This document shows, in pieces, positions 1-64,000 of a DNA stretch of 64,000 nt. A program made the position numbers and the translations under genes. Each line of letters opens with the position of its first letter. Positions within the stretch are counted from its first letter, which is position 1. The notes under the pieces were generated by a model. That model searched no databases. It was given only the letters and a program-made list of their open reading frames with translations, and had not been told where the DNA came from. The stretch lies in NCBI GenBank assembly GCA_046292385.1, contig JBKBRF010000018.1, forward strand, positions 32,001 through 96,000, given 5' to 3'. This stretch comes from Armatimonadota bacterium. Lineage in GTDB: Bacteria; Armatimonadota; SYMT01.

Positions 1-1113
1 CTTCAGCATGGCGGTCTCCACCATGTACTCTTCCGCGCCGCGGTCGATCAACCCCGCCGTGAAGTAGGTCGCCGCCTCCATCGCGTAGGCCATCGCGCCC
101 ATCCGCGCGAGCTTCCGCTTCACCAGCTCGAACTCGCCGAGCGGCTTCCCGAACTGGACCCGGGTCCGCGCGTGCTCCAGCGCCTCCCGCACGCACCGCT
201 TCGCCACGCCGGTACAGGTAGCGCCGAAGGTGGTGCGGCCGTAGTCGAGCAGCGTCAGCGCCACCCGCAGCCCGCGCCCGGGCTCGCCCAGCACGTTCGC
301 GACCGGCACCTCCATGCAGTGAAAGGCGAGCTTGCTGGTGACGGTGCCGCGGATGCCGCACTTCTCCAGCGCCGCGACCTCCACCTCGAAGCCCGGCATG
401 TCGGGCGTCACCAGGAAGGCGGTCACCCGCTCCCGCCCCTTCTCGTCGCGGGCGCCGGGGACCTTTGCCATCACCGTCAGCAGCCCCGCGATGGCGCCGT
501 TGGTGATCCACTGCTTGCGGCCGTTCAGCACGTAGTGCGTGCCTGCTTCATTCAGGACCGCGCGCGTCTCGATCCCGCCGGCGTCCGAGCCCGCGTTCGG
601 CTCGGTGAGCGCGAATGCCGCCAGCAGCTCGCCCCGGGCCAGCCGCGGCAGCCACTCCGCCTTCTGCTCCGGCGTGCCGAAGAGGAGCAGCCCCTTCAGC
701 CCGATGCTCTGGTGCGCGTTCACGAAGACGGCGAGGGAGGCGTCGACCGCCCCGATCTTTTCCATCACGCGGCAGTAGGCCTGCTGGGAGAGCCCCAGGC
801 CGCCGTACTCCCGGGGGATCGACATCGAGAGCACTCCAAGATCCCCCAGGCCGCGGATCACCGGGTCCGGAATGCACGCGTCACGGTCGATCCGGTCCGG
901 GTCGACCTCCCGCGCCAGGAACTCTCGGACCCGCGCCAGGTACTCTTCCTGCTGGGAGCGCTCCTCCGCACTCGGGACGGGATACGGCAGCGCGCTCGCG
1001 TCGAACCGCCCGAAGAAGAGCTCCTTGGCGAAGCTGCGGCGGGTCTCCGCCCCCAACAGCTCCTCCGCCTCTCGCATCTGGCGCTCGCGGTCCGACTCCG
1101 TGCCGGCCGACAT
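1..1113 (-). CDS. Acyl-CoA dehydrogenase (3' end runs off the window)
   Basis: Not in the ORF track. Read manually from ATG at 1113 with AAGGAGG upstream: [20 protein letters not shown]...[11 protein letters not shown]...YVLNGSKQWITNG...LDYGR...[15 protein letters not shown]...VETAMLK, typical ACAD motifs. Confidence 0.9.
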
Positions 1114-1302
1114 CGCTGCCTCCTTTCGTTTCTCCTTCTATAGATACCCCGACGAAGGGGCGCGCACTTCGGTTCTGCCTCGGCACGCCGGGGTTCGTGC
1201 GTTCCACGTGCCGGTACGGTAAGACTGAGGCGTCGGCGCCTTACCGGCAAGCGTGGGCAGCGGAGCGAGAAAGACTTGAGCACAGAGAGCGGGACCGAAC
1301 GG

Positions 1303-3207
1303 ATGGGCTTTGACGGACTGCGGGTGGTGGCCCTGGAGAGCCGCCGCGCGAAGGAGATGGAGTCGATCCTCCGCAGCTACGGCGGCGAGCCGCTGGTAGC
1401 GCCCTCCATGCGGGAGCTGCCGCTCGACGAGAACGCGGAGGCGTTCGCCTTCGCGGAGAAGCTGCTGGCGGGAGAGATCGACGCCGTCATCTTCCTGACC
1501 GGAGTCGGCGCGCAGGCGCTGGTCCAGGCGCTCGAGTCGCGCTACAGCCGGGACGAGATCGTGGATGCCCTTTCCGGCGTCACCACCGTGGCACGCGGAC
1601 CGAAGCCGGTGAAGGCGCTGCGAGAGCTTGGGGTGCCGGTCGGTCTCACCGTCCCGGAGCCGAACACCTGGCGCGAGATCCTGGAGACGCTGGAAAGCGA
1701 GCCGCGCGGGATCGACCTGAAGGGCGCCCGGATCGCCGTGCAGGAGTACGGCCTGCCGAACGACGCGCTGACCGACGGCCTCCGCGAGCGCGGCGCGGAA
1801 GTGACGACGGTCCGCGTCTACCGCTGGGCGTTGCCGGAAGACCTGGAGCCGCTGCGAGACGCCATCCGGGAGCTCGCCGAAGGGCGCGCGCAGGTGCTCC
1901 TCTTCACCAGCTCCAACCAGGCGACCCACCTGCTGCAGGTCGCCGCGGAGATGGGGCTGGAGGCGCCGCTTCGAGACGCGCTCGATCGGATCGTCGTCGG
2001 CTCGATCGGGCCGACCTGCACCGAGACGCTGACCCAGTACGGTATTCCGGTCGACGTGGAGCCGGAGCATCCCCGCATGGGGCACCTGGTGCGCGAAACG
2101 GCGGAGCGCGCCGGCGAGATCCTGAAGCGGAAGCAGTCCGCCCCCGCCGCGCCGCGCGCCTCCGCCCCCGCGGCCGAGCCGTGGAACGACGCCCCGTTTC
2201 TGAAGGCGTGCCGCCGCGAGCCGACCCCCTACACGCCCGTCTGGCTGATGCGACAGGCCGGCCGCTACATGCAGGAATACCGGGAGGTCCGCGCCCGCCA
2301 CAGCTTCCTGGAGCTCTGCAAGAACCCGGAGCTCGTGGCGGAGGTGACGGTCTTCGCCGCGGAGCGGATCAAGGCGGACGCCGCCATCATCTTCGCCGAC
2401 ATCCTGCTGATCGTGGAGCCGCTGGGGCTGAACCTGGAGTACAGCAAGGGGGACGGCCCGGTCATCTCTCCCGTGATCCGGGAGAGCGCCGACATCGACC
2501 GGCTCTGCGAGGTCGATCCCGACTCCCTCTCCTACGTCTACGACGCGGTCCGCGCCACCCGCCAGGCGCTCGATCCGAAGACGCCGCTGATCGGCTTCTG
2601 CGGAGCGCCGTTCACCCTCGCCTCGTACATGATCGAGGGCGGCGGCTCGCGAAACTACGAGAATACGAAGTCGCTGATGTACCGCGACTCCGGCGCCTGG
2701 CACGCGCTCATGGATCGGATCGCCCGGGGGCTGATCGGTTACGTGAACCGGCAGGTCGAAGCCGGGGCGCAGTGCATCCAGATCTTCGATAGCTGGGTCG
2801 GCTCCCTCGGGCCGGAGGACTACCGCGAGTTCGTGCTCCCCCACTCCCGCACCCTGATCCAGGGCATCACCCCCGGTGTGCCGGTGATCCACTTCGGCAC
2901 CGGAACCGGCACCATGCTGCGCGACATCCGGGATGCCGGCGGCGACGTGATCGGCCTCGACTGGCGCACTCCGATCGACCGCGGCTGGGCGGAGGTGGGG
3001 TACGACCGCGCCGTCCAGGGCAACCTCGACCCGCTGATCCTCTTTGCGGAGCCGGAGTATATCGAAAAGCGCGCCCGGCAGATCCTGGACCAGGCGGAAG
3101 GCCGCCCCGGCCACATCTTCAACCTGGGCCACGGCATCCTGCCGAAGACCCCCGTCGACCACGTGGTCCGGCTGATCGAGTACGTCCACGAGTACTCCAG
3201 CCGCTGA
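1303..3207 (+). CDS. hemE: Fused uroporphyrinogen-III synthase (HemD-like N-terminus) / uroporphyrinogen decarboxylase (HemE C-terminus)
   Basis: N-terminal ~270 aa with FLTGVG, ARGPKP, VYRW, FTSS, SIGPTC (HemD); C-terminal PVWLMRQAGRY, GFCGAPFTLASY, QIFDSW, QGNLDP, IFNLGHG (HemE). Start could be 1276 (TTG) or 1303 (ATG). Confidence 0.92.
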   Translation: MGFDGLRVVALESRRAKEMESILRSYGGEPLVAPSMRELPLDENAEAFAFAEKLLAGEIDAVIFLTGVGAQALVQALESRYSRDEIVDALSGVTTVARGPKPVKALRELGVPVGLTVPEPNTWREILETLESEPRGIDLKGARIAVQEYGLPNDALTDGLRERGAEVTTVRVYRWALPEDLEPLRDAIRELAEGRAQVLLFTSSNQATHLLQVAAEMGLEAPLRDALDRIVVGSIGPTCTETLTQYGIPVDVEPEHPRMGHLVRETAERAGEILKRKQSAPAAPRASAPAAEPWNDAPFLKACRREPTPYTPVWLMRQAGRYMQEYREVRARHSFLELCKNPELVAEVTVFAAERIKADAAIIFADILLIVEPLGLNLEYSKGDGPVISPVIRESADIDRLCEVDPDSLSYVYDAVRATRQALDPKTPLIGFCGAPFTLASYMIEGGGSRNYENTKSLMYRDSGAWHALMDRIARGLIGYVNRQVEAGAQCIQIFDSWVGSLGPEDYREFVLPHSRTLIQGITPGVPVIHFGTGTGTMLRDIRDAGGDVIGLDWRTPIDRGWAEVGYDRAVQGNLDPLILFAEPEYIEKRARQILDQAEGRPGHIFNLGHGILPKTPVDHVVRLIEYVHEYSSR

Positions 3208-3903
3208 TTTTTCGACACAGAGGGACACAGACGAACCAGCAGAGGAACACAGCGCGGCTGATGCCGCAACCAAACTCACGGCGGCGGGAGAAAGAGTCTC
3301 TCGGCGAGATCGTCATCGCTCCGGGAGTCCACCCCGCGCCCTCCCCGCCCTGCGGGCGCAAAGCTGGTCGTGCTGCACCGGCTTGGGGCAACCCGCCGGC
3401 TGCCGACCGCGCCCAGACCCGAGGCGCCCGGAGGGTGCCAGTTGTGACCACCCCTGGCAGGGGTGGTAGCTCGAAGGGTCGGGAGGCAGCCCGTGAGCTC
3501 CCCTGTCGGCACGGGTTACGCTTCCTGGCGCGGGAAGGGCTTCTCGACGAAAGCTCCCGCAGCGGCCTGCTAACGGAGCGCAGCGGAGTGTGAAAAGGCC
3601 GCGGAGGGCCTTCGTCGCGGGAGGGCTGCCTCCCGGCACAAGGGCTCGGGGTCGGGTTACGGGATCGATTCTGCAGCTCGAAGAGAAGCAAAAGCGCCAC
3701 ACAACTGGCACCCTCCGGCTCCGCGCGGCGCAGGCGCGCGATGACCACCAGCAAAACCTGCGCATCCCGGCCCGACTCTCGCGGTGAGTAGTACAGAGCC
3801 TTTAGGATTGGGCGGTACCCGCTGTGGCGTTGGCACGCTGCAGTCCGTGCCGGAGATCTGTGTCTGTTCTGTCGGTTCTTCTGTGTCCCTCTGTGTCGAA
3901 AAA
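3207..3903. repeat. Inverted pair of ACACAGAGGGACACAGA-type REP-like repeats bracketing the intergenic region
   Basis: TTTTCGACACAGAGGGACACAGACGAACC near 3210 is the near-perfect reverse complement of GGTTCTTCTGTGTCCCTCTGTGTCGAAAA at ~3874-3902. Confidence 0.8.
3411..3718 (+). ncRNA. Putative structured RNA / dispersed element, copy A (family unassigned)
   Basis: Homologous to 29301-29567(-) and 29661-29886(+); perfect 19-bp closing inverted repeat 3428-3446/3700-3718; 13-bp helix 3480-3492/3623-3635. Confidence 0.55.
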
Positions 3904-3911
3904 CTCCACCC

Positions 3912-4442
3912 CTACCGGCCGGGACCCGGCTGGAACCTCCGCTGCCGGGGTGGTCCGAACGGCGCCGCGCCTGGGTCGACGAGGTGATACTCCGCAGCCC
4001 GCTGGACGTGCCAGCGGCCCCACCGGTACCGCAGCCGCATCAGGTAGCGTGTGGTGGCGACGTCGTAGACGCACGCGCTGGCGCGGAGATCGACCACGAA
4101 CGGGCCTCGCCACTGCAGGTCGCCGGCACGGAGCAGCACCCACGGCGGGGCGTTGGCGGTGCCGCTGGTCCAGGCGGGGTCCGCCGACGGGCAGGCCGAG
4201 ACCTCCTGCACGGTGGCGCCCGCTCCCCCGAACCGCGCCAGGAGCGCGCGGGGCGGGTCCACGTCGTCCTCAGGGTGACTCGAAAGGTAGTAGGCGCCCG
4301 GCGAGGGGTTCTGGCGCTCCATGAGGTGCCGCAGCGCCGCCTCGCGGACCGCGGCGTCCTGCATCACGGGCCAGTTCGCGATGTAGACGCAGCCGCCGAG
4401 AACCACCGCGAGAGCGATCCCGAGCCGGACGATACGCCGCAT
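3912..4442 (-). CDS. Hypothetical exported/membrane-anchored protein
   Basis: MRRIVRLGIALAVVLGGCVYIA N-terminal hydrophobic segment; GGGAGAGG RBS upstream of ATG 4442. Confidence 0.65.
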   Translation of the reverse strand: MRRIVRLGIALAVVLGGCVYIANWPVMQDAAVREAALRHLMERQNPSPGAYYLSSHPEDDVDPPRALLARFGGAGATVQEVSACPSADPAWTSGTANAPPWVLLRAGDLQWRGPFVVDLRASACVYDVATTRYLMRLRYRWGRWHVQRAAEYHLVDPGAAPFGPPRQRRFQPGPGR

Positions 4443-4523
4443 TGCCTCTCCCCTTAACAGACTAATAATACAAGGGTTTCCGCGCATGCATGAGCGCACG
4501 ATTCTGATCGACTACCGGGTCCC

Positions 4524-4662
4524 TCCGCAGACAGGAGAGGGACACCGAGGGCGCAGGGAAAACACAGACCTCAGGCGGGGTCGCCACCGGTAGATCCAGA
4601 AGCCCAAGAGCCCGGAAGTTCTGTGTTCCTCTCGTCTGTTCTTCTGTGTCCCTCTGTGTCAA
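4524..4662. repeat. Second REP-like pair of the CACAGAGGGACACAGA family
   Basis: 4620-4662 (TTCTTCTGTGTCCCTCTGTGTC) matches 3876-3898; degenerate inverted partner at 4524-4570. Confidence 0.6.
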
Positions 4663-4666
4663 GCAA

Positions 4667-6163
4667 ATGAAGCTCCTCGCAATCGACCTGGGTGCCAGCG
4701 GCGGGCGCGTGCTGGCGGCAACTCTCTCCGGGACCGGATCCGGGCACTCGCTCGAGCTGTCGGAGGCGCACCGGTTCCCACACGGGCCGATCCCACTTCC
4801 CCGGGCCGGCGGCGTCACCTACTGCTGGGACGCCGTGCTGCTCTGGAGCGAGGTTCTGAGCGGCTTGCGGAAGGCCGGCCACGAGCACGGACGCGTGGAG
4901 AGCGTGGGGGTCGACACCTGGGGAGTCGACTTCGGACTCCTCGACCGCCAGGGCGGCCTGCTCGCCAATCCGGTCAGCTACCGGGACTCCCGCACGGACG
5001 GCATGATGGAGCTTGCCTTCTCGCGCGTCTCGCGAGACGAGATCTTCCGGCGGACCGGCCTCCAGTTCATGCCGCTGAACACGCTCTACCAGCTCCTGGC
5101 GCTGAAGGAGCAGGACTCGCCCACGCTGCCGCTGGTGGAGCGGATGCTGCTGATTCCGGACCTGCTCCACTACTGGCTCTGCGGCAGCGAGACGGTGGAA
5201 TACACCAACGCGAGCACCACGCAGATGCTCGACTCCCACAGCCGCTCGTGGGACCTGGAGCTGCTCCGCCGGCTGGAGGTCCCCCACTCGTTTCTGCCGG
5301 AGATCGTCCCGGAGGGGAGCCGCCTGGGGCGGCTGCGGGCGGTGGTGGCGGACGAGACCGGCCTCTCCACCCGGGTGCAGGTGATCTGCCCCGCCACGCA
5401 CGACACCGGCTCCGCCGTGGTGGCGACACCCGGAGAGGGTGCCGATTGGGCGTTCTTGAGCGCCGGCACCTGGTGCTTGTTCGGGGCGGAGGTCGACCGC
5501 CCGTACCTCGACCCTGCCGTGCTGGAGGCCGGGTTCAGCAACGAGGGCGGCGTACGCGGGACGACGCGGCTGCTGCGGAACATCACCGGGCTCTGGCTGG
5601 TGCAGGAGTGCCGCCGGTACTGGGCTTCGCAGGGGGAGAGCTACTCGTATGCCGATCTGGCGGCTCTGGCGGCGGGGGCCCGGCCGTTCGCAGCGGTGCT
5701 CGATCCGGACGACCCAGGCTTCGCGCAGCCGACCCGAATGCCGCACGCGATTGCGGACTACTGCCGGCGGACCGGGCAAGCGGTCCCGGAAGGTCCGGGC
5801 GAGCTGGTCCGTGTAGCGATGGAAGGCATCGCGCTTACGGTGCGCCGGCGCTGGGAGCAGCTCCAGCGCATCCTGGGCCGGCGCCTCTCCGTGCTGCACA
5901 TCGTCGGTGGAGGCACGCAGAACACGCTGCTCTGCCAGCTCATCGCCAACGCGCTCGGCTGCCCCGTGCTGGCCGGACCGACGGAGGCGACCGCGATGGG
6001 CAACGCGCTGGTGCAGGCGGTCGGGCTCGGCGCGCTCGATTACTCAGAAGCGCGGCAGGTAGTCCGCCGCTCCGTCACGCTGGCGGAGTACCGGCCGGAG
6101 GAGACCGGCGCGTGGGACGAAGCCTACGGGCGCTACCTCGCGCTGTTCGAGCCGAAGGGCTGA
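4667..6163 (+). CDS. Rhamnulokinase-like FGGY carbohydrate kinase
   Basis: LAIDLGASGGR, GVDTWGVDFGL, YRDSRT, ATHDTGSA, RNITGLWLVQE, GPTEATAMGN motifs (RhaB family). Confidence 0.9.
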   Translation: MKLLAIDLGASGGRVLAATLSGTGSGHSLELSEAHRFPHGPIPLPRAGGVTYCWDAVLLWSEVLSGLRKAGHEHGRVESVGVDTWGVDFGLLDRQGGLLANPVSYRDSRTDGMMELAFSRVSRDEIFRRTGLQFMPLNTLYQLLALKEQDSPTLPLVERMLLIPDLLHYWLCGSETVEYTNASTTQMLDSHSRSWDLELLRRLEVPHSFLPEIVPEGSRLGRLRAVVADETGLSTRVQVICPATHDTGSAVVATPGEGADWAFLSAGTWCLFGAEVDRPYLDPAVLEAGFSNEGGVRGTTRLLRNITGLWLVQECRRYWASQGESYSYADLAALAAGARPFAAVLDPDDPGFAQPTRMPHAIADYCRRTGQAVPEGPGELVRVAMEGIALTVRRRWEQLQRILGRRLSVLHIVGGGTQNTLLCQLIANALGCPVLAGPTEATAMGNALVQAVGLGALDYSEARQVVRRSVTLAEYRPEETGAWDEAYGRYLALFEPKG

Positions 6164-6164
6164 G

Positions 6165-6578
6165 CTACCCTCCCTGGCACCCGAGCCAGTGCTCCGGAAG
6201 CAGCTCCCGGAGCGGGACCACGCGGTCGCGCGCCAGCACCACCCCGGTGTCCAGGTTCCCGGGATCGATCTGAACCATCAACTCCCGGCAGCGCCCACAC
6301 GGCGGCACGATCGCAGCCCCGGCGACGGCCACCACCAGCTCGATCGCGGTTTCCCGCGCCTTCAGCATCTCGGCCACCGCGGCGTGCTCGGCGCAGAAGC
6401 CGATGCCGCACGCCAGGTCGAGGCAGATGCCGGTAAACACTCGTCCGCTCCGGGTGCGGAGCGCCGCCGCGCAGGAGCCGGCGGAGAAGTCCCGTCCCAG
6501 GGAAAACTCGCCGTAAACCGCTTCGGCGGCTTTCAGCAGCTCGTCGATCTCGGATGGATCGAGTGGGGCTATCGACAT
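6165..6578 (-). CDS. Cytidine deaminase-like zinc deaminase
   Basis: GFCAEHAAV and PPCGRCRE zinc motifs; real start likely ATG 6578. Confidence 0.85.
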   Translation of the reverse strand: MSIAPLDPSEIDELLKAAEAVYGEFSLGRDFSAGSCAAALRTRSGRVFTGICLDLACGIGFCAEHAAVAEMLKARETAIELVVAVAGAAIVPPCGRCRELMVQIDPGNLDTGVVLARDRVVPLRELLPEHWLGCQGG

Positions 6579-6762
6579 TCCGTTTCCGTCCTCCTGCCGC
6601 GTCGGCCGGCAGCAGATTCCAATCACTGCCGGAATTCTCCCTGCCAGCGCTGAGGAATTTACCTTCGCCAGCCAAGAATCCGGAACCCGTTCCGGGTTTG
6701 CCGGGTCTGCCACCTGTCCGCGGCGTTTCGAGGAGAGGCGCTGGCGGAAAGACGTAGACGAG

Positions 6763-7236
6763 GTGACGAGGATTATGAACGCAAGTCTCAGGAAAGTATG
6801 GGCCTCGCTCGGCGCGGCAGTGCTCGGGCTGACGATGCTCACCGTGATAGACGTCAAGCCCGCGGACGCCCGGCCGCCGGCACATGCCCCGGCGCATGGC
6901 TACCGCCGGAAGCAGGCGGCGCGCACCTACCGGACCTACCGGCCGGCTTACTCGCGCACCCGGCCTTCCCAGTACACGGTGTACCGGCGGATGCAGCCGT
7001 ACCGGCGCGACCGCCGCTACTCGACCTACAACCGGTACTCTCGGTACAACCGCTCCAGTACATACCGCACCAACCGGTATCCCCGCGCGAAGGATATCGA
7101 CCGGGACGGCGTCCGGAATCGATATGACCGCGACATGGACGGCGACGGTCGCCGCAACCATTGGGACAAGGACGTCGACGGTGACGGCCGCCGGAACCGG
7201 AATGACGATCACCGACGGAACCCGAAGCGCCGCTAA
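6763..7236 (+). CDS. Secreted Arg/Tyr-rich protein with three DxDxDG calcium-binding-type repeats
   Basis: Signal peptide ending PADA; PPAHAPAHGYR motif; DIDRDG, DMDGDG, DVDGDG repeats. Confidence 0.8.
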   Translation: MTRIMNASLRKVWASLGAAVLGLTMLTVIDVKPADARPPAHAPAHGYRRKQAARTYRTYRPAYSRTRPSQYTVYRRMQPYRRDRRYSTYNRYSRYNRSSTYRTNRYPRAKDIDRDGVRNRYDRDMDGDGRRNHWDKDVDGDGRRNRNDDHRRNPKRR

Positions 7237-7286
7237 CCGGCACGATCGGTAGATGCCTGGGGCACTTTCGTCCAGCCCCACTCCAG

Positions 7287-7320
7287 AGATGAGCCATCCC
7301 GACCCTGGGGTGGCTCATCT
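7287..7320 (+). terminator. Hairpin, probable terminator
   Basis: AGATGAGCCATCCC / GGGGTGGCTCATCT inverted repeat downstream of 6763-7236. Confidence 0.55.
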
Positions 7321-7484
7321 CGCATTTGGAGAGCCCTGCCCTTGGGAAATGCTGACCGTCGGGGTCGCATCACCCGCGGGAAGGGCTCTTACGCATCCGG
7401 AGTATGCGTCTCGCTGTACCGAGGGAAGCTGCGATCTCTGCGCCGCCTCGCGGGCGGCCCGGTGAGCTCTCCGTCTCGCGGCGT

Positions 7485-7514
7485 TTGACTTCGCTTTATG
7501 GGGGTCGCTATAAT
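7485..7514 (+). promoter_or_regulatory. Sigma70-type promoter for rpoZ-dnaJ-prmA
   Basis: TTGACT-18 nt-TATAAT in high-GC background, 47 nt upstream of rpoZ. Confidence 0.7.
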
Positions 7515-7561
7515 CGCACGGGCTTTCCCGACCTCCCAGAAGAGAGATCGAAGAAGAGATC

Positions 7562-8020
7562 ATGATCCTCCAGTCCACCGACGAACTCGAAAAGCAGATC
7601 GGGAACAAGTATTCCCTGGTCATCGTGGCTGCCAAGCGGGCACGGCAGCTGAAGGAGGGTCACGCCCCTCTCGCCACCGATCCCTCCCCCAATCCGATCA
7701 GCCTGGCGCTGCGTGAGATTCAGGAAGGGCAGATCGGCTCTATCGCTCCGCCCGTGGAAGAAGTGGCGCCGGCGCCGCGCGATCTGATCTCCGATCTCGT
7801 CACGGGGGCCGACTTCGACCTGGATGAGGACCTCGATCTCGAAGACAGCGACGCGGTGGACGATCTCGCCGCGCTGCTGGTCGGCGAAGACGACGAGACC
7901 GAGGAAGAGGAGGCGGAAGCCGATACCGATGACGATCTCGCGACGGATGACGACACGGAAGATAGCGAGGACGCCGACGAGTCGGACGAGGCCGAGGAAG
8001 AGGACGCTGACGAGGAGTAG
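7562..8020 (+). CDS. rpoZ: RNA polymerase omega subunit with long acidic C-terminal tail
   Basis: NKYSLVIVAAKRARQL...NPISLALREI omega core followed by an Asp/Glu-rich tail. Confidence 0.9.
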   Translation: MILQSTDELEKQIGNKYSLVIVAAKRARQLKEGHAPLATDPSPNPISLALREIQEGQIGSIAPPVEEVAPAPRDLISDLVTGADFDLDEDLDLEDSDAVDDLAALLVGEDDETEEEEAEADTDDDLATDDDTEDSEDADESDEAEEEDADEE

Positions 8021-8089
8021 TAGCGGAAAGGTCTTCCGCACCGCGTCTGCGGACGGTCGCGTGCCCGGGGAGTGCGGAGTCGCGCAGCG

Positions 8090-9292
<1,203 letters not shown>

Positions 9293-9369
9293 TCCTCCCT
9301 TGTCTTCAGAAGGCGCTGCCGGGTTCCGGCGGCGCCTTCCGCTTTTCGGGTCGAACTTTCGAGGCACCC

Positions 9370-10296
9370 ATGCGCTGGACCGAGATCTCCCTGCACGTCC
9401 CCCGCTCGCTCACTGACGCCGTCTCCGCCGCGCTGACGGAGGGCGGCTGCGCCGGGACCGTCATCACCGATCCGCGCGCCGTCTCCAGCGATCCGTTCGC
9501 GGAGTGGTCCGCACCTGAGGGCTCCGCGGCAAACGGGGACACCTGCCGGGTGTCCGGCTATCTCCCGGTCGACGACCGCCTGGAAGGCACCCTCGACGAG
9601 ATCCAGGGGCGCCTCCGGATCTTGAAAGAAGCCGGGCTGGAGCTGGAGACGGAGCTGACGCTGCGGATGGTGGAGGACGACGCCTGGGCCGATGCCTGGA
9701 AGCGCTACTTCAAGCCGTCGCGGGTAGGCCGGCGGTTCGTGATCAAGCCGTCCTGGGAGGAGTGGGACGCCGCCGCGGACGACCTCGTGATCGAGCTCGA
9801 CCCCGGCATGGCGTTCGGCAGCGGTGCCCATCCCACCACCCGGCTCTGCCTTGGCCTGCTGGAGTCGCTCCCGCTGCGCGGGGCGCGCGTGCTCGACTGG
9901 GGCACCGGGAGCGGAGTCCTCGCCATCGGCGCCGGCCGCCTCGGCGCGAACCCGATCCTGGCGATCGATCTCGACCCGCTCGCTGCGAGGGTCGCCGGGG
10001 AGAACGTGGAGCGCAACGGCCTGGAGGGCGTGATCGAGTGCGGCGTCGGCAGCATCGAGGCGCTGCCTGACAAGCCCGCATACGACCTGATCATCGGAAA
10101 CATCGTCGCCGACCCGATCATCGGCGCCGCGCCGGAGATCCGCCGCCGCCTCGCGCCCGGCGGCCACGCGCTCGTCAGCGGCTTCCTTGAGTCCCGCGAG
10201 CCGGAAGTCCGCGCCGCCCTCGAAGCAACCGGCCTGAAGACCGTAGACTGCACCGGCGAAGAAGACTGGCGAGCGCTCCTCCTCCGGCTGGCGTGA
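9370..10296 (+). CDS. prmA: Ribosomal protein L11 methyltransferase
   Basis: WADAWKRYFKP, LDPGMAFGSGAHPTT, VLDWGTGSGVLAI; follows dnaJ; start ATG 9370. Confidence 0.95.
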   Translation: MRWTEISLHVPRSLTDAVSAALTEGGCAGTVITDPRAVSSDPFAEWSAPEGSAANGDTCRVSGYLPVDDRLEGTLDEIQGRLRILKEAGLELETELTLRMVEDDAWADAWKRYFKPSRVGRRFVIKPSWEEWDAAADDLVIELDPGMAFGSGAHPTTRLCLGLLESLPLRGARVLDWGTGSGVLAIGAGRLGANPILAIDLDPLAARVAGENVERNGLEGVIECGVGSIEALPDKPAYDLIIGNIVADPIIGAAPEIRRRLAPGGHALVSGFLESREPEVRAALEATGLKTVDCTGEEDWRALLLRLA

Positions 10297-10304
10297 GGCT
10301 CCCT

Positions 10305-10640
10305 CCGAACCTGATTAACCGCAGAGACGCAGAGGACGCGGAGAGAAGCCGAACCTGATTCACCGCCAAGAACGCCAAGCTCGCCGCGAGGGACCGGAAG
10401 AGACAAACCCCGGGGCCGCTCTACGGTGCTCGACAGGCGAACCAGGCCCGCCCCTTGGTCCCCGCTCTGCGTCCCCTCTGCGCTCTCCGTGTCCTCTGCG
10501 GTAAACCTGGTTCGAACCGGGGCCGCAGTACCGTTTAGGTGAAGCGGTGCAGGCCCCTCCCCCTGGTTCGGGTTCTCTCCGCGCTCTCCGCGTCTCTGCG
10601 GTGAAATCAGGTTCGGATTCTGGTTCGGTTCCTCTCGGTG
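10305..10640. repeat. Cluster of CCGCAGAGACGCAGAG-type REP-like inverted repeats
   Basis: CCGCAGAGACGCAGAGGACGCGGAGAGA (10319-10346) inverted against CTCTCCGCGCTCTCCGCGTCTCTGCGG (~10575-10601) and ~10465-10501; GAACCTGATT/AATCAGGTTC flanks; related copy at ~32361-32388. Confidence 0.8.
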
Positions 10641-10658
10641 CGCTCTGTAGTGAGATCC

Positions 10659-11369
10659 CTAGGGCGCTCCCAGCCAGCGGGCGAGCTGCACCAGGAGCGG
10701 GGCGTAGAGCAGGGCCGGGAGGAGGTTGCTCACCCGGATCGCTTTCAGCTCCAGCAGGCGGAAGCCGAGGCCGAGCATCATCACGCCGCCGGCGGCGAAG
10801 AGCTCCTGCTGCATCCTCGCATCCGAGAGCACCGGGGCGAGCGCGCCGGCGCTGAGGGTGAGGGCCCCCTGCACCACCAGCACCGTCCCGGCGGAGAGCA
10901 GCACACCCCAGCCGAGTGCCGAGGCGAACGCCACCGCGCTGATGCCGTCCAGCGTCGCCTTCGTGGCGAGGAGGCCGTAGTCGCCGCGGAGCCCGTCGTT
11001 CAGGCAGCCGAGGAGCGTCATCGGGCCGACGCAGAAGAGGATGCTGGTGACGACGAACCCGCGGGCGAAGTCGCCCTCGGCCTTCCCCCGTCCGAGCTTC
11101 CGCTCCGCGAGCTCCCCCAGCCGCTCGGTCCCCCGCTCGATCCGGAGCGCCTCTCCCGTGAGCCCGCCGAGCACCAGGCTGCCGAGGAGCACCAGCGGGT
11201 TGCCCGTCTTGAGCGCCATGTCGGCCCCGATCACCAGGGTGATCAGCGCCACCACGTGCATCACCGTCTCGCGCATCCGCTCCGGGAGCCGCTCTCCCAG
11301 CGCGCGTCCCGCCACCGCGCCGGCCACCACCGTCGTCACGTTGATGAGGGTCCCGATCAAGGCTGACAT
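10659..11369 (-). CDS. DUF554 (YqgA/YdfK-like) membrane protein
   Basis: GTLINVTTV, FCVGPMTLLG, KATLDG, RVSNLLPAL motifs; multiple TM helices. Confidence 0.9.
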   Translation of the reverse strand: MSALIGTLINVTTVVAGAVAGRALGERLPERMRETVMHVVALITLVIGADMALKTGNPLVLLGSLVLGGLTGEALRIERGTERLGELAERKLGRGKAEGDFARGFVVTSILFCVGPMTLLGCLNDGLRGDYGLLATKATLDGISAVAFASALGWGVLLSAGTVLVVQGALTLSAGALAPVLSDARMQQELFAAGGVMMLGLGFRLLELKAIRVSNLLPALLYAPLLVQLARWLGAP

Positions 11370-11538
11370 CTCCAGCGCGCGCGCCGTATGGGGAAACGAG
11401 GGAGCCGGAACGGCCGAAGGTGGGTCCTAACCGGAGTGCCCCGGGTCGCGGCGCGCCTCGACGCGTGCCCGCGAGCAGGGGTAGAATAGACGCGAGCTAT
11501 CGCCCAGCGCTAGACCATAAGTACGGGAGAGACTGCAG

Positions 11539-12039
11539 ATGATGAACCGATTTGGCCGGTTCGCCCTGACGACGGTCGCCACCCTGGCGATCGCGGCGGC
11601 GGCGCTGGCTGACCCCACCCCCGCCGGCAAGGCGGCTCCCGCCTGGAATGGGAAGACCACGGCCGGCAAGACGATCGGCTCGTCCCAGTTGAAGGGAAAG
11701 GTCGTCCTCGTCAACTTCTTCAACAACTACTGAGGGGCCTGCCGTGAGGAGTATCCTCACCTTCAAGCCCTGCAGAAGAAGTATGCCGCCAAGGGGTTCA
11801 CGGTGGTCTCCGTGAGCAACGACGAGACGGCTCAGGAAGCCGGCAATTTCGCCAAGCAGATCAAGGCGACGTTCCCGGTCGTGCACGATCCGAAGAGCGC
11901 CGTCTACGGCAAGTTCGGAGTCTCCGTGGCGCCGACCAACATCCTCGTAGACCGCAAAGGAAAGGTGGTCTGGAGCCACGAGGGGGTCGACGTCCCGAAG
12001 ATGAACGCGGCGGTGGCGCGCGCAGTCGCCGCGAAGTAG
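11539..12039 (+). CDS. TlpA/ResA-like thioredoxin-fold selenoprotein (Sec at TGA 11731-11733, UxxC)
   Basis: ORFs 11539-11733 and 11803-12039 are in one frame; read-through gives LKGKVVLVNFFNNY-U-GACREEYPHLQALQKKY; signal peptide; hairpin 11744-11760. Confidence 0.85.
11744..11760 (+). promoter_or_regulatory. Bacterial SECIS-like hairpin
   Basis: GTGAGGA-GTA-TCCTCAC perfect 7-bp stem starting after a 10-nt spacer 3' of the in-frame TGA. Confidence 0.65.
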
Positions 12040-12062
12040 TCCGCCACCGGACGGATGCTGTG

Positions 12063-12096
12063 GAGAGGGAGCGAGGCGCCGCCTCCGCTCCCTCTT
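12063..12096. terminator. Hairpin between convergent genes
   Basis: AGAGGGAGCG-AGGC...GCCT-C-CGCTCCCTCT inverted repeat. Confidence 0.5.
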
Positions 12097-12119
12097 CTGA
12101 TTCCCGGATCCGCCGAGGA

Positions 12120-12263
12120 TCAGGCGACCGGCAGCGAGTGGGCCACGGCCGGTGCCAGCGGCGGCTGCGCCGGGGCGGCGCGGCGCCCCAGCAGGTAGCC
12201 CGCGGCCGACACCAGGGTCGCCGCCGCCAGGGCGCAAAGGAAGGCTCGTCGTACGGGGTTCAT
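12120..12263 (-). CDS. Small 47-aa membrane/exported peptide (below ORF-track cutoff)
   Basis: MNPVRRAFLCALAAATLVSAAGYLLGRRAAPAQPPLAPAVAHSLPVA; GGAG RBS; fills an otherwise empty gap. Confidence 0.5.
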   Translation of the reverse strand: MNPVRRAFLCALAAATLVSAAGYLLGRRAAPAQPPLAPAVAHSLPVA

Positions 12264-12389
12264 CACGGGTGCTCCACCCGGCAGAGAAGCAACCTTCGTG
12301 CCAATCGAGCCGTCGCCCGGAGAAGGGTCGCGCCCGCGCCGGGGCTAACGTGGCTTCAGGACTTTCCCCCAGCCACGGAGACCACCGCT

Positions 12390-13292
12390 ATGGACCGCCG
12401 CCAGTTCCTCACCACCGCCGCCCTGCCGCTCGGCGCGGCGCTCGGCGCTGCCGTGCCCGCGGCGGCGCATATTGACCCTGCCTCCCGCCGCTACACTCCC
12501 GGCGCGCCGTACCGGCTTGGGGTGGCGGCCTACTCGTACCGCCAGTTCCTGCAGGGCGCGCAGAAGAACATGACGCTCTTCGACTTCATCCGCCGCGCTG
12601 CGGAGCTCGGCACCGACGGCGTGGAGCTGACGGAGTACTACTTCGAGAAGCCGGTCATCGACGACTACCTGCTGCGCCTGAAGCACACCGCGCACCTGTG
12701 GGGCCAGACGATCACCGGCACCCCGATCGGCAACACCTTCACCCACCCGGCCGGTCCGGAGCGGGACAAGCAGGTGGAGATTTACAAGAAGTGGGTCGAC
12801 GTCTCCGCCGTCCTCGGGTCCCCCGCCATCCGCACCTTCGCGGGCAGCGCGCCGCAGGGCACTTCCGAGGCGCAGGCGCGGCGCCACGTGGTGGAAACGC
12901 TGGAGGAAGTCTGCGAGTACGCCGGCCGAAAAGGGGTCTTCGTGGCGCTCGAGAACCACGGCGGCGTGGTCGCGGAAGCCGATGGCCTGCTCGAGATCGT
13001 CAAGGCGGTCGAGTCGCCGTGGCTCGGCATCAACCTGGACAGCGGCAACTTCCGCACCGAAGACCCCTACGGCGACCTGGCGAAGTGCGCCCCGTACGCG
13101 GTGAGCGTGCAGTATAAGGTCGACATGCACCCGAAGGGAAAGCCCGCCGAGAAGGCCGACTTCCCCCGGATCGTCAAGATCCTGAAGGACGCCGGCTACC
13201 GCGGCTTCATCACCCTGGAGTACGAAGGCCGGGAAGACCCGCTCGTCGCCATCCCGCGCCACCTGGCGGAGATGCGTGCGGCGATGGGCTAG
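12390..13292 (+). CDS. Tat-exported sugar phosphate isomerase/epimerase (AP endonuclease 2 / xylose isomerase-like TIM barrel)
   Basis: MDRRQFL Tat signal; ALENHGG, NLDSGNF, GYRGFITLEYEG. Confidence 0.88.
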   Translation: MDRRQFLTTAALPLGAALGAAVPAAAHIDPASRRYTPGAPYRLGVAAYSYRQFLQGAQKNMTLFDFIRRAAELGTDGVELTEYYFEKPVIDDYLLRLKHTAHLWGQTITGTPIGNTFTHPAGPERDKQVEIYKKWVDVSAVLGSPAIRTFAGSAPQGTSEAQARRHVVETLEEVCEYAGRKGVFVALENHGGVVAEADGLLEIVKAVESPWLGINLDSGNFRTEDPYGDLAKCAPYAVSVQYKVDMHPKGKPAEKADFPRIVKILKDAGYRGFITLEYEGREDPLVAIPRHLAEMRAAMG

Positions 13293-13564
13293 CGGCGAAA
13301 GCCGACGTGGTGCCCCGGAGGGGGCTCCCCCGCCCCCCCGGGCGGGTGTATTGGCTCGCGGAAGTCTTCCCCGCCCCGACGTGTCGTGGTGAAGTAGCGG
13401 CCCGAATAGGTCCCGGAGCCCCGGCGCTGCGGCGGTATTCCCGCTGCGCGGGAAGCGATGGCAAGTGTCGGGCGCGGTAAAGTTACGCCGCTGGCGGCGC
13501 CGGCGAGATTTGCCGCCGTCCGGCGCTCGGGAGGGGCGAGAAACGCTCGGCCGGCTTCGATTCC

Positions 13565-13736
13565 CCACCCCAGTCATCCTGAACGCAGTGAAGGATCTCG
13601 GCAGCCGCAAGGGAACGGAGTACGCAGGCGGGTGACGCCGACTCTACCTCCGGTGCCCTTCCGCGCGCGAGGCCTCCCGCTCCGGCGAGAAGGGGGCGAC
13701 GTAGATCCTTCACTCCGTTCAGGATGACTGGGGTGG
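13565..13736. repeat. REPIN-like unit: 34-bp inverted repeats (GTCATCCTGAACG.AGTGAAGGATCT family)
   Basis: 13565-13598 vs 13703-13736, one mismatch in 34 bp. Confidence 0.85.
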
Positions 13737-13979
13737 AGGACGGCAGAGCCGCTCGTCCTCACCGGCAGAACTTACGCTGCGCCTCGGGTGCCTTCCCGCG
13801 TGTGACAGGAGCTAGCGCACTCCGCAGACTGCACCGTGGCAGTCTCCCCCTCGGCGTGAGGGAATCCTTCCCGGGCCGGCGTGTGGAGTGCGAATGCTTG
13901 CCCCCAGTACGGGGGGCTTGCTTTCGCCCCCGCGTCAGCGGGGTGCAAGCCCGTCGATCGCGCGAACAGTTCTCCGGTA

Positions 13980-14167
13980 CGAAGGGAATCGATCGCCAGG
14001 CAGGCCCCTTGGCTGCTACTCTACGTCTCCTGACGCTGCAGGGCCGCGACGTGGTCGAGAATTCCACTGGGCAAGACGAGCATCACCGAACCCGCACGTT
14101 CCAGGAAGAGTACCTCGACCTGCTCCGAGCCCACGGCGTTCAGTATGACGTACGCTATCTCTGGTAG
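13980..14167 (+). pseudogene. C-terminal remnant of IS200/IS605-type (REP-associated-like) Y1 transposase
   Basis: VVENSTGQDEHHRTRTFQEEYLDLLRAHGVQYDVRYLW matches the YIxxQxEHH...F.EE...L...YD.RYLW tail; upstream part degenerate; flanked by palindromes (14190-14280, 13810-13950). Confidence 0.75.
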
Positions 14168-14284
14168 CCGGGCGGGCCGATGCACGGCGGGACGTCCTGG
14201 AGGGACGCCGGAGAATAGCCGGGGGTGCTAACCCCCGAAAGGACCGGCGCAGAACGGTGCGCCCCAGCAGGGGCGCCGGAGCCG

Positions 14285-16321
14285 TCACTCCTTCGCGCCG
14301 GCCGCCATCAGGAGCCGGATCACTGCCGCGCGCCTTTCAGGCAGCACCGGGTCCCCGGCTCGTGCGGCGTAATACCTCGCAATCGAGAGTGCTGTATCTC
14401 CACGAAGATCCTTCGCATTCGGATCAGCTCCGGCGGCGAGAAGCATCTGAATGACGTCCTCGTCGCCCGCGAAGGCCGCGTTGGTCAGAGGTCGGTTCCT
14501 CGGCAGGCCGTTCGGATCGGCGCCGGCGCCGAGCAGTAGCTTTACAATCTCCCGCATCTCCGGTGAGCCCCCGATTGCCGCGGACGCAAGCGGCGTAACT
14601 CCGCCGAAGACTGGCGCATTGATGTCAGCCTTCAGTTCCAGCAACGCGCGTACGCGAAGCGGATCGGCATCCTGGATGGCCCAAATCAGCAAGGTTGCGC
14701 CGCGGCGATCGACTCCATTCAGATCGAACCCGCGGTCCCGCAGCGCCTCGTAGAGCGCGCGCTTCTCCGCCAGGTCATTCGACGCGCTCAGCCGCCGCTG
14801 GGTGAGCGTCCAGAATTCCTCGCGCGCGACCCGTTCCTGCTCCTTGGCCTCATTGAAGCGGTCCGTCGCCGCCGGAGCCCCGGGTGGGACCACGAACTCG
14901 AACACTCGATCCTTCCACACCAGGTAGGTGAGGTCTAACCGCTCGGCCGAGGGCGGCACTTCAGGACCGAACTCGTACAACCGCTCCGATCGCGGTGCGC
15001 CGTACGAGTTGTAGCGAGTTTGAATATCGCGTCCGTTCTGGTCCTTCACGATGACCGCAGCACGCGCGGAACCCGGCCCCGCCGTGACGATCCGCAAGTC
15101 CGCTCGATAGTAGGGACTCCCACCACGACCGGGCTCTGACCAACCGGGCCCGGCGATGCCCCTCGCGTGAACGGTAATCCCCTTCCCCTGCTTCTCGGTT
15201 TCCAACAGCTCGACGAGCTCGCGTGCCTTCGGAGCCGCGACATCTCGATGCGTCCAGACAAGATCGGCCGTCTCGCTCGATTCCGGTCCGACGTACTCGA
15301 AGAGCAGGCTCACTTTCCAGGCCGGCTCCCGCCGGCAGAGTGTGGAAGGGAAGACGAGCCACATCCGTCCGTCAGCTAACGCACTCCGGAAGACCGGGCG
15401 ATAGAGCGCGCCGTTTCCGTATCGGTCCTCCAGTCGAACTCCCCTGGGGGCCCAGTGCAGCAGCGCGTTCCGATCTCCCTCGAGCTCGAGCGTCACGCGC
15501 GTCCAAGTGAGAAGCTCGTGGGGTTCATCGACGACTCGCTCGGGCCACGAGAGCGGTTGGAATGGAGAGAGGTCGGGTTGCGAGCTGCGGTGGATCTCCT
15601 CCCAGTCGAGCCCGGCGGTGAGCGATTTCAGCGTCACCGTTAACCGATCTCCCGTTCGCCGGGCCGGGACTGCCTCTGCAGTAAGCTCGTTCGGGGGCGG
15701 CCGAAGTCGGGTCGCAGTCCGGAACTCGTGACGGGAGCCGTCCCGCTCATAGACCCAGATCCGCAGCTGGTCAGTATGCCGTGGGAAGAGCTCGAGCACG
15801 GTGACCACCGTCAGGCTCTGCCGGTCCGAGTTGAGCGTGCCGCTGCTGCTTCCGCCCGGGGTAAAGCGGACCAGCTTCTCGCCATCGGTGACGGTGGTGG
15901 ACGGCCAGCGGCGTGAATCGATCCGGCAGCCATGCTCGTCGGCCACCACGATCCACGGTGACCACTCCGTGCCCGGCTTCGCCCCGGTAATCCGCCACCA
16001 GAGCGCGAGGGTTTCCGGTGCCTCGCCCAGTCGCCGCTCGATCATCGCGCGGTGCGGAAGCGGTACCGGAGGCTGCTCGGTAACGATATCGGCGTCCGGG
16101 AGCACTCCAGGGTTTTGTGCGGCGAAGTCGTGCACCTTGCCGAAAGTTGTCCCCAAAAGGGTCAAGGTAGAGCCGTCCTGCAACCGCTTGCCGACGGCGG
16201 GCTCCGCTCCGAGCCGCGCGTTCCCCACGACGAGGGCAGCAACGGTCGCACCCAAGATCACAGCCGTTCGGAGTGGATAGATCATCGTCGTTCTCGGTGA
16301 AATGAGGCTACCTCGCATCAA
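14285..16321 (-). CDS. Secreted protein with C-terminal ankyrin repeats (paralog 1)
   Basis: Signal peptide; GATLLIWA, GVTPLASAA, LLLGAGADPN, GDTALSIA ankyrin motifs; start uncertain (16321 or ~16284). Confidence 0.8.
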   Translation of the reverse strand: MMRGSLISPRTTMIYPLRTAVILGATVAALVVGNARLGAEPAVGKRLQDGSTLTLLGTTFGKVHDFAAQNPGVLPDADIVTEQPPVPLPHRAMIERRLGEAPETLALWWRITGAKPGTEWSPWIVVADEHGCRIDSRRWPSTTVTDGEKLVRFTPGGSSSGTLNSDRQSLTVVTVLELFPRHTDQLRIWVYERDGSRHEFRTATRLRPPPNELTAEAVPARRTGDRLTVTLKSLTAGLDWEEIHRSSQPDLSPFQPLSWPERVVDEPHELLTWTRVTLELEGDRNALLHWAPRGVRLEDRYGNGALYRPVFRSALADGRMWLVFPSTLCRREPAWKVSLLFEYVGPESSETADLVWTHRDVAAPKARELVELLETEKQGKGITVHARGIAGPGWSEPGRGGSPYYRADLRIVTAGPGSARAAVIVKDQNGRDIQTRYNSYGAPRSERLYEFGPEVPPSAERLDLTYLVWKDRVFEFVVPPGAPAATDRFNEAKEQERVAREEFWTLTQRRLSASNDLAEKRALYEALRDRGFDLNGVDRRGATLLIWAIQDADPLRVRALLELKADINAPVFGGVTPLASAAIGGSPEMREIVKLLLGAGADPNGLPRNRPLTNAAFAGDEDVIQMLLAAGADPNAKDLRGDTALSIARYYAARAGDPVLPERRAAVIRLLMAAGAKE

Positions 16322-16370
16322 CCAGAGGGAAGCATCGCGGAACCTGGGCTCCGAAAACCCGCTCCGGTGC

Positions 16371-18356
16371 TCACTCCTTCGCTCCGGCCTGCTCCAGCAG
16401 CTTGACTACCGCGGCGCCGCTCCGTCCCTTTTCCGGCTCCTCATAGCGGAGCGCCCACTGCTTCGTCGCTTTCAGGACCGACTCGCCCCGGGCGTCCCGG
16501 GCGTTCGGATCGGCTCCGGCCGAGAGCAGCAGCTTCACCATCTCCACGTAGCCGTTGATCGCCGCCCCCATCAGCGGGGGGCTCCCCGCGTTTCCGTTCA
16601 CCCGGGCTCCCGCGCGGATCAACAGCCGCGCCATTTCCACCCCCGTCGTCGAGCCCATCATCGCGACGGCTTGGATCGGAAGCACGTCGCCGTACGACGG
16701 CGCGTTGACGTCCACGTTTTCCGCGATGAGCGCCTGGACGCGCGCCAGGTCACCCCGCTCGATCGCCTGGGTCAGCAGCGTCGATCCCTGGCGGCGCCAC
16801 GGCTCGTTCAGGTCGATCCCGCTCTCCCGCAGGCTCCGCAGCACCTCCCGCACCCCGTCCGCGTCTTTCTCGCGCTGCAGCCGCCGGTCCACGCGGATCA
16901 GCAGCTCCTCCCGGGCGAGGCGCGCCGGCTCGCGGGCTTCGTCGAAGCGATCCGGTGCGGCAGGTGCCTGCGGGCGCACCATGAACTCGAGCCGCCGACT
17001 GCGCCGGACCCCGTACTTCAGATTCAGCCGCTGGGCGCTGTCCGGGACCTCCAGCACGAACTGGAACCGATGCCCTGCCTCGCCCAGGGAGCGGAAGTGC
17101 AGGCGGGCGGGAACAGGGCGGCCGTCCTGATCCGTTGCTTGCAGCGCCGGCTGGATCGCTTCGCCGGCAGGCGCCCCGACTGTGAGATCAGCGACGTAAT
17201 ACGGCGGTCCGGCGCCTCCTCGCTCGGACCACCCGGGTCCGACGACGCCCCGGGTGCTGAGGGTGATCCCCTCCCGCGCCAGGTTTCCGTTCTCGATGCG
17301 CGAGAGCTGCTGCCGCTTGGGCGCCGGCAGGTCGCGGTGCTCCCAGACTACGTCGGCTCCCTCGACCGTCTCCGGGCCCGCGTAGTCAAAGAGAACGGCA
17401 ACCTTCCAGGCCGGCTCTCGGGTGCAGAGGGCGGAGGGAAAGGCGATCCACAACTTGCCCTGCGGATCGACCGCGCTGCGGTAGACCGGTCGATAAAGCA
17501 ATGCGTTCCCGAAGCGATCTTCTACGATCACCCCGGCAGGCGCCCAGGAGCGCAGCATCTCCGGACCGCCCCCGACCCGGAGCAGTACCCGCGCCCACGG
17601 GGTCAGCTCCTCCGGCTCCTGGACCACCTTCTGGTGCCATGGGAGCGACTCCAGCGGGGGGAGTGCCGGGTCGGAGCTGCGGCGGATCTCGTCCCAGTCC
17701 AGGCCGGCCGTGAGCGCCTCCAGCGTCACTTTCACGCCTTGTGATTCTCGCCCGGCCGGCAGCGGCTCCGCTTCGAAGGCGGCGGGAAGCGGTCGATGCG
17801 GAGAGGAGGCGTGGAACTGATGCGGCTTGCCGTCCGCGTCGAAGACGAGCACGCGGAACGTGGGTGCGCTGCGGGGAAAGTGCTGGAGAGTCTTCGCCAC
17901 GATGAGCGTGCGGGGGTTGCCGCCTACCCCGTAGCCGCGGCTGCCTCCGCGGACGAGGTGCTCCACCGAAGCACCTTCCTGCACGTGGGCGTGCCAGCGG
18001 GTGCCGGGAAACCGGCAGCCGTGTTCGTCCGCCAGCACGATCCAGGGCGCCCACTGCGTGCCCGGCTCTCCACCCTCACGCCGCAGCCAGAGCGCCAGTC
18101 CCTCCACCGTGTCGGTGAAGCTGACCACGTTGAACCCCGGCGGAACCTCGATGTCCGGCCCGAGCGACCTGCCCGGGTTGTCGCGGGTAAAGTCGTGCTC
18201 CTTCCCGTACGTCTCGCCGAGCAGCGTGAGCGTAGAGCCGTCTCGCAGCGTGCGCGTCTCCACTGGCCGAGCCTTGGCCGGCTCCGGGGCGGGTGCGCCC
18301 GCGGAAACGACTGCCGCCGCCAATAGAGCTCCGATCGAGTAGGTGTGGTTGATCAT
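16371..18356 (-). CDS. Secreted protein with C-terminal ankyrin repeats (paralog 2)
   Basis: Colinear with paralog 1 (DGSTLTLLG.T.GK.HDF, ADEHGCR, LTAGLDW.EI.RSS, EDR.GN..LYRPV, FPS.LC.REPAWKV); GGGAGG RBS. Confidence 0.82.
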   Translation of the reverse strand: MINHTYSIGALLAAAVVSAGAPAPEPAKARPVETRTLRDGSTLTLLGETYGKEHDFTRDNPGRSLGPDIEVPPGFNVVSFTDTVEGLALWLRREGGEPGTQWAPWIVLADEHGCRFPGTRWHAHVQEGASVEHLVRGGSRGYGVGGNPRTLIVAKTLQHFPRSAPTFRVLVFDADGKPHQFHASSPHRPLPAAFEAEPLPAGRESQGVKVTLEALTAGLDWDEIRRSSDPALPPLESLPWHQKVVQEPEELTPWARVLLRVGGGPEMLRSWAPAGVIVEDRFGNALLYRPVYRSAVDPQGKLWIAFPSALCTREPAWKVAVLFDYAGPETVEGADVVWEHRDLPAPKRQQLSRIENGNLAREGITLSTRGVVGPGWSERGGAGPPYYVADLTVGAPAGEAIQPALQATDQDGRPVPARLHFRSLGEAGHRFQFVLEVPDSAQRLNLKYGVRRSRRLEFMVRPQAPAAPDRFDEAREPARLAREELLIRVDRRLQREKDADGVREVLRSLRESGIDLNEPWRRQGSTLLTQAIERGDLARVQALIAENVDVNAPSYGDVLPIQAVAMMGSTTGVEMARLLIRAGARVNGNAGSPPLMGAAINGYVEMVKLLLSAGADPNARDARGESVLKATKQWALRYEEPEKGRSGAAVVKLLEQAGAKE

Positions 18357-18508
18357 ACCGCCCTCCCGCAGGATCGCCCGCCGGGCTGCCGGGGCTTTCG
18401 AGCCACGGCAGCGCCGCAGATGGATGCGCAGCCCATCGACGCTTCATTGTGAGAGAAGTTCGATCTGCCGGATGAGAGTCCTTTACATTTGCCGTCCGGG
18501 TCAAAGTC

Positions 18509-18549
18509 AAAAAGCGCCGGCCGGTCCCGCGAAGAGACCGGCCGGCGCT
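18509..18549 (-). terminator. Rho-independent terminator of the DUF1501 operon
   Basis: 14-bp stem AGCGCCGGCCGGTC/GACCGGCCGGCGCT followed by T-tract on minus strand. Confidence 0.75.
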
Positions 18550-18574
18550 GCAACTGGGGGCGTACCTCGGCGGA

Positions 18575-20044
18575 TTAGCCGAAGATGCCTTCCACTACCT
18601 TGGCCTGGATCAGCTCTCGCGGCTGGTTCAGGTGGTTGTAGACGATCGTGTCCGGCTTGATACCGAGCGAGTAGTAGACGCTCGCCAGGATGTCGGTCGG
18701 GTGGACCGGATCCTCCGCCGGGCTGGAGCCGGTGGCGTCAGACTTCCCGTACTGCACGCCGCGCTTCACGCCGGCGCCGGCGACCAGGCCGGTGTAGCAG
18801 TACGGCCAGTGGTCGCGGCCGTCCGGGGCGTTGCCGTTGCCGGAGGTGCTGACCCCCATCCGCGGGGAGCGGCCGAATTCGCCAATGGCGACGACCAGCG
18901 TGTCCTTAAGCATTCCCCGCTGGTCCAGGTCTTCCAGCAGCGCGGAGAGGGCGCTGTCGAGCTTGGGACAGTGCAGGTCCTTCAGCGGCCCGAAGTTGGA
19001 GGCATGGGTGTCCCACGCGGTCCGGGTCGGATCGCCGTTCGCCACGGAAGGCCAGTTCACTTCTACGAAGCGGGTCCCCGCCTCTACCAGGCGGCGCGCC
19101 ATCAGCACGCTCTGCCCGAAGGTGTGGCGGCCGTAGCGGTCGCGCACCTTGTCCGGCTCCTGGGTGAGGTCGAACGCCTTGCGGGCACGGCCGGAGAGGA
19201 CCAGGTCGTACGCCTGCTCGTAGTACTTGTTGAGGGCGTACTTCTCCACCGCCTTCTGGATCTCCGGCATCTCCTCGTCGAGCGACTTCCGCAGGCTGGC
19301 GCGCCGCTCCATGCGGTCCTCGCTGACGCCGGCGCGCAGCTTCAGGTCGTCGATGCGCACGGCGTTCATCTTGTTCTGATCCATGTCGTCCCCGGGCGGG
19401 AACAGGTAGTACGGATCATACGCCTTGCCGAGGAAGCCGGCGGTGCCGCCCTTGTTGACGACGTTGCTCTCCTGCATCGGCCGCGGCAGCATCACGAACG
19501 GCAGCATCGGCTGGTCCGGCGGCCGAAGCCGCGCCACCTGCGAGCCGGCGTGCGGGAAGTCGGACGGCATCGGCGGGTCGAGCTGGCCGCTGGGGGCCAC
19601 CTTGTCCGGCGTGTAGCCGGTTACCATCTGGTACATCGCCGCCGTGTGGTTGAAGAGGCCGGCCGGCGTGTAGCTGACGGAGCGGATCAGCGTCGCCTTG
19701 TCCATCTGCTGCGCCAGCAGCGGCATCGTCTCGGCGAAGTAGGTGCCGGGGATCTTGGTCGGGATCGGCTTGAACGTCCCGCGGATGTTCTCCGGCGCGT
19801 CCGGCTTCGGGTCCCAGATGTCCAGGTGACTGGGTCCGCCCTGCAGGAAGATGAAGATGACGCTCTTCGCCTTGCCGAAGGCGCCGGCCGAGCTGGACCG
19901 CTCTTCCTGCGCGGCCTGCGCCTCGCGAAGCGCCAGGATATTCGGGAGCGAGATCCCCATCAGGCTGATCCCGCCCACCCGGAGGAGGTCGCGGCGGGTG
20001 AACCCGTCGCAGAGCCGTCCGCGGCTGCCTTCGATCTTCAGCAT
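18575..20044 (-). CDS. DUF1501 family Tat-exported protein
   Basis: TRRDLLRVG Tat motif; [41 protein letters not shown]. Confidence 0.93.
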
Positions 20045-20105
20045 AGCTGCCTCTCCCGGGCCGTCCTCGGCCCTCTCAATCCGATCCGATCCATGTCACT
20101 GCTTA

Positions 20106-20209
20106 CAGGTTGGCGTGGGCGTTATCAGGTTCACAGGTTGCAAGTTGCAGGTTCCGAACCCCGGACGCGGGGGCTCCAACCTGAAACCTGCTAACCTGCC
20201 AACCTGCAA
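20106..20209. repeat. Inverted arrays of 7-8-nt CAGGTTG / CAACCTG repeats
   Basis: CAGGTT units 20106-20153 facing AACCTG units 20178-20209; similar unit at 27315-27390 and partial at ~58915-58932. Confidence 0.7.
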
Positions 20210-20219
20210 TAAGCCTCTC

Positions 20220-22745
20220 CTATCGATTGAACAGGAACGCCGGGCTGTTGATGAGCGCCCACAGCAGGTCCTGCGCGCCTTCCGCGCGGTCCTTGGAGCT
20301 GCGGAGGTGCGCCACCGCCTTCTGCTGCTCGGTGCGCGTCGGCTTGCGCGAGAAGGCGGCCAGATAGAGCTCCTCTACCAGCTTCTCGTCCGGCAGGTCG
20401 GACTTCACCAGCCGGGCCACGCGCCCGTTCGGGTCGGAGACCGCGTTCCCGATCGTGTCGCCGTTCATCAGGTTGAGCGCCTGGGCCAGGCTCATCTCGC
20501 TGGTCCGCTCGCACTCGCACGGGCTCTCCCGCGCCGGCCGCCCGAACAGGTCGAGGAAGCCGCCCCCCGCCACCCGGGTGTCCGGAAGCTGCTGCGCGCG
20601 GGTGCCGGCCGGCACACCCGGATACTTCTGCATGCTGCCGGTCGCCTGCGTGATCGCGTCGAGGAGCTGCTCCGCCGTCAGCCGCCGCGCCACCTGGTGC
20701 GAGAAGTTGACCGTATCGTCTGCGTTCCACTTGTTGGTGACGATGCTCGACTGGTAAGTCCGCGAGCGGACGATCGTCCGCATCAGGTGCCGCAGGTCGA
20801 ACCCGCTCTTCACGAAGTCCTGCGTCAGCGCGTCGAGCAGTGCCGCGTTGGAAGGCGGGTTGCTGCCGCGGATGTCGTCGACCGGGTCGATGATGCCCCG
20901 GCCCATGAAGTAGCTCCAGATCCGGTTGGCGGTCGACATCGCGAAGAACGGGTTCTTCGGCGAGGTCAGCCACTCCGCAAGCGCTTCGCGGCGGTTGTCG
21001 GCGTCGTCATCGGCTCCCTGGAAGCTGACCGGGAAGGCCGGCGCCATCACGCGCCCGTCCTTCGGGTGCGTCACGTCGCCGGTGCCGCGGTCGTAGACGA
21101 ACTCGTCCCCGGGGTTGCCCGGCTTGAAGCCGACCTGCGCGAAGAAGGCGCCCAGCTGGTAGTACTGGTTCTGCGTCCACCGCTCGAACGGATGGTCGTG
21201 ACACTTGTTGCAGGAGAACCGCACCCCCAGGAAGAGCTGCGTGACGTTCTCGGTGGCGGTGGAGGTATCCCGGATCACCCGCATGTAGTTGGACGCCGGG
21301 TTCTCGTAGGCGCTGCCCGAGGCAGTGAGCACCTCCCGCACGAACTGGTCGTACGGCTTGTTCTGCGCGATCGAGTCGTGGATCCACGCCCGGAACGCCT
21401 GCACGCCCTTGTCGCCCAGGAACTTGCGGTTCACCTGGAGCAGGTCGGCGAACTTGTAGGTCCAGTGGTCGTCGAACTCCGGCGACTTGAGGAGCGCCTC
21501 GATCAGCTCCGTCCGCTTCACCTGGGAAGGGCGCGGGTCGTCCAGGAACGCGCGCGCCGCGTCCGGCGTCGGCAGCAGGCCGGTCAGGTCGAGGTAGACC
21601 CGGCGGAGGAAGTCCGGGTCGCTTGCCAGCGGCGAGGGAACCGCCTTGACGCGCTGCAGCTTCTGGTCGACGAGGCGGTCGACGTAGTTGTGCTGCGGCT
21701 GCGCCGCCCATTTCCAGCCGGTGCGGTCGCCCAGCACGGTGAACTCGTTGGTCGCGTACTGTCCCTCGTAGGAGACGAGCACCGCGGACTCGCCGCGGCG
21801 GACGGAGGTCACCATCCCGCCGTCGGTGATCTCGGCGACCTCCGGCACGCTGCTGGTGAAGCGGGCCTCGCGGGTGACGTCGCGCGTGGTGCCGTCGTCG
21901 TAGTGTGCCAGCACCACCAGCTCCTGCTTCACCTCCTCGCGCTGCAGGGTGGGGTTCTTCGGCAGCACCTCCAGGCGCGCCACGCGGCTCGTCTTGCCGA
22001 CGTCCGACTTCACCCCCTGAGCGATCCACTCGCGCATCACCTTGTAGGGGCGGGAATTCTTCTCGAAGACGAGGCCGCCCTGGTGGGGCACTTCCTGGAT
22101 CGGCTTCAGCAGGATGAGGCTCTGGTCCGGATCGGCCCGGTTGAACCGGCGTCCGGATACCTCCTCCACCAGCACGTGGTAGTCGAAGTCGGGATCGTAG
22201 CCGCGGAGCGAGAGCTTGAAGCCGTTCTTGCCCTTGGCGGCGCCGTGACAGGTGCCGGCGTTGCAGCCGGCCTTGCTCAGAATCGGGAGGACGTCCCGCA
22301 CGAAGCTCACCGGCGGCTGCGCCAGGCTCTTCACCGTTACTGGCAGGCGGGCGGTCTTGCCCGCCGCCCTCACCAGCACGTGCCCGGCTCCCGCCTTCTT
22401 GGGATGGAAGTAGCCGCCGGAGACCACGGTCACCAGCCCGCCTTCCGGCCGCAGGGCGGCGGAGTTCGTGAGGTCGACCGTCGTGCCGTCTTTCCGGACG
22501 CCGGTCACCAGCACGCGCCGCTCGTCGCGGCCGTTCAGCAGCGTCACCGACTCGGGAAGCAGCTTCAGGGAGACGACCGGCGATTCCGCCGGCCGCGCGG
22601 GAGGCTTCGGCGCCGCTTTCGCCCGGGCCGGAGCGGCGAAGCCGGGGGCCGCCGTCGCGAGGGTCCCGGCGAGCACCGCGGCTGCGGTGAGGATTTTGCT
22701 CAGCTCCATCCGTCGTTTACTCCGTCTCATTGCGCCACCGCTCAT
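20220..22745 (-). CDS. DUF1549/DUF1553 protein with Ig-like domains and CxxCH motif
   Basis: SFVRDVLPILSKAGCNAGTCHG, FLRRVYLDLTGLLP, CNKCHDHP, NRIWSYFMGRG, DLLWALINSPAFLFN; start 22745 overlaps upstream stop (ATGA), alternatives 22730/22709. Confidence 0.92.
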   Translation of the reverse strand: MSGGAMRRSKRRMELSKILTAAAVLAGTLATAAPGFAAPARAKAAPKPPARPAESPVVSLKLLPESVTLLNGRDERRVLVTGVRKDGTTVDLTNSAALRPEGGLVTVVSGGYFHPKKAGAGHVLVRAAGKTARLPVTVKSLAQPPVSFVRDVLPILSKAGCNAGTCHGAAKGKNGFKLSLRGYDPDFDYHVLVEEVSGRRFNRADPDQSLILLKPIQEVPHQGGLVFEKNSRPYKVMREWIAQGVKSDVGKTSRVARLEVLPKNPTLQREEVKQELVVLAHYDDGTTRDVTREARFTSSVPEVAEITDGGMVTSVRRGESAVLVSYEGQYATNEFTVLGDRTGWKWAAQPQHNYVDRLVDQKLQRVKAVPSPLASDPDFLRRVYLDLTGLLPTPDAARAFLDDPRPSQVKRTELIEALLKSPEFDDHWTYKFADLLQVNRKFLGDKGVQAFRAWIHDSIAQNKPYDQFVREVLTASGSAYENPASNYMRVIRDTSTATENVTQLFLGVRFSCNKCHDHPFERWTQNQYYQLGAFFAQVGFKPGNPGDEFVYDRGTGDVTHPKDGRVMAPAFPVSFQGADDDADNRREALAEWLTSPKNPFFAMSTANRIWSYFMGRGIIDPVDDIRGSNPPSNAALLDALTQDFVKSGFDLRHLMRTIVRSRTYQSSIVTNKWNADDTVNFSHQVARRLTAEQLLDAITQATGSMQKYPGVPAGTRAQQLPDTRVAGGGFLDLFGRPARESPCECERTSEMSLAQALNLMNGDTIGNAVSDPNGRVARLVKSDLPDEKLVEELYLAAFSRKPTRTEQQKAVAHLRSSKDRAEGAQDLLWALINSPAFLFNR

Positions 22746-24127
22746 TTCGCCGCTACTTTCGGCTGCCGCCGGGTGATGGGGACCGGCACGAACTCTTTCG
22801 CCAGCTTGCCGTCCGCCGCGCTGTAGAGCCGGATGTTGCCGTCGAAGCCCACGGTCGCCAGGCGGTCTCCCTTGGGATGCCACGCCAGCGAGTGGATCGC
22901 GCCGGAGTGGCCCTGGATCGTTCCGGCGCGGGTGCCGTCCGCGACTTTGTAGATCCTCACCTCGGACGAGTCCCCGCCCACGGCGAGCAGCGAGCCGTCC
23001 GGGTTGAAGGCGAGGGAGAAGATCGGACCGTCCAGCTTTTCGAAGGTGCGCAGCAGGTTGTAGTCGTCCCGGTTGATCGTCCGCGCCTGCTTCTTGTGGA
23101 TCGAGTAGAGGCGGACCAGCCCCTCTTCCCCACCCACGGCCACTTCATCGACCCCGGGCCGGCGCGCCATCGCGCTGTAGCCGCCGTTGTAGACCTGGTA
23201 ATTGATGTCGTCGACGAAGTTCTTGGTAGCGATCTCCACCAGCTTGACCGCGCGGTCCCGGCTGGTGCTGATCATGTGCTTGCTGTCCGAGGAGAAGGTG
23301 GTGGAGAAGACCCAGTCGCTGTGGTTCTCGAACTTGAGCAGCTGCTCCGCCTGCGGCACCGAGTAGAGGTAGGCCGCCTTCTCCGCGCCGCCGAACGCCA
23401 CCAGCTTGCCGTCCGGCGAGAACGAGACGCCGTAGAGCACGTCGAACCCGATCTCCACGCTCTTGAGCTGCTTCCGCGTCGCCACGTCCCAGAGCTGCAG
23501 CTCGCCGAACTTGCAGGAGGTGCCGCCCACCGCGGCGAGGGTTTTGGCGTCCGGTGAGAACGCGAGCGACTCGATCCGCTGGCTGCGCCCCACCAGCCGG
23601 CCCAGCAGGCCGCTGCCGTCCGCCTTGTGCAGCAGGATCTCGCGGTAGCCGGCCACCGCCAGCGTCTCGCCGTCCGGGGAGTAGGCGAGAGAGGAGATGA
23701 CCGGCGGCTGCGTGTAGACCGGCGGGCGGCTCGGCCCGATCGGGTCGTTGGTCACCGGGGTGTCGTCCCGGGCGCCCTGCTCGATCCAGAGGCGGATCGT
23801 CTCCACCTCCCTGGCGTTCAGCGGCGGCATGTCTTTCGGCATGCTCGGGTTCTTACCGCTGATCAGCTTGTAGAGCGGGCTGTCCGCCGGCTTGCCGGAG
23901 ACGAAGCCCGGGCCGAGGGTGCCGCCGGACTTCAGCGCCGCGTAGGTGACGACGCTCAGCTTGCCGCCGCGGATGGACGGCTGGTGGCAGCCGGCACACT
24001 GCCGCTTCAGGATCGGCTGGACGTCCTTATGGAAGCTCACCGCCGCGGGCGCGGCGGAGGAAGCTCCGCCGAGGAGCGCGAGGAATCCGGCGGTGACGCC
24101 GGTAAGGCTGAGGGTGACGCGAAGCAT
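22742..24127 (-). CDS. Planctomycete-type cytochrome c domain + WD40 repeat protein
   Basis: VSFHKDVQPILKRQCAGCH...MP...WIEQGA followed by SLAYSPDG / SLAFSPD WD40 repeats. Confidence 0.92.
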   Translation of the reverse strand: MLRVTLSLTGVTAGFLALLGGASSAAPAAVSFHKDVQPILKRQCAGCHQPSIRGGKLSVVTYAALKSGGTLGPGFVSGKPADSPLYKLISGKNPSMPKDMPPLNAREVETIRLWIEQGARDDTPVTNDPIGPSRPPVYTQPPVISSLAYSPDGETLAVAGYREILLHKADGSGLLGRLVGRSQRIESLAFSPDAKTLAAVGGTSCKFGELQLWDVATRKQLKSVEIGFDVLYGVSFSPDGKLVAFGGAEKAAYLYSVPQAEQLLKFENHSDWVFSTTFSSDSKHMISTSRDRAVKLVEIATKNFVDDINYQVYNGGYSAMARRPGVDEVAVGGEEGLVRLYSIHKKQARTINRDDYNLLRTFEKLDGPIFSLAFNPDGSLLAVGGDSSEVRIYKVADGTRAGTIQGHSGAIHSLAWHPKGDRLATVGFDGNIRLYSAADGKLAKEFVPVPITRRQPKVAAK

Positions 24128-24245
24128 AGGAGACTGCGTTTCGAAGCCGCGCAGGCAGGACCACAGGACGCCTGTGCCGGCGTACTCTGTGAGAACCCCG
24201 CCCGGTGGCAGGGTTTCTCGTTTCTGACACTTATCGCCCGGGCAC

Positions 24246-25211
24246 TTACCGGCGGCCGCGCGCCGGAGCCTTCGCCGGGCGGACCATCAGCCAGTTCACG
24301 ACCTTCTTGTCGCTCTCGGCCTCTTTCACCGCCTGCTCCGCGATCTTCTGGGCATGGCTGCGCATGAACTGGCTCACCACGTACCCCTTCAGGTAGAGCG
24401 TGTCGCCGTCTTCCACCACGCGGATCTCGTTCCCCGGGCGATCGAGCGTGTCGTCGAAGGCGAGATCGATCTGCACCGCCCCCGCGACGTCTGCGCCCTC
24501 GCCGCCGCCAAAGAGCCCGCCGCCGCCCGCGGCACCTGCCTGCATCGCCTGCCCCAGCAGCCCGGCCAGCCCACCGCCCGCCGCCTTGCCGCTCTCCTCG
24601 ATCTCCTTCTGGAGGTCGAACGGGCGGAGGTCGGTCATCGCGCCGATGGTGCGGACGTTCACCAGCGCCAGCTTCAGTTCGGATTCCTCGGTCATCTTGC
24701 CGCCGCCGCCGAAGAGGGCGCCGAAGTCCGGCTCCGCGTCTTCATCCTCTTCGTCTTCGTCCTCGTCCGCTTCTGCCTGCGCGGCCATCGCGGCGAGGTC
24801 GAGAGTGGGCGCCTCGTACCGGTACGTCACCAGGAAGGTCTCCCCGCCCAGCACCAGCGTCTGGCCGCGCGTGTAGGAAACCGGATCTTCCTTCTCACCG
24901 CCGCCGAAGAGCGAGCCCAGGAGCGACATCCCGAGCATCGCCGCCGCGCCGTCGTCCGCGCCGCCCTCGCCCCCGGCTTTGCCGGCGTTGGCCGCCATGC
25001 CGAGCTGCATGAGCTGCTTCATCATGTCCATGCCGTCGCTTTTCGGCGCGGCATCTTTGATCCGCATCCGGCGCCACTGCGGCCCGAGTTCCTTGAGCTT
25101 GAGCGTGTACGGAAGCTCGGCCCCGAAGACCTGCTGGTCCGGCGAGACCGACTGTGCCGCCGCCGGAGCGGCGAGCGCGAGCGGAAGGAAAAGGAGCAAG
25201 GCGCGCTTCAT
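24246..25211 (-). CDS. Secreted protein with C-terminal BON-like domain
   Basis: Signal peptide; acidic tract; C-terminal IRVVEDGDTLYLKGYV...KVVNWLMV. Confidence 0.7.
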   Translation of the reverse strand: MKRALLLFLPLALAAPAAAQSVSPDQQVFGAELPYTLKLKELGPQWRRMRIKDAAPKSDGMDMMKQLMQLGMAANAGKAGGEGGADDGAAAMLGMSLLGSLFGGGEKEDPVSYTRGQTLVLGGETFLVTYRYEAPTLDLAAMAAQAEADEDEDEEDEDAEPDFGALFGGGGKMTEESELKLALVNVRTIGAMTDLRPFDLQKEIEESGKAAGGGLAGLLGQAMQAGAAGGGGLFGGGEGADVAGAVQIDLAFDDTLDRPGNEIRVVEDGDTLYLKGYVVSQFMRSHAQKIAEQAVKEAESDKKVVNWLMVRPAKAPARGRR

Positions 25212-25384
25212 CGGGAGGTCTCCAAAAGGGTCACACCACTAACGAAGCAGTTCGCAGCGCCGCGAGGGAGTTCCTACCGTGAGCAAGATGGAAGAGGGGA
25301 GATGGGAGAGGAAAGAGCGCTCGTCGGAGGTGTGTGCGGCCGGGCGCGATTTCGGTGGTCGTGAATGGGGTGCAATAATGGGGT

Positions 25385-25430
25385 GCAATAAGGAAGGGCA
25401 GGCGAGTCTTCGCCTGCCCTTCCTTATTGC
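25385..25430. terminator. Perfect 21-bp hairpin downstream of sulfatase
   Basis: GCAATAAGGAAGGGCAGGCGA-GTCT-TCGCCTGCCCTTCCTTATTGC. Confidence 0.6.
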
Positions 25431-25465
25431 GTTCTGGTCTCCGGAATGGAATGGCGGGGTGGGCG

Positions 25466-27028
25466 TCAGTCGTCCCCCTCCGCATCCTTCTCGAGCGGCG
25501 CATTCGGCGCGTTCCGCTTCGGCAGCCACGCGGCGAGCTGCGCTTTCACCTCCGCCAGCTCCTTCCGGTCCGCCAGGTTGGTCCATTCCTTGGGGTCGTC
25601 CTGGTGGTCGTACAGCTCTTCGGCACCGTTGGCGTACCGGATGTAGCGCCAGCGCTCGGAGCGGACGGCGTGGTTATTGCGCCCGTAGGTGGTGACCACC
25701 GGCCGGTCCCATTCGGCATACGGGCGGCGAAGCAGCGGCACCAGGCTTTGCCCCTCTACCCCCTCGCCCGGCGGCAGCCCGCACAACTCGGTCAGGGTGG
25801 GATACACGTCGAGCAGGCTCACGGTGCGCGGGCTCGTCTGCCCCGGGCGCGTCACTCCCGGCGCCACCACCATCAGCGGCACTCGGGTCGCTTCCTCCCA
25901 CAGGGTGAACTTGCGCCAGTGCTGCTTCTCTCCCAGGTGCCAGCCGTGGTCGCTCCACAGGACGATGATGGTGTTCTCCGCGTGCGGGCTGCGGTCGAGC
26001 GCGTCGAGCACGCGGCCGACACAGGCGTCCGCGAAGGTGATGCTGGCCAGGTAGCCCTGCACCGCCTTCTCCCAGTTGCCGGACTCGACGACCTTCCTGT
26101 GGTCCCCCTCCGGCCGCGCCAGCCGCCGGCCGGGGGCGGGCACGTCGTCCAGGTCCTGCGGGTTCACCACCGGCAGTCGGATCGACGCCTCCGGGTACCG
26201 CTCGAAGTAGGGGCGCGGAACGAACCAGGGGAGGTGCGGCCGGTAGATGCCGACCGCCAGGAAGAACGGGTCTTCGTGCTCTCGCTGCAGATACTCGGAG
26301 GCCCAGTCGGCCACCTTCCAGTCGGCCATCGCCTCATCCGGCGCGTCGATGGGACCCCAATCGAAGTGCGCGGTCTTCGGAATGCCGTTGAGCGGGCGCT
26401 GCTTCGGAACGGGATCGCCGGCCGGCCTGGTGTAGTAGTCCCACGAGCGCTCGTCGTTCTGGCCGCCGTGGAAGATCTTCCCCACGCCGGCCACGGTGTA
26501 GCCGTTCCGCCGGAAGTGCTCCGGCAGCATCACCGCCTGCGGCATCGCCGGCCGCCACGCGTGGTCGTTCTCGTAGACGCCCGTGGTCGACGGCCGCAGG
26601 CCGCTCAGCAGCGCCACGCGTGAGGGATTGCACGCGGGAGCCGCCGTGTGTGCGCGCGTGAAGAGCACCCCCCGCCGGGAGAGCCGGTCCAGGTTGGGCG
26701 TGCGTACGCCCGGATAGCCGCCCATGACTCCGACCCAGTCGTTCAGGTCATCGACCGCGATGAAGAGGACGTTCGGACGCGGCGCCGGCGCGGAGGCTTC
26801 GGCGGTTCCGGTGGCTGCCGCCGCCTCCGCGGCGACGTTCGCGCCGGCGCGCGCCCCGGCGCTTAGGGCCAGGAAGACGGCCAGCAGTACCCCCGCCCCG
26901 AGCCGCCGCCCGGGTGCCGGGCTCTCGGCGTCGTGAGCTCGCAGAGGAGCCCCTCGCCCGCTCCGTTTCAGGCGCGAAACGGCCCGGGTAAGGGCCAGAC
27001 GAAGGGGAGGAGGAAGTTGGATGCCCAT
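25466..27028 (-). CDS. Formylglycine-dependent sulfatase (iduronate-2-sulfatase-like)
   Basis: PNVLFIAVDDL, CNPSR (CxPxR), GKIFH, SDHGWHLGEK; true start probably downstream of 27028. Confidence 0.92.
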   Translation of the reverse strand: MGIQLPPPLRLALTRAVSRLKRSGRGAPLRAHDAESPAPGRRLGAGVLLAVFLALSAGARAGANVAAEAAAATGTAEASAPAPRPNVLFIAVDDLNDWVGVMGGYPGVRTPNLDRLSRRGVLFTRAHTAAPACNPSRVALLSGLRPSTTGVYENDHAWRPAMPQAVMLPEHFRRNGYTVAGVGKIFHGGQNDERSWDYYTRPAGDPVPKQRPLNGIPKTAHFDWGPIDAPDEAMADWKVADWASEYLQREHEDPFFLAVGIYRPHLPWFVPRPYFERYPEASIRLPVVNPQDLDDVPAPGRRLARPEGDHRKVVESGNWEKAVQGYLASITFADACVGRVLDALDRSPHAENTIIVLWSDHGWHLGEKQHWRKFTLWEEATRVPLMVVAPGVTRPGQTSPRTVSLLDVYPTLTELCGLPPGEGVEGQSLVPLLRRPYAEWDRPVVTTYGRNNHAVRSERWRYIRYANGAEELYDHQDDPKEWTNLADRKELAEVKAQLAAWLPKRNAPNAPLEKDAEGDD

Positions 27029-27293
27029 AATTAAGAGACGCCTCGATATCTGTGGCCGAGAAAAGTCCTGGGAGTATGTTGTCGAGTCTGCCGGAGAGCG
27101 CTTCGAAGTGACCGCCCGCCAGATCGGCCGGGACGATCCGACCTATCTCTGCTCCTGCGGGGTCTGCGTGGAAGGCGAGAACCCGCCCGAGCTCTTCTTT
27201 TTGCCCGACTTCAATTCTCCGTGCGTGCACATCGCGGAAGCGCAGCGGGACCTCAGCATCGCTCGCCAGGCTGCCGCCCAGATGGTCAACTGA
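27021..27293 (+). CDS. Small protein with SWIM-type zinc finger
   Basis: YLCSC...PCVH (CxC-xn-CxH). Confidence 0.6.
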   Translation: MPIIKRRLDICGREKSWEYVVESAGERFEVTARQIGRDDPTYLCSCGVCVEGENPPELFFLPDFNSPCVHIAEAQRDLSIARQAAAQMVN

Positions 27294-27546
27294 ACGCTCG
27301 AGGGACAGGCCGTTAGCAGGTGGACAGGTTGCAGGTTCGGACCCCGCTTAGCGGCGGCAAACCTGCAGCCTGGTTACCGGCAAACCTGAAGCCAGTCCCA
27401 GGCTCGCTCCCCTGCTTCTGCTCCCTCGATTCCGCCTTGCGGGCCTCTCCCGCCCTCATCGGATCAGACCCGCGCCTAGCCTGGCGCGTTCCCGGGTTGC
27501 CGGGGCGCGCCACTGTTTGCGAAGATTCTACTCACCCGCGGTTCGG

Positions 27547-27575
27547 TTGACGCTCCCGCGGGGCTTGCCTATACT
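27547..27575 (+). promoter_or_regulatory. Sigma70-type promoter of guaB
   Basis: TTGACG-17 nt-TATACT. Confidence 0.7.
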
Positions 27576-27623
27576 TCCCCAAATACCAGGAATGACACGG
27601 CGAGCGAGATGGCAGGAGGTCGC

Positions 27624-29144
27624 ATGAGCACGCTGGTCGAAGCCCAGCTCGACGGGGTCGACGCGGAAACCTTATTTAGTTCCGGGATCGGCCTGACGTA
27701 CGATGACATCATCATCCTCCCCGGTTACATAGATTTCCCCTACACTGACGTCCGCCTCGAGACGCACCTCACCCGCAATATCCGCATCAAGCGTCCCCTC
27801 GTCAGCTCCCCGATGGACACGGTGACCGAGTCACAGATGGCCATCACGCTGGCACTCCTCGGCGGGATCGGCATCCTCCACTACAACAACTCCGTCGAGG
27901 AGCACGTGGAGATGGTCCGCAAGGTGAAGCGCTACGAGAACGGCTTCATCACCGACCCGGTGGCGCTCTCCCCCAACCACCAGATCCACCACGTCGACGA
28001 GATCAAGGCGCGCCACGGCTTCTCCGGGATCCCGATCACCGAGGATGGGACGCTCTCCACGCGGCTGGTTGGGATCGTCACTAACCGGGATACCGACTTC
28101 ATCAAGGACCGGAGCTGCCCCCTGCGCGAGGTGATGTCGACCGACCTCATCACCGCGCCCAAGGGGATCACCCTGAGCGAGGCGAACCGGATCCTCCGCT
28201 CCACCAAGGTCGGCAAGCTGCCGGTGGTCGATGAAAACGGCCGGCTGGTGGCGCTGGTGGCCCGGCGCGACCTGCTGAAGAACCAGAACTTCCCGGACTC
28301 CTCCAAGGACGCGGGCAAGCAGCTCCTCTGCGGCGCGGCGGTCTCTACCCGGGACGAGGACCGGGAGCGGGTCGACGCCCTGGTGGAGGCGGGCGTGAAC
28401 GTGCTGGTGGTCGACGCCGCCCAGGGGCACTCGATCTACCAGCAGCGGATGCTCGCCTACATCAAGAGCCGCCACTCGCACGTCGACGTGATCGCCGGCA
28501 ACGTGGTGACCACGCAGCAGGCGGAGACGCTGATCCACAGCGGAGCGGACGCCCTCCGCATCGGCATGGGTCCCGGCTCCATCTGCATCACGCAGAACAT
28601 GATGGCGGTCGGCCGGCCCCAGGCGACCGCGGTCTACAAGACCGCCGCCTTCGCCCGCCGCTACGGCGTGCCGGTGATCGCGGACGGCGGCGTGAACGGC
28701 ATCGGCCCGATGTCGAAGGCGATCGCCCTCGGCGCCAGCTCCGTGATGGTCGGCAACCTGCTCGCCGGCACCGCGGAAGCCCCCGGCGAGTACTTCTACG
28801 AGAACGGCGTCCGCGTGAAGCGCTACCGCGGCATGGCGAGCCTCGAAGCGATGGAAGTGGGCGGCGCCAAGCGCTACCTCTCCGGCGAGCGGGACGTGGT
28901 GAAGGTGCCCCAGGGCGTCACCGGCACGGTGGTCGACAAGGGCTCCCTGGTCGACTACCTCCCCTACCTGATGAAGGGCCTGCAGCAGTCGCTCCAGGAC
29001 ATGGGCTTCCGGGACATCCCCTCGCTCCATACCGCCCTCTGGGACGGCCGCCTCCGCATGGAGCGCCGCACCCCGAACGCGGCGGCGGAGGGCAGCGTCC
29101 ACAGCCTGGTCAGCTACCAGCAGCCCCGCTTCGGCATCCGCTAG
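27624..29144 (+). CDS. guaB: IMP dehydrogenase with CBS pair (eukaryote-like sequence)
   Basis: [20 protein letters not shown] catalytic Cys loop, IADGG, YRGM; GGAGG RBS before ATG 27624. Confidence 0.96.
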
Positions 29145-29166
29145 AGTCCGGGGTTTCTTGGGAGTT

Positions 29167-29202
29167 GCAGGGCCGTCCGGTGGGACGGCCCTGTGCTTTT
29201 TC
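29167..29202 (+). terminator. Rho-independent terminator of guaB
   Basis: CAGGGCCGTCC/GGACGGCCCTG stem followed by TTTTT. Confidence 0.7.
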
Positions 29203-29300
29203 TGGGTCGAATCGCGGGTTTGTCGGCGGGGCGGAAGGCAGCGATGTCACCGCCGGTTCGCCCCCGCGCCCCCTCACTTGCTCGTCGCACAGCAGCGACC

Positions 29301-29567
29301 ATCCCGAGCGTCCGACCCCGCGCCCTTGTGCCGGGAGACAGCCCTCACGCGACGAAGGCCCTCCGCCGGCCCTCCCACGCCCTTCGGGCTAACGGGCCGC
29401 TCCGGAAGTGCGCTCCGTTGAGCTCATCCCGCGCCACCCCGCCCTACCACGACAGAGGCTGAGTTCACGGGCCGCCTCCCGGCCCACCCGTACGGGTGGT
29501 AAACCTTCGAGCGTCCCGAAAGCGTTCGGGACACATGTGGCGCCCTGCGGGCGCCTCGGTTTCTGGC
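29301..29567 (-). ncRNA. Putative structured RNA / dispersed element, copy B
   Basis: Reverse complement aligns with 3411-3665; 15-bp helix 29330-29344/29469-29483 closes with G-U pairs only on the minus strand. Confidence 0.55.
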
Positions 29568-29660
29568 TTCTACCCAGGCGGCGCGTCATCTCACTTGACG
29601 CTGGCACTATCGGCGGGCGGCCTGCCTATGGAGTCCGGAGGCGGTGCCGGAGGCAGCGAC

Positions 29661-29886
29661 GGAGGGCTCCACTTGTGGCCACCCCTGGCGAGGGGTGGCT
29701 GCTTGAGCCGAGGGGAGCGGCCCGTGAACCTCGGCATGGTGGAAAACGTGGTTGTCGATCGCGGAACGCAGCATGGCGGGGATCACGCCCGGAGCAGCCC
29801 GCTAGCGGAGCCGAAGGCGGAGCGTGAATGGGCAGCGGAGGGCCAGCCACGCGGGAGGGCCGCTCCCCTCGGTGAGGGCACGGGGA
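29661..29886 (+). ncRNA. Putative structured RNA / dispersed element, copy C
   Basis: Aligns with copy A; perfect 16-bp helix 29708-29723/29857-29872 with different sequence. Confidence 0.5.
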
Positions 29887-30015
29887 GTACCTTCGGAGAG
29901 ATGCCGCAGCCGTAGGCGAATCCATGTCACTCCACGGACACAGGACTCGCTCACAACCTCAGCCAACGAAAGAGCACACCCTTTCCACGCCCTGCCGCGC
30001 CAGAGGTAACCCGAG

Positions 30016-31125
30016 ATGAAGACCCCCGCAGCCGTTCTGTATGGTCTGAACCAGCCGTTCGTGGTGGAAGAAGTGGAGCTGGACCCGCCCGGCTCCGGCG
30101 AGGTGCTGGTGGAGATGGCCGGCGGCGGGATCTGCCACAGCGACTGGCACGTGGTCGACGGCGTGATCCCGAAGCCGCAGCCGATCATCCTGGGCCACGA
30201 AGGCTCGGCGCGGGTGCTGGAGTGCGGGCCGAACGTCTCGCTGGTGAAGGCGGGCGATCCGGTGGTGCTCTCGTTTCTGCCGGAGTGCGGCGCCTGCTAC
30301 CAGTGCATGCGGGGCAAGGCGAACCTGTGCGATGGCTCCATGCAGTTCCGCAGCGGCGTGCTGGCGGACGGCACCACCCGCTTCCACCGCAACGGGACCC
30401 GCATCCACCACTACAACGGCGTCTCGTCGTTTGCCCAGTATGCGGTCGTGCCGGAGCGCGCGTGTGTGCCGATCGATCCGCGGGTGCCGCTCGACAAGGC
30501 GGCGCTGATCGGCTGCGCGGTGAGCACCGGGGTCGGTGCGGTCATCTTCAGCGCCAACGTGCTCCCGGGCTCCACCATGGCAGTCTTCGGGGCCGGCGGC
30601 GTGGGGCTGAACACGGTCCAGGGCGGCGCGCTGGTGAACGCCACGCGGGTGATCGCGGTCGACGTGAACCCGAACAAGCTGGCGATGGCGCGCCAGTTCG
30701 GCGCCACCGACACGGTCGACGCCCGGGAGCAGGACCCGGTGCAGGCGATCCTGGAGCTGACCGGCGGCCGGGGTGTCGACTACGCCTTCGAGGCGATCGG
30801 CCGGCCGGAGACGGTCCGGCAGGCGTTCGAGTCGCTCGGCAAGGGCGGCACGGCGGTCGCCATCGGCATCGGCTCGAAAGACGCCTGCATCGAGATCCCG
30901 CCGCAGCACCTGGTCTACGGCGAGCGGCGCCTCGTCGGCTGCTTCTACGGCTCCGCCCGACCCCGCGCCGACTTCGCCCGCTTTGCCGACCTCTACCTCG
31001 CCGGCCGGCTGAAGCTGGACCAGCTCGTGACCCGGGAGTGGGGTCTCTCCGAGATCAACGAGGCGTTCCGCGCGATGAACGCCGGCGAGGTCGCGCGGGG
31101 GATCATCAACCGGTATACCGCGTAG
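30016..31125 (+). CDS. Zinc-dependent alcohol dehydrogenase (class III-like MDR)
   Basis: GICHSD, GHEG, CGACYQC...C structural zinc, GAGGVG. Confidence 0.93.
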   Translation: MKTPAAVLYGLNQPFVVEEVELDPPGSGEVLVEMAGGGICHSDWHVVDGVIPKPQPIILGHEGSARVLECGPNVSLVKAGDPVVLSFLPECGACYQCMRGKANLCDGSMQFRSGVLADGTTRFHRNGTRIHHYNGVSSFAQYAVVPERACVPIDPRVPLDKAALIGCAVSTGVGAVIFSANVLPGSTMAVFGAGGVGLNTVQGGALVNATRVIAVDVNPNKLAMARQFGATDTVDAREQDPVQAILELTGGRGVDYAFEAIGRPETVRQAFESLGKGGTAVAIGIGSKDACIEIPPQHLVYGERRLVGCFYGSARPRADFARFADLYLAGRLKLDQLVTREWGLSEINEAFRAMNAGEVARGIINRYTA

Positions 31126-31139
31126 GGTCGGGGGTCGGG

Positions 31140-31306
31140 GAGAGCTTGCTTCGTCGCTCGGCCGCGAGGCATTGAAATACCTCGCTGGAAGGCCTGCGGC
31201 CAAGCGTCCTCCGGACGCCCAAACCAGGCCTTCTCAGTCCGCGAAGGCGGTCCCCCGTCCGGGGGATAAAACTTCGTGCCGTGGTTGCCGCGGTTTCAAC
31301 CGCCCG
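31140..31306. repeat. Composite REP-like element shared with 63220-63348
   Basis: ACTTCGTGCCGTGGTTGCCGCGGTTTCAACCGCCCG identical at 31271-31306 and 63313-63348; GGCCAAGCGTCCTC.GGACGCC at ~31199 and ~63259. Confidence 0.8.
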
Positions 31307-32264
31307 CCGGAACCCCCTTCCACGGGTCGATCCCCTGCTCCAGGCGCCCCGGCACCGTCTCGATCGTAAAGTCGCCCAGCTCGGCACCGGCCTCCAGCTC
31401 CTCCCACGACAGCGGACAGGAGACGGTGGCGCCGGGCTTAGCGCGGACGCTGTACGGGCTGGCGGCGCTCTTGCCGAGGGCGTTCTGCTCCGCGTCGACG
31501 TAGACCTGACCTTTCTCCCGCTGGGCGAGGGAGCGCTCCACCGTCGCCAGCTTCGGGTTCGCCGCGGCGACGGCGCCCGCGACCTCGACCGCGAGCGCGT
31601 GGGAGGCCCCGTAGGTGGCGCCGGGCTCCAGCCGGACGTAGACGTGCAGCCCGCGGGAGCCGGAGGTCTTGAGATACGGCCGCAGCCCGCGCCGGTACAG
31701 CTCCTCCCGGACGAGCTGGGCCACGCGGACGATCGTCTTCCAGGTCGCGTCGTGCGGGTCGAGGTCGAGCACGAGCCAGTCGGGCTGCTCCAGGCGCTCC
31801 ACCCGGCTGTGCCACGGGTGCTGCTCCACCGTCCCCAGGTTGACCAGGTAGAGGAGCGAGGCCGCGGAGCCGTAGACGGCGTAATCGATCTCCCGCCCCT
31901 GCTCGCTCGTGAGCCGCGCCACCGGCAGGAACTCGGGGCCGGACTCGAGGTCGTGCTGGAAGAACGGCGGGAAGCCGACCCCGCGCGGGTACCGCTTCAG
32001 GATCGCGGGCCGCCCCTCCAGGTACGGCAGGATCGCCCCGGCGATCCGCAGGTAGTACTGGAGCAGGTGCCCCTTGGTGATCCCCTCCTTCTTCCAGTAG
32101 ACGCGGCCGAGGCTGGTGAGCGCGACCCGCTCCTCCCCCAGCGCCAGCACCAGGTCGCCCCGCGGGCACTCCTGCGCCAGGAACTCCTCCGGGGAGATCG
32201 CCCCTTCCGCCGGCGGCATCGGCGTCCGCTCGATCTTCCCCGGCTGAACCTTGTTTCCCGCCAT
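31296..32264 (-). CDS. Stand-alone LigD-type polymerase (AEP primase-polymerase) domain
   Basis: [49 protein letters not shown]. Confidence 0.92.
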
Positions 32265-32395
32265 CGCTGCGCCTCCCGCTTCGGGCTACCCCCGGTCGAA
32301 CGGCGGGAAACCGGGCGCAAAAAGGAGAGGGGGCCGGAAGGATACCTCCTCCCGACCCCCTCTGCGTCCTCAGCGCTCTCTGCGGTGAACGGACT

Positions 32396-35266
32396 CTAAC
32401 CGCAGCCGCTGGTGGCGCCGCAGTTGTCGCAGCGGTAGCAGGCGCCGGCGCGGACCATGATCATCCCGCACTCGCTGCACGGCGGGGCGTCTTCCTGCAG
32501 CTTGGCGACGCTGTGCAGCAGGTCCATCTTGTCGACCGGGTGCACGTGGCCGTTTCCGTTGCCGTTCACGTGACCGTTCGTGCCGTTCGCGTGCTTGCTG
32601 ACCGGCGCGTCCTCGGCCTTCTTCGCCGCTTCGACCATCGTCATCTCTTCCTGCGGCTGCTCTTCGCGGTCGAGGAACCGGCCGCCGAGCCAGCGGAAGA
32701 TGTAGTCCATGATCGACTTCGCGAACGGGATGTCGCGGTTGTTGGTCCAGCCGGACGGCTCAAAGCGCATGTGGCTGAACTTCCGCACCAGCACTTCCAG
32801 CGGCACGCCGTACTGCAGCGCCAGGCTCACGCTGGTGGCGAAGGCGTCCATCAGGCCGGAGATGACGCTGCCTTCCTTCGACATCGTGACGAAGATCTCG
32901 CCCGGCATCCCGTCCTCGTAGAGGCCCACGTGGAGGTAACCCTCGTGGCCGGCGATGCTGAACTTGTGCGTCACGCTGTTGCGCTCGTCCGGCAGGCGGC
33001 GGCGGTACGGCTTCGCGGGGAGCTGCGCCACCGCCTGGACCACCACTTCCGCGGCCGCGCCCTCCGGCTTCTTCTTCGCCAGCGCCGTGGAGAGCGGCTG
33101 GGTCCGCTTGCTGTTGTCGCGGTAGATGGCGATAGCCTTCAGTCCCAGCTTCCAGGCCTGGTAGTAGGCGTCCGCGATCTCCTCGGCGGTCGCCTCCTCC
33201 GGCACGTTCACCGTCTTGGAGATGGCGCCGGAGAGGAACGGCTGCGCCGCCGCCATCATGCGCACGTGGCCCATGTGGTGGATCGAGCGGGTGCCGTTCT
33301 GCGGCCGGAACGCGCAGTCGAACACCGGCAGGTGCTCTTCCTTCAGGTCCGGAGAGCCCTCGATGGTGCCGTGCTCCTCAATGTACTCCACGATCCGGGA
33401 GATCGCCTCGCCGTCGTAGCCCAGCTTCAGGAGCGCCTTCGGCACCGTCTGGTTGACGATCTTCAGCACGCCGCCGCCGACCAGCGTCTTGTACTTCACG
33501 AGCGCGATGTCCGGCTCGATGCCGGTGGTGTCGCAGTCCATCATGAAGGCGATGGTGCCGGTCGGCGCGAGTACGGTCGCCTGGCTATTGCGGAACCCGT
33601 ACAGCTCCCCCAGCTCCAGCGCGTCGTCCCACACTTCGCGGGCGGCGGCGCCGAGCGTCTCCGGCAGCAGGGAGTGGTCGATCTCCTCCACCGCGTCCCG
33701 GTGCATGGAGATCACGTCGAGCATCGGCTCCCGGTTGCGGCGGTAGCCCGCGAACGGCCCCAGGTGCGCCGCGATCTTGGCCGACTGCCGGTAAGCGGAG
33801 CCGGTCATCACCGCGGTCAGGACGCCGGCCAGCGCGCGGCCCTCGTCACTGTCGTACGGATGGCCCAGTGCCATCAGCAGCGCGCCGAGGTTGGCATAGC
33901 CGAGGCCGAGCGGCCGGTAGTCGTGGCTGTTCTCCTCGATCTTTTCCGTCGGGTAGCTGGCGCGGTCGACCACGATCTCCTGGGCCGTGATCGTCACCTC
34001 GCAGGCGTGGACATAGCCGTCCGCGTCGTAGCTGCCGTCCTCGCGCAGGAACTTCAGCAGGTTGACGGAGGCGAGGTTGCACGCCGTGTCGTCCAGGAAC
34101 ATGTACTCGGAGCACGGGTTGCTGGCGTAGATCCGGTCGGTGTTCTTGCAGGTGTGCCACCGGTTGATGGTGGTGTCGAACTGCATGCCGGGGTCGCCGC
34201 AGACCCAGGTCGACTCGGCGATCTGGCGCAGCACTTCGCGGGCGCTTAGCGCCTGGCACTTCTCGCCGGTCGTCACCAGGCGGGTCCAGTACTCACCGCC
34301 GCGGTCCGCCGCCTGCATGAACTCGTCGGTCACGCGGACGCTGTGGTTGGCGTTCTGGAAGAAGACGCTGTCATAGGCGCCGCCGGGCACGTTGAAGCCG
34401 CCGTCGTAGCCCGCCTCGATGAGGGCCCACGCCTTCTTCTCCTCGTCCGACTTGGAGTTGACGAACTCCAGGACGTCCGGGTGGTCGACGTTCAGGATCA
34501 CCATCTTCGCCGCGCGGCGGGTCTTACCGCCGCTCTTGATCACGCCGGCGAAGGCGTCGTACCCCTTCATGAAGGAGACCGGACCGCTGGCGACGCCGCC
34601 GCCGCTGAGCCGCTCCTTGCTGGAGCGGATCCGGGAGAGATTGCTGCCCGCGCCGGAGCCGCCCTTGAAGAGGCGCGCTTCGGTAGCGGCGAGCCGCATG
34701 ATGCTCTCCATGTTGTCGTCCACGGAGTTGATGAAGCAGGCGCTGCACTGCGGGCGCGGGTTGTCCTTCAGGCCCACGTTGAACCAGACCGGGCTGTTGA
34801 ACGCCATCTTCTGGTGCAGCAGCAGGTGCGTGAGCTCGGCGTGGAAGATGTCGCCGTCCTCTTCCGTGGCGAAGTAACCGCCGTCCCGCCCCCACTGGGT
34901 GATCGTGTCCGCCACGCGGGAGATGAGCTGCTTCACGCTTCGCTCGCGCTCCGGATCGTCCAGGTGGCCGCGGAAGTACTTGGAGACGACCACCTTGGTC
35001 GCCTGCTGGCTCCAGAAGGCGGGGATCTCCACGTCCCGCTGCTCGAACACCTTCTCCCCGCCCTCGCCGCTGATCGTAGCGGAGCGGAGCTCCCACTCCA
35101 CCTCGTCGAACGGGTGGACGCCCGCCTGGGTGAAGCGGCGCTGGAAGGTGAGGCCGCGGAGGTTCTGTTCGTCTCCCCCGCCGCGGCGCCCGCGGCGTCG
35201 GGAGCTATTGCGAGGCTTGCCCTCGGAGGCGCGGGCCGCGCCGAGTCTGTCTTCCGTGACTGCCAT
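32396..35266 (-). CDS. nrdJ: Vitamin B12-dependent class II ribonucleotide reductase with C-terminal TSCPD/zinc-ribbon region
   Basis: QCSACFI, SNPCSEY, ACNLAS, APTGTI, AISKTVN; terminal CSECG...CDNCGATSGCG. Confidence 0.95.
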   Translation of the reverse strand: MAVTEDRLGAARASEGKPRNSSRRRGRRGGGDEQNLRGLTFQRRFTQAGVHPFDEVEWELRSATISGEGGEKVFEQRDVEIPAFWSQQATKVVVSKYFRGHLDDPERERSVKQLISRVADTITQWGRDGGYFATEEDGDIFHAELTHLLLHQKMAFNSPVWFNVGLKDNPRPQCSACFINSVDDNMESIMRLAATEARLFKGGSGAGSNLSRIRSSKERLSGGGVASGPVSFMKGYDAFAGVIKSGGKTRRAAKMVILNVDHPDVLEFVNSKSDEEKKAWALIEAGYDGGFNVPGGAYDSVFFQNANHSVRVTDEFMQAADRGGEYWTRLVTTGEKCQALSAREVLRQIAESTWVCGDPGMQFDTTINRWHTCKNTDRIYASNPCSEYMFLDDTACNLASVNLLKFLREDGSYDADGYVHACEVTITAQEIVVDRASYPTEKIEENSHDYRPLGLGYANLGALLMALGHPYDSDEGRALAGVLTAVMTGSAYRQSAKIAAHLGPFAGYRRNREPMLDVISMHRDAVEEIDHSLLPETLGAAAREVWDDALELGELYGFRNSQATVLAPTGTIAFMMDCDTTGIEPDIALVKYKTLVGGGVLKIVNQTVPKALLKLGYDGEAISRIVEYIEEHGTIEGSPDLKEEHLPVFDCAFRPQNGTRSIHHMGHVRMMAAAQPFLSGAISKTVNVPEEATAEEIADAYYQAWKLGLKAIAIYRDNSKRTQPLSTALAKKKPEGAAAEVVVQAVAQLPAKPYRRRLPDERNSVTHKFSIAGHEGYLHVGLYEDGMPGEIFVTMSKEGSVISGLMDAFATSVSLALQYGVPLEVLVRKFSHMRFEPSGWTNNRDIPFAKSIMDYIFRWLGGRFLDREEQPQEEMTMVEAAKKAEDAPVSKHANGTNGHVNGNGNGHVHPVDKMDLLHSVAKLQEDAPPCSECGMIMVRAGACYRCDNCGATSGCG

Positions 35267-35338
35267 AAAGGAGCCTTTCGTAGCTTATTAAGAGGCCGTG
35301 TTCTTCACGGCGTTTGCAGCATTGCGGCGCGTCGAACA

Positions 35339-35386
35339 CGCCGCCATCTGGTGGGCTAGGAGCGCGTAGCACCCCACAGGTAGTGG
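35339..35386. promoter_or_regulatory. Pair of NrdR boxes upstream of nrdJ
   Basis: CGCCGCCATCTGGTGG (35339-35354) and ACCCCACAGGTAGTGG (35371-35386), 32 bp apart, resembling acaCwAtATaTwGtgt. Confidence 0.6.
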
Positions 35387-35466
35387 TCGGCATCTCCGCT
35401 CGTTGCTTACCGGCCGATTTAGGACCGGAAACCGATTTCGTTCGTCCGAGGGGCTGTTTCGTCCGG

Positions 35467-35979
35467 CTAAGCCGGCTCCGACCCGCCTCGTCGTGCCTGG
35501 CGGCGCCCACCGGGGCGCCCTCGTCTGGATTCCGGACGCAGGACGTCGAGCAGCTCGTGGAACTGCGTCAGGTCCTGGAAGTCCCGGTAGACCGATGCAA
35601 ATCGCACGTAGGCCACCGGGTCGATGCCGCGCAGGGCATCCATCACCATCTCTCCCACCACCGCGGCCTGGACCTCATGCTCGCCGCGATCGTAGAGATC
35701 TCGCTCGATCTGGTCGACGATCCCCTCCAGCGTCTCCTGGCTGACCGGCCGCTTGCGGGCTGCCAGCTCCAGGCCGCGGAGCACCTTCTGACGGTCGAAG
35801 CTCTCCCTCCGGCCGTCCTTCTTCACCACCTTCACCCGCCGCTCGTCGATCTGCTCGTACGTGGTATAGCGGCGCCCGCACCCCAGGCATTCCCGGCGGC
35901 GCTTGATCGCCTCGCCCTCCCGCACCATGCGGGACTCCAGGACTCGGTCTTCCAGGAATTGACAGAATGGGCACTTCAC
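35467..35979 (-). CDS. nrdR: Transcriptional repressor NrdR
   Basis: (M)KCPFC...RRRECLGCGRRYTTYE, ATP-cone VVKKDGRRESFD, VAYVRFASVY; GTG start at 35979. Confidence 0.96.
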   Translation of the reverse strand: MKCPFCQFLEDRVLESRMVREGEAIKRRRECLGCGRRYTTYEQIDERRVKVVKKDGRRESFDRQKVLRGLELAARKRPVSQETLEGIVDQIERDLYDRGEHEVQAAVVGEMVMDALRGIDPVAYVRFASVYRDFQDLTQFHELLDVLRPESRRGRPGGRRQARRGGSEPA

Positions 35980-36037
35980 GGCAAGGGGTGAGACGGGCCA
36001 CTGAACCGCCGCCGCCACTTACTTGTTCGGCAGGCTG

Positions 36038-36084
36038 GCGCTACATGTAGCAGGCGATTCTCAGCACCGCACTACATCTGGTGT
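36038..36084. promoter_or_regulatory. Pair of NrdR boxes upstream of nrdR
   Basis: GCGCTACATGTAGCAG (36038-36053) and GCACTACATCTGGTGT (36069-36084), 31 bp apart. Confidence 0.75.
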
Positions 36085-36460
36085 GAAAAGTCTATACCAC
36101 CCCGCGCCGGAAGCCAACCTCTTTTTGCTCGCGGAGCGGGCGGGCGCGGTTCGGCCGGGGCGCCGCGGGAGCCGTCCGGCCGGCGTCCTCGCCCGGCAGG
36201 TATGCCCTATGTCCGGCCCCCCGTACCGGCACTCCTGCCGGGCTCCCGGAGCCCCACGCGTAGCCGGAGGAGAGAAAGATTGAGAACCCGATTCGCCGCG
36301 GCGGAACTCGTGCGTGAACGTACGCTCCGGTAACCTCTTGTTACGATTCCTGGTCCGGTTAGGAGGCCGCGGCGGCGCTCCCGGGCGGTTTTCCGCTCTG
36401 GTCCGAGATTGAGGGTGAGCCGGCCCGGAGACCGGGTAAACCTGCGGTTGGAGGACCGGG

Positions 36461-37735
36461 ATGCGGCGCGAGCGAGCCTTTCAGCTATTGGAGATGTTCG
36501 AGGTCCCGATCATCGGGGGCCGTTGGCTGCTCGTGGCAGCGGCCGCCGTGGAGACCGTACTGGTCTACTTCAGTGAAACGCTCTCCACGCAGGCAATCAC
36601 CGCGCTGGTGCTCCTGGCGATCTACAGCGCGATCTCGCTGGTGGCGGTGCACCGGCTCGACCTCCGCCGCGTGCCCCTGGGATTGATGCTGCTGCTGGAC
36701 CTCGTCTTCGTGGCGCTGGTGGCGGAGTACACCGGACGGGCCCACAGCCCCTTCCTGGGGCAGTACTTCCTCATCATCTTCGCCGGGGCGCTCTTCTACG
36801 GACTTAGGGGTGGGGTCCTGGTCGGCTCCCTCGCTTCGGTGGCGACGCTGATCCTTGCGTGGAGGGACCCGGGTGGCATGTCGAGTGAGATCCGGGATCT
36901 CGTTCCTTACTTCCCTATCAGCGGCCTCTTCACCGGGTACCTAGTTGACCGCCTGCGGGCGTCGGTCCGCCGCTATCAGGAGACGCTCGACCTTACGCGC
37001 GAGGCGGATGTGCGGGAGGAGGGCGTGCGACGGGACATGAAGCTGGCCCGGAGGATGCAGGAAGCCACGCTCCCCAAGGCGCTTCCGCAGCGCGCCCCGT
37101 TCGAGATCGCCGCGCGGTTCGAGCCGGCGCGGGAAGTGGGCGGCGACTTCTACCAGTTCCTCCAGTCGGAGCAAGTCCTGGGCGTCGTCATCGGGGACGT
37201 CGCCGGAAAGGGGGTCCAGGCGGCGCTCGCCTCGACCAGCATCGGGCACCTGTTCCCGTGGCTGCGCCCGCTGGATGACCCGGCCCGGGCCCTGGAGGAT
37301 TTGAACCGCGACCTCGTCGAGCGTCTTCCCCGGGAAGCGTTCGCCAGCCTCACCCTGGCGGAGTTGCTGCCGGAGCCGGGGGTAATCCGGCTCTGGAACG
37401 CGGGCCATCCGCCCGCGATGCTCTGGAGTGCCGGGACGAAGCAGGTATCGGAAGCCCAGGTCTTCAACCTGCTGCTCGGCATCGCCGCGGAACGCTCCTA
37501 CACCTCGGAGACCCTGCCGTTCGGGCCCGGCGACGTGCTGCTCCTGTACTCCGACGGGCTGATCGAAGCTCCGAACGAGCGGGGCGAGCAGTTTGAAACC
37601 GAGCGCGTCGCCGAGTGTCTGTCCGGCTCAGCCGGGGAGCCGGCCGAGGCGATTGCCGAGAGCCTGATCCGCGCCGTCACCGGCTGGGGAACCGTGATCG
37701 ACGACCTGACCGTGGTAGTAGTCAAGCACCTCTGA
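36461..37735 (+). CDS. Membrane-bound PP2C/SpoIIE (RsbU-like) phosphatase
   Basis: N-terminal TM helices; VGGDFY, GDVAGKG, NAGHPP, LYSDGLIE, DDLT. Confidence 0.92.
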   Translation: MRRERAFQLLEMFEVPIIGGRWLLVAAAAVETVLVYFSETLSTQAITALVLLAIYSAISLVAVHRLDLRRVPLGLMLLLDLVFVALVAEYTGRAHSPFLGQYFLIIFAGALFYGLRGGVLVGSLASVATLILAWRDPGGMSSEIRDLVPYFPISGLFTGYLVDRLRASVRRYQETLDLTREADVREEGVRRDMKLARRMQEATLPKALPQRAPFEIAARFEPAREVGGDFYQFLQSEQVLGVVIGDVAGKGVQAALASTSIGHLFPWLRPLDDPARALEDLNRDLVERLPREAFASLTLAELLPEPGVIRLWNAGHPPAMLWSAGTKQVSEAQVFNLLLGIAAERSYTSETLPFGPGDVLLLYSDGLIEAPNERGEQFETERVAECLSGSAGEPAEAIAESLIRAVTGWGTVIDDLTVVVVKHL

Positions 37736-37785
37736 GCCGTGCTTTCGTGCGGCAGAAGCAGGGAAATCGGATCCGCTCGCGGCAA

Positions 37786-37814
37786 TTGACCTGCCCAGAA
37801 CGCCTATCTATAAT
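37786..37814 (+). promoter_or_regulatory. Sigma70-type promoter of topA
   Basis: TTGACC-17 nt-TATAAT. Confidence 0.75.
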
Positions 37815-37948
37815 GACCCGACACGCTTGGAGCCCCGGTTCCAGGCGTCAAGCTCCCGACATTTTTCCGCCGGATCTAAGATCCGGATGGCCGATCTGAC
37901 CCGGCCGGTACCGGCCCGTGCCGCCGCCGCGAGCACCCGGAGGTTCTG

Positions 37949-40363
37949 ATGTCCAAGACCGCCAGGCAAAAAGACCTGATCATCGTCGAGTCTCCCGCCA
38001 AGACGAAGACGCTCGCCTCTTTCCTGGGGAACAACTACGACATCCGCGCCTCCATGGGGCACGTCCGCGATCTGCCGAAGAGCAAGATCGGAGTCGACGT
38101 GGAGCACGGGTTCGAGCCGAGCTACACCACGATCCCGGAGCGGCGCAACGTCATCTCCGAGCTGAAGAAGGCGGCGGAGAACAGCCGCACCGTCTACCTC
38201 GCCTCCGACCCGGACCGCGAGGGAGAGGCGATCGCCTGGCACCTGGCGGAGGTGCTGAAGGCGAAGAACATCCAGCGCATCGAGTTCAACGAGATCACGA
38301 AGCGCGCCGTGCAGGATGCCCTGCAGCACCCGCGGACGATCAACCTCGACCGCGTCAACGCCCAGCAGGCGCGGCGCGTGCTGGACCGGCTCGTCGGCTA
38401 CAAGCTGAGCCCGCTGCTCTGGAAGAAGATCCAGAAGAACCTCTCCGCCGGCCGCGTGCAGAGCGTGGCGCTGCGCCTCGTCGTAGAGCGCGAGCGGGAG
38501 ATCCAGCGCTTCGTCTCGGAGGAGTACTGGTCGCTGGCTGCCCAGCTCACTCCCTCCACCAAAGAGCATCCGTTCCTGGCGCGGCTGGTGCAGGTGGCCG
38601 GCAAGAAGGCGGAGCTGAAGGAGCAGGAGAGCGTCGAGCAGATCGTACAGCGCCTCGGCTACACCATCACGCGCACGGAAGAGGGCAAGTTCGCCGCCGC
38701 CGCGCTCCAGTCGGCCGCCGCGCCGGAGTGGCGCGTCAGCGACGTGCGGCGCAAGGAGCAGAAGCGCAACCCGGCGCCGCCGTTCATCACCAGCACCCTG
38801 CAGCAGGAGGCGGCCCGGAAGCTCGGCTTCAGCGCCCGCCGCGCCATGCAGACCGCCCAGCAGCTCTACGAAGGCGTCGAGCTCGGCGGCCAGGGACACG
38901 TCGGTCTCATTACCTACATGCGAACCGACTCGGTCACCGTCTCGCAGGATGCCCAGGCGGAAGCACGCGACTACATCGCGCAGCGCCACGGCGACCGCTA
39001 CGTGCCGGAGAGCCCGCGGCAGTACAAGGCGCGCAAGGGCGCCCAGGAAGCGCACGAGGCGATCCGCCCCACCTCCGTCTTCCGGACGCCGGACCAGGTT
39101 CGAGAACACCTGACCTCGGATCAGTTCCGGCTCTACCAGCTGATCTGGCTTCGCTTCGTCGCCAGCCAGATGGCCTCCGCGGTGTTCGACGTGACGACAG
39201 TCGACATCTCGGTGCTCGACCTCCTCTTCCGCGCCACCGGCCGGGTCGTCAAGTTCGACGGCTTCATGGCGATCTACACGGAAGGGCGGGACGACCGCAC
39301 CCGCGAGGAGCAGGAAGAGGACGACGACGAAGGCCGCACCCTGCCGGCGCTCTCCGAAAGCGATCTCCTGCGGCTGCTGCAGCTCCTGCCGGGACAGCAC
39401 TTCACCGAGCCGCCGCCCCGCTTCACCGAAGCGACGCTGGTCCGCGCGCTGGAAGAGAAGGGGATCGGCCGGCCCAGTACCTACGCCCAGATCCTCTCCA
39501 CCATCCTGGACCGCGGCTACGTGCTGCTGGAGGAGAAGCGGTTCAAGCCGACCGACCTCGGCTGCGTGGTGAACGACCAGCTCGTCCGCCACTTCCCGGA
39601 CGTGGTGAGCGCCGACTTTACGGCGAAGATCGAGCAGCACCTGGACGACATCGCCACGGGAGAGCGCGAGTGGGTACAGGTGCTCCAGGAGTTCTACGAT
39701 CCGTTCCAGCACGACCTGGAGCGGGCCGAGACCGAGATGGAGCGCGTGAAGCCGGAAGCGGAAGAGACCGACATCCCCTGTCCGCAGTGCGGGCGGAACA
39801 TGCTGATCCGCTCCAGCCGCTACGGCAAGTTCCTCGGCTGCTCCGGGTTCCCGGAGTGCCGCCACACCATGCAGATGGCGCCGGAAGGCGGTGAGGAAGG
39901 CGCCGAGGAGACGATGGACTGCCCGGACTGCGGCAAGCCGATGCAGAAGCGCCGCGGACGCTTCGGCGAGTTCTGGGGCTGCACCGGCTATCCGGAGTGC
40001 AAGAAGATCGTCGACCCGAAGAAGAAGGACCTGCCCCCGCCGGATCCCGACTTCTCCATGCCCTGCCCGCGCCCCGGCTGCGGCGGCACGGTGACGGCGA
40101 AGCACTCCCGCGCCGGTAAGGTCTTCTACGGCTGCTCCAACTACGCTTCCAAGCCGAAGTGCGACTACGTGGCGTTCTCGCGCCCGCAACCGGACCAGCC
40201 GTGCGAGACATGCGGCTTCCCGAAGGCGGAGCAGGTCTTCCGCGGCCAGAGCAAGGGCTTCAAGTGCACCAACTCCGCCTGCGCGGAGGGTCCGGCGCCC
40301 GCCGCCAAGAAGGCGGGAGGGAAGACGCCTCGCGGCCGGGCGAAGGCTTCGGCTTCCAAGTAA
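37949..40363 (+). CDS. topA: DNA topoisomerase I with C-terminal zinc ribbons
   Basis: IVESPAK, DPDREGE, SAGRVQS, ITYMRTDS, AHEAIRPT, GIGRPSTY. Confidence 0.97.
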   Translation: MSKTARQKDLIIVESPAKTKTLASFLGNNYDIRASMGHVRDLPKSKIGVDVEHGFEPSYTTIPERRNVISELKKAAENSRTVYLASDPDREGEAIAWHLAEVLKAKNIQRIEFNEITKRAVQDALQHPRTINLDRVNAQQARRVLDRLVGYKLSPLLWKKIQKNLSAGRVQSVALRLVVEREREIQRFVSEEYWSLAAQLTPSTKEHPFLARLVQVAGKKAELKEQESVEQIVQRLGYTITRTEEGKFAAAALQSAAAPEWRVSDVRRKEQKRNPAPPFITSTLQQEAARKLGFSARRAMQTAQQLYEGVELGGQGHVGLITYMRTDSVTVSQDAQAEARDYIAQRHGDRYVPESPRQYKARKGAQEAHEAIRPTSVFRTPDQVREHLTSDQFRLYQLIWLRFVASQMASAVFDVTTVDISVLDLLFRATGRVVKFDGFMAIYTEGRDDRTREEQEEDDDEGRTLPALSESDLLRLLQLLPGQHFTEPPPRFTEATLVRALEEKGIGRPSTYAQILSTILDRGYVLLEEKRFKPTDLGCVVNDQLVRHFPDVVSADFTAKIEQHLDDIATGEREWVQVLQEFYDPFQHDLERAETEMERVKPEAEETDIPCPQCGRNMLIRSSRYGKFLGCSGFPECRHTMQMAPEGGEEGAEETMDCPDCGKPMQKRRGRFGEFWGCTGYPECKKIVDPKKKDLPPPDPDFSMPCPRPGCGGTVTAKHSRAGKVFYGCSNYASKPKCDYVAFSRPQPDQPCETCGFPKAEQVFRGQSKGFKCTNSACAEGPAPAAKKAGGKTPRGRAKASASK

Positions 40364-40365
40364 GG

Positions 40366-40410
40366 ATGAGCTTGCGGCCGGGGGCCTCGCGTCCCCGGCC
40401 GTTTCTCATC
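40366..40410 (+). terminator. Terminator-like hairpin after topA
   Basis: CGGCCGGGG/CCCCGGCCG stem followed by TTTCT. Confidence 0.55.
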
Positions 40411-40733
40411 GTCCCCCTGGCTTTTCCAGGTCTCTGCGGGAGCCCTTCCCGACCCGTGAGGCGCATCCCGCTCCCTCGCTCCCGCCGGCGGCCCTCCCGA
40501 CACACTCCGCCGCCCCTTTCCGTTTCGCTGCGGTCCGTCAGCGGGCCGCAGCCGGGTTCCGCGTCTCACCGCCGACGAGAAACGGGGGCTACGCAAATGA
40601 ATGCGCAGCCCCCGTTCTGTTCGGCTCGCCGCGCTCTGGGGAGACTCCCCATCGCCAGGCTCACCGAAATCGGGTCGAAGTAGCGGCCAAACGAGCCCCT
40701 ACACCCTAACCCCTAAACCCTGGTCCCTGGGCG

Positions 40734-42083
40734 CTAGCCCAGCTTCCACTTGCCGCGGTAGGGACGATTCAGCATGCGGTTCGCTTCGTCGTCGTCCTTG
40801 AACTTCTCGGCCTTCGGATCCCACTCCATCTTCCGGCCGCCAAGGCGCAGGGAGATGTTGCCGATGTGGCAGACGGTCGCGGAGCGATGCCCCACTTCGG
40901 CGTTACAGATCGGGTCCTTCCGGCTCTCAATGCAGTCGAGCCAGTTCTGGTAGTGGTTGTCGCTCTTGTAGAGGCGAATCGCGCTGCTGGGCAGCGGATC
41001 GTCGAGCAGGCGCTGATCGCTCGCCTCGATCTTGCCGCGGGTGACGAAGATCCAGCCGTCCTCGCCCTCGAAGCGGATCCCGTTCTCGCCCCGGTGGGTG
41101 GCAATGAGCGGCACGCCGTTCGCGTAGGTGTAGGTCACCTCGAAGTCGGTCGCCGTGTTGTAGCCGCGGGCATCTGCCGGGAGCACGCCGCGGGACTCGA
41201 CCCACTGGGGACCGCTCTCGTCCATGCCGAGCGCCCACTGGGAGATGTCGAGGTGGTGCGCGCCCCAGTCGGTCATCATCCCGCCGGAGTACTCATACCA
41301 GTGGCGGAAGCTGCCGTGGGTGCGCTCCGGCACGTACTCCGCCCACTGGGTGGGGCCGAGCCAGAAGTCCCAGTCGAAGTCGCTCGGGACTGGCTTCACG
41401 GCGAAGGGTCCGCCCTTGGAGCCGTTCGGCAGCCGGGCTTCCACTCGCTTCAGCTTGCCGATGCGGCCGTTCCGCACCAGCTCGCAAGCGAGGCGGAAGC
41501 GCGCGTCGGACCGCTGCTGGCTGCCGGTCTGGAAGACGCGGCGGGTCTTGGCCTGCGTCTTCACGATCGCCTTGCCCTCGTCCACCGTGAGGGTCAGCGG
41601 CTTCTCGCAGTAGACGTCCTTGCCCTTCTTCATCGCCTCGACGGCGATGATGGCGTGCCAGTGGTCCGGCGTGCCGATGACGACGGCGTCCACGTCCTCG
41701 TCCCGGAGCAGCTCACGGAAGTCGTGGTACTCCTTGCAGTGGCTGCCGAACGAGTTGGCGGCTTCCTTGGCGTGGGTGTGGTCCACGTCGCAGCAGGCGA
41801 CCACTTCGACAGCGTCTTTGCCGGTGTTCTTGATTCCGCGGGTGACGCCGAGTCCCTGGCGGAACCCGCCTTTGCTGCCGCCGGGGCCGATGCAGGCGAT
41901 GTTGAGGCGCTCGTTCGCGCCGGTGCGCTTCTTGCGGCTACCGTTCTCGCCGGCCTGCGCCTCGCTGGCATACCACGCGGGAAGCGTGGTGAGCGATGCG
42001 ACAGTGGCGGAACGGATGAGGAAATTGCGCCGCGAAAGGTCGTTCGAGCTCAAGTCTCTTCTCCTCGATGGGGTTCTGTACAA
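40734..42083 (-). CDS. Tat-exported Gfo/Idh/MocA oxidoreductase
   Basis: SRRNFL Tat motif; TPDHWH, YCEKP, QTGSQQRS, DWGAHHLD. Confidence 0.93.
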   Translation of the reverse strand: MYRTPSRRRDLSSNDLSRRNFLIRSATVASLTTLPAWYASEAQAGENGSRKKRTGANERLNIACIGPGGSKGGFRQGLGVTRGIKNTGKDAVEVVACCDVDHTHAKEAANSFGSHCKEYHDFRELLRDEDVDAVVIGTPDHWHAIIAVEAMKKGKDVYCEKPLTLTVDEGKAIVKTQAKTRRVFQTGSQQRSDARFRLACELVRNGRIGKLKRVEARLPNGSKGGPFAVKPVPSDFDWDFWLGPTQWAEYVPERTHGSFRHWYEYSGGMMTDWGAHHLDISQWALGMDESGPQWVESRGVLPADARGYNTATDFEVTYTYANGVPLIATHRGENGIRFEGEDGWIFVTRGKIEASDQRLLDDPLPSSAIRLYKSDNHYQNWLDCIESRKDPICNAEVGHRSATVCHIGNISLRLGGRKMEWDPKAEKFKDDDEANRMLNRPYRGKWKLG

Positions 42084-42383
42084 AAACTCGCTGAGTTCTC
42101 GCTAAGGGTAGGTTCCGGGTCGGAGAAGCCGTCCCCTCCTTCTGCCGGCGGTGGCGCATATTGAGGAGTAGTTGGCTTCTCGGACATAGTGCGTCGTGTA
42201 TCCAGCTGGGCGACGCAGCGGCGCCTGCCGTGCGCGGCACCCTGCGGGCGGTCCTGAAACTTTCTTTCAATGGCCTCTCCTCCGGGTAGTCTGGCTGGGC
42301 CGGACCGTAAGCTCCGGTTCAGTCTCAACGGGCCTGGCACCTCCACTCCTCTCGAGGGCCTCCCGCATCGACCCGGGAATACG

Positions 42384-44144
42384 ATGAACGCCACTTCTGA
42401 AAACCTCCCGCCGCGCGAGCCGAATCGCGGTCGCGGCACCACCGGATTGCTGTTGTTCGTAGCAGCCCTGTTCCTTGCGGCTGCGGCCGTGTTCTTCGTG
42501 GGCACTCCGGAGACCCGCGCGCAGGAGCCGGTTGCCCGGTTCGCCGTCATTGGGGACTTCGGCCAGGCGGGCCAGCCGGAGGCGGACGTCGCGGCCCTGG
42601 TGAAGAGCCTGAACCCGGACTTCATCGTCACCGTGGGCGACAACAACTACCCGAGCGGTTCCGCGGCGACGATCGATCAGAACATCGGACAGTACTATTC
42701 CGAATTCATCTATCCCTATACCGGCAGCTTCGCTCGCTCTCCGGTCGCGGAGAACCGGTTCTTCCCTACCCTCGGCAATCACGACTGGAGCTCCACCTCT
42801 GGGTACCAGCCGTACCTGAGCTACTTCACGCTGCCGAACAACGAGCGCTACTACGAGCTGGCGCGGGGGCCGGTCCACCTCTTCGCTCTCAACAGCGATA
42901 CGCACGAGCCGGATGGAACCAGTCGCACCTCCGTCCAGGCCAACTGGCTGCGGCAGAAGCTGCAGGCTTCCACCGCTCCCTGGAAGCTGGTGTTCCTGCA
43001 TCACCCGCCTTACTGCTCGGACGGATCCACGAGCGGAGTCCGCTGGCCCTACCACGACTGGGGAGCGACGGCCGTCTTCGCCGGCCACGAGCACGTGTAC
43101 GAGCGTCTCGTCCGTGACGGCTACCTGTACTTCGTCAACGGCCTGGGGGGTGGCGAGATCCATCCGATGAATGACCCGATCACCGGGAGCATGTTCCGGT
43201 ACGACCAGGACTATGGAGCGCAGTTGATCACTGCCGGCTCCCAGAGCCTCACCTTCGAATTCTTCAGCCGCACGGGCGCGCTGATCGACTCCTTCACGCT
43301 GGGTACTCCCGCTCCGGCAGCGCCCGGCAGCCTGGCCGCTGCCACCGTCTCTTCGTCGAAGATCAGCCTCACCTGGAGGGATAACTCGACGACCGAGACC
43401 GGCTTCAAGATTGAGCGCTCCACCGATGGCAAGACGTTTAGCCAGGTCAAGGCGGTGGGGGCTAACGTGACCAGCTACCTCAATACCAGCCTGGCCGGAG
43501 CGACGACTTACACCTACCGCGTGCGAGCCTACAACGCGGCAGGAAACTCGACCTACTCCAACCTGGCTTCCGCGCAGACCTGGGGGCCACCCACCTCCGC
43601 CCCGAGCGAGTTGACGGCTGCGAGCGTCTCGACTTCGAGGATCAACCTGGCGTGGAAGGACAACACCACGACCGAAGACGGCTTCAAGATCGAGCGCTCC
43701 GCAAACGGAGGTACCTTCACGCAGATCAAAACGGTCGGGGCGAACGTCACCAGCTACGCCAACTCCAGCCTGGCTGCGGAGACGGCTTACACCTATCGCG
43801 TGCGCGCGTACAACGCGGCCGGGAGCTCGCCCTACTCGAACACCGCCTCCGCGACCACCTGGGGCCCGGCAGCGCCCAGCGGCCTGACTGCCACGGCCGC
43901 CTCTTCTTCGAGGATCGACCTGGTCTGGCAGGACAACTCCGCCGTGGAGGATGGCTATCAGCTCTACCGTTCGCTGGACGGGTCGAGCTTCAGCCTGATC
44001 GCCTCGCTCGGCGCGAACGTGACCAGCTACGCCGGCACCGGCCTATCCCCGTCGACCCGGTACTACTATCGGGTGCGCGCTTTCAACGCGAAGGCCACTT
44101 CGGGATACTCGAACGTCGCCAGCACCACCACGCTGGCGCAGTGA
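42384..44144 (+). CDS. Secreted calcineurin-like metallophosphoesterase with three fibronectin type III domains
   Basis: GDFG, GDNNY, GNHD, HHP, GHEH motifs; three LxWxDNS..E.GF.IERS...YRVRAYN repeats. Confidence 0.92.
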   Translation: MNATSENLPPREPNRGRGTTGLLLFVAALFLAAAAVFFVGTPETRAQEPVARFAVIGDFGQAGQPEADVAALVKSLNPDFIVTVGDNNYPSGSAATIDQNIGQYYSEFIYPYTGSFARSPVAENRFFPTLGNHDWSSTSGYQPYLSYFTLPNNERYYELARGPVHLFALNSDTHEPDGTSRTSVQANWLRQKLQASTAPWKLVFLHHPPYCSDGSTSGVRWPYHDWGATAVFAGHEHVYERLVRDGYLYFVNGLGGGEIHPMNDPITGSMFRYDQDYGAQLITAGSQSLTFEFFSRTGALIDSFTLGTPAPAAPGSLAAATVSSSKISLTWRDNSTTETGFKIERSTDGKTFSQVKAVGANVTSYLNTSLAGATTYTYRVRAYNAAGNSTYSNLASAQTWGPPTSAPSELTAASVSTSRINLAWKDNTTTEDGFKIERSANGGTFTQIKTVGANVTSYANSSLAAETAYTYRVRAYNAAGSSPYSNTASATTWGPAAPSGLTATAASSSRIDLVWQDNSAVEDGYQLYRSLDGSSFSLIASLGANVTSYAGTGLSPSTRYYYRVRAFNAKATSGYSNVASTTTLAQ

Positions 44145-44285
44145 GGTGAATCTTCCGGGCCGGCCAGCTCCCTGCCGGCCCGGTTAACAGCCGCTCTGCG
44201 ACACTCCAGCCAGCCTGCCGTAAACTGACCTGTGGCGGGGTGTGCCGGGCGACAGCGTTCGCGACTCCCCCAGAGGCAAAAAACC

Positions 44286-44672
44286 ATGCGCTGCGAGAAA
44301 TGCGGGAGCGAGAACCCCGGAGAGAAGAAGTTCTGTGGTGACTGCGGCACTGCGCTCGCCAGGACCGCGGCGGGAGTGGAAGCGGGCCCGGAACCGGGCG
44401 TCTACTACTGCGCCCGGCACAAGAAGGAGCAGACCCGCGTCACCTGCGGTCGCTGCGAGGCGCCGGTCTGCACCCGGTGCGCGGTCTACGGGCCGGTGGG
44501 GGTCCGGTGTCGCGACTGCGCCAGAAACCGCGTGCCCCTCCGTCCCCGGGGGCTCCTGCACAGCGCCGGAAGCGCCGTGGAGCGCAACGCCGGCCGCACC
44601 GTCTGGTACCTGGCGATCTGGTACTTCATCGTGAGCGCCGTCAGCAACCTGTTCGGGGGGAGCGACACCTGA
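44286..44672 (+). CDS. Zinc-ribbon + B-box-like zinc finger protein with C-terminal TM
   Basis: CEKCG..FCGDCG; CARH...CGRC..VCTRC....VGVRCRDC; hydrophobic C-terminus. Confidence 0.8.
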   Translation: MRCEKCGSENPGEKKFCGDCGTALARTAAGVEAGPEPGVYYCARHKKEQTRVTCGRCEAPVCTRCAVYGPVGVRCRDCARNRVPLRPRGLLHSAGSAVERNAGRTVWYLAIWYFIVSAVSNLFGGSDT

Positions 44673-44725
44673 TCGACGATGAAGGGTTGATTGAACCGGG
44701 AGTGTCGACCACTTCTCGGGTGGAG

Positions 44726-44901
44726 GCGTATTGCGTAGCGCGTATTGCGTAGCGGCCGGCCTGTCCCTCGTGACGGACAATCCTGCCGGCCGAGGCGCTG
44801 AACGCCTGCATCTCGCCCGGCACTCCGCTGCCGCATAGCGGTAGCTGCGCCTCGCTACGCAATACGCGATACGAAATACGCGCTGTGCGCTACGCGATAC
44901 G
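44726..44901. repeat. Inverted arrays of GCGTATTGCGTAGCG repeats
   Basis: 44726-44754 versus CGCTACGCAATACGC at 44853 onward; same family at 54540-54677 and ~58966-58986. Confidence 0.75.
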
Positions 44902-45996
44902 TGCGATGTCCTCGCTCATCGGCTCCGGTCGCTCGTACGGTGCCGTGGGCTCCAGGGCCTGGCCGGTGGCGGAGGACTCCAGAAAGCCCTGCATCAGGTC
45001 CAGCACGGCGAACGCCTGCTCCGCGCTGGCGCGGTGGGGACGGCCGGAGCGGAGGGCGTGCGCCATGTCCGCCAGGCCGACGGCCCGGCCGAAGCCGGCC
45101 GGAGACGCATGGGGAAGCTCCCGCCACTCCCCCTCCCCTACCCGGCGAAGCTGCACCGCGCCGTCGAAGGTGTTGGGGTCCGGAACCTTGAGGGTGCCTT
45201 CGGTGCCGTAGAGGGTAATCGGGAACCCCTTCTCATACGTGGGGTTGGCGGTCGCGAAGCTGGTCGTGAGCGTCCCCAGCGCGCCGTTCTGGAATTCCAG
45301 CGTCGCGCAGACGTGGTCGGGGGTCTCGACCGTAATCCGCTTCCCGCGCTTCGGCTCGCTGGTGATGGTGCGCTCCGGGATTGCCACCGTCGCCATCCCG
45401 CTGTAGCGGCGCACCGGGCCCAGGAGGTTCAGCAGCGCCGTCAGGTAGTACGGCCCCATGTCGAACATCGGGCCGCCGCCGGGCTCGTAGTAGAACTCCG
45501 GGCTGGGATGCCACGACTCATGCCCCGGGCAGAGCATAAAGGCGGTAAAGGCGACCGGCCGCCCGATGAGCCCGTCGTCGACCGCCTTCCGTGCCGTCTG
45601 GATGCCCGCGCCGAGGAAAGTGTCCGGCGCGCACCCCACCCGCAGGCCGGCGCGGCGGGCAGCGTCGAGCACCGCCTTTCCCTCGGCGCGGGTGACCGCC
45701 AGCGGCTTCTCGAGGAAGACGTGCCTCCCTCGCTCCAGCGCCGCGAGCGTCACCGGCGCGTGCGCCCGCGGCACAGTGAGGTTCAGCACCACCTCGAGGT
45801 CCGGGGCGGAGAGCAGCGCTTCCGGAGAGAGCACCCGCGGGACGCCGAACTCCTCTGCTCGGACGCGCGCCTTTTCCTCGTCCAGGTCCGCGCACGCCGC
45901 CATCCGCAGGATCGGCAGCTTCGCCGCCATCCGGAAGTACTGCGCGCTGATGGCGCCGCATCCAATCACGCCCACGTTCACTGGTCGATCAAGCAT
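44890..45996 (-). CDS. Gfo/Idh/MocA oxidoreductase
   Basis: VGVIGCGAIS, EKPLA, GCAPDTFLG, GGGPMFDMGPYY. Confidence 0.93.
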   Translation of the reverse strand: MLDRPVNVGVIGCGAISAQYFRMAAKLPILRMAACADLDEEKARVRAEEFGVPRVLSPEALLSAPDLEVVLNLTVPRAHAPVTLAALERGRHVFLEKPLAVTRAEGKAVLDAARRAGLRVGCAPDTFLGAGIQTARKAVDDGLIGRPVAFTAFMLCPGHESWHPSPEFYYEPGGGPMFDMGPYYLTALLNLLGPVRRYSGMATVAIPERTITSEPKRGKRITVETPDHVCATLEFQNGALGTLTTSFATANPTYEKGFPITLYGTEGTLKVPDPNTFDGAVQLRRVGEGEWRELPHASPAGFGRAVGLADMAHALRSGRPHRASAEQAFAVLDLMQGFLESSATGQALEPTAPYERPEPMSEDIARIA

Positions 45997-46387
45997 TCTG
46001 ATCCGAGTCCGAGTCGGGATCTACGTCACTTGGCAGGCGTCTCTGCCGAACTTGCTGTCTCTCGACGATTGTAAAGCGGTGCAACGCTTCGAAATCTGGG
46101 CGTCCCAGTAGCTCCAAGAGGATGTCAGCCGGCTCTTCTGCGTGTTTCGGCTGCAATCGAAAGTAAATCACTCCCGGAACGCCGAGTTGCCGAAACCGGA
46201 ACACCAGTTCCCCATAATCACGATCGAACGTCAGAATGACACGGGCTTGCTCTGCCGCAGAGCGGAGCACTACCTCATCCTGCGCTCCCGGGGCTGACAA
46301 TGCCACCGAATCGACCTGAAAACCGGCCGACATCAACTTCCGCACGCTCGGCAACGGAAAGTTCTCATTCGCCAGGAAACGGATCAT
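45989..46387 (-). CDS. DUF5615 PIN-like putative toxin
   Basis: MIRFLANENFP...D..VL......RVILTFDRDYGELVF; start overlaps upstream stop. Confidence 0.85.
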   Translation of the reverse strand: MIRFLANENFPLPSVRKLMSAGFQVDSVALSAPGAQDEVVLRSAAEQARVILTFDRDYGELVFRFRQLGVPGVIYFRLQPKHAEEPADILLELLGRPDFEALHRFTIVERQQVRQRRLPSDVDPDSDSDQNA

Positions 46388-46623
46388 GCGGCCGGATCGA
46401 GAGTAAGCAGGACTCCATCTCGGGTACACTCCTGCGCATATGCGAAGACAGCCCGCAGCGCCGCGGGGGTAAGGGTGGGATAGCTATCCAGCACCTGTGC
46501 TTCCGTCCATCCCGCCGCGAACAGGCCCAACAGGAACTCGACAGAAAGGCGCGTTCCGCGGACCACCGGCTTGCCTGCGAGGATCCCCGGATCAGTGTGA
46601 ATGTAGTCGCCCCAGTTCATCAC
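46384..46623 (-). CDS. DUF433 putative antitoxin
   Basis: DPGILAGKPVVRGTRLSVE...G....VLDSYPTL. Confidence 0.9.
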   Translation of the reverse strand: MMNWGDYIHTDPGILAGKPVVRGTRLSVEFLLGLFAAGWTEAQVLDSYPTLTPAALRAVFAYAQECTRDGVLLTLDPAA

Positions 46624-46905
46624 CTAAGCCCCCGATTGTGGTTGCCGGAAGCCCCCGCTCAACTGATAAGCCGCCTGCCGCCCGATGCGCAGCGTGTACA
46701 CGGTGGCGCCTGGGATCTCGTCCATGAGGCGAGTGGTCGCGGTGAGGTCGTCCTCCGCGATCTGGTAGCGCCCGCTCATTACGTCCAGTGCGAGAAACTG
46801 CCCGCGGTGGGTCTCCTCCAGGCGAGAACGAAGCTCTCGCTCGTACAGCGCCTCACCGCGGCGGCCGATCTCGTCCGGTGTCATCGCAGATTGTAACCGT
46901 GTCAT
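46624..46905 (-). CDS. Small hypothetical protein of a type found near TA loci
   Basis: EIGRRGEALYE...GQFLALDVMSGRY...LRIG. Confidence 0.7.
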   Translation of the reverse strand: MTRLQSAMTPDEIGRRGEALYERELRSRLEETHRGQFLALDVMSGRYQIAEDDLTATTRLMDEIPGATVYTLRIGRQAAYQLSGGFRQPQSGA

Positions 46906-46944
46906 GCCGGTATCATATCCTTGCCAGCGGGAACACCCCACCCC

Positions 46945-47901
46945 TTACTTCGCGGGGAAGAACGGGAAGAGCTTGCGGATCTCCTCTTCGCCGGGGCGGC
47001 GTCCGTACTCGCAGATCTCGAACGCTTCCGCGTAGCGGAACTGGGGGGCGCGGTCCGCGCCGTACCACTTCGCGAGCGCCGCGCGGTGGCGGTTGGCGCT
47101 GTTGGCGTTGCGGTTGCGGAAGCCGTCCCGCACCGCGGCCCGCCGGCGCTCCTGGCCGGCGGCGTCCTTCGGCAGGTTAGCGGCGTTGCCGTTGGCGCCG
47201 CCTTCGTAGAACTGGGAGACGAGTGCGTCGAGCGCGTCGAGCTTCTTCTCGATCACGTCGTCGATACCGACCACGATGTCGGCCGAGAACGGGTTCGGCT
47301 TCTGGAATCCGTCTTCGTTGTAGAGGAAGACCGGGTTCCGCGTGAGGTAGGGCGTGTCCGGGCAGAAGAACGGGACGGTGACCATGTAGGCGGCGTCCTG
47401 CACCAGCACGCCGACGTACCGGTGGTCCGGGTGGTAGTCGTTCGGGCGGTGGCTGATCACCACGTCGGCGTTCCAGTCGCGGATCAGCCGCGTTACGGTG
47501 CGCCGGTTCTCCAGCGTGGGGAGCAGCTCGCCGTCGTGGACGTCCATCACTTCGGTGTCGATACCGAGGATCTTCGCCGCCTGCTCCACCTCCGCGCGGC
47601 GCCGGATGGCGAGCGCTCCGCCGGCCATCTGGAAGTGGCCGATGTCGCCGTTGGTGCAGGAGACGAACTTGACCTTGTGCCCCTGTGCGGCCCACTTGGC
47701 GGCGCAGCCGCCCTGGCGGATCTCGCAGTCGTCCGGGTGCGCTCCGAAGGCGATGATGCGCAGCTTGCCGTCGGTTGCCGGCGGCCGGGCCGTCGGCTCC
47801 TGCGCGGCGGCGGTGCGGCCGAGCGCGGTATCGATCGTGAGCGCGGCGGCGGAGCCTGCCAGCAGTGCGGCAAAGCGGCGGCGGTTGATGGGGGCGGTCA
47901 T
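46945..47901 (-). CDS. Tat-exported PIG-L/LmbE family deacetylase
   Basis: NRRRF signal; AHPDD, TNGD.G, RRAE, HPDH. Confidence 0.92.
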   Translation of the reverse strand: MTAPINRRRFAALLAGSAAALTIDTALGRTAAAQEPTARPPATDGKLRIIAFGAHPDDCEIRQGGCAAKWAAQGHKVKFVSCTNGDIGHFQMAGGALAIRRRAEVEQAAKILGIDTEVMDVHDGELLPTLENRRTVTRLIRDWNADVVISHRPNDYHPDHRYVGVLVQDAAYMVTVPFFCPDTPYLTRNPVFLYNEDGFQKPNPFSADIVVGIDDVIEKKLDALDALVSQFYEGGANGNAANLPKDAAGQERRRAAVRDGFRNRNANSANRHRAALAKWYGADRAPQFRYAEAFEICEYGRRPGEEEIRKLFPFFPAK

Positions 47902-48099
47902 GGCGGTTCTCCTCCCGGTGGGCGGGACGCGAGGCGAGGTCGACTATGGCTCAATTCCCGGTTTAATCGGGATCTCCCTGCCCTCCCCGGTCGGAGCATT
48001 CCGGAAGGATGCTCCGGGCTGCGGCGCGAATCAGCAGGTGCCGGCCCGAGGCTGGGCCGCGCCACCTTCAGTCGCTGAATCACGCGGAGCCGCGTCTCT

Positions 48100-50814
48100 A
48101 TGAATAGCCTGACTCTCCTTACCCTGCTCTCCGGCATCACCCTCGCCAGCGGCCTGGCCGCGGGCGCGGGCGCCGCCGCCGATCCGCCCCTGGCGGTGGG
48201 TCAACTCCAGTGCGAGTACCTGGTGAACCCGCTCGGCCTCGATACCGCCCGCCCGCGACTCCGGTGGGTGCTCACCTCGCCGCGGCGCGGGGAGCGGCAG
48301 ACCGCCTACCAGGTGCTGGTCGCCTCCACGCCGGAGCTGCTGCGGCGGGACCGGGGCGACCTGTGGGACAGCGGAAAGGTGCCTTCGGACCAGTCCGCGC
48401 AGGTCCCGTACGGCGGAAAGCCGCTGGAGGCGACCCAGCGGGCCTACTGGAAGGTCCGCGCCTGGGGCCGCGACGGCGGCAAACCGACCGCCTGGAGCGA
48501 AGCGGCCTGGTGGGAGATGGGGCTGCCGCGGCCGGAGGACTGGCACGGAGAGTGGATCGGCCGGACGCGCGAGACGGAGTACCAGCCCGCTCCGCTGCTG
48601 CGGCGGGAGTTCAACGTAGACGGGCGGGTGAAGCGCGCCCGCGCTTACGTGAGCGGCCTGGGCTACTACGAGCTGCGGCTGAACGGCGAGAAGGTGGGCG
48701 ATCATCACCTCGATCCTGGCTACACCCGCTACGACCGCCGCGCGCTCTACTCCACGTACGACGTCACCCCGCTGCTGCGGCGCGGCAAGAACGCGGTCGG
48801 CGCGATGCTCGGCACCGGCTGGCACAACGTCCACACCAAGGCAGTCTGGTACTTCGACCGCGCTCCCTGGCGGGCGGCTCCGCGGCTGCGGACGGAGCTG
48901 CGGATCGAGTACACCGACGGCCGCACGGAGACCATCGTCTCCGATGAGAGCTGGAAGACGAGCACCGGCCCGGTCGTCTTCGACAGCATCTACGGCGGGG
49001 AGTCGTACGACGCCCGCGAAGAGAAGGCGGGGTGGGATCGCGCCGGCTACGACGACCGCGGCTGGCAGTCCGCCCTGGTGGTCCCTGCCCCCGGCGGCGC
49101 CGTCTCCGCGCAGCAGATGCCGCCGATCAAGATCACCGACACGTTGAAGCCGGTCCGCGTGACGGAGCCGAAGCCGGGCGTCTTCATCTTCGACATCGGC
49201 CAGAACATGGCGGGTCACGCGCAGCTCCGGGTGGAGGGTCCGGCCGGGACGAAGATCACGCTGCGGTACGGCGAGCGGCTCCACCCGGACGGCACCCTCG
49301 ACCGCGCGGCGATCGCGCAGCACATGATCAAGGACCCGCCGCAGCGGTTCCAGACCGACGAGTACACGCTGAAGGGCGACGGCACCGAGGTCTGGGAGCC
49401 GCGCTTCACCTACCACGGCTTCCAGTACGTGGAGGTGACCGGATTCCCGGGCAAGCCGACGCTCGATAGCCTGCGCGCGCGGGTGGTCCACTCCGCCGTG
49501 GAGCGGGCCGGGGAGCTCGAAACCTCCAGCGAGCTGGTGAACCGCATCCAGCGGGCCACGCGCTGGGCCTACCTGAGCAACCTGCACAGCATTCCGACCG
49601 ACTGCCCCCACCGGGAGAAGAACGGCTGGACCGGCGACGCACACCTGGCGGCGGAGCTGGGCATCTTCAACTATCACCCGGCGGCGGTCTACACCAAGTG
49701 GATCCAGGACCTCTCCGATGAGATGCGGGAGAGCGGCGAGCTGCCCGGAATCGTGCCGACGAGCGGCTGGGGCTACGAGTGGGGCAACGGCCCCGCCTGG
49801 GACAGCGCCTTCCTTCTGATTCCCTGGTACCTCTACCAGTACTACGGCGACACCCGCATCCTGGAGACGAACTACCCCAAGATGCGGCGGTACGTCGATT
49901 ACCTCACCACCAAGGCGAAGGACGGCATCGTCTCGATCGGCCTGGGCGACTGGGTAGCGCCCGGACCGACGGCACCGACGGAGGTGACCTCGACCGGCTA
50001 CTACTACGTCGACGCGCGGATCGTAGCCGACACCGCGCGCCTGCTCGGCAAAGAAGCCGATGCGAAGAAGTACTCCGAGCTGGCGGACAGCATCCGCGAC
50101 GCCTTCAACCGGACGTTCTTCAAGCCGGAGACGGCGCAGTACGCCGACGGCAGCCAGGCGGCGCTCTCCTGCGCGCTTTACCAGGGACTGGTGCCGAAGG
50201 GCGAGGAGCAGCGGGTGCTGAAGAACCTGGTCGCCGCGGTGGACAAGCACGACGGCCACGTCTTCGCCGGCATCCTGGGGACGAAGTACCTCCTCCACGC
50301 GCTGCGGGACAACGGCCGGCCGGATGTCGCGTATCGGGTGACCGCGCAGACTACTTTCCCGAGCTGGGGCCACTGGCTGGAGCAGGGCGCCACCACCCTG
50401 TGGGAGGCGTGGAACGGCACCGACTCGCGGAACCACATCATGTTCGGCGACGTGAGCGCCTGGTTCTATCGGGCGCTGGCGGGCATCAACCCGGACCCGG
50501 CCGGTCCCGGCTTCAAGAAGGTGATCATCCGGCCCTACCTGCCGGAGGGGATGACCTTCGCCCGTGCTACCTACCCCAGCATCCACGGCACCATCCAGAG
50601 CGGCTGGACGCGGGATCGGAGCGGCGTAACGCTGGCGGTCACGATCCCGGCAAACAGCAGCGCCACCGTCTATGTGCCCGCCGCCGAGAACCACCGGGTG
50701 ATCGAGGGCGGCCGTCCTGCGGAGACTGCCGAAGGGGTCCGCTTCCTGCGGCGAGAGGGCGAGGCCATGGTCTACGAGATCGGCTCCGGCAGCTACCGTT
50801 TCCAGGTGCGTTGA
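48100..50814 (+). CDS. Alpha-L-rhamnosidase, GH78 family
   Basis: DLWDSGKV, DIGQNMAG, FTYHGFQYVEV, PTDCPHREKNGWTGD, GATTLWE, SRNHIMFG. Confidence 0.93.
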   Translation: MNSLTLLTLLSGITLASGLAAGAGAAADPPLAVGQLQCEYLVNPLGLDTARPRLRWVLTSPRRGERQTAYQVLVASTPELLRRDRGDLWDSGKVPSDQSAQVPYGGKPLEATQRAYWKVRAWGRDGGKPTAWSEAAWWEMGLPRPEDWHGEWIGRTRETEYQPAPLLRREFNVDGRVKRARAYVSGLGYYELRLNGEKVGDHHLDPGYTRYDRRALYSTYDVTPLLRRGKNAVGAMLGTGWHNVHTKAVWYFDRAPWRAAPRLRTELRIEYTDGRTETIVSDESWKTSTGPVVFDSIYGGESYDAREEKAGWDRAGYDDRGWQSALVVPAPGGAVSAQQMPPIKITDTLKPVRVTEPKPGVFIFDIGQNMAGHAQLRVEGPAGTKITLRYGERLHPDGTLDRAAIAQHMIKDPPQRFQTDEYTLKGDGTEVWEPRFTYHGFQYVEVTGFPGKPTLDSLRARVVHSAVERAGELETSSELVNRIQRATRWAYLSNLHSIPTDCPHREKNGWTGDAHLAAELGIFNYHPAAVYTKWIQDLSDEMRESGELPGIVPTSGWGYEWGNGPAWDSAFLLIPWYLYQYYGDTRILETNYPKMRRYVDYLTTKAKDGIVSIGLGDWVAPGPTAPTEVTSTGYYYVDARIVADTARLLGKEADAKKYSELADSIRDAFNRTFFKPETAQYADGSQAALSCALYQGLVPKGEEQRVLKNLVAAVDKHDGHVFAGILGTKYLLHALRDNGRPDVAYRVTAQTTFPSWGHWLEQGATTLWEAWNGTDSRNHIMFGDVSAWFYRALAGINPDPAGPGFKKVIIRPYLPEGMTFARATYPSIHGTIQSGWTRDRSGVTLAVTIPANSSATVYVPAAENHRVIEGGRPAETAEGVRFLRREGEAMVYEIGSGSYRFQVR

Positions 50815-50840
50815 GGTGTCGGCGATAAGATCTGCCGAAT

Positions 50841-50898
50841 TCGCGCCTCGGGCTGAAGTCGAGGCTACAGAGAGCAAAGCTTGCCTCCGCGGGCTCAG
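50841..50898 (+). repeat. REP-like repeat shared with 63146-63203
   Basis: TCGCGCCTCGG.CTGAAGTCGAGGCTACAGAGAGC.AAGC..GCCT.CGCGGGCTCAG in both. Confidence 0.8.
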
Positions 50899-51114
50899 AC
50901 CTGCCGGTCCGAAAGCACCGCAGTACTTACGTCGCACCCCTTAGTCTGCCCGCCAGACCGACCTGCCCTCCGGCCGCGGCCCTTCCGGAAGCTCCGGGAG
51001 GGCCGCGGTGCTTTCCGCCCGGCTCAACCGACCGGGCGCTTCGTTTCCCCGGGAGCAGGGCTCGGGTAACACCCTCCGAGTCCTGGGAGAGCGAAGCGCG
51101 AGCGGAAGGGAGGC

Positions 51115-51645
51115 GTGATGAGGATTCTGACGACGATTGGCCTGGCGTTAGCCGTGATGGGGCTAGCCGGATGTAACCAGAACCGAGAGAGCCAGGTCGA
51201 CGACCAGGTAGCCGGATTCCGGGAGCAGGTGCAGACTGCGACCGAGCAGGCGCAGTCGGCGGCGAGGAATGCCGCTCTGGAGAGCAAGATCAAGACGGTC
51301 CTGCTGAGCCGCAAGGGGCTGAACGCGAAGGAGATCGACGTCCAGGCGCAGGGCGACCGCGTGGTGCTGAAGGGCGACGTAGCGGACGTGGCGCAGGCCC
51401 GCCTGGCGGAAGAGACCGCGATGGAGGTGGAGGGCGTGACCTCCGTCGACAACCAGCTGATGATCCGCGTGCCGGCCACGCAGGTCCCCGTGACCCCGCA
51501 GACCCGCGAGCCGCTGATCCCGCAGACACGGGAGCCGGTCCCGGCGCCGGGCACCAATCCCGGCCCGTTCGGACCGGAGCGGTTCAACGAGACGCCGTCG
51601 CAGCCGGCTCCGCTGCAGCCGCAGCGGCCGCTCTCCCCTCGATAG
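51115..51645 (+). CDS. BON-domain lipoprotein with Pro-rich tail
   Basis: LAGC lipobox; IDVQAQGDRVVLKGDV...VEGVTSVDNQL. Confidence 0.88.
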   Translation: MMRILTTIGLALAVMGLAGCNQNRESQVDDQVAGFREQVQTATEQAQSAARNAALESKIKTVLLSRKGLNAKEIDVQAQGDRVVLKGDVADVAQARLAEETAMEVEGVTSVDNQLMIRVPATQVPVTPQTREPLIPQTREPVPAPGTNPGPFGPERFNETPSQPAPLQPQRPLSPR

Positions 51646-51694
51646 ACTCTGGGCGCGGCCGGGAGCCTGCGTGGCTTCCCGGCCGCCTGCAGCG

Positions 51695-52000
51695 TCACTC
51701 GTCCTCGTCTTCCACCAACTCCTGGCCGGCGGTGTCGACGTGCGTGCTCACTCCCCCGCCAATCGCGTGGGGATGATGCAGGACGCTGGGACGCACGCGC
51801 GGGGCGGTGAGGCCGGTCAGTCCTTCCTGCCCCACGATGTCGGCGGGGCGGTTCTCGTCGACGGCGCCGGGGCCGCTCACGGGTGCCGTGGCGGGTTCAC
51901 CCAGACCGCTGCCGATCGGCCGCGGCGCTACTTCCTCGGCGGCGCCTACGTCCTGGTCGCGCCGCGTGCCGCGGTCCGGTCCGTTCGCTGCTTCGCGCAT
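51695..52000 (-). CDS. Hypothetical acidic, probably disordered protein
   Basis: Strong AAGGAGG RBS upstream of ATG 52000. Confidence 0.65.
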   Translation of the reverse strand: MREAANGPDRGTRRDQDVGAAEEVAPRPIGSGLGEPATAPVSGPGAVDENRPADIVGQEGLTGLTAPRVRPSVLHHPHAIGGGVSTHVDTAGQELVEDEDE

Positions 52001-52054
52001 CTCGAGGTCCTCCTTACCGGAGGCTATAGCCCGGGCGCGCCGGTGACAAAACGC

Positions 52055-54523
52055 TCAGCGGCTCAGCAGCTTCAACCCTTCTGCCGCGCTCGCGCGGATC
52101 GTCTCTTCGGAGCTCTGCGCGGCCTGTTCCAGGATCGGGCGCGCCTCGCTCCCGCCGATGCGAGCCAGCGCGCGGCCGGCGGCGGGGCCGACCGCCGTAT
52201 CGGCGAGGAGCGGCTGCAGCGCCGGGAGCGCGCGGCGGTCGTCGAACCGCACCACTGCGGAGATCGCGGAGCGCCGTACTTCCGCGGAGGGGTCTCCCAG
52301 CGCCCGCAGGCTCTGCTGCAGCGCCTTCTCTCCACGCAGCTTGCTCAGGGCGTCGACGATCACCGCCTTCCGCAGTGGCCAGAGCTGGGTTGCCTCGTAG
52401 GCCCGGATCAGGGCGTCGACATCTCGCGCGTTCCCGAGCCGCCCCAGTGCGCGCGGCACTTCATGGTTCGTCTCGTCCCCCCGCTCCAGCTCCCGGAGCA
52501 GCGCCTGCCGGGCGCGCGGGCCGCCCAGCTCCCCCAGCGCCGCGGCCGCGGCACGACCGTATCCCTTCTGCGGCAGCAGCACGATCAACGGCTCGACGGC
52601 GCGGCTGTCGCGGTTGGCCCGCGCGATCCGGACGGCAGACAGCTCCGGCTGCGGTCGCGACAGCTCGACCAGCGCGGCATCCTTCGCTTCCCGCTCTCGC
52701 CGGAGCCGAAGGAGCGCTTCGAACGCGGCCTCGCGCACCGCGGGATCGGTATCGGCCGCCGCCCGCACCAGCGCGGCCACCACGGGCTCGCGGTCGCGGG
52801 CGTTCGGAAGCCGGGCGAGCTGCTGCACCGCGCTGTAGCGCTGGGAGCTGAGCGGGCGCTCCAGCGTCCGAATGAGCGCGTTCTCCGTTTCGTCTCCAGC
52901 GGCAGCGGGGGCGGAAGCCTCCGCGGAGAGCACCTCTCCGTCCGAGCTCCGGTCCGGGCCATCGACTCGTGAGCCGGTGGCGGGCCCCGGCTCGACGCCG
53001 AGGACCGCGCTCGCCTCCGTGCTGAAGACGCGGCGCTGATCCGCCAGCTCGAGTCGCTCCAGGGAAACAAACGCGGGATCGACGAACGCCACGCGAGCGC
53101 CCATCTCTCGCGTAGCGGCGATCAGCCACGGCACCGCCAGCTCGTCCTGTCCGCCATCAGCCGGAAGTGAGACGACGCAGCCCTGGCCGGCCGCGTACCG
53201 CTCGCGAACCCCGGCGAGCACGCCGCTGACGTTCAGGCAGGTGACGGGTCCCTTCAACTCCAGCACGGCAACGCCCTCGCGGGGCGCCTCCCGCGGCTCC
53301 GCCAGTACCGCGGCCGCGGAGCTGCCGATCGGCGTGGCGAGCGTCTCCCCCGCTGCCTCGAGCCGCAGGTAGAGCTGGTCCACCAGCCCAGACTGCGCCG
53401 CCTGCGGCTGTGCCGGGCGGAGGTCTTCCCCGCGCAGCGCCTCCGGAAAGACAAGCCGCACCCGGGCGGAGCCGCCGGCGGCGATCTCCACTCTCGGGAA
53501 GGGAGCGTTCACCTCCGCGTCGAGCCCGGGCGGGCAGAGGTGCAGTGGGGACACGGGCGCCTCCGCGGGGCGGGGCTCGAACTCCCGGCCGCCGACCAGC
53601 AGCCGGAAGGCGTCCCCGCCCACCGAGAGCGTCGTCGTGCCGGAGCTCCTGATTTCCGCATCGACGATCAGCGTGGCGGTCCCGCGGCCGAGCGCGAGCT
53701 GCGCGTGGCGGATCTCCAGGCTCACCGCCTTCCCACGGGAGGGGAGTGACGCCGCGGAGAGCTGCCAGCTCGCGAGCAGCCGCTGGATCGGCCCCAGTCC
53801 GGTGGTGCTAAGGGTGCCGCCGATCAGTGCCACCACCGCGACCGCCACCGCCAGGGCCGGATAGAGAGTGCGCCGCCGCCGCAGGGGAGCGGTCTGCGCC
53901 CCGGCGGGCTGGAGCGCGCTGGGGTACCCCCCGGCCGGCATCGGTGCCGGCGTGGCCGCCGCGGCAGCGCCCCCGGCAGACGCAGCCGGAGCGGCCGGCG
54001 GCTCGGCGCGGAGACGGAAGAGGCGGTAGCAGGGCTCCTCCGCCTCGCCGCGCACGAGAGGCCCGGTCGGTTTCAGCGACTCCGCGCCGAGCTCGAAGAG
54101 GGTGCGGAGCTCCTCGAAAACCTCCGCGCTCAGCACCATCTCTCCGGCGGGCGCCCGCTCCTGCGCGATCCGGGCGGCGCGCTCCGCGGCGGCCGCGCGC
54201 GGACCGGCGGGGGCTCGACGGGCAATTCCGGCGCTCGCCGGCACGGAGCGGTCGGCGAAATCCGCCGCCATTTCGAGCAAGGCGTCCGCGCACGCGACTG
54301 CCTCAACCGGCCCCGGAAGCGAAAAGAGCAGGCCGAACGGCTCCGGGCGGAGCAGGCGCCCGCCGCGCGCGGCGGCTTCGGCGGTCGCCAGCTCCAACAG
54401 CTCCCGGGGGAAGCCGCGTCCACGCGCCCGGCTCCCGCTCGCCGGTCCGAGATAGAGGAGCACCTCCGGGTGCCGCCGCCGGGAAAACGCCTCGAACTGC
54501 TGATCGCGTGCCTGCGGGTCCAA
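52055..54523 (-). CDS. Multidomain membrane protein with C-terminal HEAT repeats
   Basis: HEAT motifs (VREAAFEAL, AAAAALGELG, VRRSAISAV); one TM; likely TTG start at 54523 (the longer track ORF runs through repeats and moxR). Confidence 0.75.
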   Translation of the reverse strand: MDPQARDQQFEAFSRRRHPEVLLYLGPASGSRARGRGFPRELLELATAEAAARGGRLLRPEPFGLLFSLPGPVEAVACADALLEMAADFADRSVPASAGIARRAPAGPRAAAAERAARIAQERAPAGEMVLSAEVFEELRTLFELGAESLKPTGPLVRGEAEEPCYRLFRLRAEPPAAPAASAGGAAAAATPAPMPAGGYPSALQPAGAQTAPLRRRRTLYPALAVAVAVVALIGGTLSTTGLGPIQRLLASWQLSAASLPSRGKAVSLEIRHAQLALGRGTATLIVDAEIRSSGTTTLSVGGDAFRLLVGGREFEPRPAEAPVSPLHLCPPGLDAEVNAPFPRVEIAAGGSARVRLVFPEALRGEDLRPAQPQAAQSGLVDQLYLRLEAAGETLATPIGSSAAAVLAEPREAPREGVAVLELKGPVTCLNVSGVLAGVRERYAAGQGCVVSLPADGGQDELAVPWLIAATREMGARVAFVDPAFVSLERLELADQRRVFSTEASAVLGVEPGPATGSRVDGPDRSSDGEVLSAEASAPAAAGDETENALIRTLERPLSSQRYSAVQQLARLPNARDREPVVAALVRAAADTDPAVREAAFEALLRLRREREAKDAALVELSRPQPELSAVRIARANRDSRAVEPLIVLLPQKGYGRAAAAALGELGGPRARQALLRELERGDETNHEVPRALGRLGNARDVDALIRAYEATQLWPLRKAVIVDALSKLRGEKALQQSLRALGDPSAEVRRSAISAVVRFDDRRALPALQPLLADTAVGPAAGRALARIGGSEARPILEQAAQSSEETIRASAAEGLKLLSR

Positions 54524-54720
54524 TTGCGGCCTCTGTTCTCGTATTCCGTATTGCGTAGCGGGACGCTTGCACTTCTTCACAGAACGTCGTGCCGGGCGAG
54601 ACGCTTCTTCAGCGCTTCGCTCGGCACGACGTCCTGCAAAGCGGGACCAGCCACTCGCTACGGAATACGCAATACGCGCTGCGATTGCTCCCGCGAGACG
54701 CGCCGCGTTCGGGAGACAAG

Positions 54721-55689
54721 CTATCTCGGAACCGACACCCGCTGGAGAATCGCGCGGATCGCCTCTTCCGGCGTCTGGCCATTCGCCTCCGCTTCCGGCT
54801 GCAGGACGATCCGGTGCCGCAGGGTGGGGATCACCATCGACTGCACGTCGTCCGGCGTCACGAAGTCCCGCCCCGCGAACGCGGCCATCGCCTTGGCCGC
54901 GAGGAGCAGGTGGATACCGCCGCGGGGACCGCAGCCGACCATGATCTCCTCGGAAGCGCGGGTGGCGCCGACCAGCTCCCGAACGTAGGTCACCAGCTCC
55001 GGGCGCATCGTCAGGCCCTTCACCGCGGACCGGCACCGCTCGATCTCCGCGGCGGACATCACCGGCTGGATCGCGGAGTGCTCCACGTTGTGCGGCTCCT
55101 GGCCCTGGTTGTACCGCTCCAGGAGGCGCTCTTCCTCTTCCGGCGTGGGATAGGTGACCACTACCTTCATCATGAACCGGTCGAGCTGGGCCTCCGGCAG
55201 CGGGTAGGTCCCCTCGTACTCGATCGGGTTCTGCGTGGCGAAGACGGTGAAGTTGGGCGAGAGCGGGTACGGCTCACCGTCGATGGTGCACCGCCGCTCC
55301 TGCATCGCTTCCAGGAGCGCCGCCTGCGTCTTCGCGGGGCTCCGGTTGATCTCGTCGCCCAGGAGCAGGTCGGTAAAGACCGGCCCCTTCCGCAGCACGA
55401 ACTGGCTGCGGGAGAGATCGTAGATGTTGGTGCCGATCACGTCGGACGGCATCAAGTCCGGCGTGAACTGCACGCGGCCGAAGTCGAGGCTCATCGCCCT
55501 CGCCAGCGCGCGCACCATCAGCGTCTTGGCGGTGCCGGGCACCCCTTCCAGCAGCACGTGCCCCTGGCAGTAGATCGCCGCCAGAAGCGACTGCAGCACC
55601 GCTTCCTGCCCTACCACCACGGTGCGGACCTGTGCCAGGACCTGCTCTGTCTTTGCCTGGATCAGGTCCAGTCCCTCGGAGGTGATCAT
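54721..55689 (-). CDS. MoxR family AAA+ ATPase
   Basis: GHVLLEGVPGTAKT, RVQFTPDLMPSD, DEINR, ATQNPIEYEGTYPLPEAQLDRF. Confidence 0.95.
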   Translation of the reverse strand: MITSEGLDLIQAKTEQVLAQVRTVVVGQEAVLQSLLAAIYCQGHVLLEGVPGTAKTLMVRALARAMSLDFGRVQFTPDLMPSDVIGTNIYDLSRSQFVLRKGPVFTDLLLGDEINRSPAKTQAALLEAMQERRCTIDGEPYPLSPNFTVFATQNPIEYEGTYPLPEAQLDRFMMKVVVTYPTPEEEERLLERYNQGQEPHNVEHSAIQPVMSAAEIERCRSAVKGLTMRPELVTYVRELVGATRASEEIMVGCGPRGGIHLLLAAKAMAAFAGRDFVTPDDVQSMVIPTLRHRIVLQPEAEANGQTPEEAIRAILQRVSVPR

Positions 55690-57017
55690 TCGGTCTGTGT
55701 TCCCTTTCGCGCCGGGCGCTTCCCGTGCAGCGCCTGGTCGACTTGCGTGAGCTGCGCGCAGACCTGCAGGGCTTCCTCTTCGGAGAGCTTCTCTCGCGCC
55801 AGCACCGCCTCTGCCTCTAACACCGCCTGCCGCGCTTCCACCGCCGGGCGGCCGGTGCGGCGCTCGTAGCGGCGGCCGATCTCGTCCAGGTCGGTCAGCC
55901 CGTCCACGCGCAGCGCGCCGTTCAGGCGGCGGCGGAAGTCGGCGTAGATCGTCGCCACCGCCTGCCGGCTCATTCCGGCGCTCTGGTAGAGCGCGGCGAC
56001 GGCCTCGACGTATTCCTTACTGTCCCGCCGCGAGTCCCGCGCCAGCGGCTCCGCCGGCCCGAAGCGGGTGCCGGTGCGCCAGAAGACGAGCGCCACCAGC
56101 AGCAGCCCGTAGAGGATGACGGGGGTGAGCGCGCGGTCCCGGATGTAGGCCATCACGCCCCGGTCCGGGTGCCGCTTGTGGTACTCATCGAACCAGAGGG
56201 TGCCGCCCGCCGGCAGGAGGCGCGTCAGGTTGACCACGAACTGCAGGTTGTCCGCCTGGGTCAGCCCGAGGTTGCTCGCCGGGTAAACGTCGTTCACCGC
56301 CACGTAGAGTCCCTTCCCCTGCGCCGCACTCACCACCTGCGGATAGGAGATCGGGCCGTACTTCCGCTCGAACAGGGTGAGCCACTCCTCCGCCGGAATG
56401 GCCGGGATCGGCGGCTCCGGCTGCGGCGGGAGCGCCTCCCGCATCGCTTCCGGCACGTCCGGATCGTGGTCGAGCCGGCCGAACTTGAATCCGAAGTCGC
56501 CCCCGGTCTTGAACTCTCGCACGCGGGCCGCCAGCGCGCTCGGCTGCGCCGGCTCGGCCGAGCCGGTCGCCTTCGACTTCGGCGCCTCCACGATCAGTCC
56601 CAGCGCGCGGAAGAGGCTGTTCGGCTCTCTGGTCATGATCACGGCGACGTTGCCGGCGCGGACCCAGCGGTCGAGCGCCTCGATCTCGTACGGCAGCACG
56701 TCGCCCCCGGTGCGGCCGAGGAGCTGCTCCTTCCCTTCCGGCGCCAGGAGGAGCAGGACGCCCGGCTCCTTCAGGTGGGAGAAGTCCCGGTCCCAGACCT
56801 GCGGCCGGTGACCGAGCCGCTGGAGCACCTGGAAGGCGACGGCGGCACCCCGGTCGTCGGTCCGCCCGACGGAGTACTCCGGACTCCCGGTGCCTCGCCG
56901 GGCCTCTTGCGCCCAGAGCAGCCCCGCCCCTACCAGGAGGAGGGCGGCCACCGCGGCGAGCCAGGCGAGCGGGCCGACCGAAGCGAGCGGGCCAACGGAA
57001 GCGAGCGGCTTACGCAC
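55686..57017 (-). CDS. DUF4350-like membrane protein
   Basis: N-terminal TM, YS..R.D.RG, WFDEYH, W..G.RFG...EYVEAVA.LY; GTG start overlapping upstream stop; context next to MoxR. Confidence 0.75.
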   Translation of the reverse strand: MRKPLASVGPLASVGPLAWLAAVAALLLVGAGLLWAQEARRGTGSPEYSVGRTDDRGAAVAFQVLQRLGHRPQVWDRDFSHLKEPGVLLLLAPEGKEQLLGRTGGDVLPYEIEALDRWVRAGNVAVIMTREPNSLFRALGLIVEAPKSKATGSAEPAQPSALAARVREFKTGGDFGFKFGRLDHDPDVPEAMREALPPQPEPPIPAIPAEEWLTLFERKYGPISYPQVVSAAQGKGLYVAVNDVYPASNLGLTQADNLQFVVNLTRLLPAGGTLWFDEYHKRHPDRGVMAYIRDRALTPVILYGLLLVALVFWRTGTRFGPAEPLARDSRRDSKEYVEAVAALYQSAGMSRQAVATIYADFRRRLNGALRVDGLTDLDEIGRRYERRTGRPAVEARQAVLEAEAVLAREKLSEEEALQVCAQLTQVDQALHGKRPARKGTQTE

Positions 57018-58884
57018 GCGCGGCCCCCATTCCCGGCGGCGGGGTGCCGAGCTCCCGGACTCCGCGCTCGAACTCGCGGTAGCTGCGCTCGTCGCAGGCG
57101 TGGCCGCCGTACCAGACTTCATCGAACATCCGCGTCAGCCGGCGGAGCGTCCCCTGCGCCTCCGGCTCTCCCCGGAACTGCCGCACGTAGACCCAGTTGG
57201 TGAGCGCGCGGTTGTAATCGATGCGCCGCTGCCGGTGCAGGTGGACCAGCGTCGCGAGATAAAGCGCCCGCACCGCCTGCCGCGCGTCCCCCTGCCCCAG
57301 CCACTGCTGTGCGAAAAGCTCCCACTCGTCGACGGTGTGGTCGAGGGCGTTCTCGGTCGCGGACGCCTCCAGCGGCGGCGCGGCGGCGGTGGCAACCGCC
57401 GGGCCGGCCTCCCGCAGGGGCCGCTCCACCAGCCAGCGGGCGAAGAGCACGACGACGGCGATGACCGCCGCCGCCAGCACGATCCAGAGCAGCGGCTCCA
57501 ACCAGGCGCCGCCGCCCGGCAGCGACCAGTTCGGCGCCTTCACGTTCGGCTGCTGCGGCTTGAAGAGCGTCTTGTTCAGCCAGTCGGAAAAGCTCTTCCA
57601 CCACCCCTTCGGCGCGCGGCTGTCGACGCGGACCAGGTCCCGCAGCTCGGCCCGCCCCGCCAGCGGCTGGAACTCCGGCTGCGCCAGCACCTGTCCCAGC
57701 GCCTCCTTTGCGCTCACCGCGCCGCCGGCCGCTCCCGCGGGGGGCACCGCCCGACCCGTCCAGGCCACCCCTCCCAGGGAGCGCTCCACCGCTTCGAGCT
57801 TCCGCAGCACCGCCTGCTTCTCTTCGGCGGAGTCCCAGGCGCGCGCGCCGTCGAGCCAGTCGTTCTCCACCGTCACCTTCTGCCCGCCGGGGAGGGTGAC
57901 CACCTGGTCCCGCAGGCGGCGGAGGTCGGAGCGGTCGACCTTGTCCGCGCTGGGAGCCCGAGAGAGATGCTCCCGAACCTGTCGCACCTCGCGCAGGTAC
58001 TCCTCTGGGGTTACCGCGTGGGCGGCACCGGGGAGCAGCAGCACGAGCGCCAGCACCGAGGCGCCCGCCGCCTTGAGCTGCCGCAGGCGGTCGTGGAGAT
58101 CGGCGCCCTCCCTCCGGATGCGGAGGTCGAGATAGAGCGCCGTGTCGGCCGCGTTCTTGAGCGGATCGAGGAGCACGAACTGCGTGACCAGGAGCAGCAG
58201 GACGTACGTGGGGTTGCGCAGGGAGAGATACGGCGCGAAGCCGCTGGTATCGATTCCGAGGAAGCCGGAGAGGTTGTGGACGAAGAACTGGACCGCCAGA
58301 TGCAGGCCGAACACGCCGACCGCCCAGAGCAGCGCGAAGAGCGCCCACAGCCCGAACGCGCGGCCGCGGTGCCCCTCCAGCAGCCGCCAGCTCCGGCGCA
58401 GCGCGCCGGCCGGCGTCCGGCCTTCATCGACCAGCGACGGCAGCGCCACCCACCAGGAGGCGGCGAGCCAGAGCCCCGGCGCGGCCAGGCAGCTCGCGGC
58501 CAGCCACGCCCCCGAGAAGGCGGCGAGCCCGACTACCGCGCCCCGGCCGGCGTACCGGAGGAGGTCGGCTCGACCCGGTACCTGCGTCAGCTCGCCCCGC
58601 GTCTCCAGGATGGAGACCGCCACCACGATGGCGCGCGCCGCGCCGTTCAGCGCCCAGGCCGCCGACATGGCCACCGCCCAGAAGAAGGTGCCCTGGTAAA
58701 AGGTCGCCGCTTCCACCTCCCCCACCAGCGTGCCGAGCCAGCGGAAGTAGGCAAGGAGCAGCAGCGCCAGCGGCAGCGTGCCGACGGTCGACCACGCGTA
58801 CATCCGCGGCCAGCTCCGCCGGAGCAGCAGCCAGGCGGAATCGAGCACTTCAACCGTGGAGAGCGGGCGGAGCGTGACGGGCAT
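57010..58884 (-). CDS. Membrane protein with C-terminal DUF4129 domain
   Basis: LRPLS..EVLD N-terminus, LYLDLRIRREG.DL, C-terminal A.RALY...TNWVY...F..VWYG. Confidence 0.8.
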   Translation of the reverse strand: MPVTLRPLSTVEVLDSAWLLLRRSWPRMYAWSTVGTLPLALLLLAYFRWLGTLVGEVEAATFYQGTFFWAVAMSAAWALNGAARAIVVAVSILETRGELTQVPGRADLLRYAGRGAVVGLAAFSGAWLAASCLAAPGLWLAASWWVALPSLVDEGRTPAGALRRSWRLLEGHRGRAFGLWALFALLWAVGVFGLHLAVQFFVHNLSGFLGIDTSGFAPYLSLRNPTYVLLLLVTQFVLLDPLKNAADTALYLDLRIRREGADLHDRLRQLKAAGASVLALVLLLPGAAHAVTPEEYLREVRQVREHLSRAPSADKVDRSDLRRLRDQVVTLPGGQKVTVENDWLDGARAWDSAEEKQAVLRKLEAVERSLGGVAWTGRAVPPAGAAGGAVSAKEALGQVLAQPEFQPLAGRAELRDLVRVDSRAPKGWWKSFSDWLNKTLFKPQQPNVKAPNWSLPGGGAWLEPLLWIVLAAAVIAVVVLFARWLVERPLREAGPAVATAAAPPLEASATENALDHTVDEWELFAQQWLGQGDARQAVRALYLATLVHLHRQRRIDYNRALTNWVYVRQFRGEPEAQGTLRRLTRMFDEVWYGGHACDERSYREFERGVRELGTPPPGMGAARA

Positions 58885-59049
58885 CGGTCGATCTTACGCG
58901 GGCGGAGCTGTCGATTTCAGGTTAGCAGGTTGATGATGGCGGGTCCGTGCGGCGGCTGGCGTTTGGCGTATCGAGTATTGCGCAGCGACCGGCTTTCGCG
59001 TGTTTCCGGTGACTGAGTGCCGGGCGATGTGCTGCGCGCCTGCTTCCGG

Positions 59050-59382
59050 TTACGGCGGGGTGACTCCCGACGGGAGGGAGGTCCGCAGCAGCGCGAGAAG
59101 GTAGCCAAGCACGAAGAAGACGAGGGTAGCCCCCACCGCGCCGCCGATCGCCAGCGGGATGCCGAGCGCCGCCTCGCGCGCCGGCGACTCGACCTGCTCC
59201 GCTTCCGGCTCCACCGCCGACTGCAGGCAGCGGATGCAGTAATTCATCCGGTCGATGCGCGTGGAGCACTCCACGCAGACCACGGCGCGGCAGCCGACGC
59301 AGACGCCCACCCCCTCCCGGTCCGGGTGGTTGGCGCAGCGGAGCGCCCGCGGCTGAGGCTGTGGGTGAGCGTGGAGGGTCAT
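59050..59382 (-). CDS. Small B-box-like zinc finger membrane protein
   Basis: CANHPDREGVGVCVGCRAVVCVEC......NYCIRC plus C-terminal TM. Confidence 0.78.
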   Translation of the reverse strand: MTLHAHPQPQPRALRCANHPDREGVGVCVGCRAVVCVECSTRIDRMNYCIRCLQSAVEPEAEQVESPAREAALGIPLAIGGAVGATLVFFVLGYLLALLRTSLPSGVTPP

Positions 59383-59648
59383 CGTTCTTTGAGTGCGGAG
59401 TCGTCGCCGCCCCCAGTGCGGTTCGACCTTGCCGGCGGCGGCACCTCTAGTTCTTGCGTACCGCTGCCCGCTCCGACGCAGGAAACCCGTGAAGCGGGGT
59501 GGAACAATGCGGCCAGAATAGCCGCCTGCGTCGTCTTCCTCGCCGTCTCCCCGCCAGCGCCTGCGCCGAGCAGCCTCGGCACGCGCTCTCCGTCGAGAAC
59601 AGCACCCCTCCCCGCGCCGGCGGCCCCCATCTCCAGGAGTACGTGTCG

Positions 59649-61277
59649 ATGTCGACAGACCTCAATACCGCCGCCGCGTCGGAGAAGCTGCCGGATCCGG
59701 GCGAGCTGCCCGCGTGGGAAGTCGGCGAGCTTCCCGCGCCGGTCCCCTTCGGGTGGAAGAACGTTCTCGCCGCCATCGGGCCCGGCATCATCGTGCTGGG
59801 CGGCAGCATCGGCACCGGGGAGTGGCTGATGGGCCCGGCGGTGACGGTGCGGTTCCAGGGCGCCATGCTCTGGATCGCCACGCTCGCGATCTTCTTCCAG
59901 TCGTTCCTGAACATGGAGTGCGTGCGGTACGCGCTCTACACCGGCGAGCCGATCTTCACCGGCTTCCTGCGCTCCAAGCCGGGCCCCAAGTTCTGGGCGG
60001 CGATCTATTTCATGTGCGATCTCGGGATGTTCTTTCCCGCGTTCGCCGGGGCGTTAGCGCAGCTCCTCGTCGCCGGCTACCTGGGACCGGACGCCACGCT
60101 CGGCTCCCAGCACGGCTTCGCCATCATGGCTACCGGCATCGGTGTGACGGTCATCGGGTTCGTGTTGATGCTCTTCGGCGGAAAGATCTACAACACGCTC
60201 CTCGCCTGCATGACGTTCAAGGTGCTGTGGGTCCTCGGGTTCCTGATCTTCATCGACTTCTTCCTGGTCGGTTGGGATCACTGGAAGCTGGTGCTCCAGG
60301 GGTTCTTCTTCCCGTTCAATGAGAACGGCTTCATGATGCCGAAGGACCTGAAGTTCTCCGACTGGACCACCATCGCCGGCTTCGCCGCGTTCGCGGGCGC
60401 GGGCGGCCTCTCCAACGCTACCTTCAGCAACTACGCGCGGGAAAAGGGCTGGGGCATGGGCGCCCACGTCGGATGCATCCCGTCGGCGGTCGGCGGCGTG
60501 GAAGTGGAGCTCTCCCCGCTGGGGAAGGTCTTCCGCGTCACCGACGAGGCGATGCACCGCTGGAAGGCGTGGTGGAAGTACGTCCACTTCGACCAGTACG
60601 CGGTGTGGGTGGTCGGCTGCTTCGCGGGCGTGATCCTGCCGGCGGCGATGTCGATCCGGATGCTCGATCCGGAGATGGTGAAGAGCGCCAAGGACTGGGA
60701 GATCGCCTCCATGCAGGCGAAGGGCATCATGGCGAACATGTCCGGCAACCCGATGCTCTTCTGGTGGCTCACCCTCTTCACCGGCTTCCTGATCATCTGG
60801 TTCACCCAGGTGCAGGCGATGGACCACGTCACCCGGCGCTGGACCGACATCCTCTGGACCGCCAGCCCGCGCGCCCGCGAGGCCTCCGGGGCCGGCGGCG
60901 TGAAGAAGGTCTACTACGGGATCCTGCTCACCTACGCCTGCATCAACATCGCGGTGTTGATCATGAACCAGCTCATCGGCGGCACGCCGTTCGGGATCGT
61001 GATCCTCACCTCCGTCACCAGCGGCTTCGCCACCGCCGTGAGCGCCATCCACACCTTCTACGTGAACAAGCGCTTCCTGCCGAAGCAGCTCCAGGCGTCG
61101 TGGTGGCGCACCGCCGGCCTGCTGGCCTGCGCGGTGTTCTACCTGATCATGACGACGCTGGCCGGATACGGAAAGATCTCGTCCGAGCTGGCGAAGCGAA
61201 ACGCTCCGCCGGCAGCCGCCGCGCCCGCGGTACCCAGCGGCACACCCGCCAACCCACAGGCCGCCGCGATACGCTAA
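59649..61277 (+). CDS. Nramp-like/APC-fold membrane transporter
   Basis: [25 protein letters not shown], many TM helices; start ATG 59649 with AGGAG upstream. Confidence 0.8.
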
Positions 61278-61356
61278 CCGGGCAGGTTTCCGGGCATGGG
61301 CCGGCGGCTCCCGATTGGGCCGCCGGTCCGTTCCCGACCATTTTCCGGGAGGCACA

Positions 61357-61764
61357 ATGGCAGCAGAGCGTTCCTTCGTGATGATCAAGCCGGACGGCGT
61401 CCGGCGTGCGCTGGTGGGCGAGTGCATCCGCCGGTTCGAGCAGCGCGGCCTCAAGATCGTCGAGCTGAAGATGCTCACCGCCGGCAAAGAGCTGGCCGAG
61501 AGCCACTACGGCGCCCACCGCGGCAAGCCGTTCTTCGAGGGCGTGGTGGAGTTCATCACCTCCGGTCCGGTTGTCGCGATGGTGATCGAAGGCGAGAGTG
61601 CCATCGCCGCCATCCGGCAGATGGTCGGCGCCACCCGCCCCCTGGAGGCGGCGCCGGGCAGCATCCGCGGCGACTTCGCGCTGGAAGTGGGCGAGAACAT
61701 CATCCACGCCAGCGATGCGCCGGAGACGGCGGAGCAGGAGATCGCCCTCTGGTTCGGGGCCTAG
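61357..61764 (+). CDS. ndk: Nucleoside diphosphate kinase
   Basis: [31 protein letters not shown]. Confidence 0.97.
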
Positions 61765-61774
61765 GAGCGGGGCG

Positions 61775-63067
61775 ATGAACCGCGCAGCCTCACAGGCACT
61801 CTTCGAGCGGGCCACGCGGCTCATCCCGGGCGGCGTGAACAGCCCGGTCCGCGCCTTCCGCTCCGTGGGCGGAAACCCGCTCTTCATCCGCGAAGCGCGC
61901 GGGGCGGTCCTGGTCGACGCCGACGGCAACGAGTACCTCGATTACGTCGGCTCGTGGGGTCCCATGATCCTCGGCCACGCCCACCCACGGGTGCTGCAGG
62001 CGGTGCACGCGGCGGTCGACCGCGGCACCAGCTTTGGCGCGCCGACCGAGCTGGAGGTGCAGCTCGCGGAGAAGATCGTCGCCGCGGTGCCCTCCGTGGA
62101 GGTGGTCCGGCTGGTCAACTCCGGCACGGAGGCGGTGATGTCCGCGCTGCGGCTGGCGCGCGGCTTCACCGGGCGGGACCGGATTCTGAAGTTCAACGGC
62201 TGCTACCACGGCCACTCGGACGGGCTGCTCAGCAGCGCGGGGTCCGGGCTCGCCACGCTCGGCATTCCGGACTGCCCCGGCGTCCCCGCCGCCTTCGCCT
62301 CGCTCACGACCAGCGTGCCGTTCAACGACCTCGACGCCGTTCGGGAGACGTTCCGGGAGGTCGGCGGCGAGATCGCGGCGGTGATCGTGGAGCCGGTGGC
62401 AGGCAACATGGGCTGCGTGCCGCCGGAGCCGGGCTTCCTGGAGGGCTTGCGGGAGATCACCGCGCAGCACGGCGCGCTGCTGGTGTTCGACGAGGTGATG
62501 ACCGGCTTCCGCCTCGCCTACGGGGGCGCGCAGGAGCGGTTCGGCATCACGCCGGACCTGACGACGCTCGGAAAGGTGGTCGGCGGCGGCTTCCCCCTGG
62601 CGGCGTACGGCGGCCGGCGGGAGATCATGCAGAAGATGGCGCCGGCCGGGCCGGTCTACCAGGCGGGGACGCTCTCCGGCAATCCGGTGGCGGTGAGCGC
62701 CGGGCTGGCGCAGCTCGAGCTCCTGGAAGACGGGACGGCCTATCCGCTGCTCGAGGCGCGCGGTCAGCAACTCGAAGACGGGCTTCGCGCGGCCGCGGCG
62801 GAGGCGGGAGTGCCGTGCGTGGTGAACCGGGTCGGCAGCATGATCACCGGCTTCTTCACCGATCGGCCGGTCCGCCGCTACGAGGACGCCCGCACCTGCG
62901 ACACGGAGCGGTTCGGCCGCTTCTTCCGCGCCATGCTCGACCGCGGCATCTACCTGGCGCCCAGCCAGTTCGAGGCGGCGTTCATCAGCACCGCGCACTC
63001 CGAGGCGGACATCCAGCGTACCGTGGACGCCGCGCGGGAGTGCCTCCGGGAGATCGCCGCCGGCTGA
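61775..63067 (+). CDS. hemL: Glutamate-1-semialdehyde 2,1-aminomutase
   Basis: IPGGVNSPVRAF, SWGPMILGH, NSGTEA, FDEVMTGFR, GKVVGGG.P, YQAGTLSGNP. Confidence 0.97.
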   Translation: MNRAASQALFERATRLIPGGVNSPVRAFRSVGGNPLFIREARGAVLVDADGNEYLDYVGSWGPMILGHAHPRVLQAVHAAVDRGTSFGAPTELEVQLAEKIVAAVPSVEVVRLVNSGTEAVMSALRLARGFTGRDRILKFNGCYHGHSDGLLSSAGSGLATLGIPDCPGVPAAFASLTTSVPFNDLDAVRETFREVGGEIAAVIVEPVAGNMGCVPPEPGFLEGLREITAQHGALLVFDEVMTGFRLAYGGAQERFGITPDLTTLGKVVGGGFPLAAYGGRREIMQKMAPAGPVYQAGTLSGNPVAVSAGLAQLELLEDGTAYPLLEARGQQLEDGLRAAAAEAGVPCVVNRVGSMITGFFTDRPVRRYEDARTCDTERFGRFFRAMLDRGIYLAPSQFEAAFISTAHSEADIQRTVDAARECLREIAAG

Positions 63068-63145
63068 ATCCGTTGATCGGCGGGAGTTGACTCCCGCCGG
63101 AACCAGGATCGGTAGTTTGCGGGTGGGCGGGAAGTGCTACCGGAG

Positions 63146-63348
63146 TCGCGCCTCGGACTGAAGTCGAGGCTACAGAGAGCGAAGCCCGCCTGCGCGGGCT
63201 CAGTTCTGCCGCCCCCACAGCCTCGCTGAACTTACGTCGCTCCCCTTCCCGGACCTGTGGCCAAGCGTCCTCGGGACGCCGGAGCCGGGCCCATCTGAGT
63301 GCCCGGAGGGGCACTTCGTGCCGTGGTTGCCGCGGTTTCAACCGCCCG
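63146..63348. repeat. REPIN-like inverted pair of TGAA-loop REP units
   Basis: Left unit matches 50841-50898, right unit matches 31271-31306; the two are related in inverted orientation. Confidence 0.75.
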
Positions 63349-63404
63349 GTAGCTACCATGCGACTAATCGGTGAGCTATCGTAACTCCCGGACTTCCTCA
63401 ACAC

Positions 63405-63439
63405 GAAAGGCCGAGGCAGGTAAACCGCCTCGGCCTTTC
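63405..63439. terminator. Bidirectional terminator hairpin
   Basis: GAAAGGCCGAGGC/GCCTCGGCCTTTC between convergent hemL and sigma gene. Confidence 0.75.
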
Positions 63440-63468
63440 TCTTTATAGTGAACGCGCTCGCTCGGCGG

Positions 63469-64000
63469 TTACGCCGCCAGGGCCAGGGCGTCGTCCTCCA
63501 GCCGCTCCCGCAGCTTTCGGAAGATCGCCTTCTCCCGGGAGTAGACCCCCTGCCGGGTCAATCCGAGGTCGCGCGCGATGTTCTCTACGTTCTCGCCGTC
63601 CAGGTAGTGGCGGCGGATCAACTGCTGCTGCTCCGGCTCCAGCGTGTTCAGCGCCGATTCCAGCGCCACCTGGCGCTCCGTCTGGAGCAGCGTCCGCTCC
63701 ACGTTCTCATCCGCCGGCACCTGGTCCACGAACCGGTCTTCGCCCCCATCATCCTTACCGCCGGAGATGAGCGAATCGAGGCTGAGTGTCACCTGCTCGC
63801 GCTCTGGGCGCCACTCGCGGTTCACCCCACGAATGATCATCCGCTCGATCGCGCGGCAGGCCAGGGTGGAGAACGACGTGTTCCGGGACGTGTCGAATGC
63901 GCGGGCCGCGTTGACGAGGCCCAGCATACCCCACGCGACCAGATCGTCGCGCTCCATATTCCCCACGTAGTACCGCTTCAGGTAGCGGTTGACCATGTAC
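63469..64000 (-). CDS. Sigma-70 family RNA polymerase sigma factor (5' end outside window)
   Basis: DDLVAWGMLGLVNAARAFD...SFSTLA (region 2) and IARDLGLTRQGV (region 4 HTH). Confidence 0.9.
   Translation of the reverse strand, partial: YMVNRYLKRYYVGNMERDDLVAWGMLGLVNAARAFDTSRNTSFSTLACRAIERMIIRGVNREWRPEREQVTLSLDSLISGGKDDGGEDRFVDQVPADENVERTLLQTERQVALESALNTLEPEQQQLIRRHYLDGENVENIARDLGLTRQGVYSREKAIFRKLRERLEDDALALAA

Follow-up and report, generated by a model that had tools for sequence, protein, structure and literature searches.

Positions 3205–3797 of the window, by which we mean the whole 64,000-nucleotide stretch of Armatimonadota DNA under analysis, are occupied by a 593-base composite repeat. 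Copy A of a non-coding, structured element is part of this composite, and two further copies (B and C) lie elsewhere in the window. The features of all three are listed in Table 1. The initial annotation had described three loci that share ordered sequence blocks, and these align with a mean column identity of 66%. The loci are real but were drawn too narrowly. The conserved unit starts at a CCAGAAACC-like leader and the P0 hairpin, upstream of the GGAGGG block, and at its 3' side it runs on through two further hairpins. It measures approximately 270–310 nt, contains at least eight helices, and has a core of approximately 220 nt.

Table 1. Coordinates of the element copies in the window and of the parts of the copy A locus
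Feature	Position	Strand	Remarks
Left arm of hairpin-type intergenic repeat	3205..3255	.	Short GACACAG-like units; insertion context, outside the structured element
Module M2	3256..3345	+	Composite left end; starts right after CACAG with CGCGGCTGATGCC
Spacer module S	3346..3420	+	Upstream of A-type cores; 7–10 blastn matches per strand
P0 hairpin	3423..3439	+	7 bp, GGA triloop
(N)TGTG junction, then H1	3440..3467	+	H1: 3447–3454 with 3460–3467
Main domain	3468..3646	+	Closed by H2: 3468–3472 with 3642–3646
H3	3478–3492 with 3623–3637	+	15 bp; inside main domain
H4	3562–3568 with 3596–3602	+	Inside main domain, beside variable hairpins and an H5-like hairpin
3' hairpins	3647..3699	+	Small triloop, then GCTGC-type loop; linker of A-type tail
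Stub of inverted copy	3700..3797	-	Composite end ...GGTGAGTAGTACAGAG at 3797
Right arm of heptamer-unit hairpin repeat	3858..3905	.	Inverted partner of 3205–3255
Copy B, B-type	29280..29575	-	Left member of head-to-head pair; covariance model and nhmmer matches
Copy C, C-type	29620..29908	+	Right member of head-to-head pair; long P0, full core

The REP-like pair noted around copy A was recovered as two inverted, multicopy arms (26 and 28 matches for the left and right arms, respectively), but these arms are separate from the structured element. The left arm gives 9–17 blastn matches per strand along its length, and at several loci a composite directly follows the CACAG unit of such an arm. Module M2, mapped from 16 composites, gives 14–21 blastn matches per strand. 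Elsewhere this module corresponds to the 3' tail, in reverse complement, of a C-type copy that has been deleted here. At the start of the stub (3700–3718), the P0 3' strand and TGTG stand in reverse complement, followed by the reverse complement of module U. A perfect 19-bp inverted repeat (3428–3446 with 3700–3718), previously read as closing copy A, is present but is not the closing helix of the family: it consists of the first 17–19 nt of an inverted, truncated copy plus the upstream module, and occurs only in long A-type composites. The stub region also holds a terminator-like hairpin on the minus strand (3715–3690). On the antisense strand of module U there is an outward promoter-like motif (TCGACA, 16 nt, TAGTAC), which faces away from the core beside it and of which the copy in the window has only a degenerate form. 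Among the short contigs of three public DNA runs, one joins 3236 to 3880, the shorter side of the join being only 22 letters long.

Copies B and C form a pair that recurs as one unit (29280–29908). Copy B has the leader CCAGAAACC, a short P0, a replaced H1, an extra hairpin after GCTCGAAGG, the full core, and the 3' hairpins. The hairpin that follows TGTG is indeed a different one in copy B, and the long helix stays paired in each of the three copies although its sequence changes, both as first described.

Fold and covariation of the element

The predicted core fold runs in the order leader, P0, UGUG junction, H1, main domain and two 3' hairpins. H2 closes the main domain, which contains the 15-bp H3, variable hairpins and H4. 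Copy A folds at -171.7 kcal/mol (z = -4.35), which none of 100 shuffled sequences equalled, and its sense strand folds 16 kcal/mol better than its antisense strand. We assessed covariation in 57 sequences from two genomes against a curated fold of 60 pairs. The fold leaves 87.6% of cells paired, compared with 71.1% after shuffling and 39–46% when the partners are slid. Changes on both sides of a pair occur in 527 cells against 179 expected and affect 43 of the 60 pairs, and the covariation score is 0.427 against 0.155 after shuffling and 0.07–0.11 for slid partners. None of 500 shuffles reached any of these measures, although shuffle controls overstate significance for related sequences, and these copies are paralogues whose counts are non-independent; the slid-partner controls keep that relatedness. 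RNAalifold predicted 39 pairs, 26 of which are compensated.

Selection on the fold, as proposed in the initial annotation, is borne out by covariation that is both strong and strand-specific, and pair-preserving changes predominate between the nearest copies. In 79 nearest-neighbour comparisons, differences amount to 0.0715 per paired site and 0.1377 per unpaired site. Both copies keep a canonical pair in 185 of 269 differing pairs; 110 of the 185 are double compensations, against 3 double breaks. Over the four helices H1–H4, G-U combinations far outnumber A-C (289 versus 33 in total, 181:4 in H2 and 73:8 in H3), so the folded strand is the one originally annotated. A U-G pair in H2 is conserved in 123 of 125 copies and in 56 of 57 aligned sequences.

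The individual helices are well supported. H1 and H2 are each 98.2% paired, with both-side changes in five of the seven H1 pairs, and H4 is 96–100% paired. H3 is paired in 92.8% and changes on both sides in 12 of its 15 pairs. The P0 helices (helices 1–3) reach 68–78%, with both-side changes in 15 of 16 pairs, and in C/D-type copies P0 is longer, consists of two helical parts and has GGA/GGA internal loops. Helix 11 at the 3' side is 78.6% paired and shows mostly G-C to G-U changes.

Conservation extends to unpaired positions. In TGTG, the T, G and G do not vary among the 57 sequences, and the main domain contains the invariant unpaired blocks CCCGTGA, CGCGGG, CCCG.AGC, GCTA.C, G.GTGAA, GCGGAGGGCC and CGCGGGAGGGC. 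These blocks are invariant across genera, and optional hairpins are inserted at matching points in different genera. The fold itself is kept across four genera despite sequence divergence. GGA and GGAGG motifs are frequent in the loops. Many loops are G-N-A triloops closed by C-G, a type typical of stable DNA mini-hairpins. We also considered a start-stop mini-ORF at the TGTGA block (GGAGG, spacer, NTG-TGA) and rejected it because the first base is C in 17 of the 57 sequences; the block is better explained as a junction.

Copy number, relatives and genomic arrangement

The element is multicopy, as first suggested, with approximately 130 copies in this genome (G000). A search with nhmmer gave 151 matches, 126 of them full length, and 129 loci are at least 170 nt long. 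Copy A as a blastn query found 60 matches, and A-type copies are 84–94% identical to one another. Of 151 Armatimonadota genomes scanned with a covariance model, 4 contain the element, and these belong to a single family (f1). Among the relatives, the model matched 17 times in G005, 8 times in G006, 4 times in G004, and not at all in G001 and G002; G003 is likewise without the element. By blastn alone the element was detected only in G005, the other relatives requiring the covariance model. Tandem arrays occur in G006, in G004 and in one metagenome contig, and reiterated 3' ends of the element are found in relatives. Exact-pattern scans yielded 30 motif loci in metagenomes, where the element was present at 5 and chance accounted for 25, and 28 loci in the genome collection, 20 of them due to chance. 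In a tree of the copies, sequences cluster by genome (support of 97/98 for the G000 clade), which fits lineage-specific expansion.

The initial annotation had matched the element to no known family, and our searches agree. Across the whole window Rfam 15 gave no family at the gathering threshold, and at E-values up to 10 it gave only chance miRNA and lncRNA matches far below threshold. Rfam likewise had no match to three composite loci and a G005 locus, and blastn against phage and plasmid collections found no match to the element. Full-text literature searches on Armatimonadetes non-coding RNA and repeats, and on structured MITE-like repeats in bacteria, listed nothing relevant. The element is a lineage-restricted family of an uncultured soil bacterium and its closest relatives, with no match among catalogued RNAs or mobile elements.

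Close pairs are arranged in one way only: all 27 are head-to-head (5' to 5'), and none is tandem or convergent within 500 nt. The spacer between paired 5' ends can be as short as approximately 30 nt. Close pairs in G005 are likewise inverted. Recently amplified composites measure approximately 420 nt and 880 nt. Sixteen composites share the exact ends CACAG/CGCGGCTGATGCC... and ...GGTGAGTAGTACAGA(G)/ (the slash marking the junction) in unrelated flanks. Their boundaries are insertion-like: sharp, beside ACAG or CACAG, and often inside hairpin repeats of GACACAG units. The composites lack terminal inverted repeats, the end CGCGGCTGATGCC... having no inverted counterpart in the end ...GGTGAGTAGTACAGAG. 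ACAG stands at both junctions in nearly all 16 composites; it may have arisen as a 4-bp duplication, mark a fixed target or belong to the element. The core behaves as cargo, because the ends of the recently active composites fall outside it and vary from one subfamily to another. Left-end and right-end matches always adjoin a core or a contig end, and no such pair in the genome encloses a gene, as an autonomous master copy would. Because contigs break at composite repeats, a master copy may exist unassembled.

The copies show no linkage to neighbouring genes, as judged with a crude GC3-based ORF picker. Of the downstream genes, 62 share the strand of the copy and 67 do not; in gaps between tandem genes, 21 copies are sense and 18 antisense; 28 of 99 classifiable loci lie between convergent genes; and the genes beside the copies have no function in common. 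The sequences upstream of single copies bear no relation to one another and reveal no conserved promoter. Positions 3000–4100 contain no sigma-70-like site, the consensus being that of sigma-70, from which the promoters of this phylum may differ. A U-tract terminator after the 3' hairpins was not found in the 3' flanks of any copy. With neither a conserved promoter nor a strand bias, one copy in two would lie antisense to whatever transcript reads through it. In one public RNA run, represented by short contigs only, there is almost no cover on the core. Contig C40 holds eight copies in one orientation within 26 kb, in a prophage-like module among phage structural genes. The orientation of single copies relative to local GC skew gave p = 0.045 for all 81 and p = 0.005 where |skew| exceeds 0.01; without the eight clustered C40 copies the values are p = 0.33 and p = 0.11.

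Candidate enzymes and CRISPR arrays

The initial annotation had suggested looking for copies beside reverse transcriptase, TnpB/IscB or Y1 genes, and no such adjacency was found. The element shows no linkage to any transposase or reverse transcriptase gene, and no copy adjoins a TnpB, IscB or IS110-type gene. The TnpB zinc ribbon (PF07282) has no match in this genome, with the control positive in 8 of 14 genomes, and RVT_1 was not found in this genome. Two compact Y1 genes are present on contigs C51 and C22, flanked by REPs of their own, and the genome contains a classical RAYT-plus-REP system. We rejected these genes as partners: their flanks carry other repeats, and no core or composite end adjoins them. 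Y1-type genes occur in six of the seven genomes of the family, including the element-free G001 and G002. Across these seven genomes, the distributions of IS110 (DEDD), Y1 and Cas6e genes do not follow that of the element. Cas6e (PF08798) is present in G004, G005 and G002 and absent from G000 and G006. Nor did Y2_Tnp track the element, in a search whose control matched nowhere and which is therefore uninformative.

A connection to CRISPR arrays is seen in G005, where two type I-E arrays carry four copies at their trailer ends, oriented along array transcription. These copies start 5 nt after a degenerate repeat, and another repeat follows 70–95 nt downstream. Being sense-oriented inside or behind the arrays, these copies would belong to the array transcript. 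In the present genome, the S module of fuller copies contains a solitary look-alike of a type I-E CRISPR repeat, which is degenerate in the window copy. Aligned to the G005 repeat, the S modules of eight composites score 12–16, with 0–12 of 200 shuffles as high and the orientation matching; the window copy scores 6–8 and 13 other pair spacers score 5–8. The G005 array trailers look duplicated and the S modules are mutual copies, so these cases amount to approximately two independent observations. The two CRISPR arrays of this genome have other repeats and no adjacent copies, and in all genomes most copies have no CRISPR repeat nearby.

Nature of the element

The reading we prefer, to which we would give an even chance, is that copy A is a non-autonomous mobile repeat whose selected cargo is a structured RNA module, within a lineage-restricted family. 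The folded molecule would be RNA, supplied by read-through or by outside promoters, and the fold would serve either the element's own propagation or an interaction between RNA and protein. As for movement, the pattern of copies suggests that the element multiplied in this genome in three forms: single copies scattered through it, head-to-head pairs that join two diverged subtypes, and composites amplified recently, the last probably inserted beside ACAG/CACAG with sharp, non-inverted ends. If the fold works as RNA, the element would be a candidate for a new class of ribozyme, guide or protein sponge, and its many natural variants would make a rich covariation data set for structure modelling. 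The initial annotation had offered a multicopy structured RNA or a non-autonomous element mobilised as single-stranded DNA; that either/or survives testing.

Action of the fold in single-stranded DNA, as in a non-autonomous REP/REPIN-like or IS200/IS605-like element whose strand-specific hairpins an HUH/Y1-type enzyme would recognise in the course of replication-coupled transposition, strikes us as possible though unlikely. It would account for a strand-specific fold (G-T wobbles are tolerated in DNA as well), the abundant C-G-closed G-N-A triloops, the asymmetric composite ends beside a fixed ACAG/CACAG, the uniformly inverted doublets and the one-way series on C40, and it sits well with the tandem arrays and reiterated 3' ends in relatives and with the wide occurrence of Y1-type genes in the family. 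A conserved core that spans approximately 220 nt and contains both a multi-way junction and invariant unpaired blocks, however, goes far beyond what known single-strand transposons or REPs need. The recently active composite ends are subfamily-specific and outside this core, the compact Y1 genes have repeats of their own and Y1 genes persist where the element is missing, and the association with GC skew loses significance once the C40 cluster is removed. Should the fold nonetheless act in single-stranded DNA, no other DNA fold used by a bacterial mobile element would come near it in complexity. We regard as rather improbable a set of independently transcribed sibling sRNA genes that spread by gene duplication and have a host function, for example sequestering a factor that binds GGA or Shine-Dalgarno sequences. 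The frequent GGA/GGAGG loops, the pairing selection visible between close copies, the tandem arrays and the retention of fold and invariant loops across four genera and metagenome lineages agree with such genes. Single copies nevertheless lack a conserved upstream promoter and an intrinsic terminator, paired 5' ends can be separated by only some 30 nt, and 126 copies against 4–17 in sister genera, genome-wise clustering and sharp-ended composites resemble transposition.

Two readings give weight to the CRISPR arrays. In the broader one, which we hold to be doubtful, the core is a new functional RNA class that drives or guides its own spread as a ribozyme, a protein-recruiting RNA or a guide scaffold and is tied to type I-E arrays: the repeat-flanked G005 copies would be giant pseudo-spacers excised by Cas6e, the youngest composites would keep a solitary I-E-like repeat, and an RNA-level array parasite, regulator or inhibitor would later have colonised the genome. 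Very unlikely, in our judgement, is the narrower one, in which the element is itself a type I-E array component, a giant pseudo-spacer processed by Cas6e into a regulatory, anti-CRISPR or parasitic RNA, and the copies here are its escaped or orphaned descendants. The array-trailer copies and the correctly oriented repeat-like S module speak for it; the small number of independent observations, the distribution of Cas6e, the genome's own arrays and the scarcity of repeats near most copies speak against it. The repeat-flanked copies in the G005 arrays offer a concrete case in which a connection between CRISPR RNA processing and a structured non-coding element can be tested. We assign almost no probability to a role as riboswitch or cis-regulatory leader for downstream genes: copy C does lie 130 nt upstream of an ORF on the same strand, but the idea is contradicted by the even split of orientations, the unrelated neighbours and the loci between convergent genes. 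We find it scarcely credible, too, that these are inert, decaying repeats with covariation produced by shared descent alone. The paralogy of the copies and the leniency of shuffling would allow for this, but the collapse of pairing and score when partners are slid, the excess of double compensations over double breaks and a fold kept across four genera contradict it.

Bacterial intergenic repeats are usually short palindromes, and large ornate RNAs are usually single-copy. The present element, from a phylum that has hardly been studied, combines an intricate, strongly covarying fold of approximately 300 nt with insertion-like behaviour and approximately 130 copies, and has no known enzyme attached. 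REP/BIME and REPIN-RAYT systems resemble it in being high-copy, intergenic and non-coding, with a strand-specific fold and inverted doublets. REPs, however, are imperfect palindromes of approximately 20–40 nt, whereas the element is approximately 270–310 nt long, has a multi-way junction, invariant unpaired blocks and optional hairpins, and does not flank a Y1 gene. Unlike REPINs, its doublets are two complete, diverged copies facing 5' to 5'. ERIC/IRU, BOX, Correia/NEMIS and RUP repeats are also non-autonomous, multicopy, intergenic, independent of gene orientation, modular or mosaic, and fold-forming. They have terminal inverted repeats and simple hairpin folds, whereas the ends of the element are non-inverted and its ornate multi-helix domain covaries strongly and is kept across genera.

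Among guide and scaffold RNAs, the HEARO/IscB omega RNA, the TnpB omega RNA (reRNA) and the IS110 bridge RNA are likewise structured RNAs of 150–300 nt borne on mobile DNA, possibly multicopy, strand-specific and with asymmetric ends. Against this likeness, Rfam returned no HEARO match, the genome has no TnpB zinc ribbon, and IS110 does not co-occur with the element. Asymmetric ends, a short fixed motif and a strand-specific fold are shared with IS200/IS605-derived elements (PATEs) and their TnpB omega RNAs, but not a cognate TnpA or TnpB with common ends. The raiA, OLE, ROOL and GOLLD RNAs are of the same size class and, like the element, were discovered by comparison, have an intricate conserved fold and have no known biochemical function. 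They occur in one or a few copies per genome, in contrast to approximately 130 copies here and 4–17 in relatives with insertion-like boundaries, and their Rfam models gave no match. Integron attC sites share the precedence of structure over sequence, the folding of one strand, and same-orientation series beside genes, as on C40 and in G006. An attC site is a single imperfect hairpin of approximately 60–140 nt with R''/L''-L'/R' boxes, found in arrays beside an integron integrase. The element, by comparison, is branched and approximately 300 nt long, its orientation to cassette-like genes is inconsistent, and the C40 series lies in a prophage-like module.

Distribution of the element

The sequence details that the initial annotation listed for three intergenic loci of the window (copies A, B and C) are all present there, and the three loci can be aligned across their whole cores, the core being the conserved folded unit, with a mean column identity of 66%. 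Within the genome holding the window (G000; 7.04 Mb, 91 contigs, 69% G+C), blastn returned 60 matches to copy A and, with queries A, B and C pooled, 129 loci of at least 170 nt. A profile built from these 129 loci gave 151 nhmmer hits, 126 of which cover profile positions from 45 or lower to 255 or higher. Blastn against 40 relatives matched the element in G005 only. We also constructed a covariance model of 218 positions and 37 pairs, starting from an alignment of 57 sequences that comprises the three window copies, 40 further G000 copies (chosen from 47 with mutual identity below 82%) and 14 from a second genome; 51 rows were used, and the six omitted carry large insertions or a truncated end. 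Full-length matches to the model occur in four of 151 genomes sampled across the phylum (G000, G004, G005 and G006), all from the same family, f1. Scoring 150 candidates in each genome gave 17 matches in G005, 8 in G006 and 4 in G004, and none in family members G001 and G002. When 185,579 species genomes were scanned for an exact motif, 28 loci were found: eight are homologous, all from one Armatimonadota MAG, which was also the source of the 14 second-genome copies in the alignment, and the remaining 20 stayed without an nhmmer hit at E up to 10. The exact motif scan of metagenome contigs found 30 loci, five of which hold six true copies.

Rfam 15 yielded no match for the whole window at gathering thresholds, nor for three composite loci or a G005 locus, and searches around the loci at E up to 10 gave chance hits only, far under threshold. 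This bears out the earlier statement that no known family matches. Phage and plasmid collections gave no blastn match to the element, and the listings from a full-text literature search on such elements held nothing relevant. Rfam thus lacks the element, and nothing resembling it turned up in the collections searched. It is alike in kind to structured intergenic repeats and to RNAs borne by mobile elements, but is set apart from each known example by its size, the complexity of its fold, the structure of its ends and the absence of a partner gene.

Parts of the element and locations of associated features. Coordinates are those of the window unless a genome, contig (C) or outside locus (L) is named; P0 and H1-H5 are helices or hairpins.
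Feature	Location	Description
Copy A	3411-3718 (+)	
Copy B	29301-29567 (-)	
Copy C	29661-29886 (+)	
Leader	5' end of unit	Short, CCAGAAACC-like; AAACC kept in all genera
P0 hairpin	After leader	Short in A- and B-types
P0 in C- and D-types		Two-part helix with GGA/GGA internal loops and GGA triloop
(N)TGTG	Between P0 and H1	Nearly invariant
H1	After (N)TGTG	Hairpin
H2		Helix closing main domain; conserved U-G pair
H3		15-bp helix
Elements within H3		Variable hairpin region, H5-like hairpin, helix H4 with inner hairpin
Two further hairpins	3' end of unit	
Larger repeat around copy A	3205-3797	Continuous repetition by self-match depth
GACACAG-like hairpin repeat	Arms 3205-3255 and 3858-3905	Tandem units bounded by T5/A5 runs; the "REP-like pair" of the initial annotation
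Module U motif, window	3745-3797 (+)	
Module U of a C-type copy	G000 C2:5040-5100	
Terminator-like hairpin	29165-29200 (+)	Clean, intrinsic type with T-run; 3' of gene ending at ~29144, just left of copy B
Reiterated 3' motif	L138 2040-2170	Metagenome contig
Dispersed hairpin repeat	G000 C17:88546, C8:82730	Examples
Prophage-like region copies	G000 C40:13676-40014 (-)	Eight copies (loci L122, L123)
Compact Y1 gene	G000 C22:55100-56500	RAYT-like; flanks are a palindromic REP family of ~60 nt, dozens of copies genome-wide
Compact Y1 gene	G000 C51:25400-26800	RAYT-like; flanks are inverted GC-rich hairpins
Y1-like gene and element copy	L120 (G004:C207) 3246-3722 and 6347-6563	
Type I-E CRISPR locus	L111 (G005:C3:824000-842000) ~6400-15700	
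CRISPR arrays of G000	C28:80940-81964, C58:23081-24109	At least 15 repeats each, unrelated to type I-E form

Fold, strand and selection

The layout of the unit was read from the 57-sequence alignment and from the sequences that flank every copy on its 5' and 3' sides. Unpaired blocks with little or no variation between genomes are CCCGTGA, CGCGG, CCCG.AGC, GCTA.C, G.GTGAA, GGAGG, CGCGGGAGGG and AGGGC.(C/G)GGGG. Optional hairpins occur at identical points in different genomes of the alignment, namely 3' of GCTCGAAG, in the H1 loop and at the inner hairpin of H4.

RNAalifold predicts 39 pairs from this alignment, with compensatory changes in 26. In a curated 60-pair structure, 87.6% of 3276 cells are paired, compared with 71.1% in column shuffles (0 of 500 as high) and 39-46% when partners are slid by 1-3 columns. 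Changes on both sides number 527 cells against 178.6 in shuffles, and covariation is scored at 0.427, compared with 0.155 for shuffled and 0.07-0.11 for slid partners. The strongest helices are H1 and H2 (98.2% paired each), H3 (92.8%, with both sides changed in 12 of its 15 pairs) and H4 (96-100%). Differences between nearest neighbours (79 comparisons at 80-99.5% identity) amount to 0.0715 per paired site and 0.1377 per unpaired site. Among the 269 pairs that differ, 110 carry double changes that remain canonical and 3 carry double changes with a break, while single changes leave 75 canonical and 81 broken. Selection on the element's pairing is therefore visible over a short time scale. The earlier proposal that selection acts on the fold is upheld by the covariation, the slid-partner controls and these nearest-neighbour compensations.

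The strand was assessed from G-U/U-G against A-C/C-A combinations in 125 G000 copies, four of the 129 having been dropped for gaps above 12%. The ratios are 25:14 in H1, 181:4 in H2, 73:8 in H3 and 10:7 in H4, and one U-G pair is kept in 123 of the 125 copies. This excess identifies the folded strand as the one originally chosen. The folding energy of copy A is -171.7 kcal/mol (z = -4.35), and that of its complement -155.3 kcal/mol (z = -3.73).

Pairs, composites and their ends

All 27 instances of copies lying within 500 nt of each other in G000 are head-to-head, with 5' ends facing, and none is tandem or tail-to-tail. The paired members are always of different subtypes, a C-type with an A-, B- or D-type, and ~30 to ~100 nt of DNA separates their P0 stems. 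Head-to-head pairs are present in G005 too, with same-strand tandem arrays instead in G006, G004 and one metagenome contig. A maximum-likelihood tree built from 58 cores groups copies by genome; the G000 clade has support of 97/98, and G000 C-type copies are nested within it. Such clustering fits either lineage-specific expansion or concerted evolution, and it implies that the two pair-forming subtypes arose separately in G000 and the second genome.

Copy A is embedded in a larger repeat, or composite. Module maps give the usual long A-type composite as a left end (M2), a reversed C-type core, a spacer (S), an A-type core and a tail. This tail consists of an upstream module (U) together with the initial 17-19 nt of a core, both in reverse complement. 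In the window composite, the C-type partner has been deleted. The 19-bp inverted repeat reported at copy A is present; it does not close the copy, as had been proposed, and corresponds to the core stub in the composite tail. Sixteen composites aligned with 250-nt flanks have sharp boundaries and unrelated flanks. Homology begins with CGCGGCTGATGCC, immediately after CACAG, and stops after GGTGAGTAGTACAGA(G), and C-type single units of ~420 nt have both ends as in composites. The composite ends are not mutual inverted repeats, and ACAG is found at both junctions. Several composites, including that of the window, directly follow a CACAG unit of the separate GACACAG-unit hairpin repeat, which seems to be favoured as an insertion site, with entry right after that unit. 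Every match to a composite end has a core or the end of a contig next to it, and no gene is enclosed by such matches.

Within module U of C-type copies lies a conserved motif resembling a promoter (TCGACA, 16 nt, TAGTAC). It ends ~5 nt from the composite right end and faces outward, with the neighbouring core behind it, and its role may be that of a binding site or of an outward-directed or junction promoter. In one metagenome contig, a full copy is followed by four iterations of the 3'-terminal motif of the element (CTAGGGCTGGGGTCGACC-like), a pattern that points to slippage at the 3' end or to abortive events that recurred there.

Genomic context and competing readings

Gene context was taken from calls by a crude GC3-based ORF picker. 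In G000, element and downstream gene share a strand in 62 cases and are on opposite strands in 67; for the upstream gene the counts are 67 and 56. The 99 classifiable loci lie between tandem (50), convergent (28) and divergent (21) genes, against genome-wide gap shares of 67%, 16% and 17%, and single copies in tandem gaps are sense in 21 cases and antisense in 18. These counts argue against any role that needs read-through in a fixed direction from a neighbouring gene and rule out a cis-regulatory leader or riboswitch, which we regard as having almost no likelihood. Sequences upstream of single copies show no relationship to one another outside the leader, and window positions 3000-4100 hold no sigma-70-like site, by a consensus that may not be that of the host phylum; no promoter owned by the element is thus seen. 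That the copies are independent small-RNA genes is, in our estimate, quite improbable.

The data show that the fold is conserved, strand-specific and under continuing selection; that the copies are inert repeats is scarcely credible. They also show that the carrier repeat multiplied in one lineage and that its young members have transposon-like boundaries. Together, these properties lead us to read the element as a non-autonomous mobile repeat with a structured RNA module as its conserved cargo, a reading to which we give an even chance. The main rival, which has the fold acting in single-stranded DNA during transposition, is unlikely: it draws on the G-N-A triloops, the asymmetric ends adjoining a fixed motif and the cluster of copies in one orientation, but core size and complexity fit it poorly and the composite ends lie outside the core. 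A link to CRISPR RNA has a slim probability. In G005, one locus combines type I-E cas6e, cas1 and cas2 with two arrays of 61-nt period, the second array and two element copies lying between cas6e and cas1. Four copies sit at the trailer ends of the two arrays, and we infer that they are on the array-transcribed strand from cas gene direction, distal repeat degeneracy and the general form of type I-E repeats. Each starts 5 nt past a degenerate repeat, with another repeat 70-95 nt after, so that these copies would be within the array transcript, bracketed by predicted Cas6e sites. The trailers of both arrays resemble duplicates of one another and so represent about one or two independent events. 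The S module before A-type cores of G000 aligns to the G005 repeat in matching orientation with scores of 12-16 in eight composites; 0-12 of 200 shuffled repeats score as high, and 13 other pair spacers score 5-8. Since S modules are copies of one another, this likeness counts as one event. Cas6e has no match in G000, and no element copies lie beside the two CRISPR arrays of that genome.

A mobilising enzyme for the element was sought in the family genomes. G000 has no match to the TnpB zinc-ribbon or RVT_1 and five to Y1_Tnp, of which the two compact, RAYT-like genes are flanked by other repeats of their own; these represent a RAYT/REP system of the classical kind, distinct from the element. 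Among seven family genomes, Y1 genes occur in six (including the element-free G001 and G002), IS110-type genes in three and Cas6e in three, and none tracks the element. One of the four G004 copies lies on a short contig, 2.7 kb downstream of a gene for a Y1 transposase-like protein of 158-162 aa, which may be coincidence. Six of the eight same-strand copies on G000 contig C40 occupy short gaps in a prophage-like structural module, antisense to its genes (terminase, portal, capsid, head and tail completion). A dispersed hairpin repeat (AAGTCCCC, loop, GGGGACT), found at 22 G000 loci, lies ~60-90 nt upstream of two element copies.
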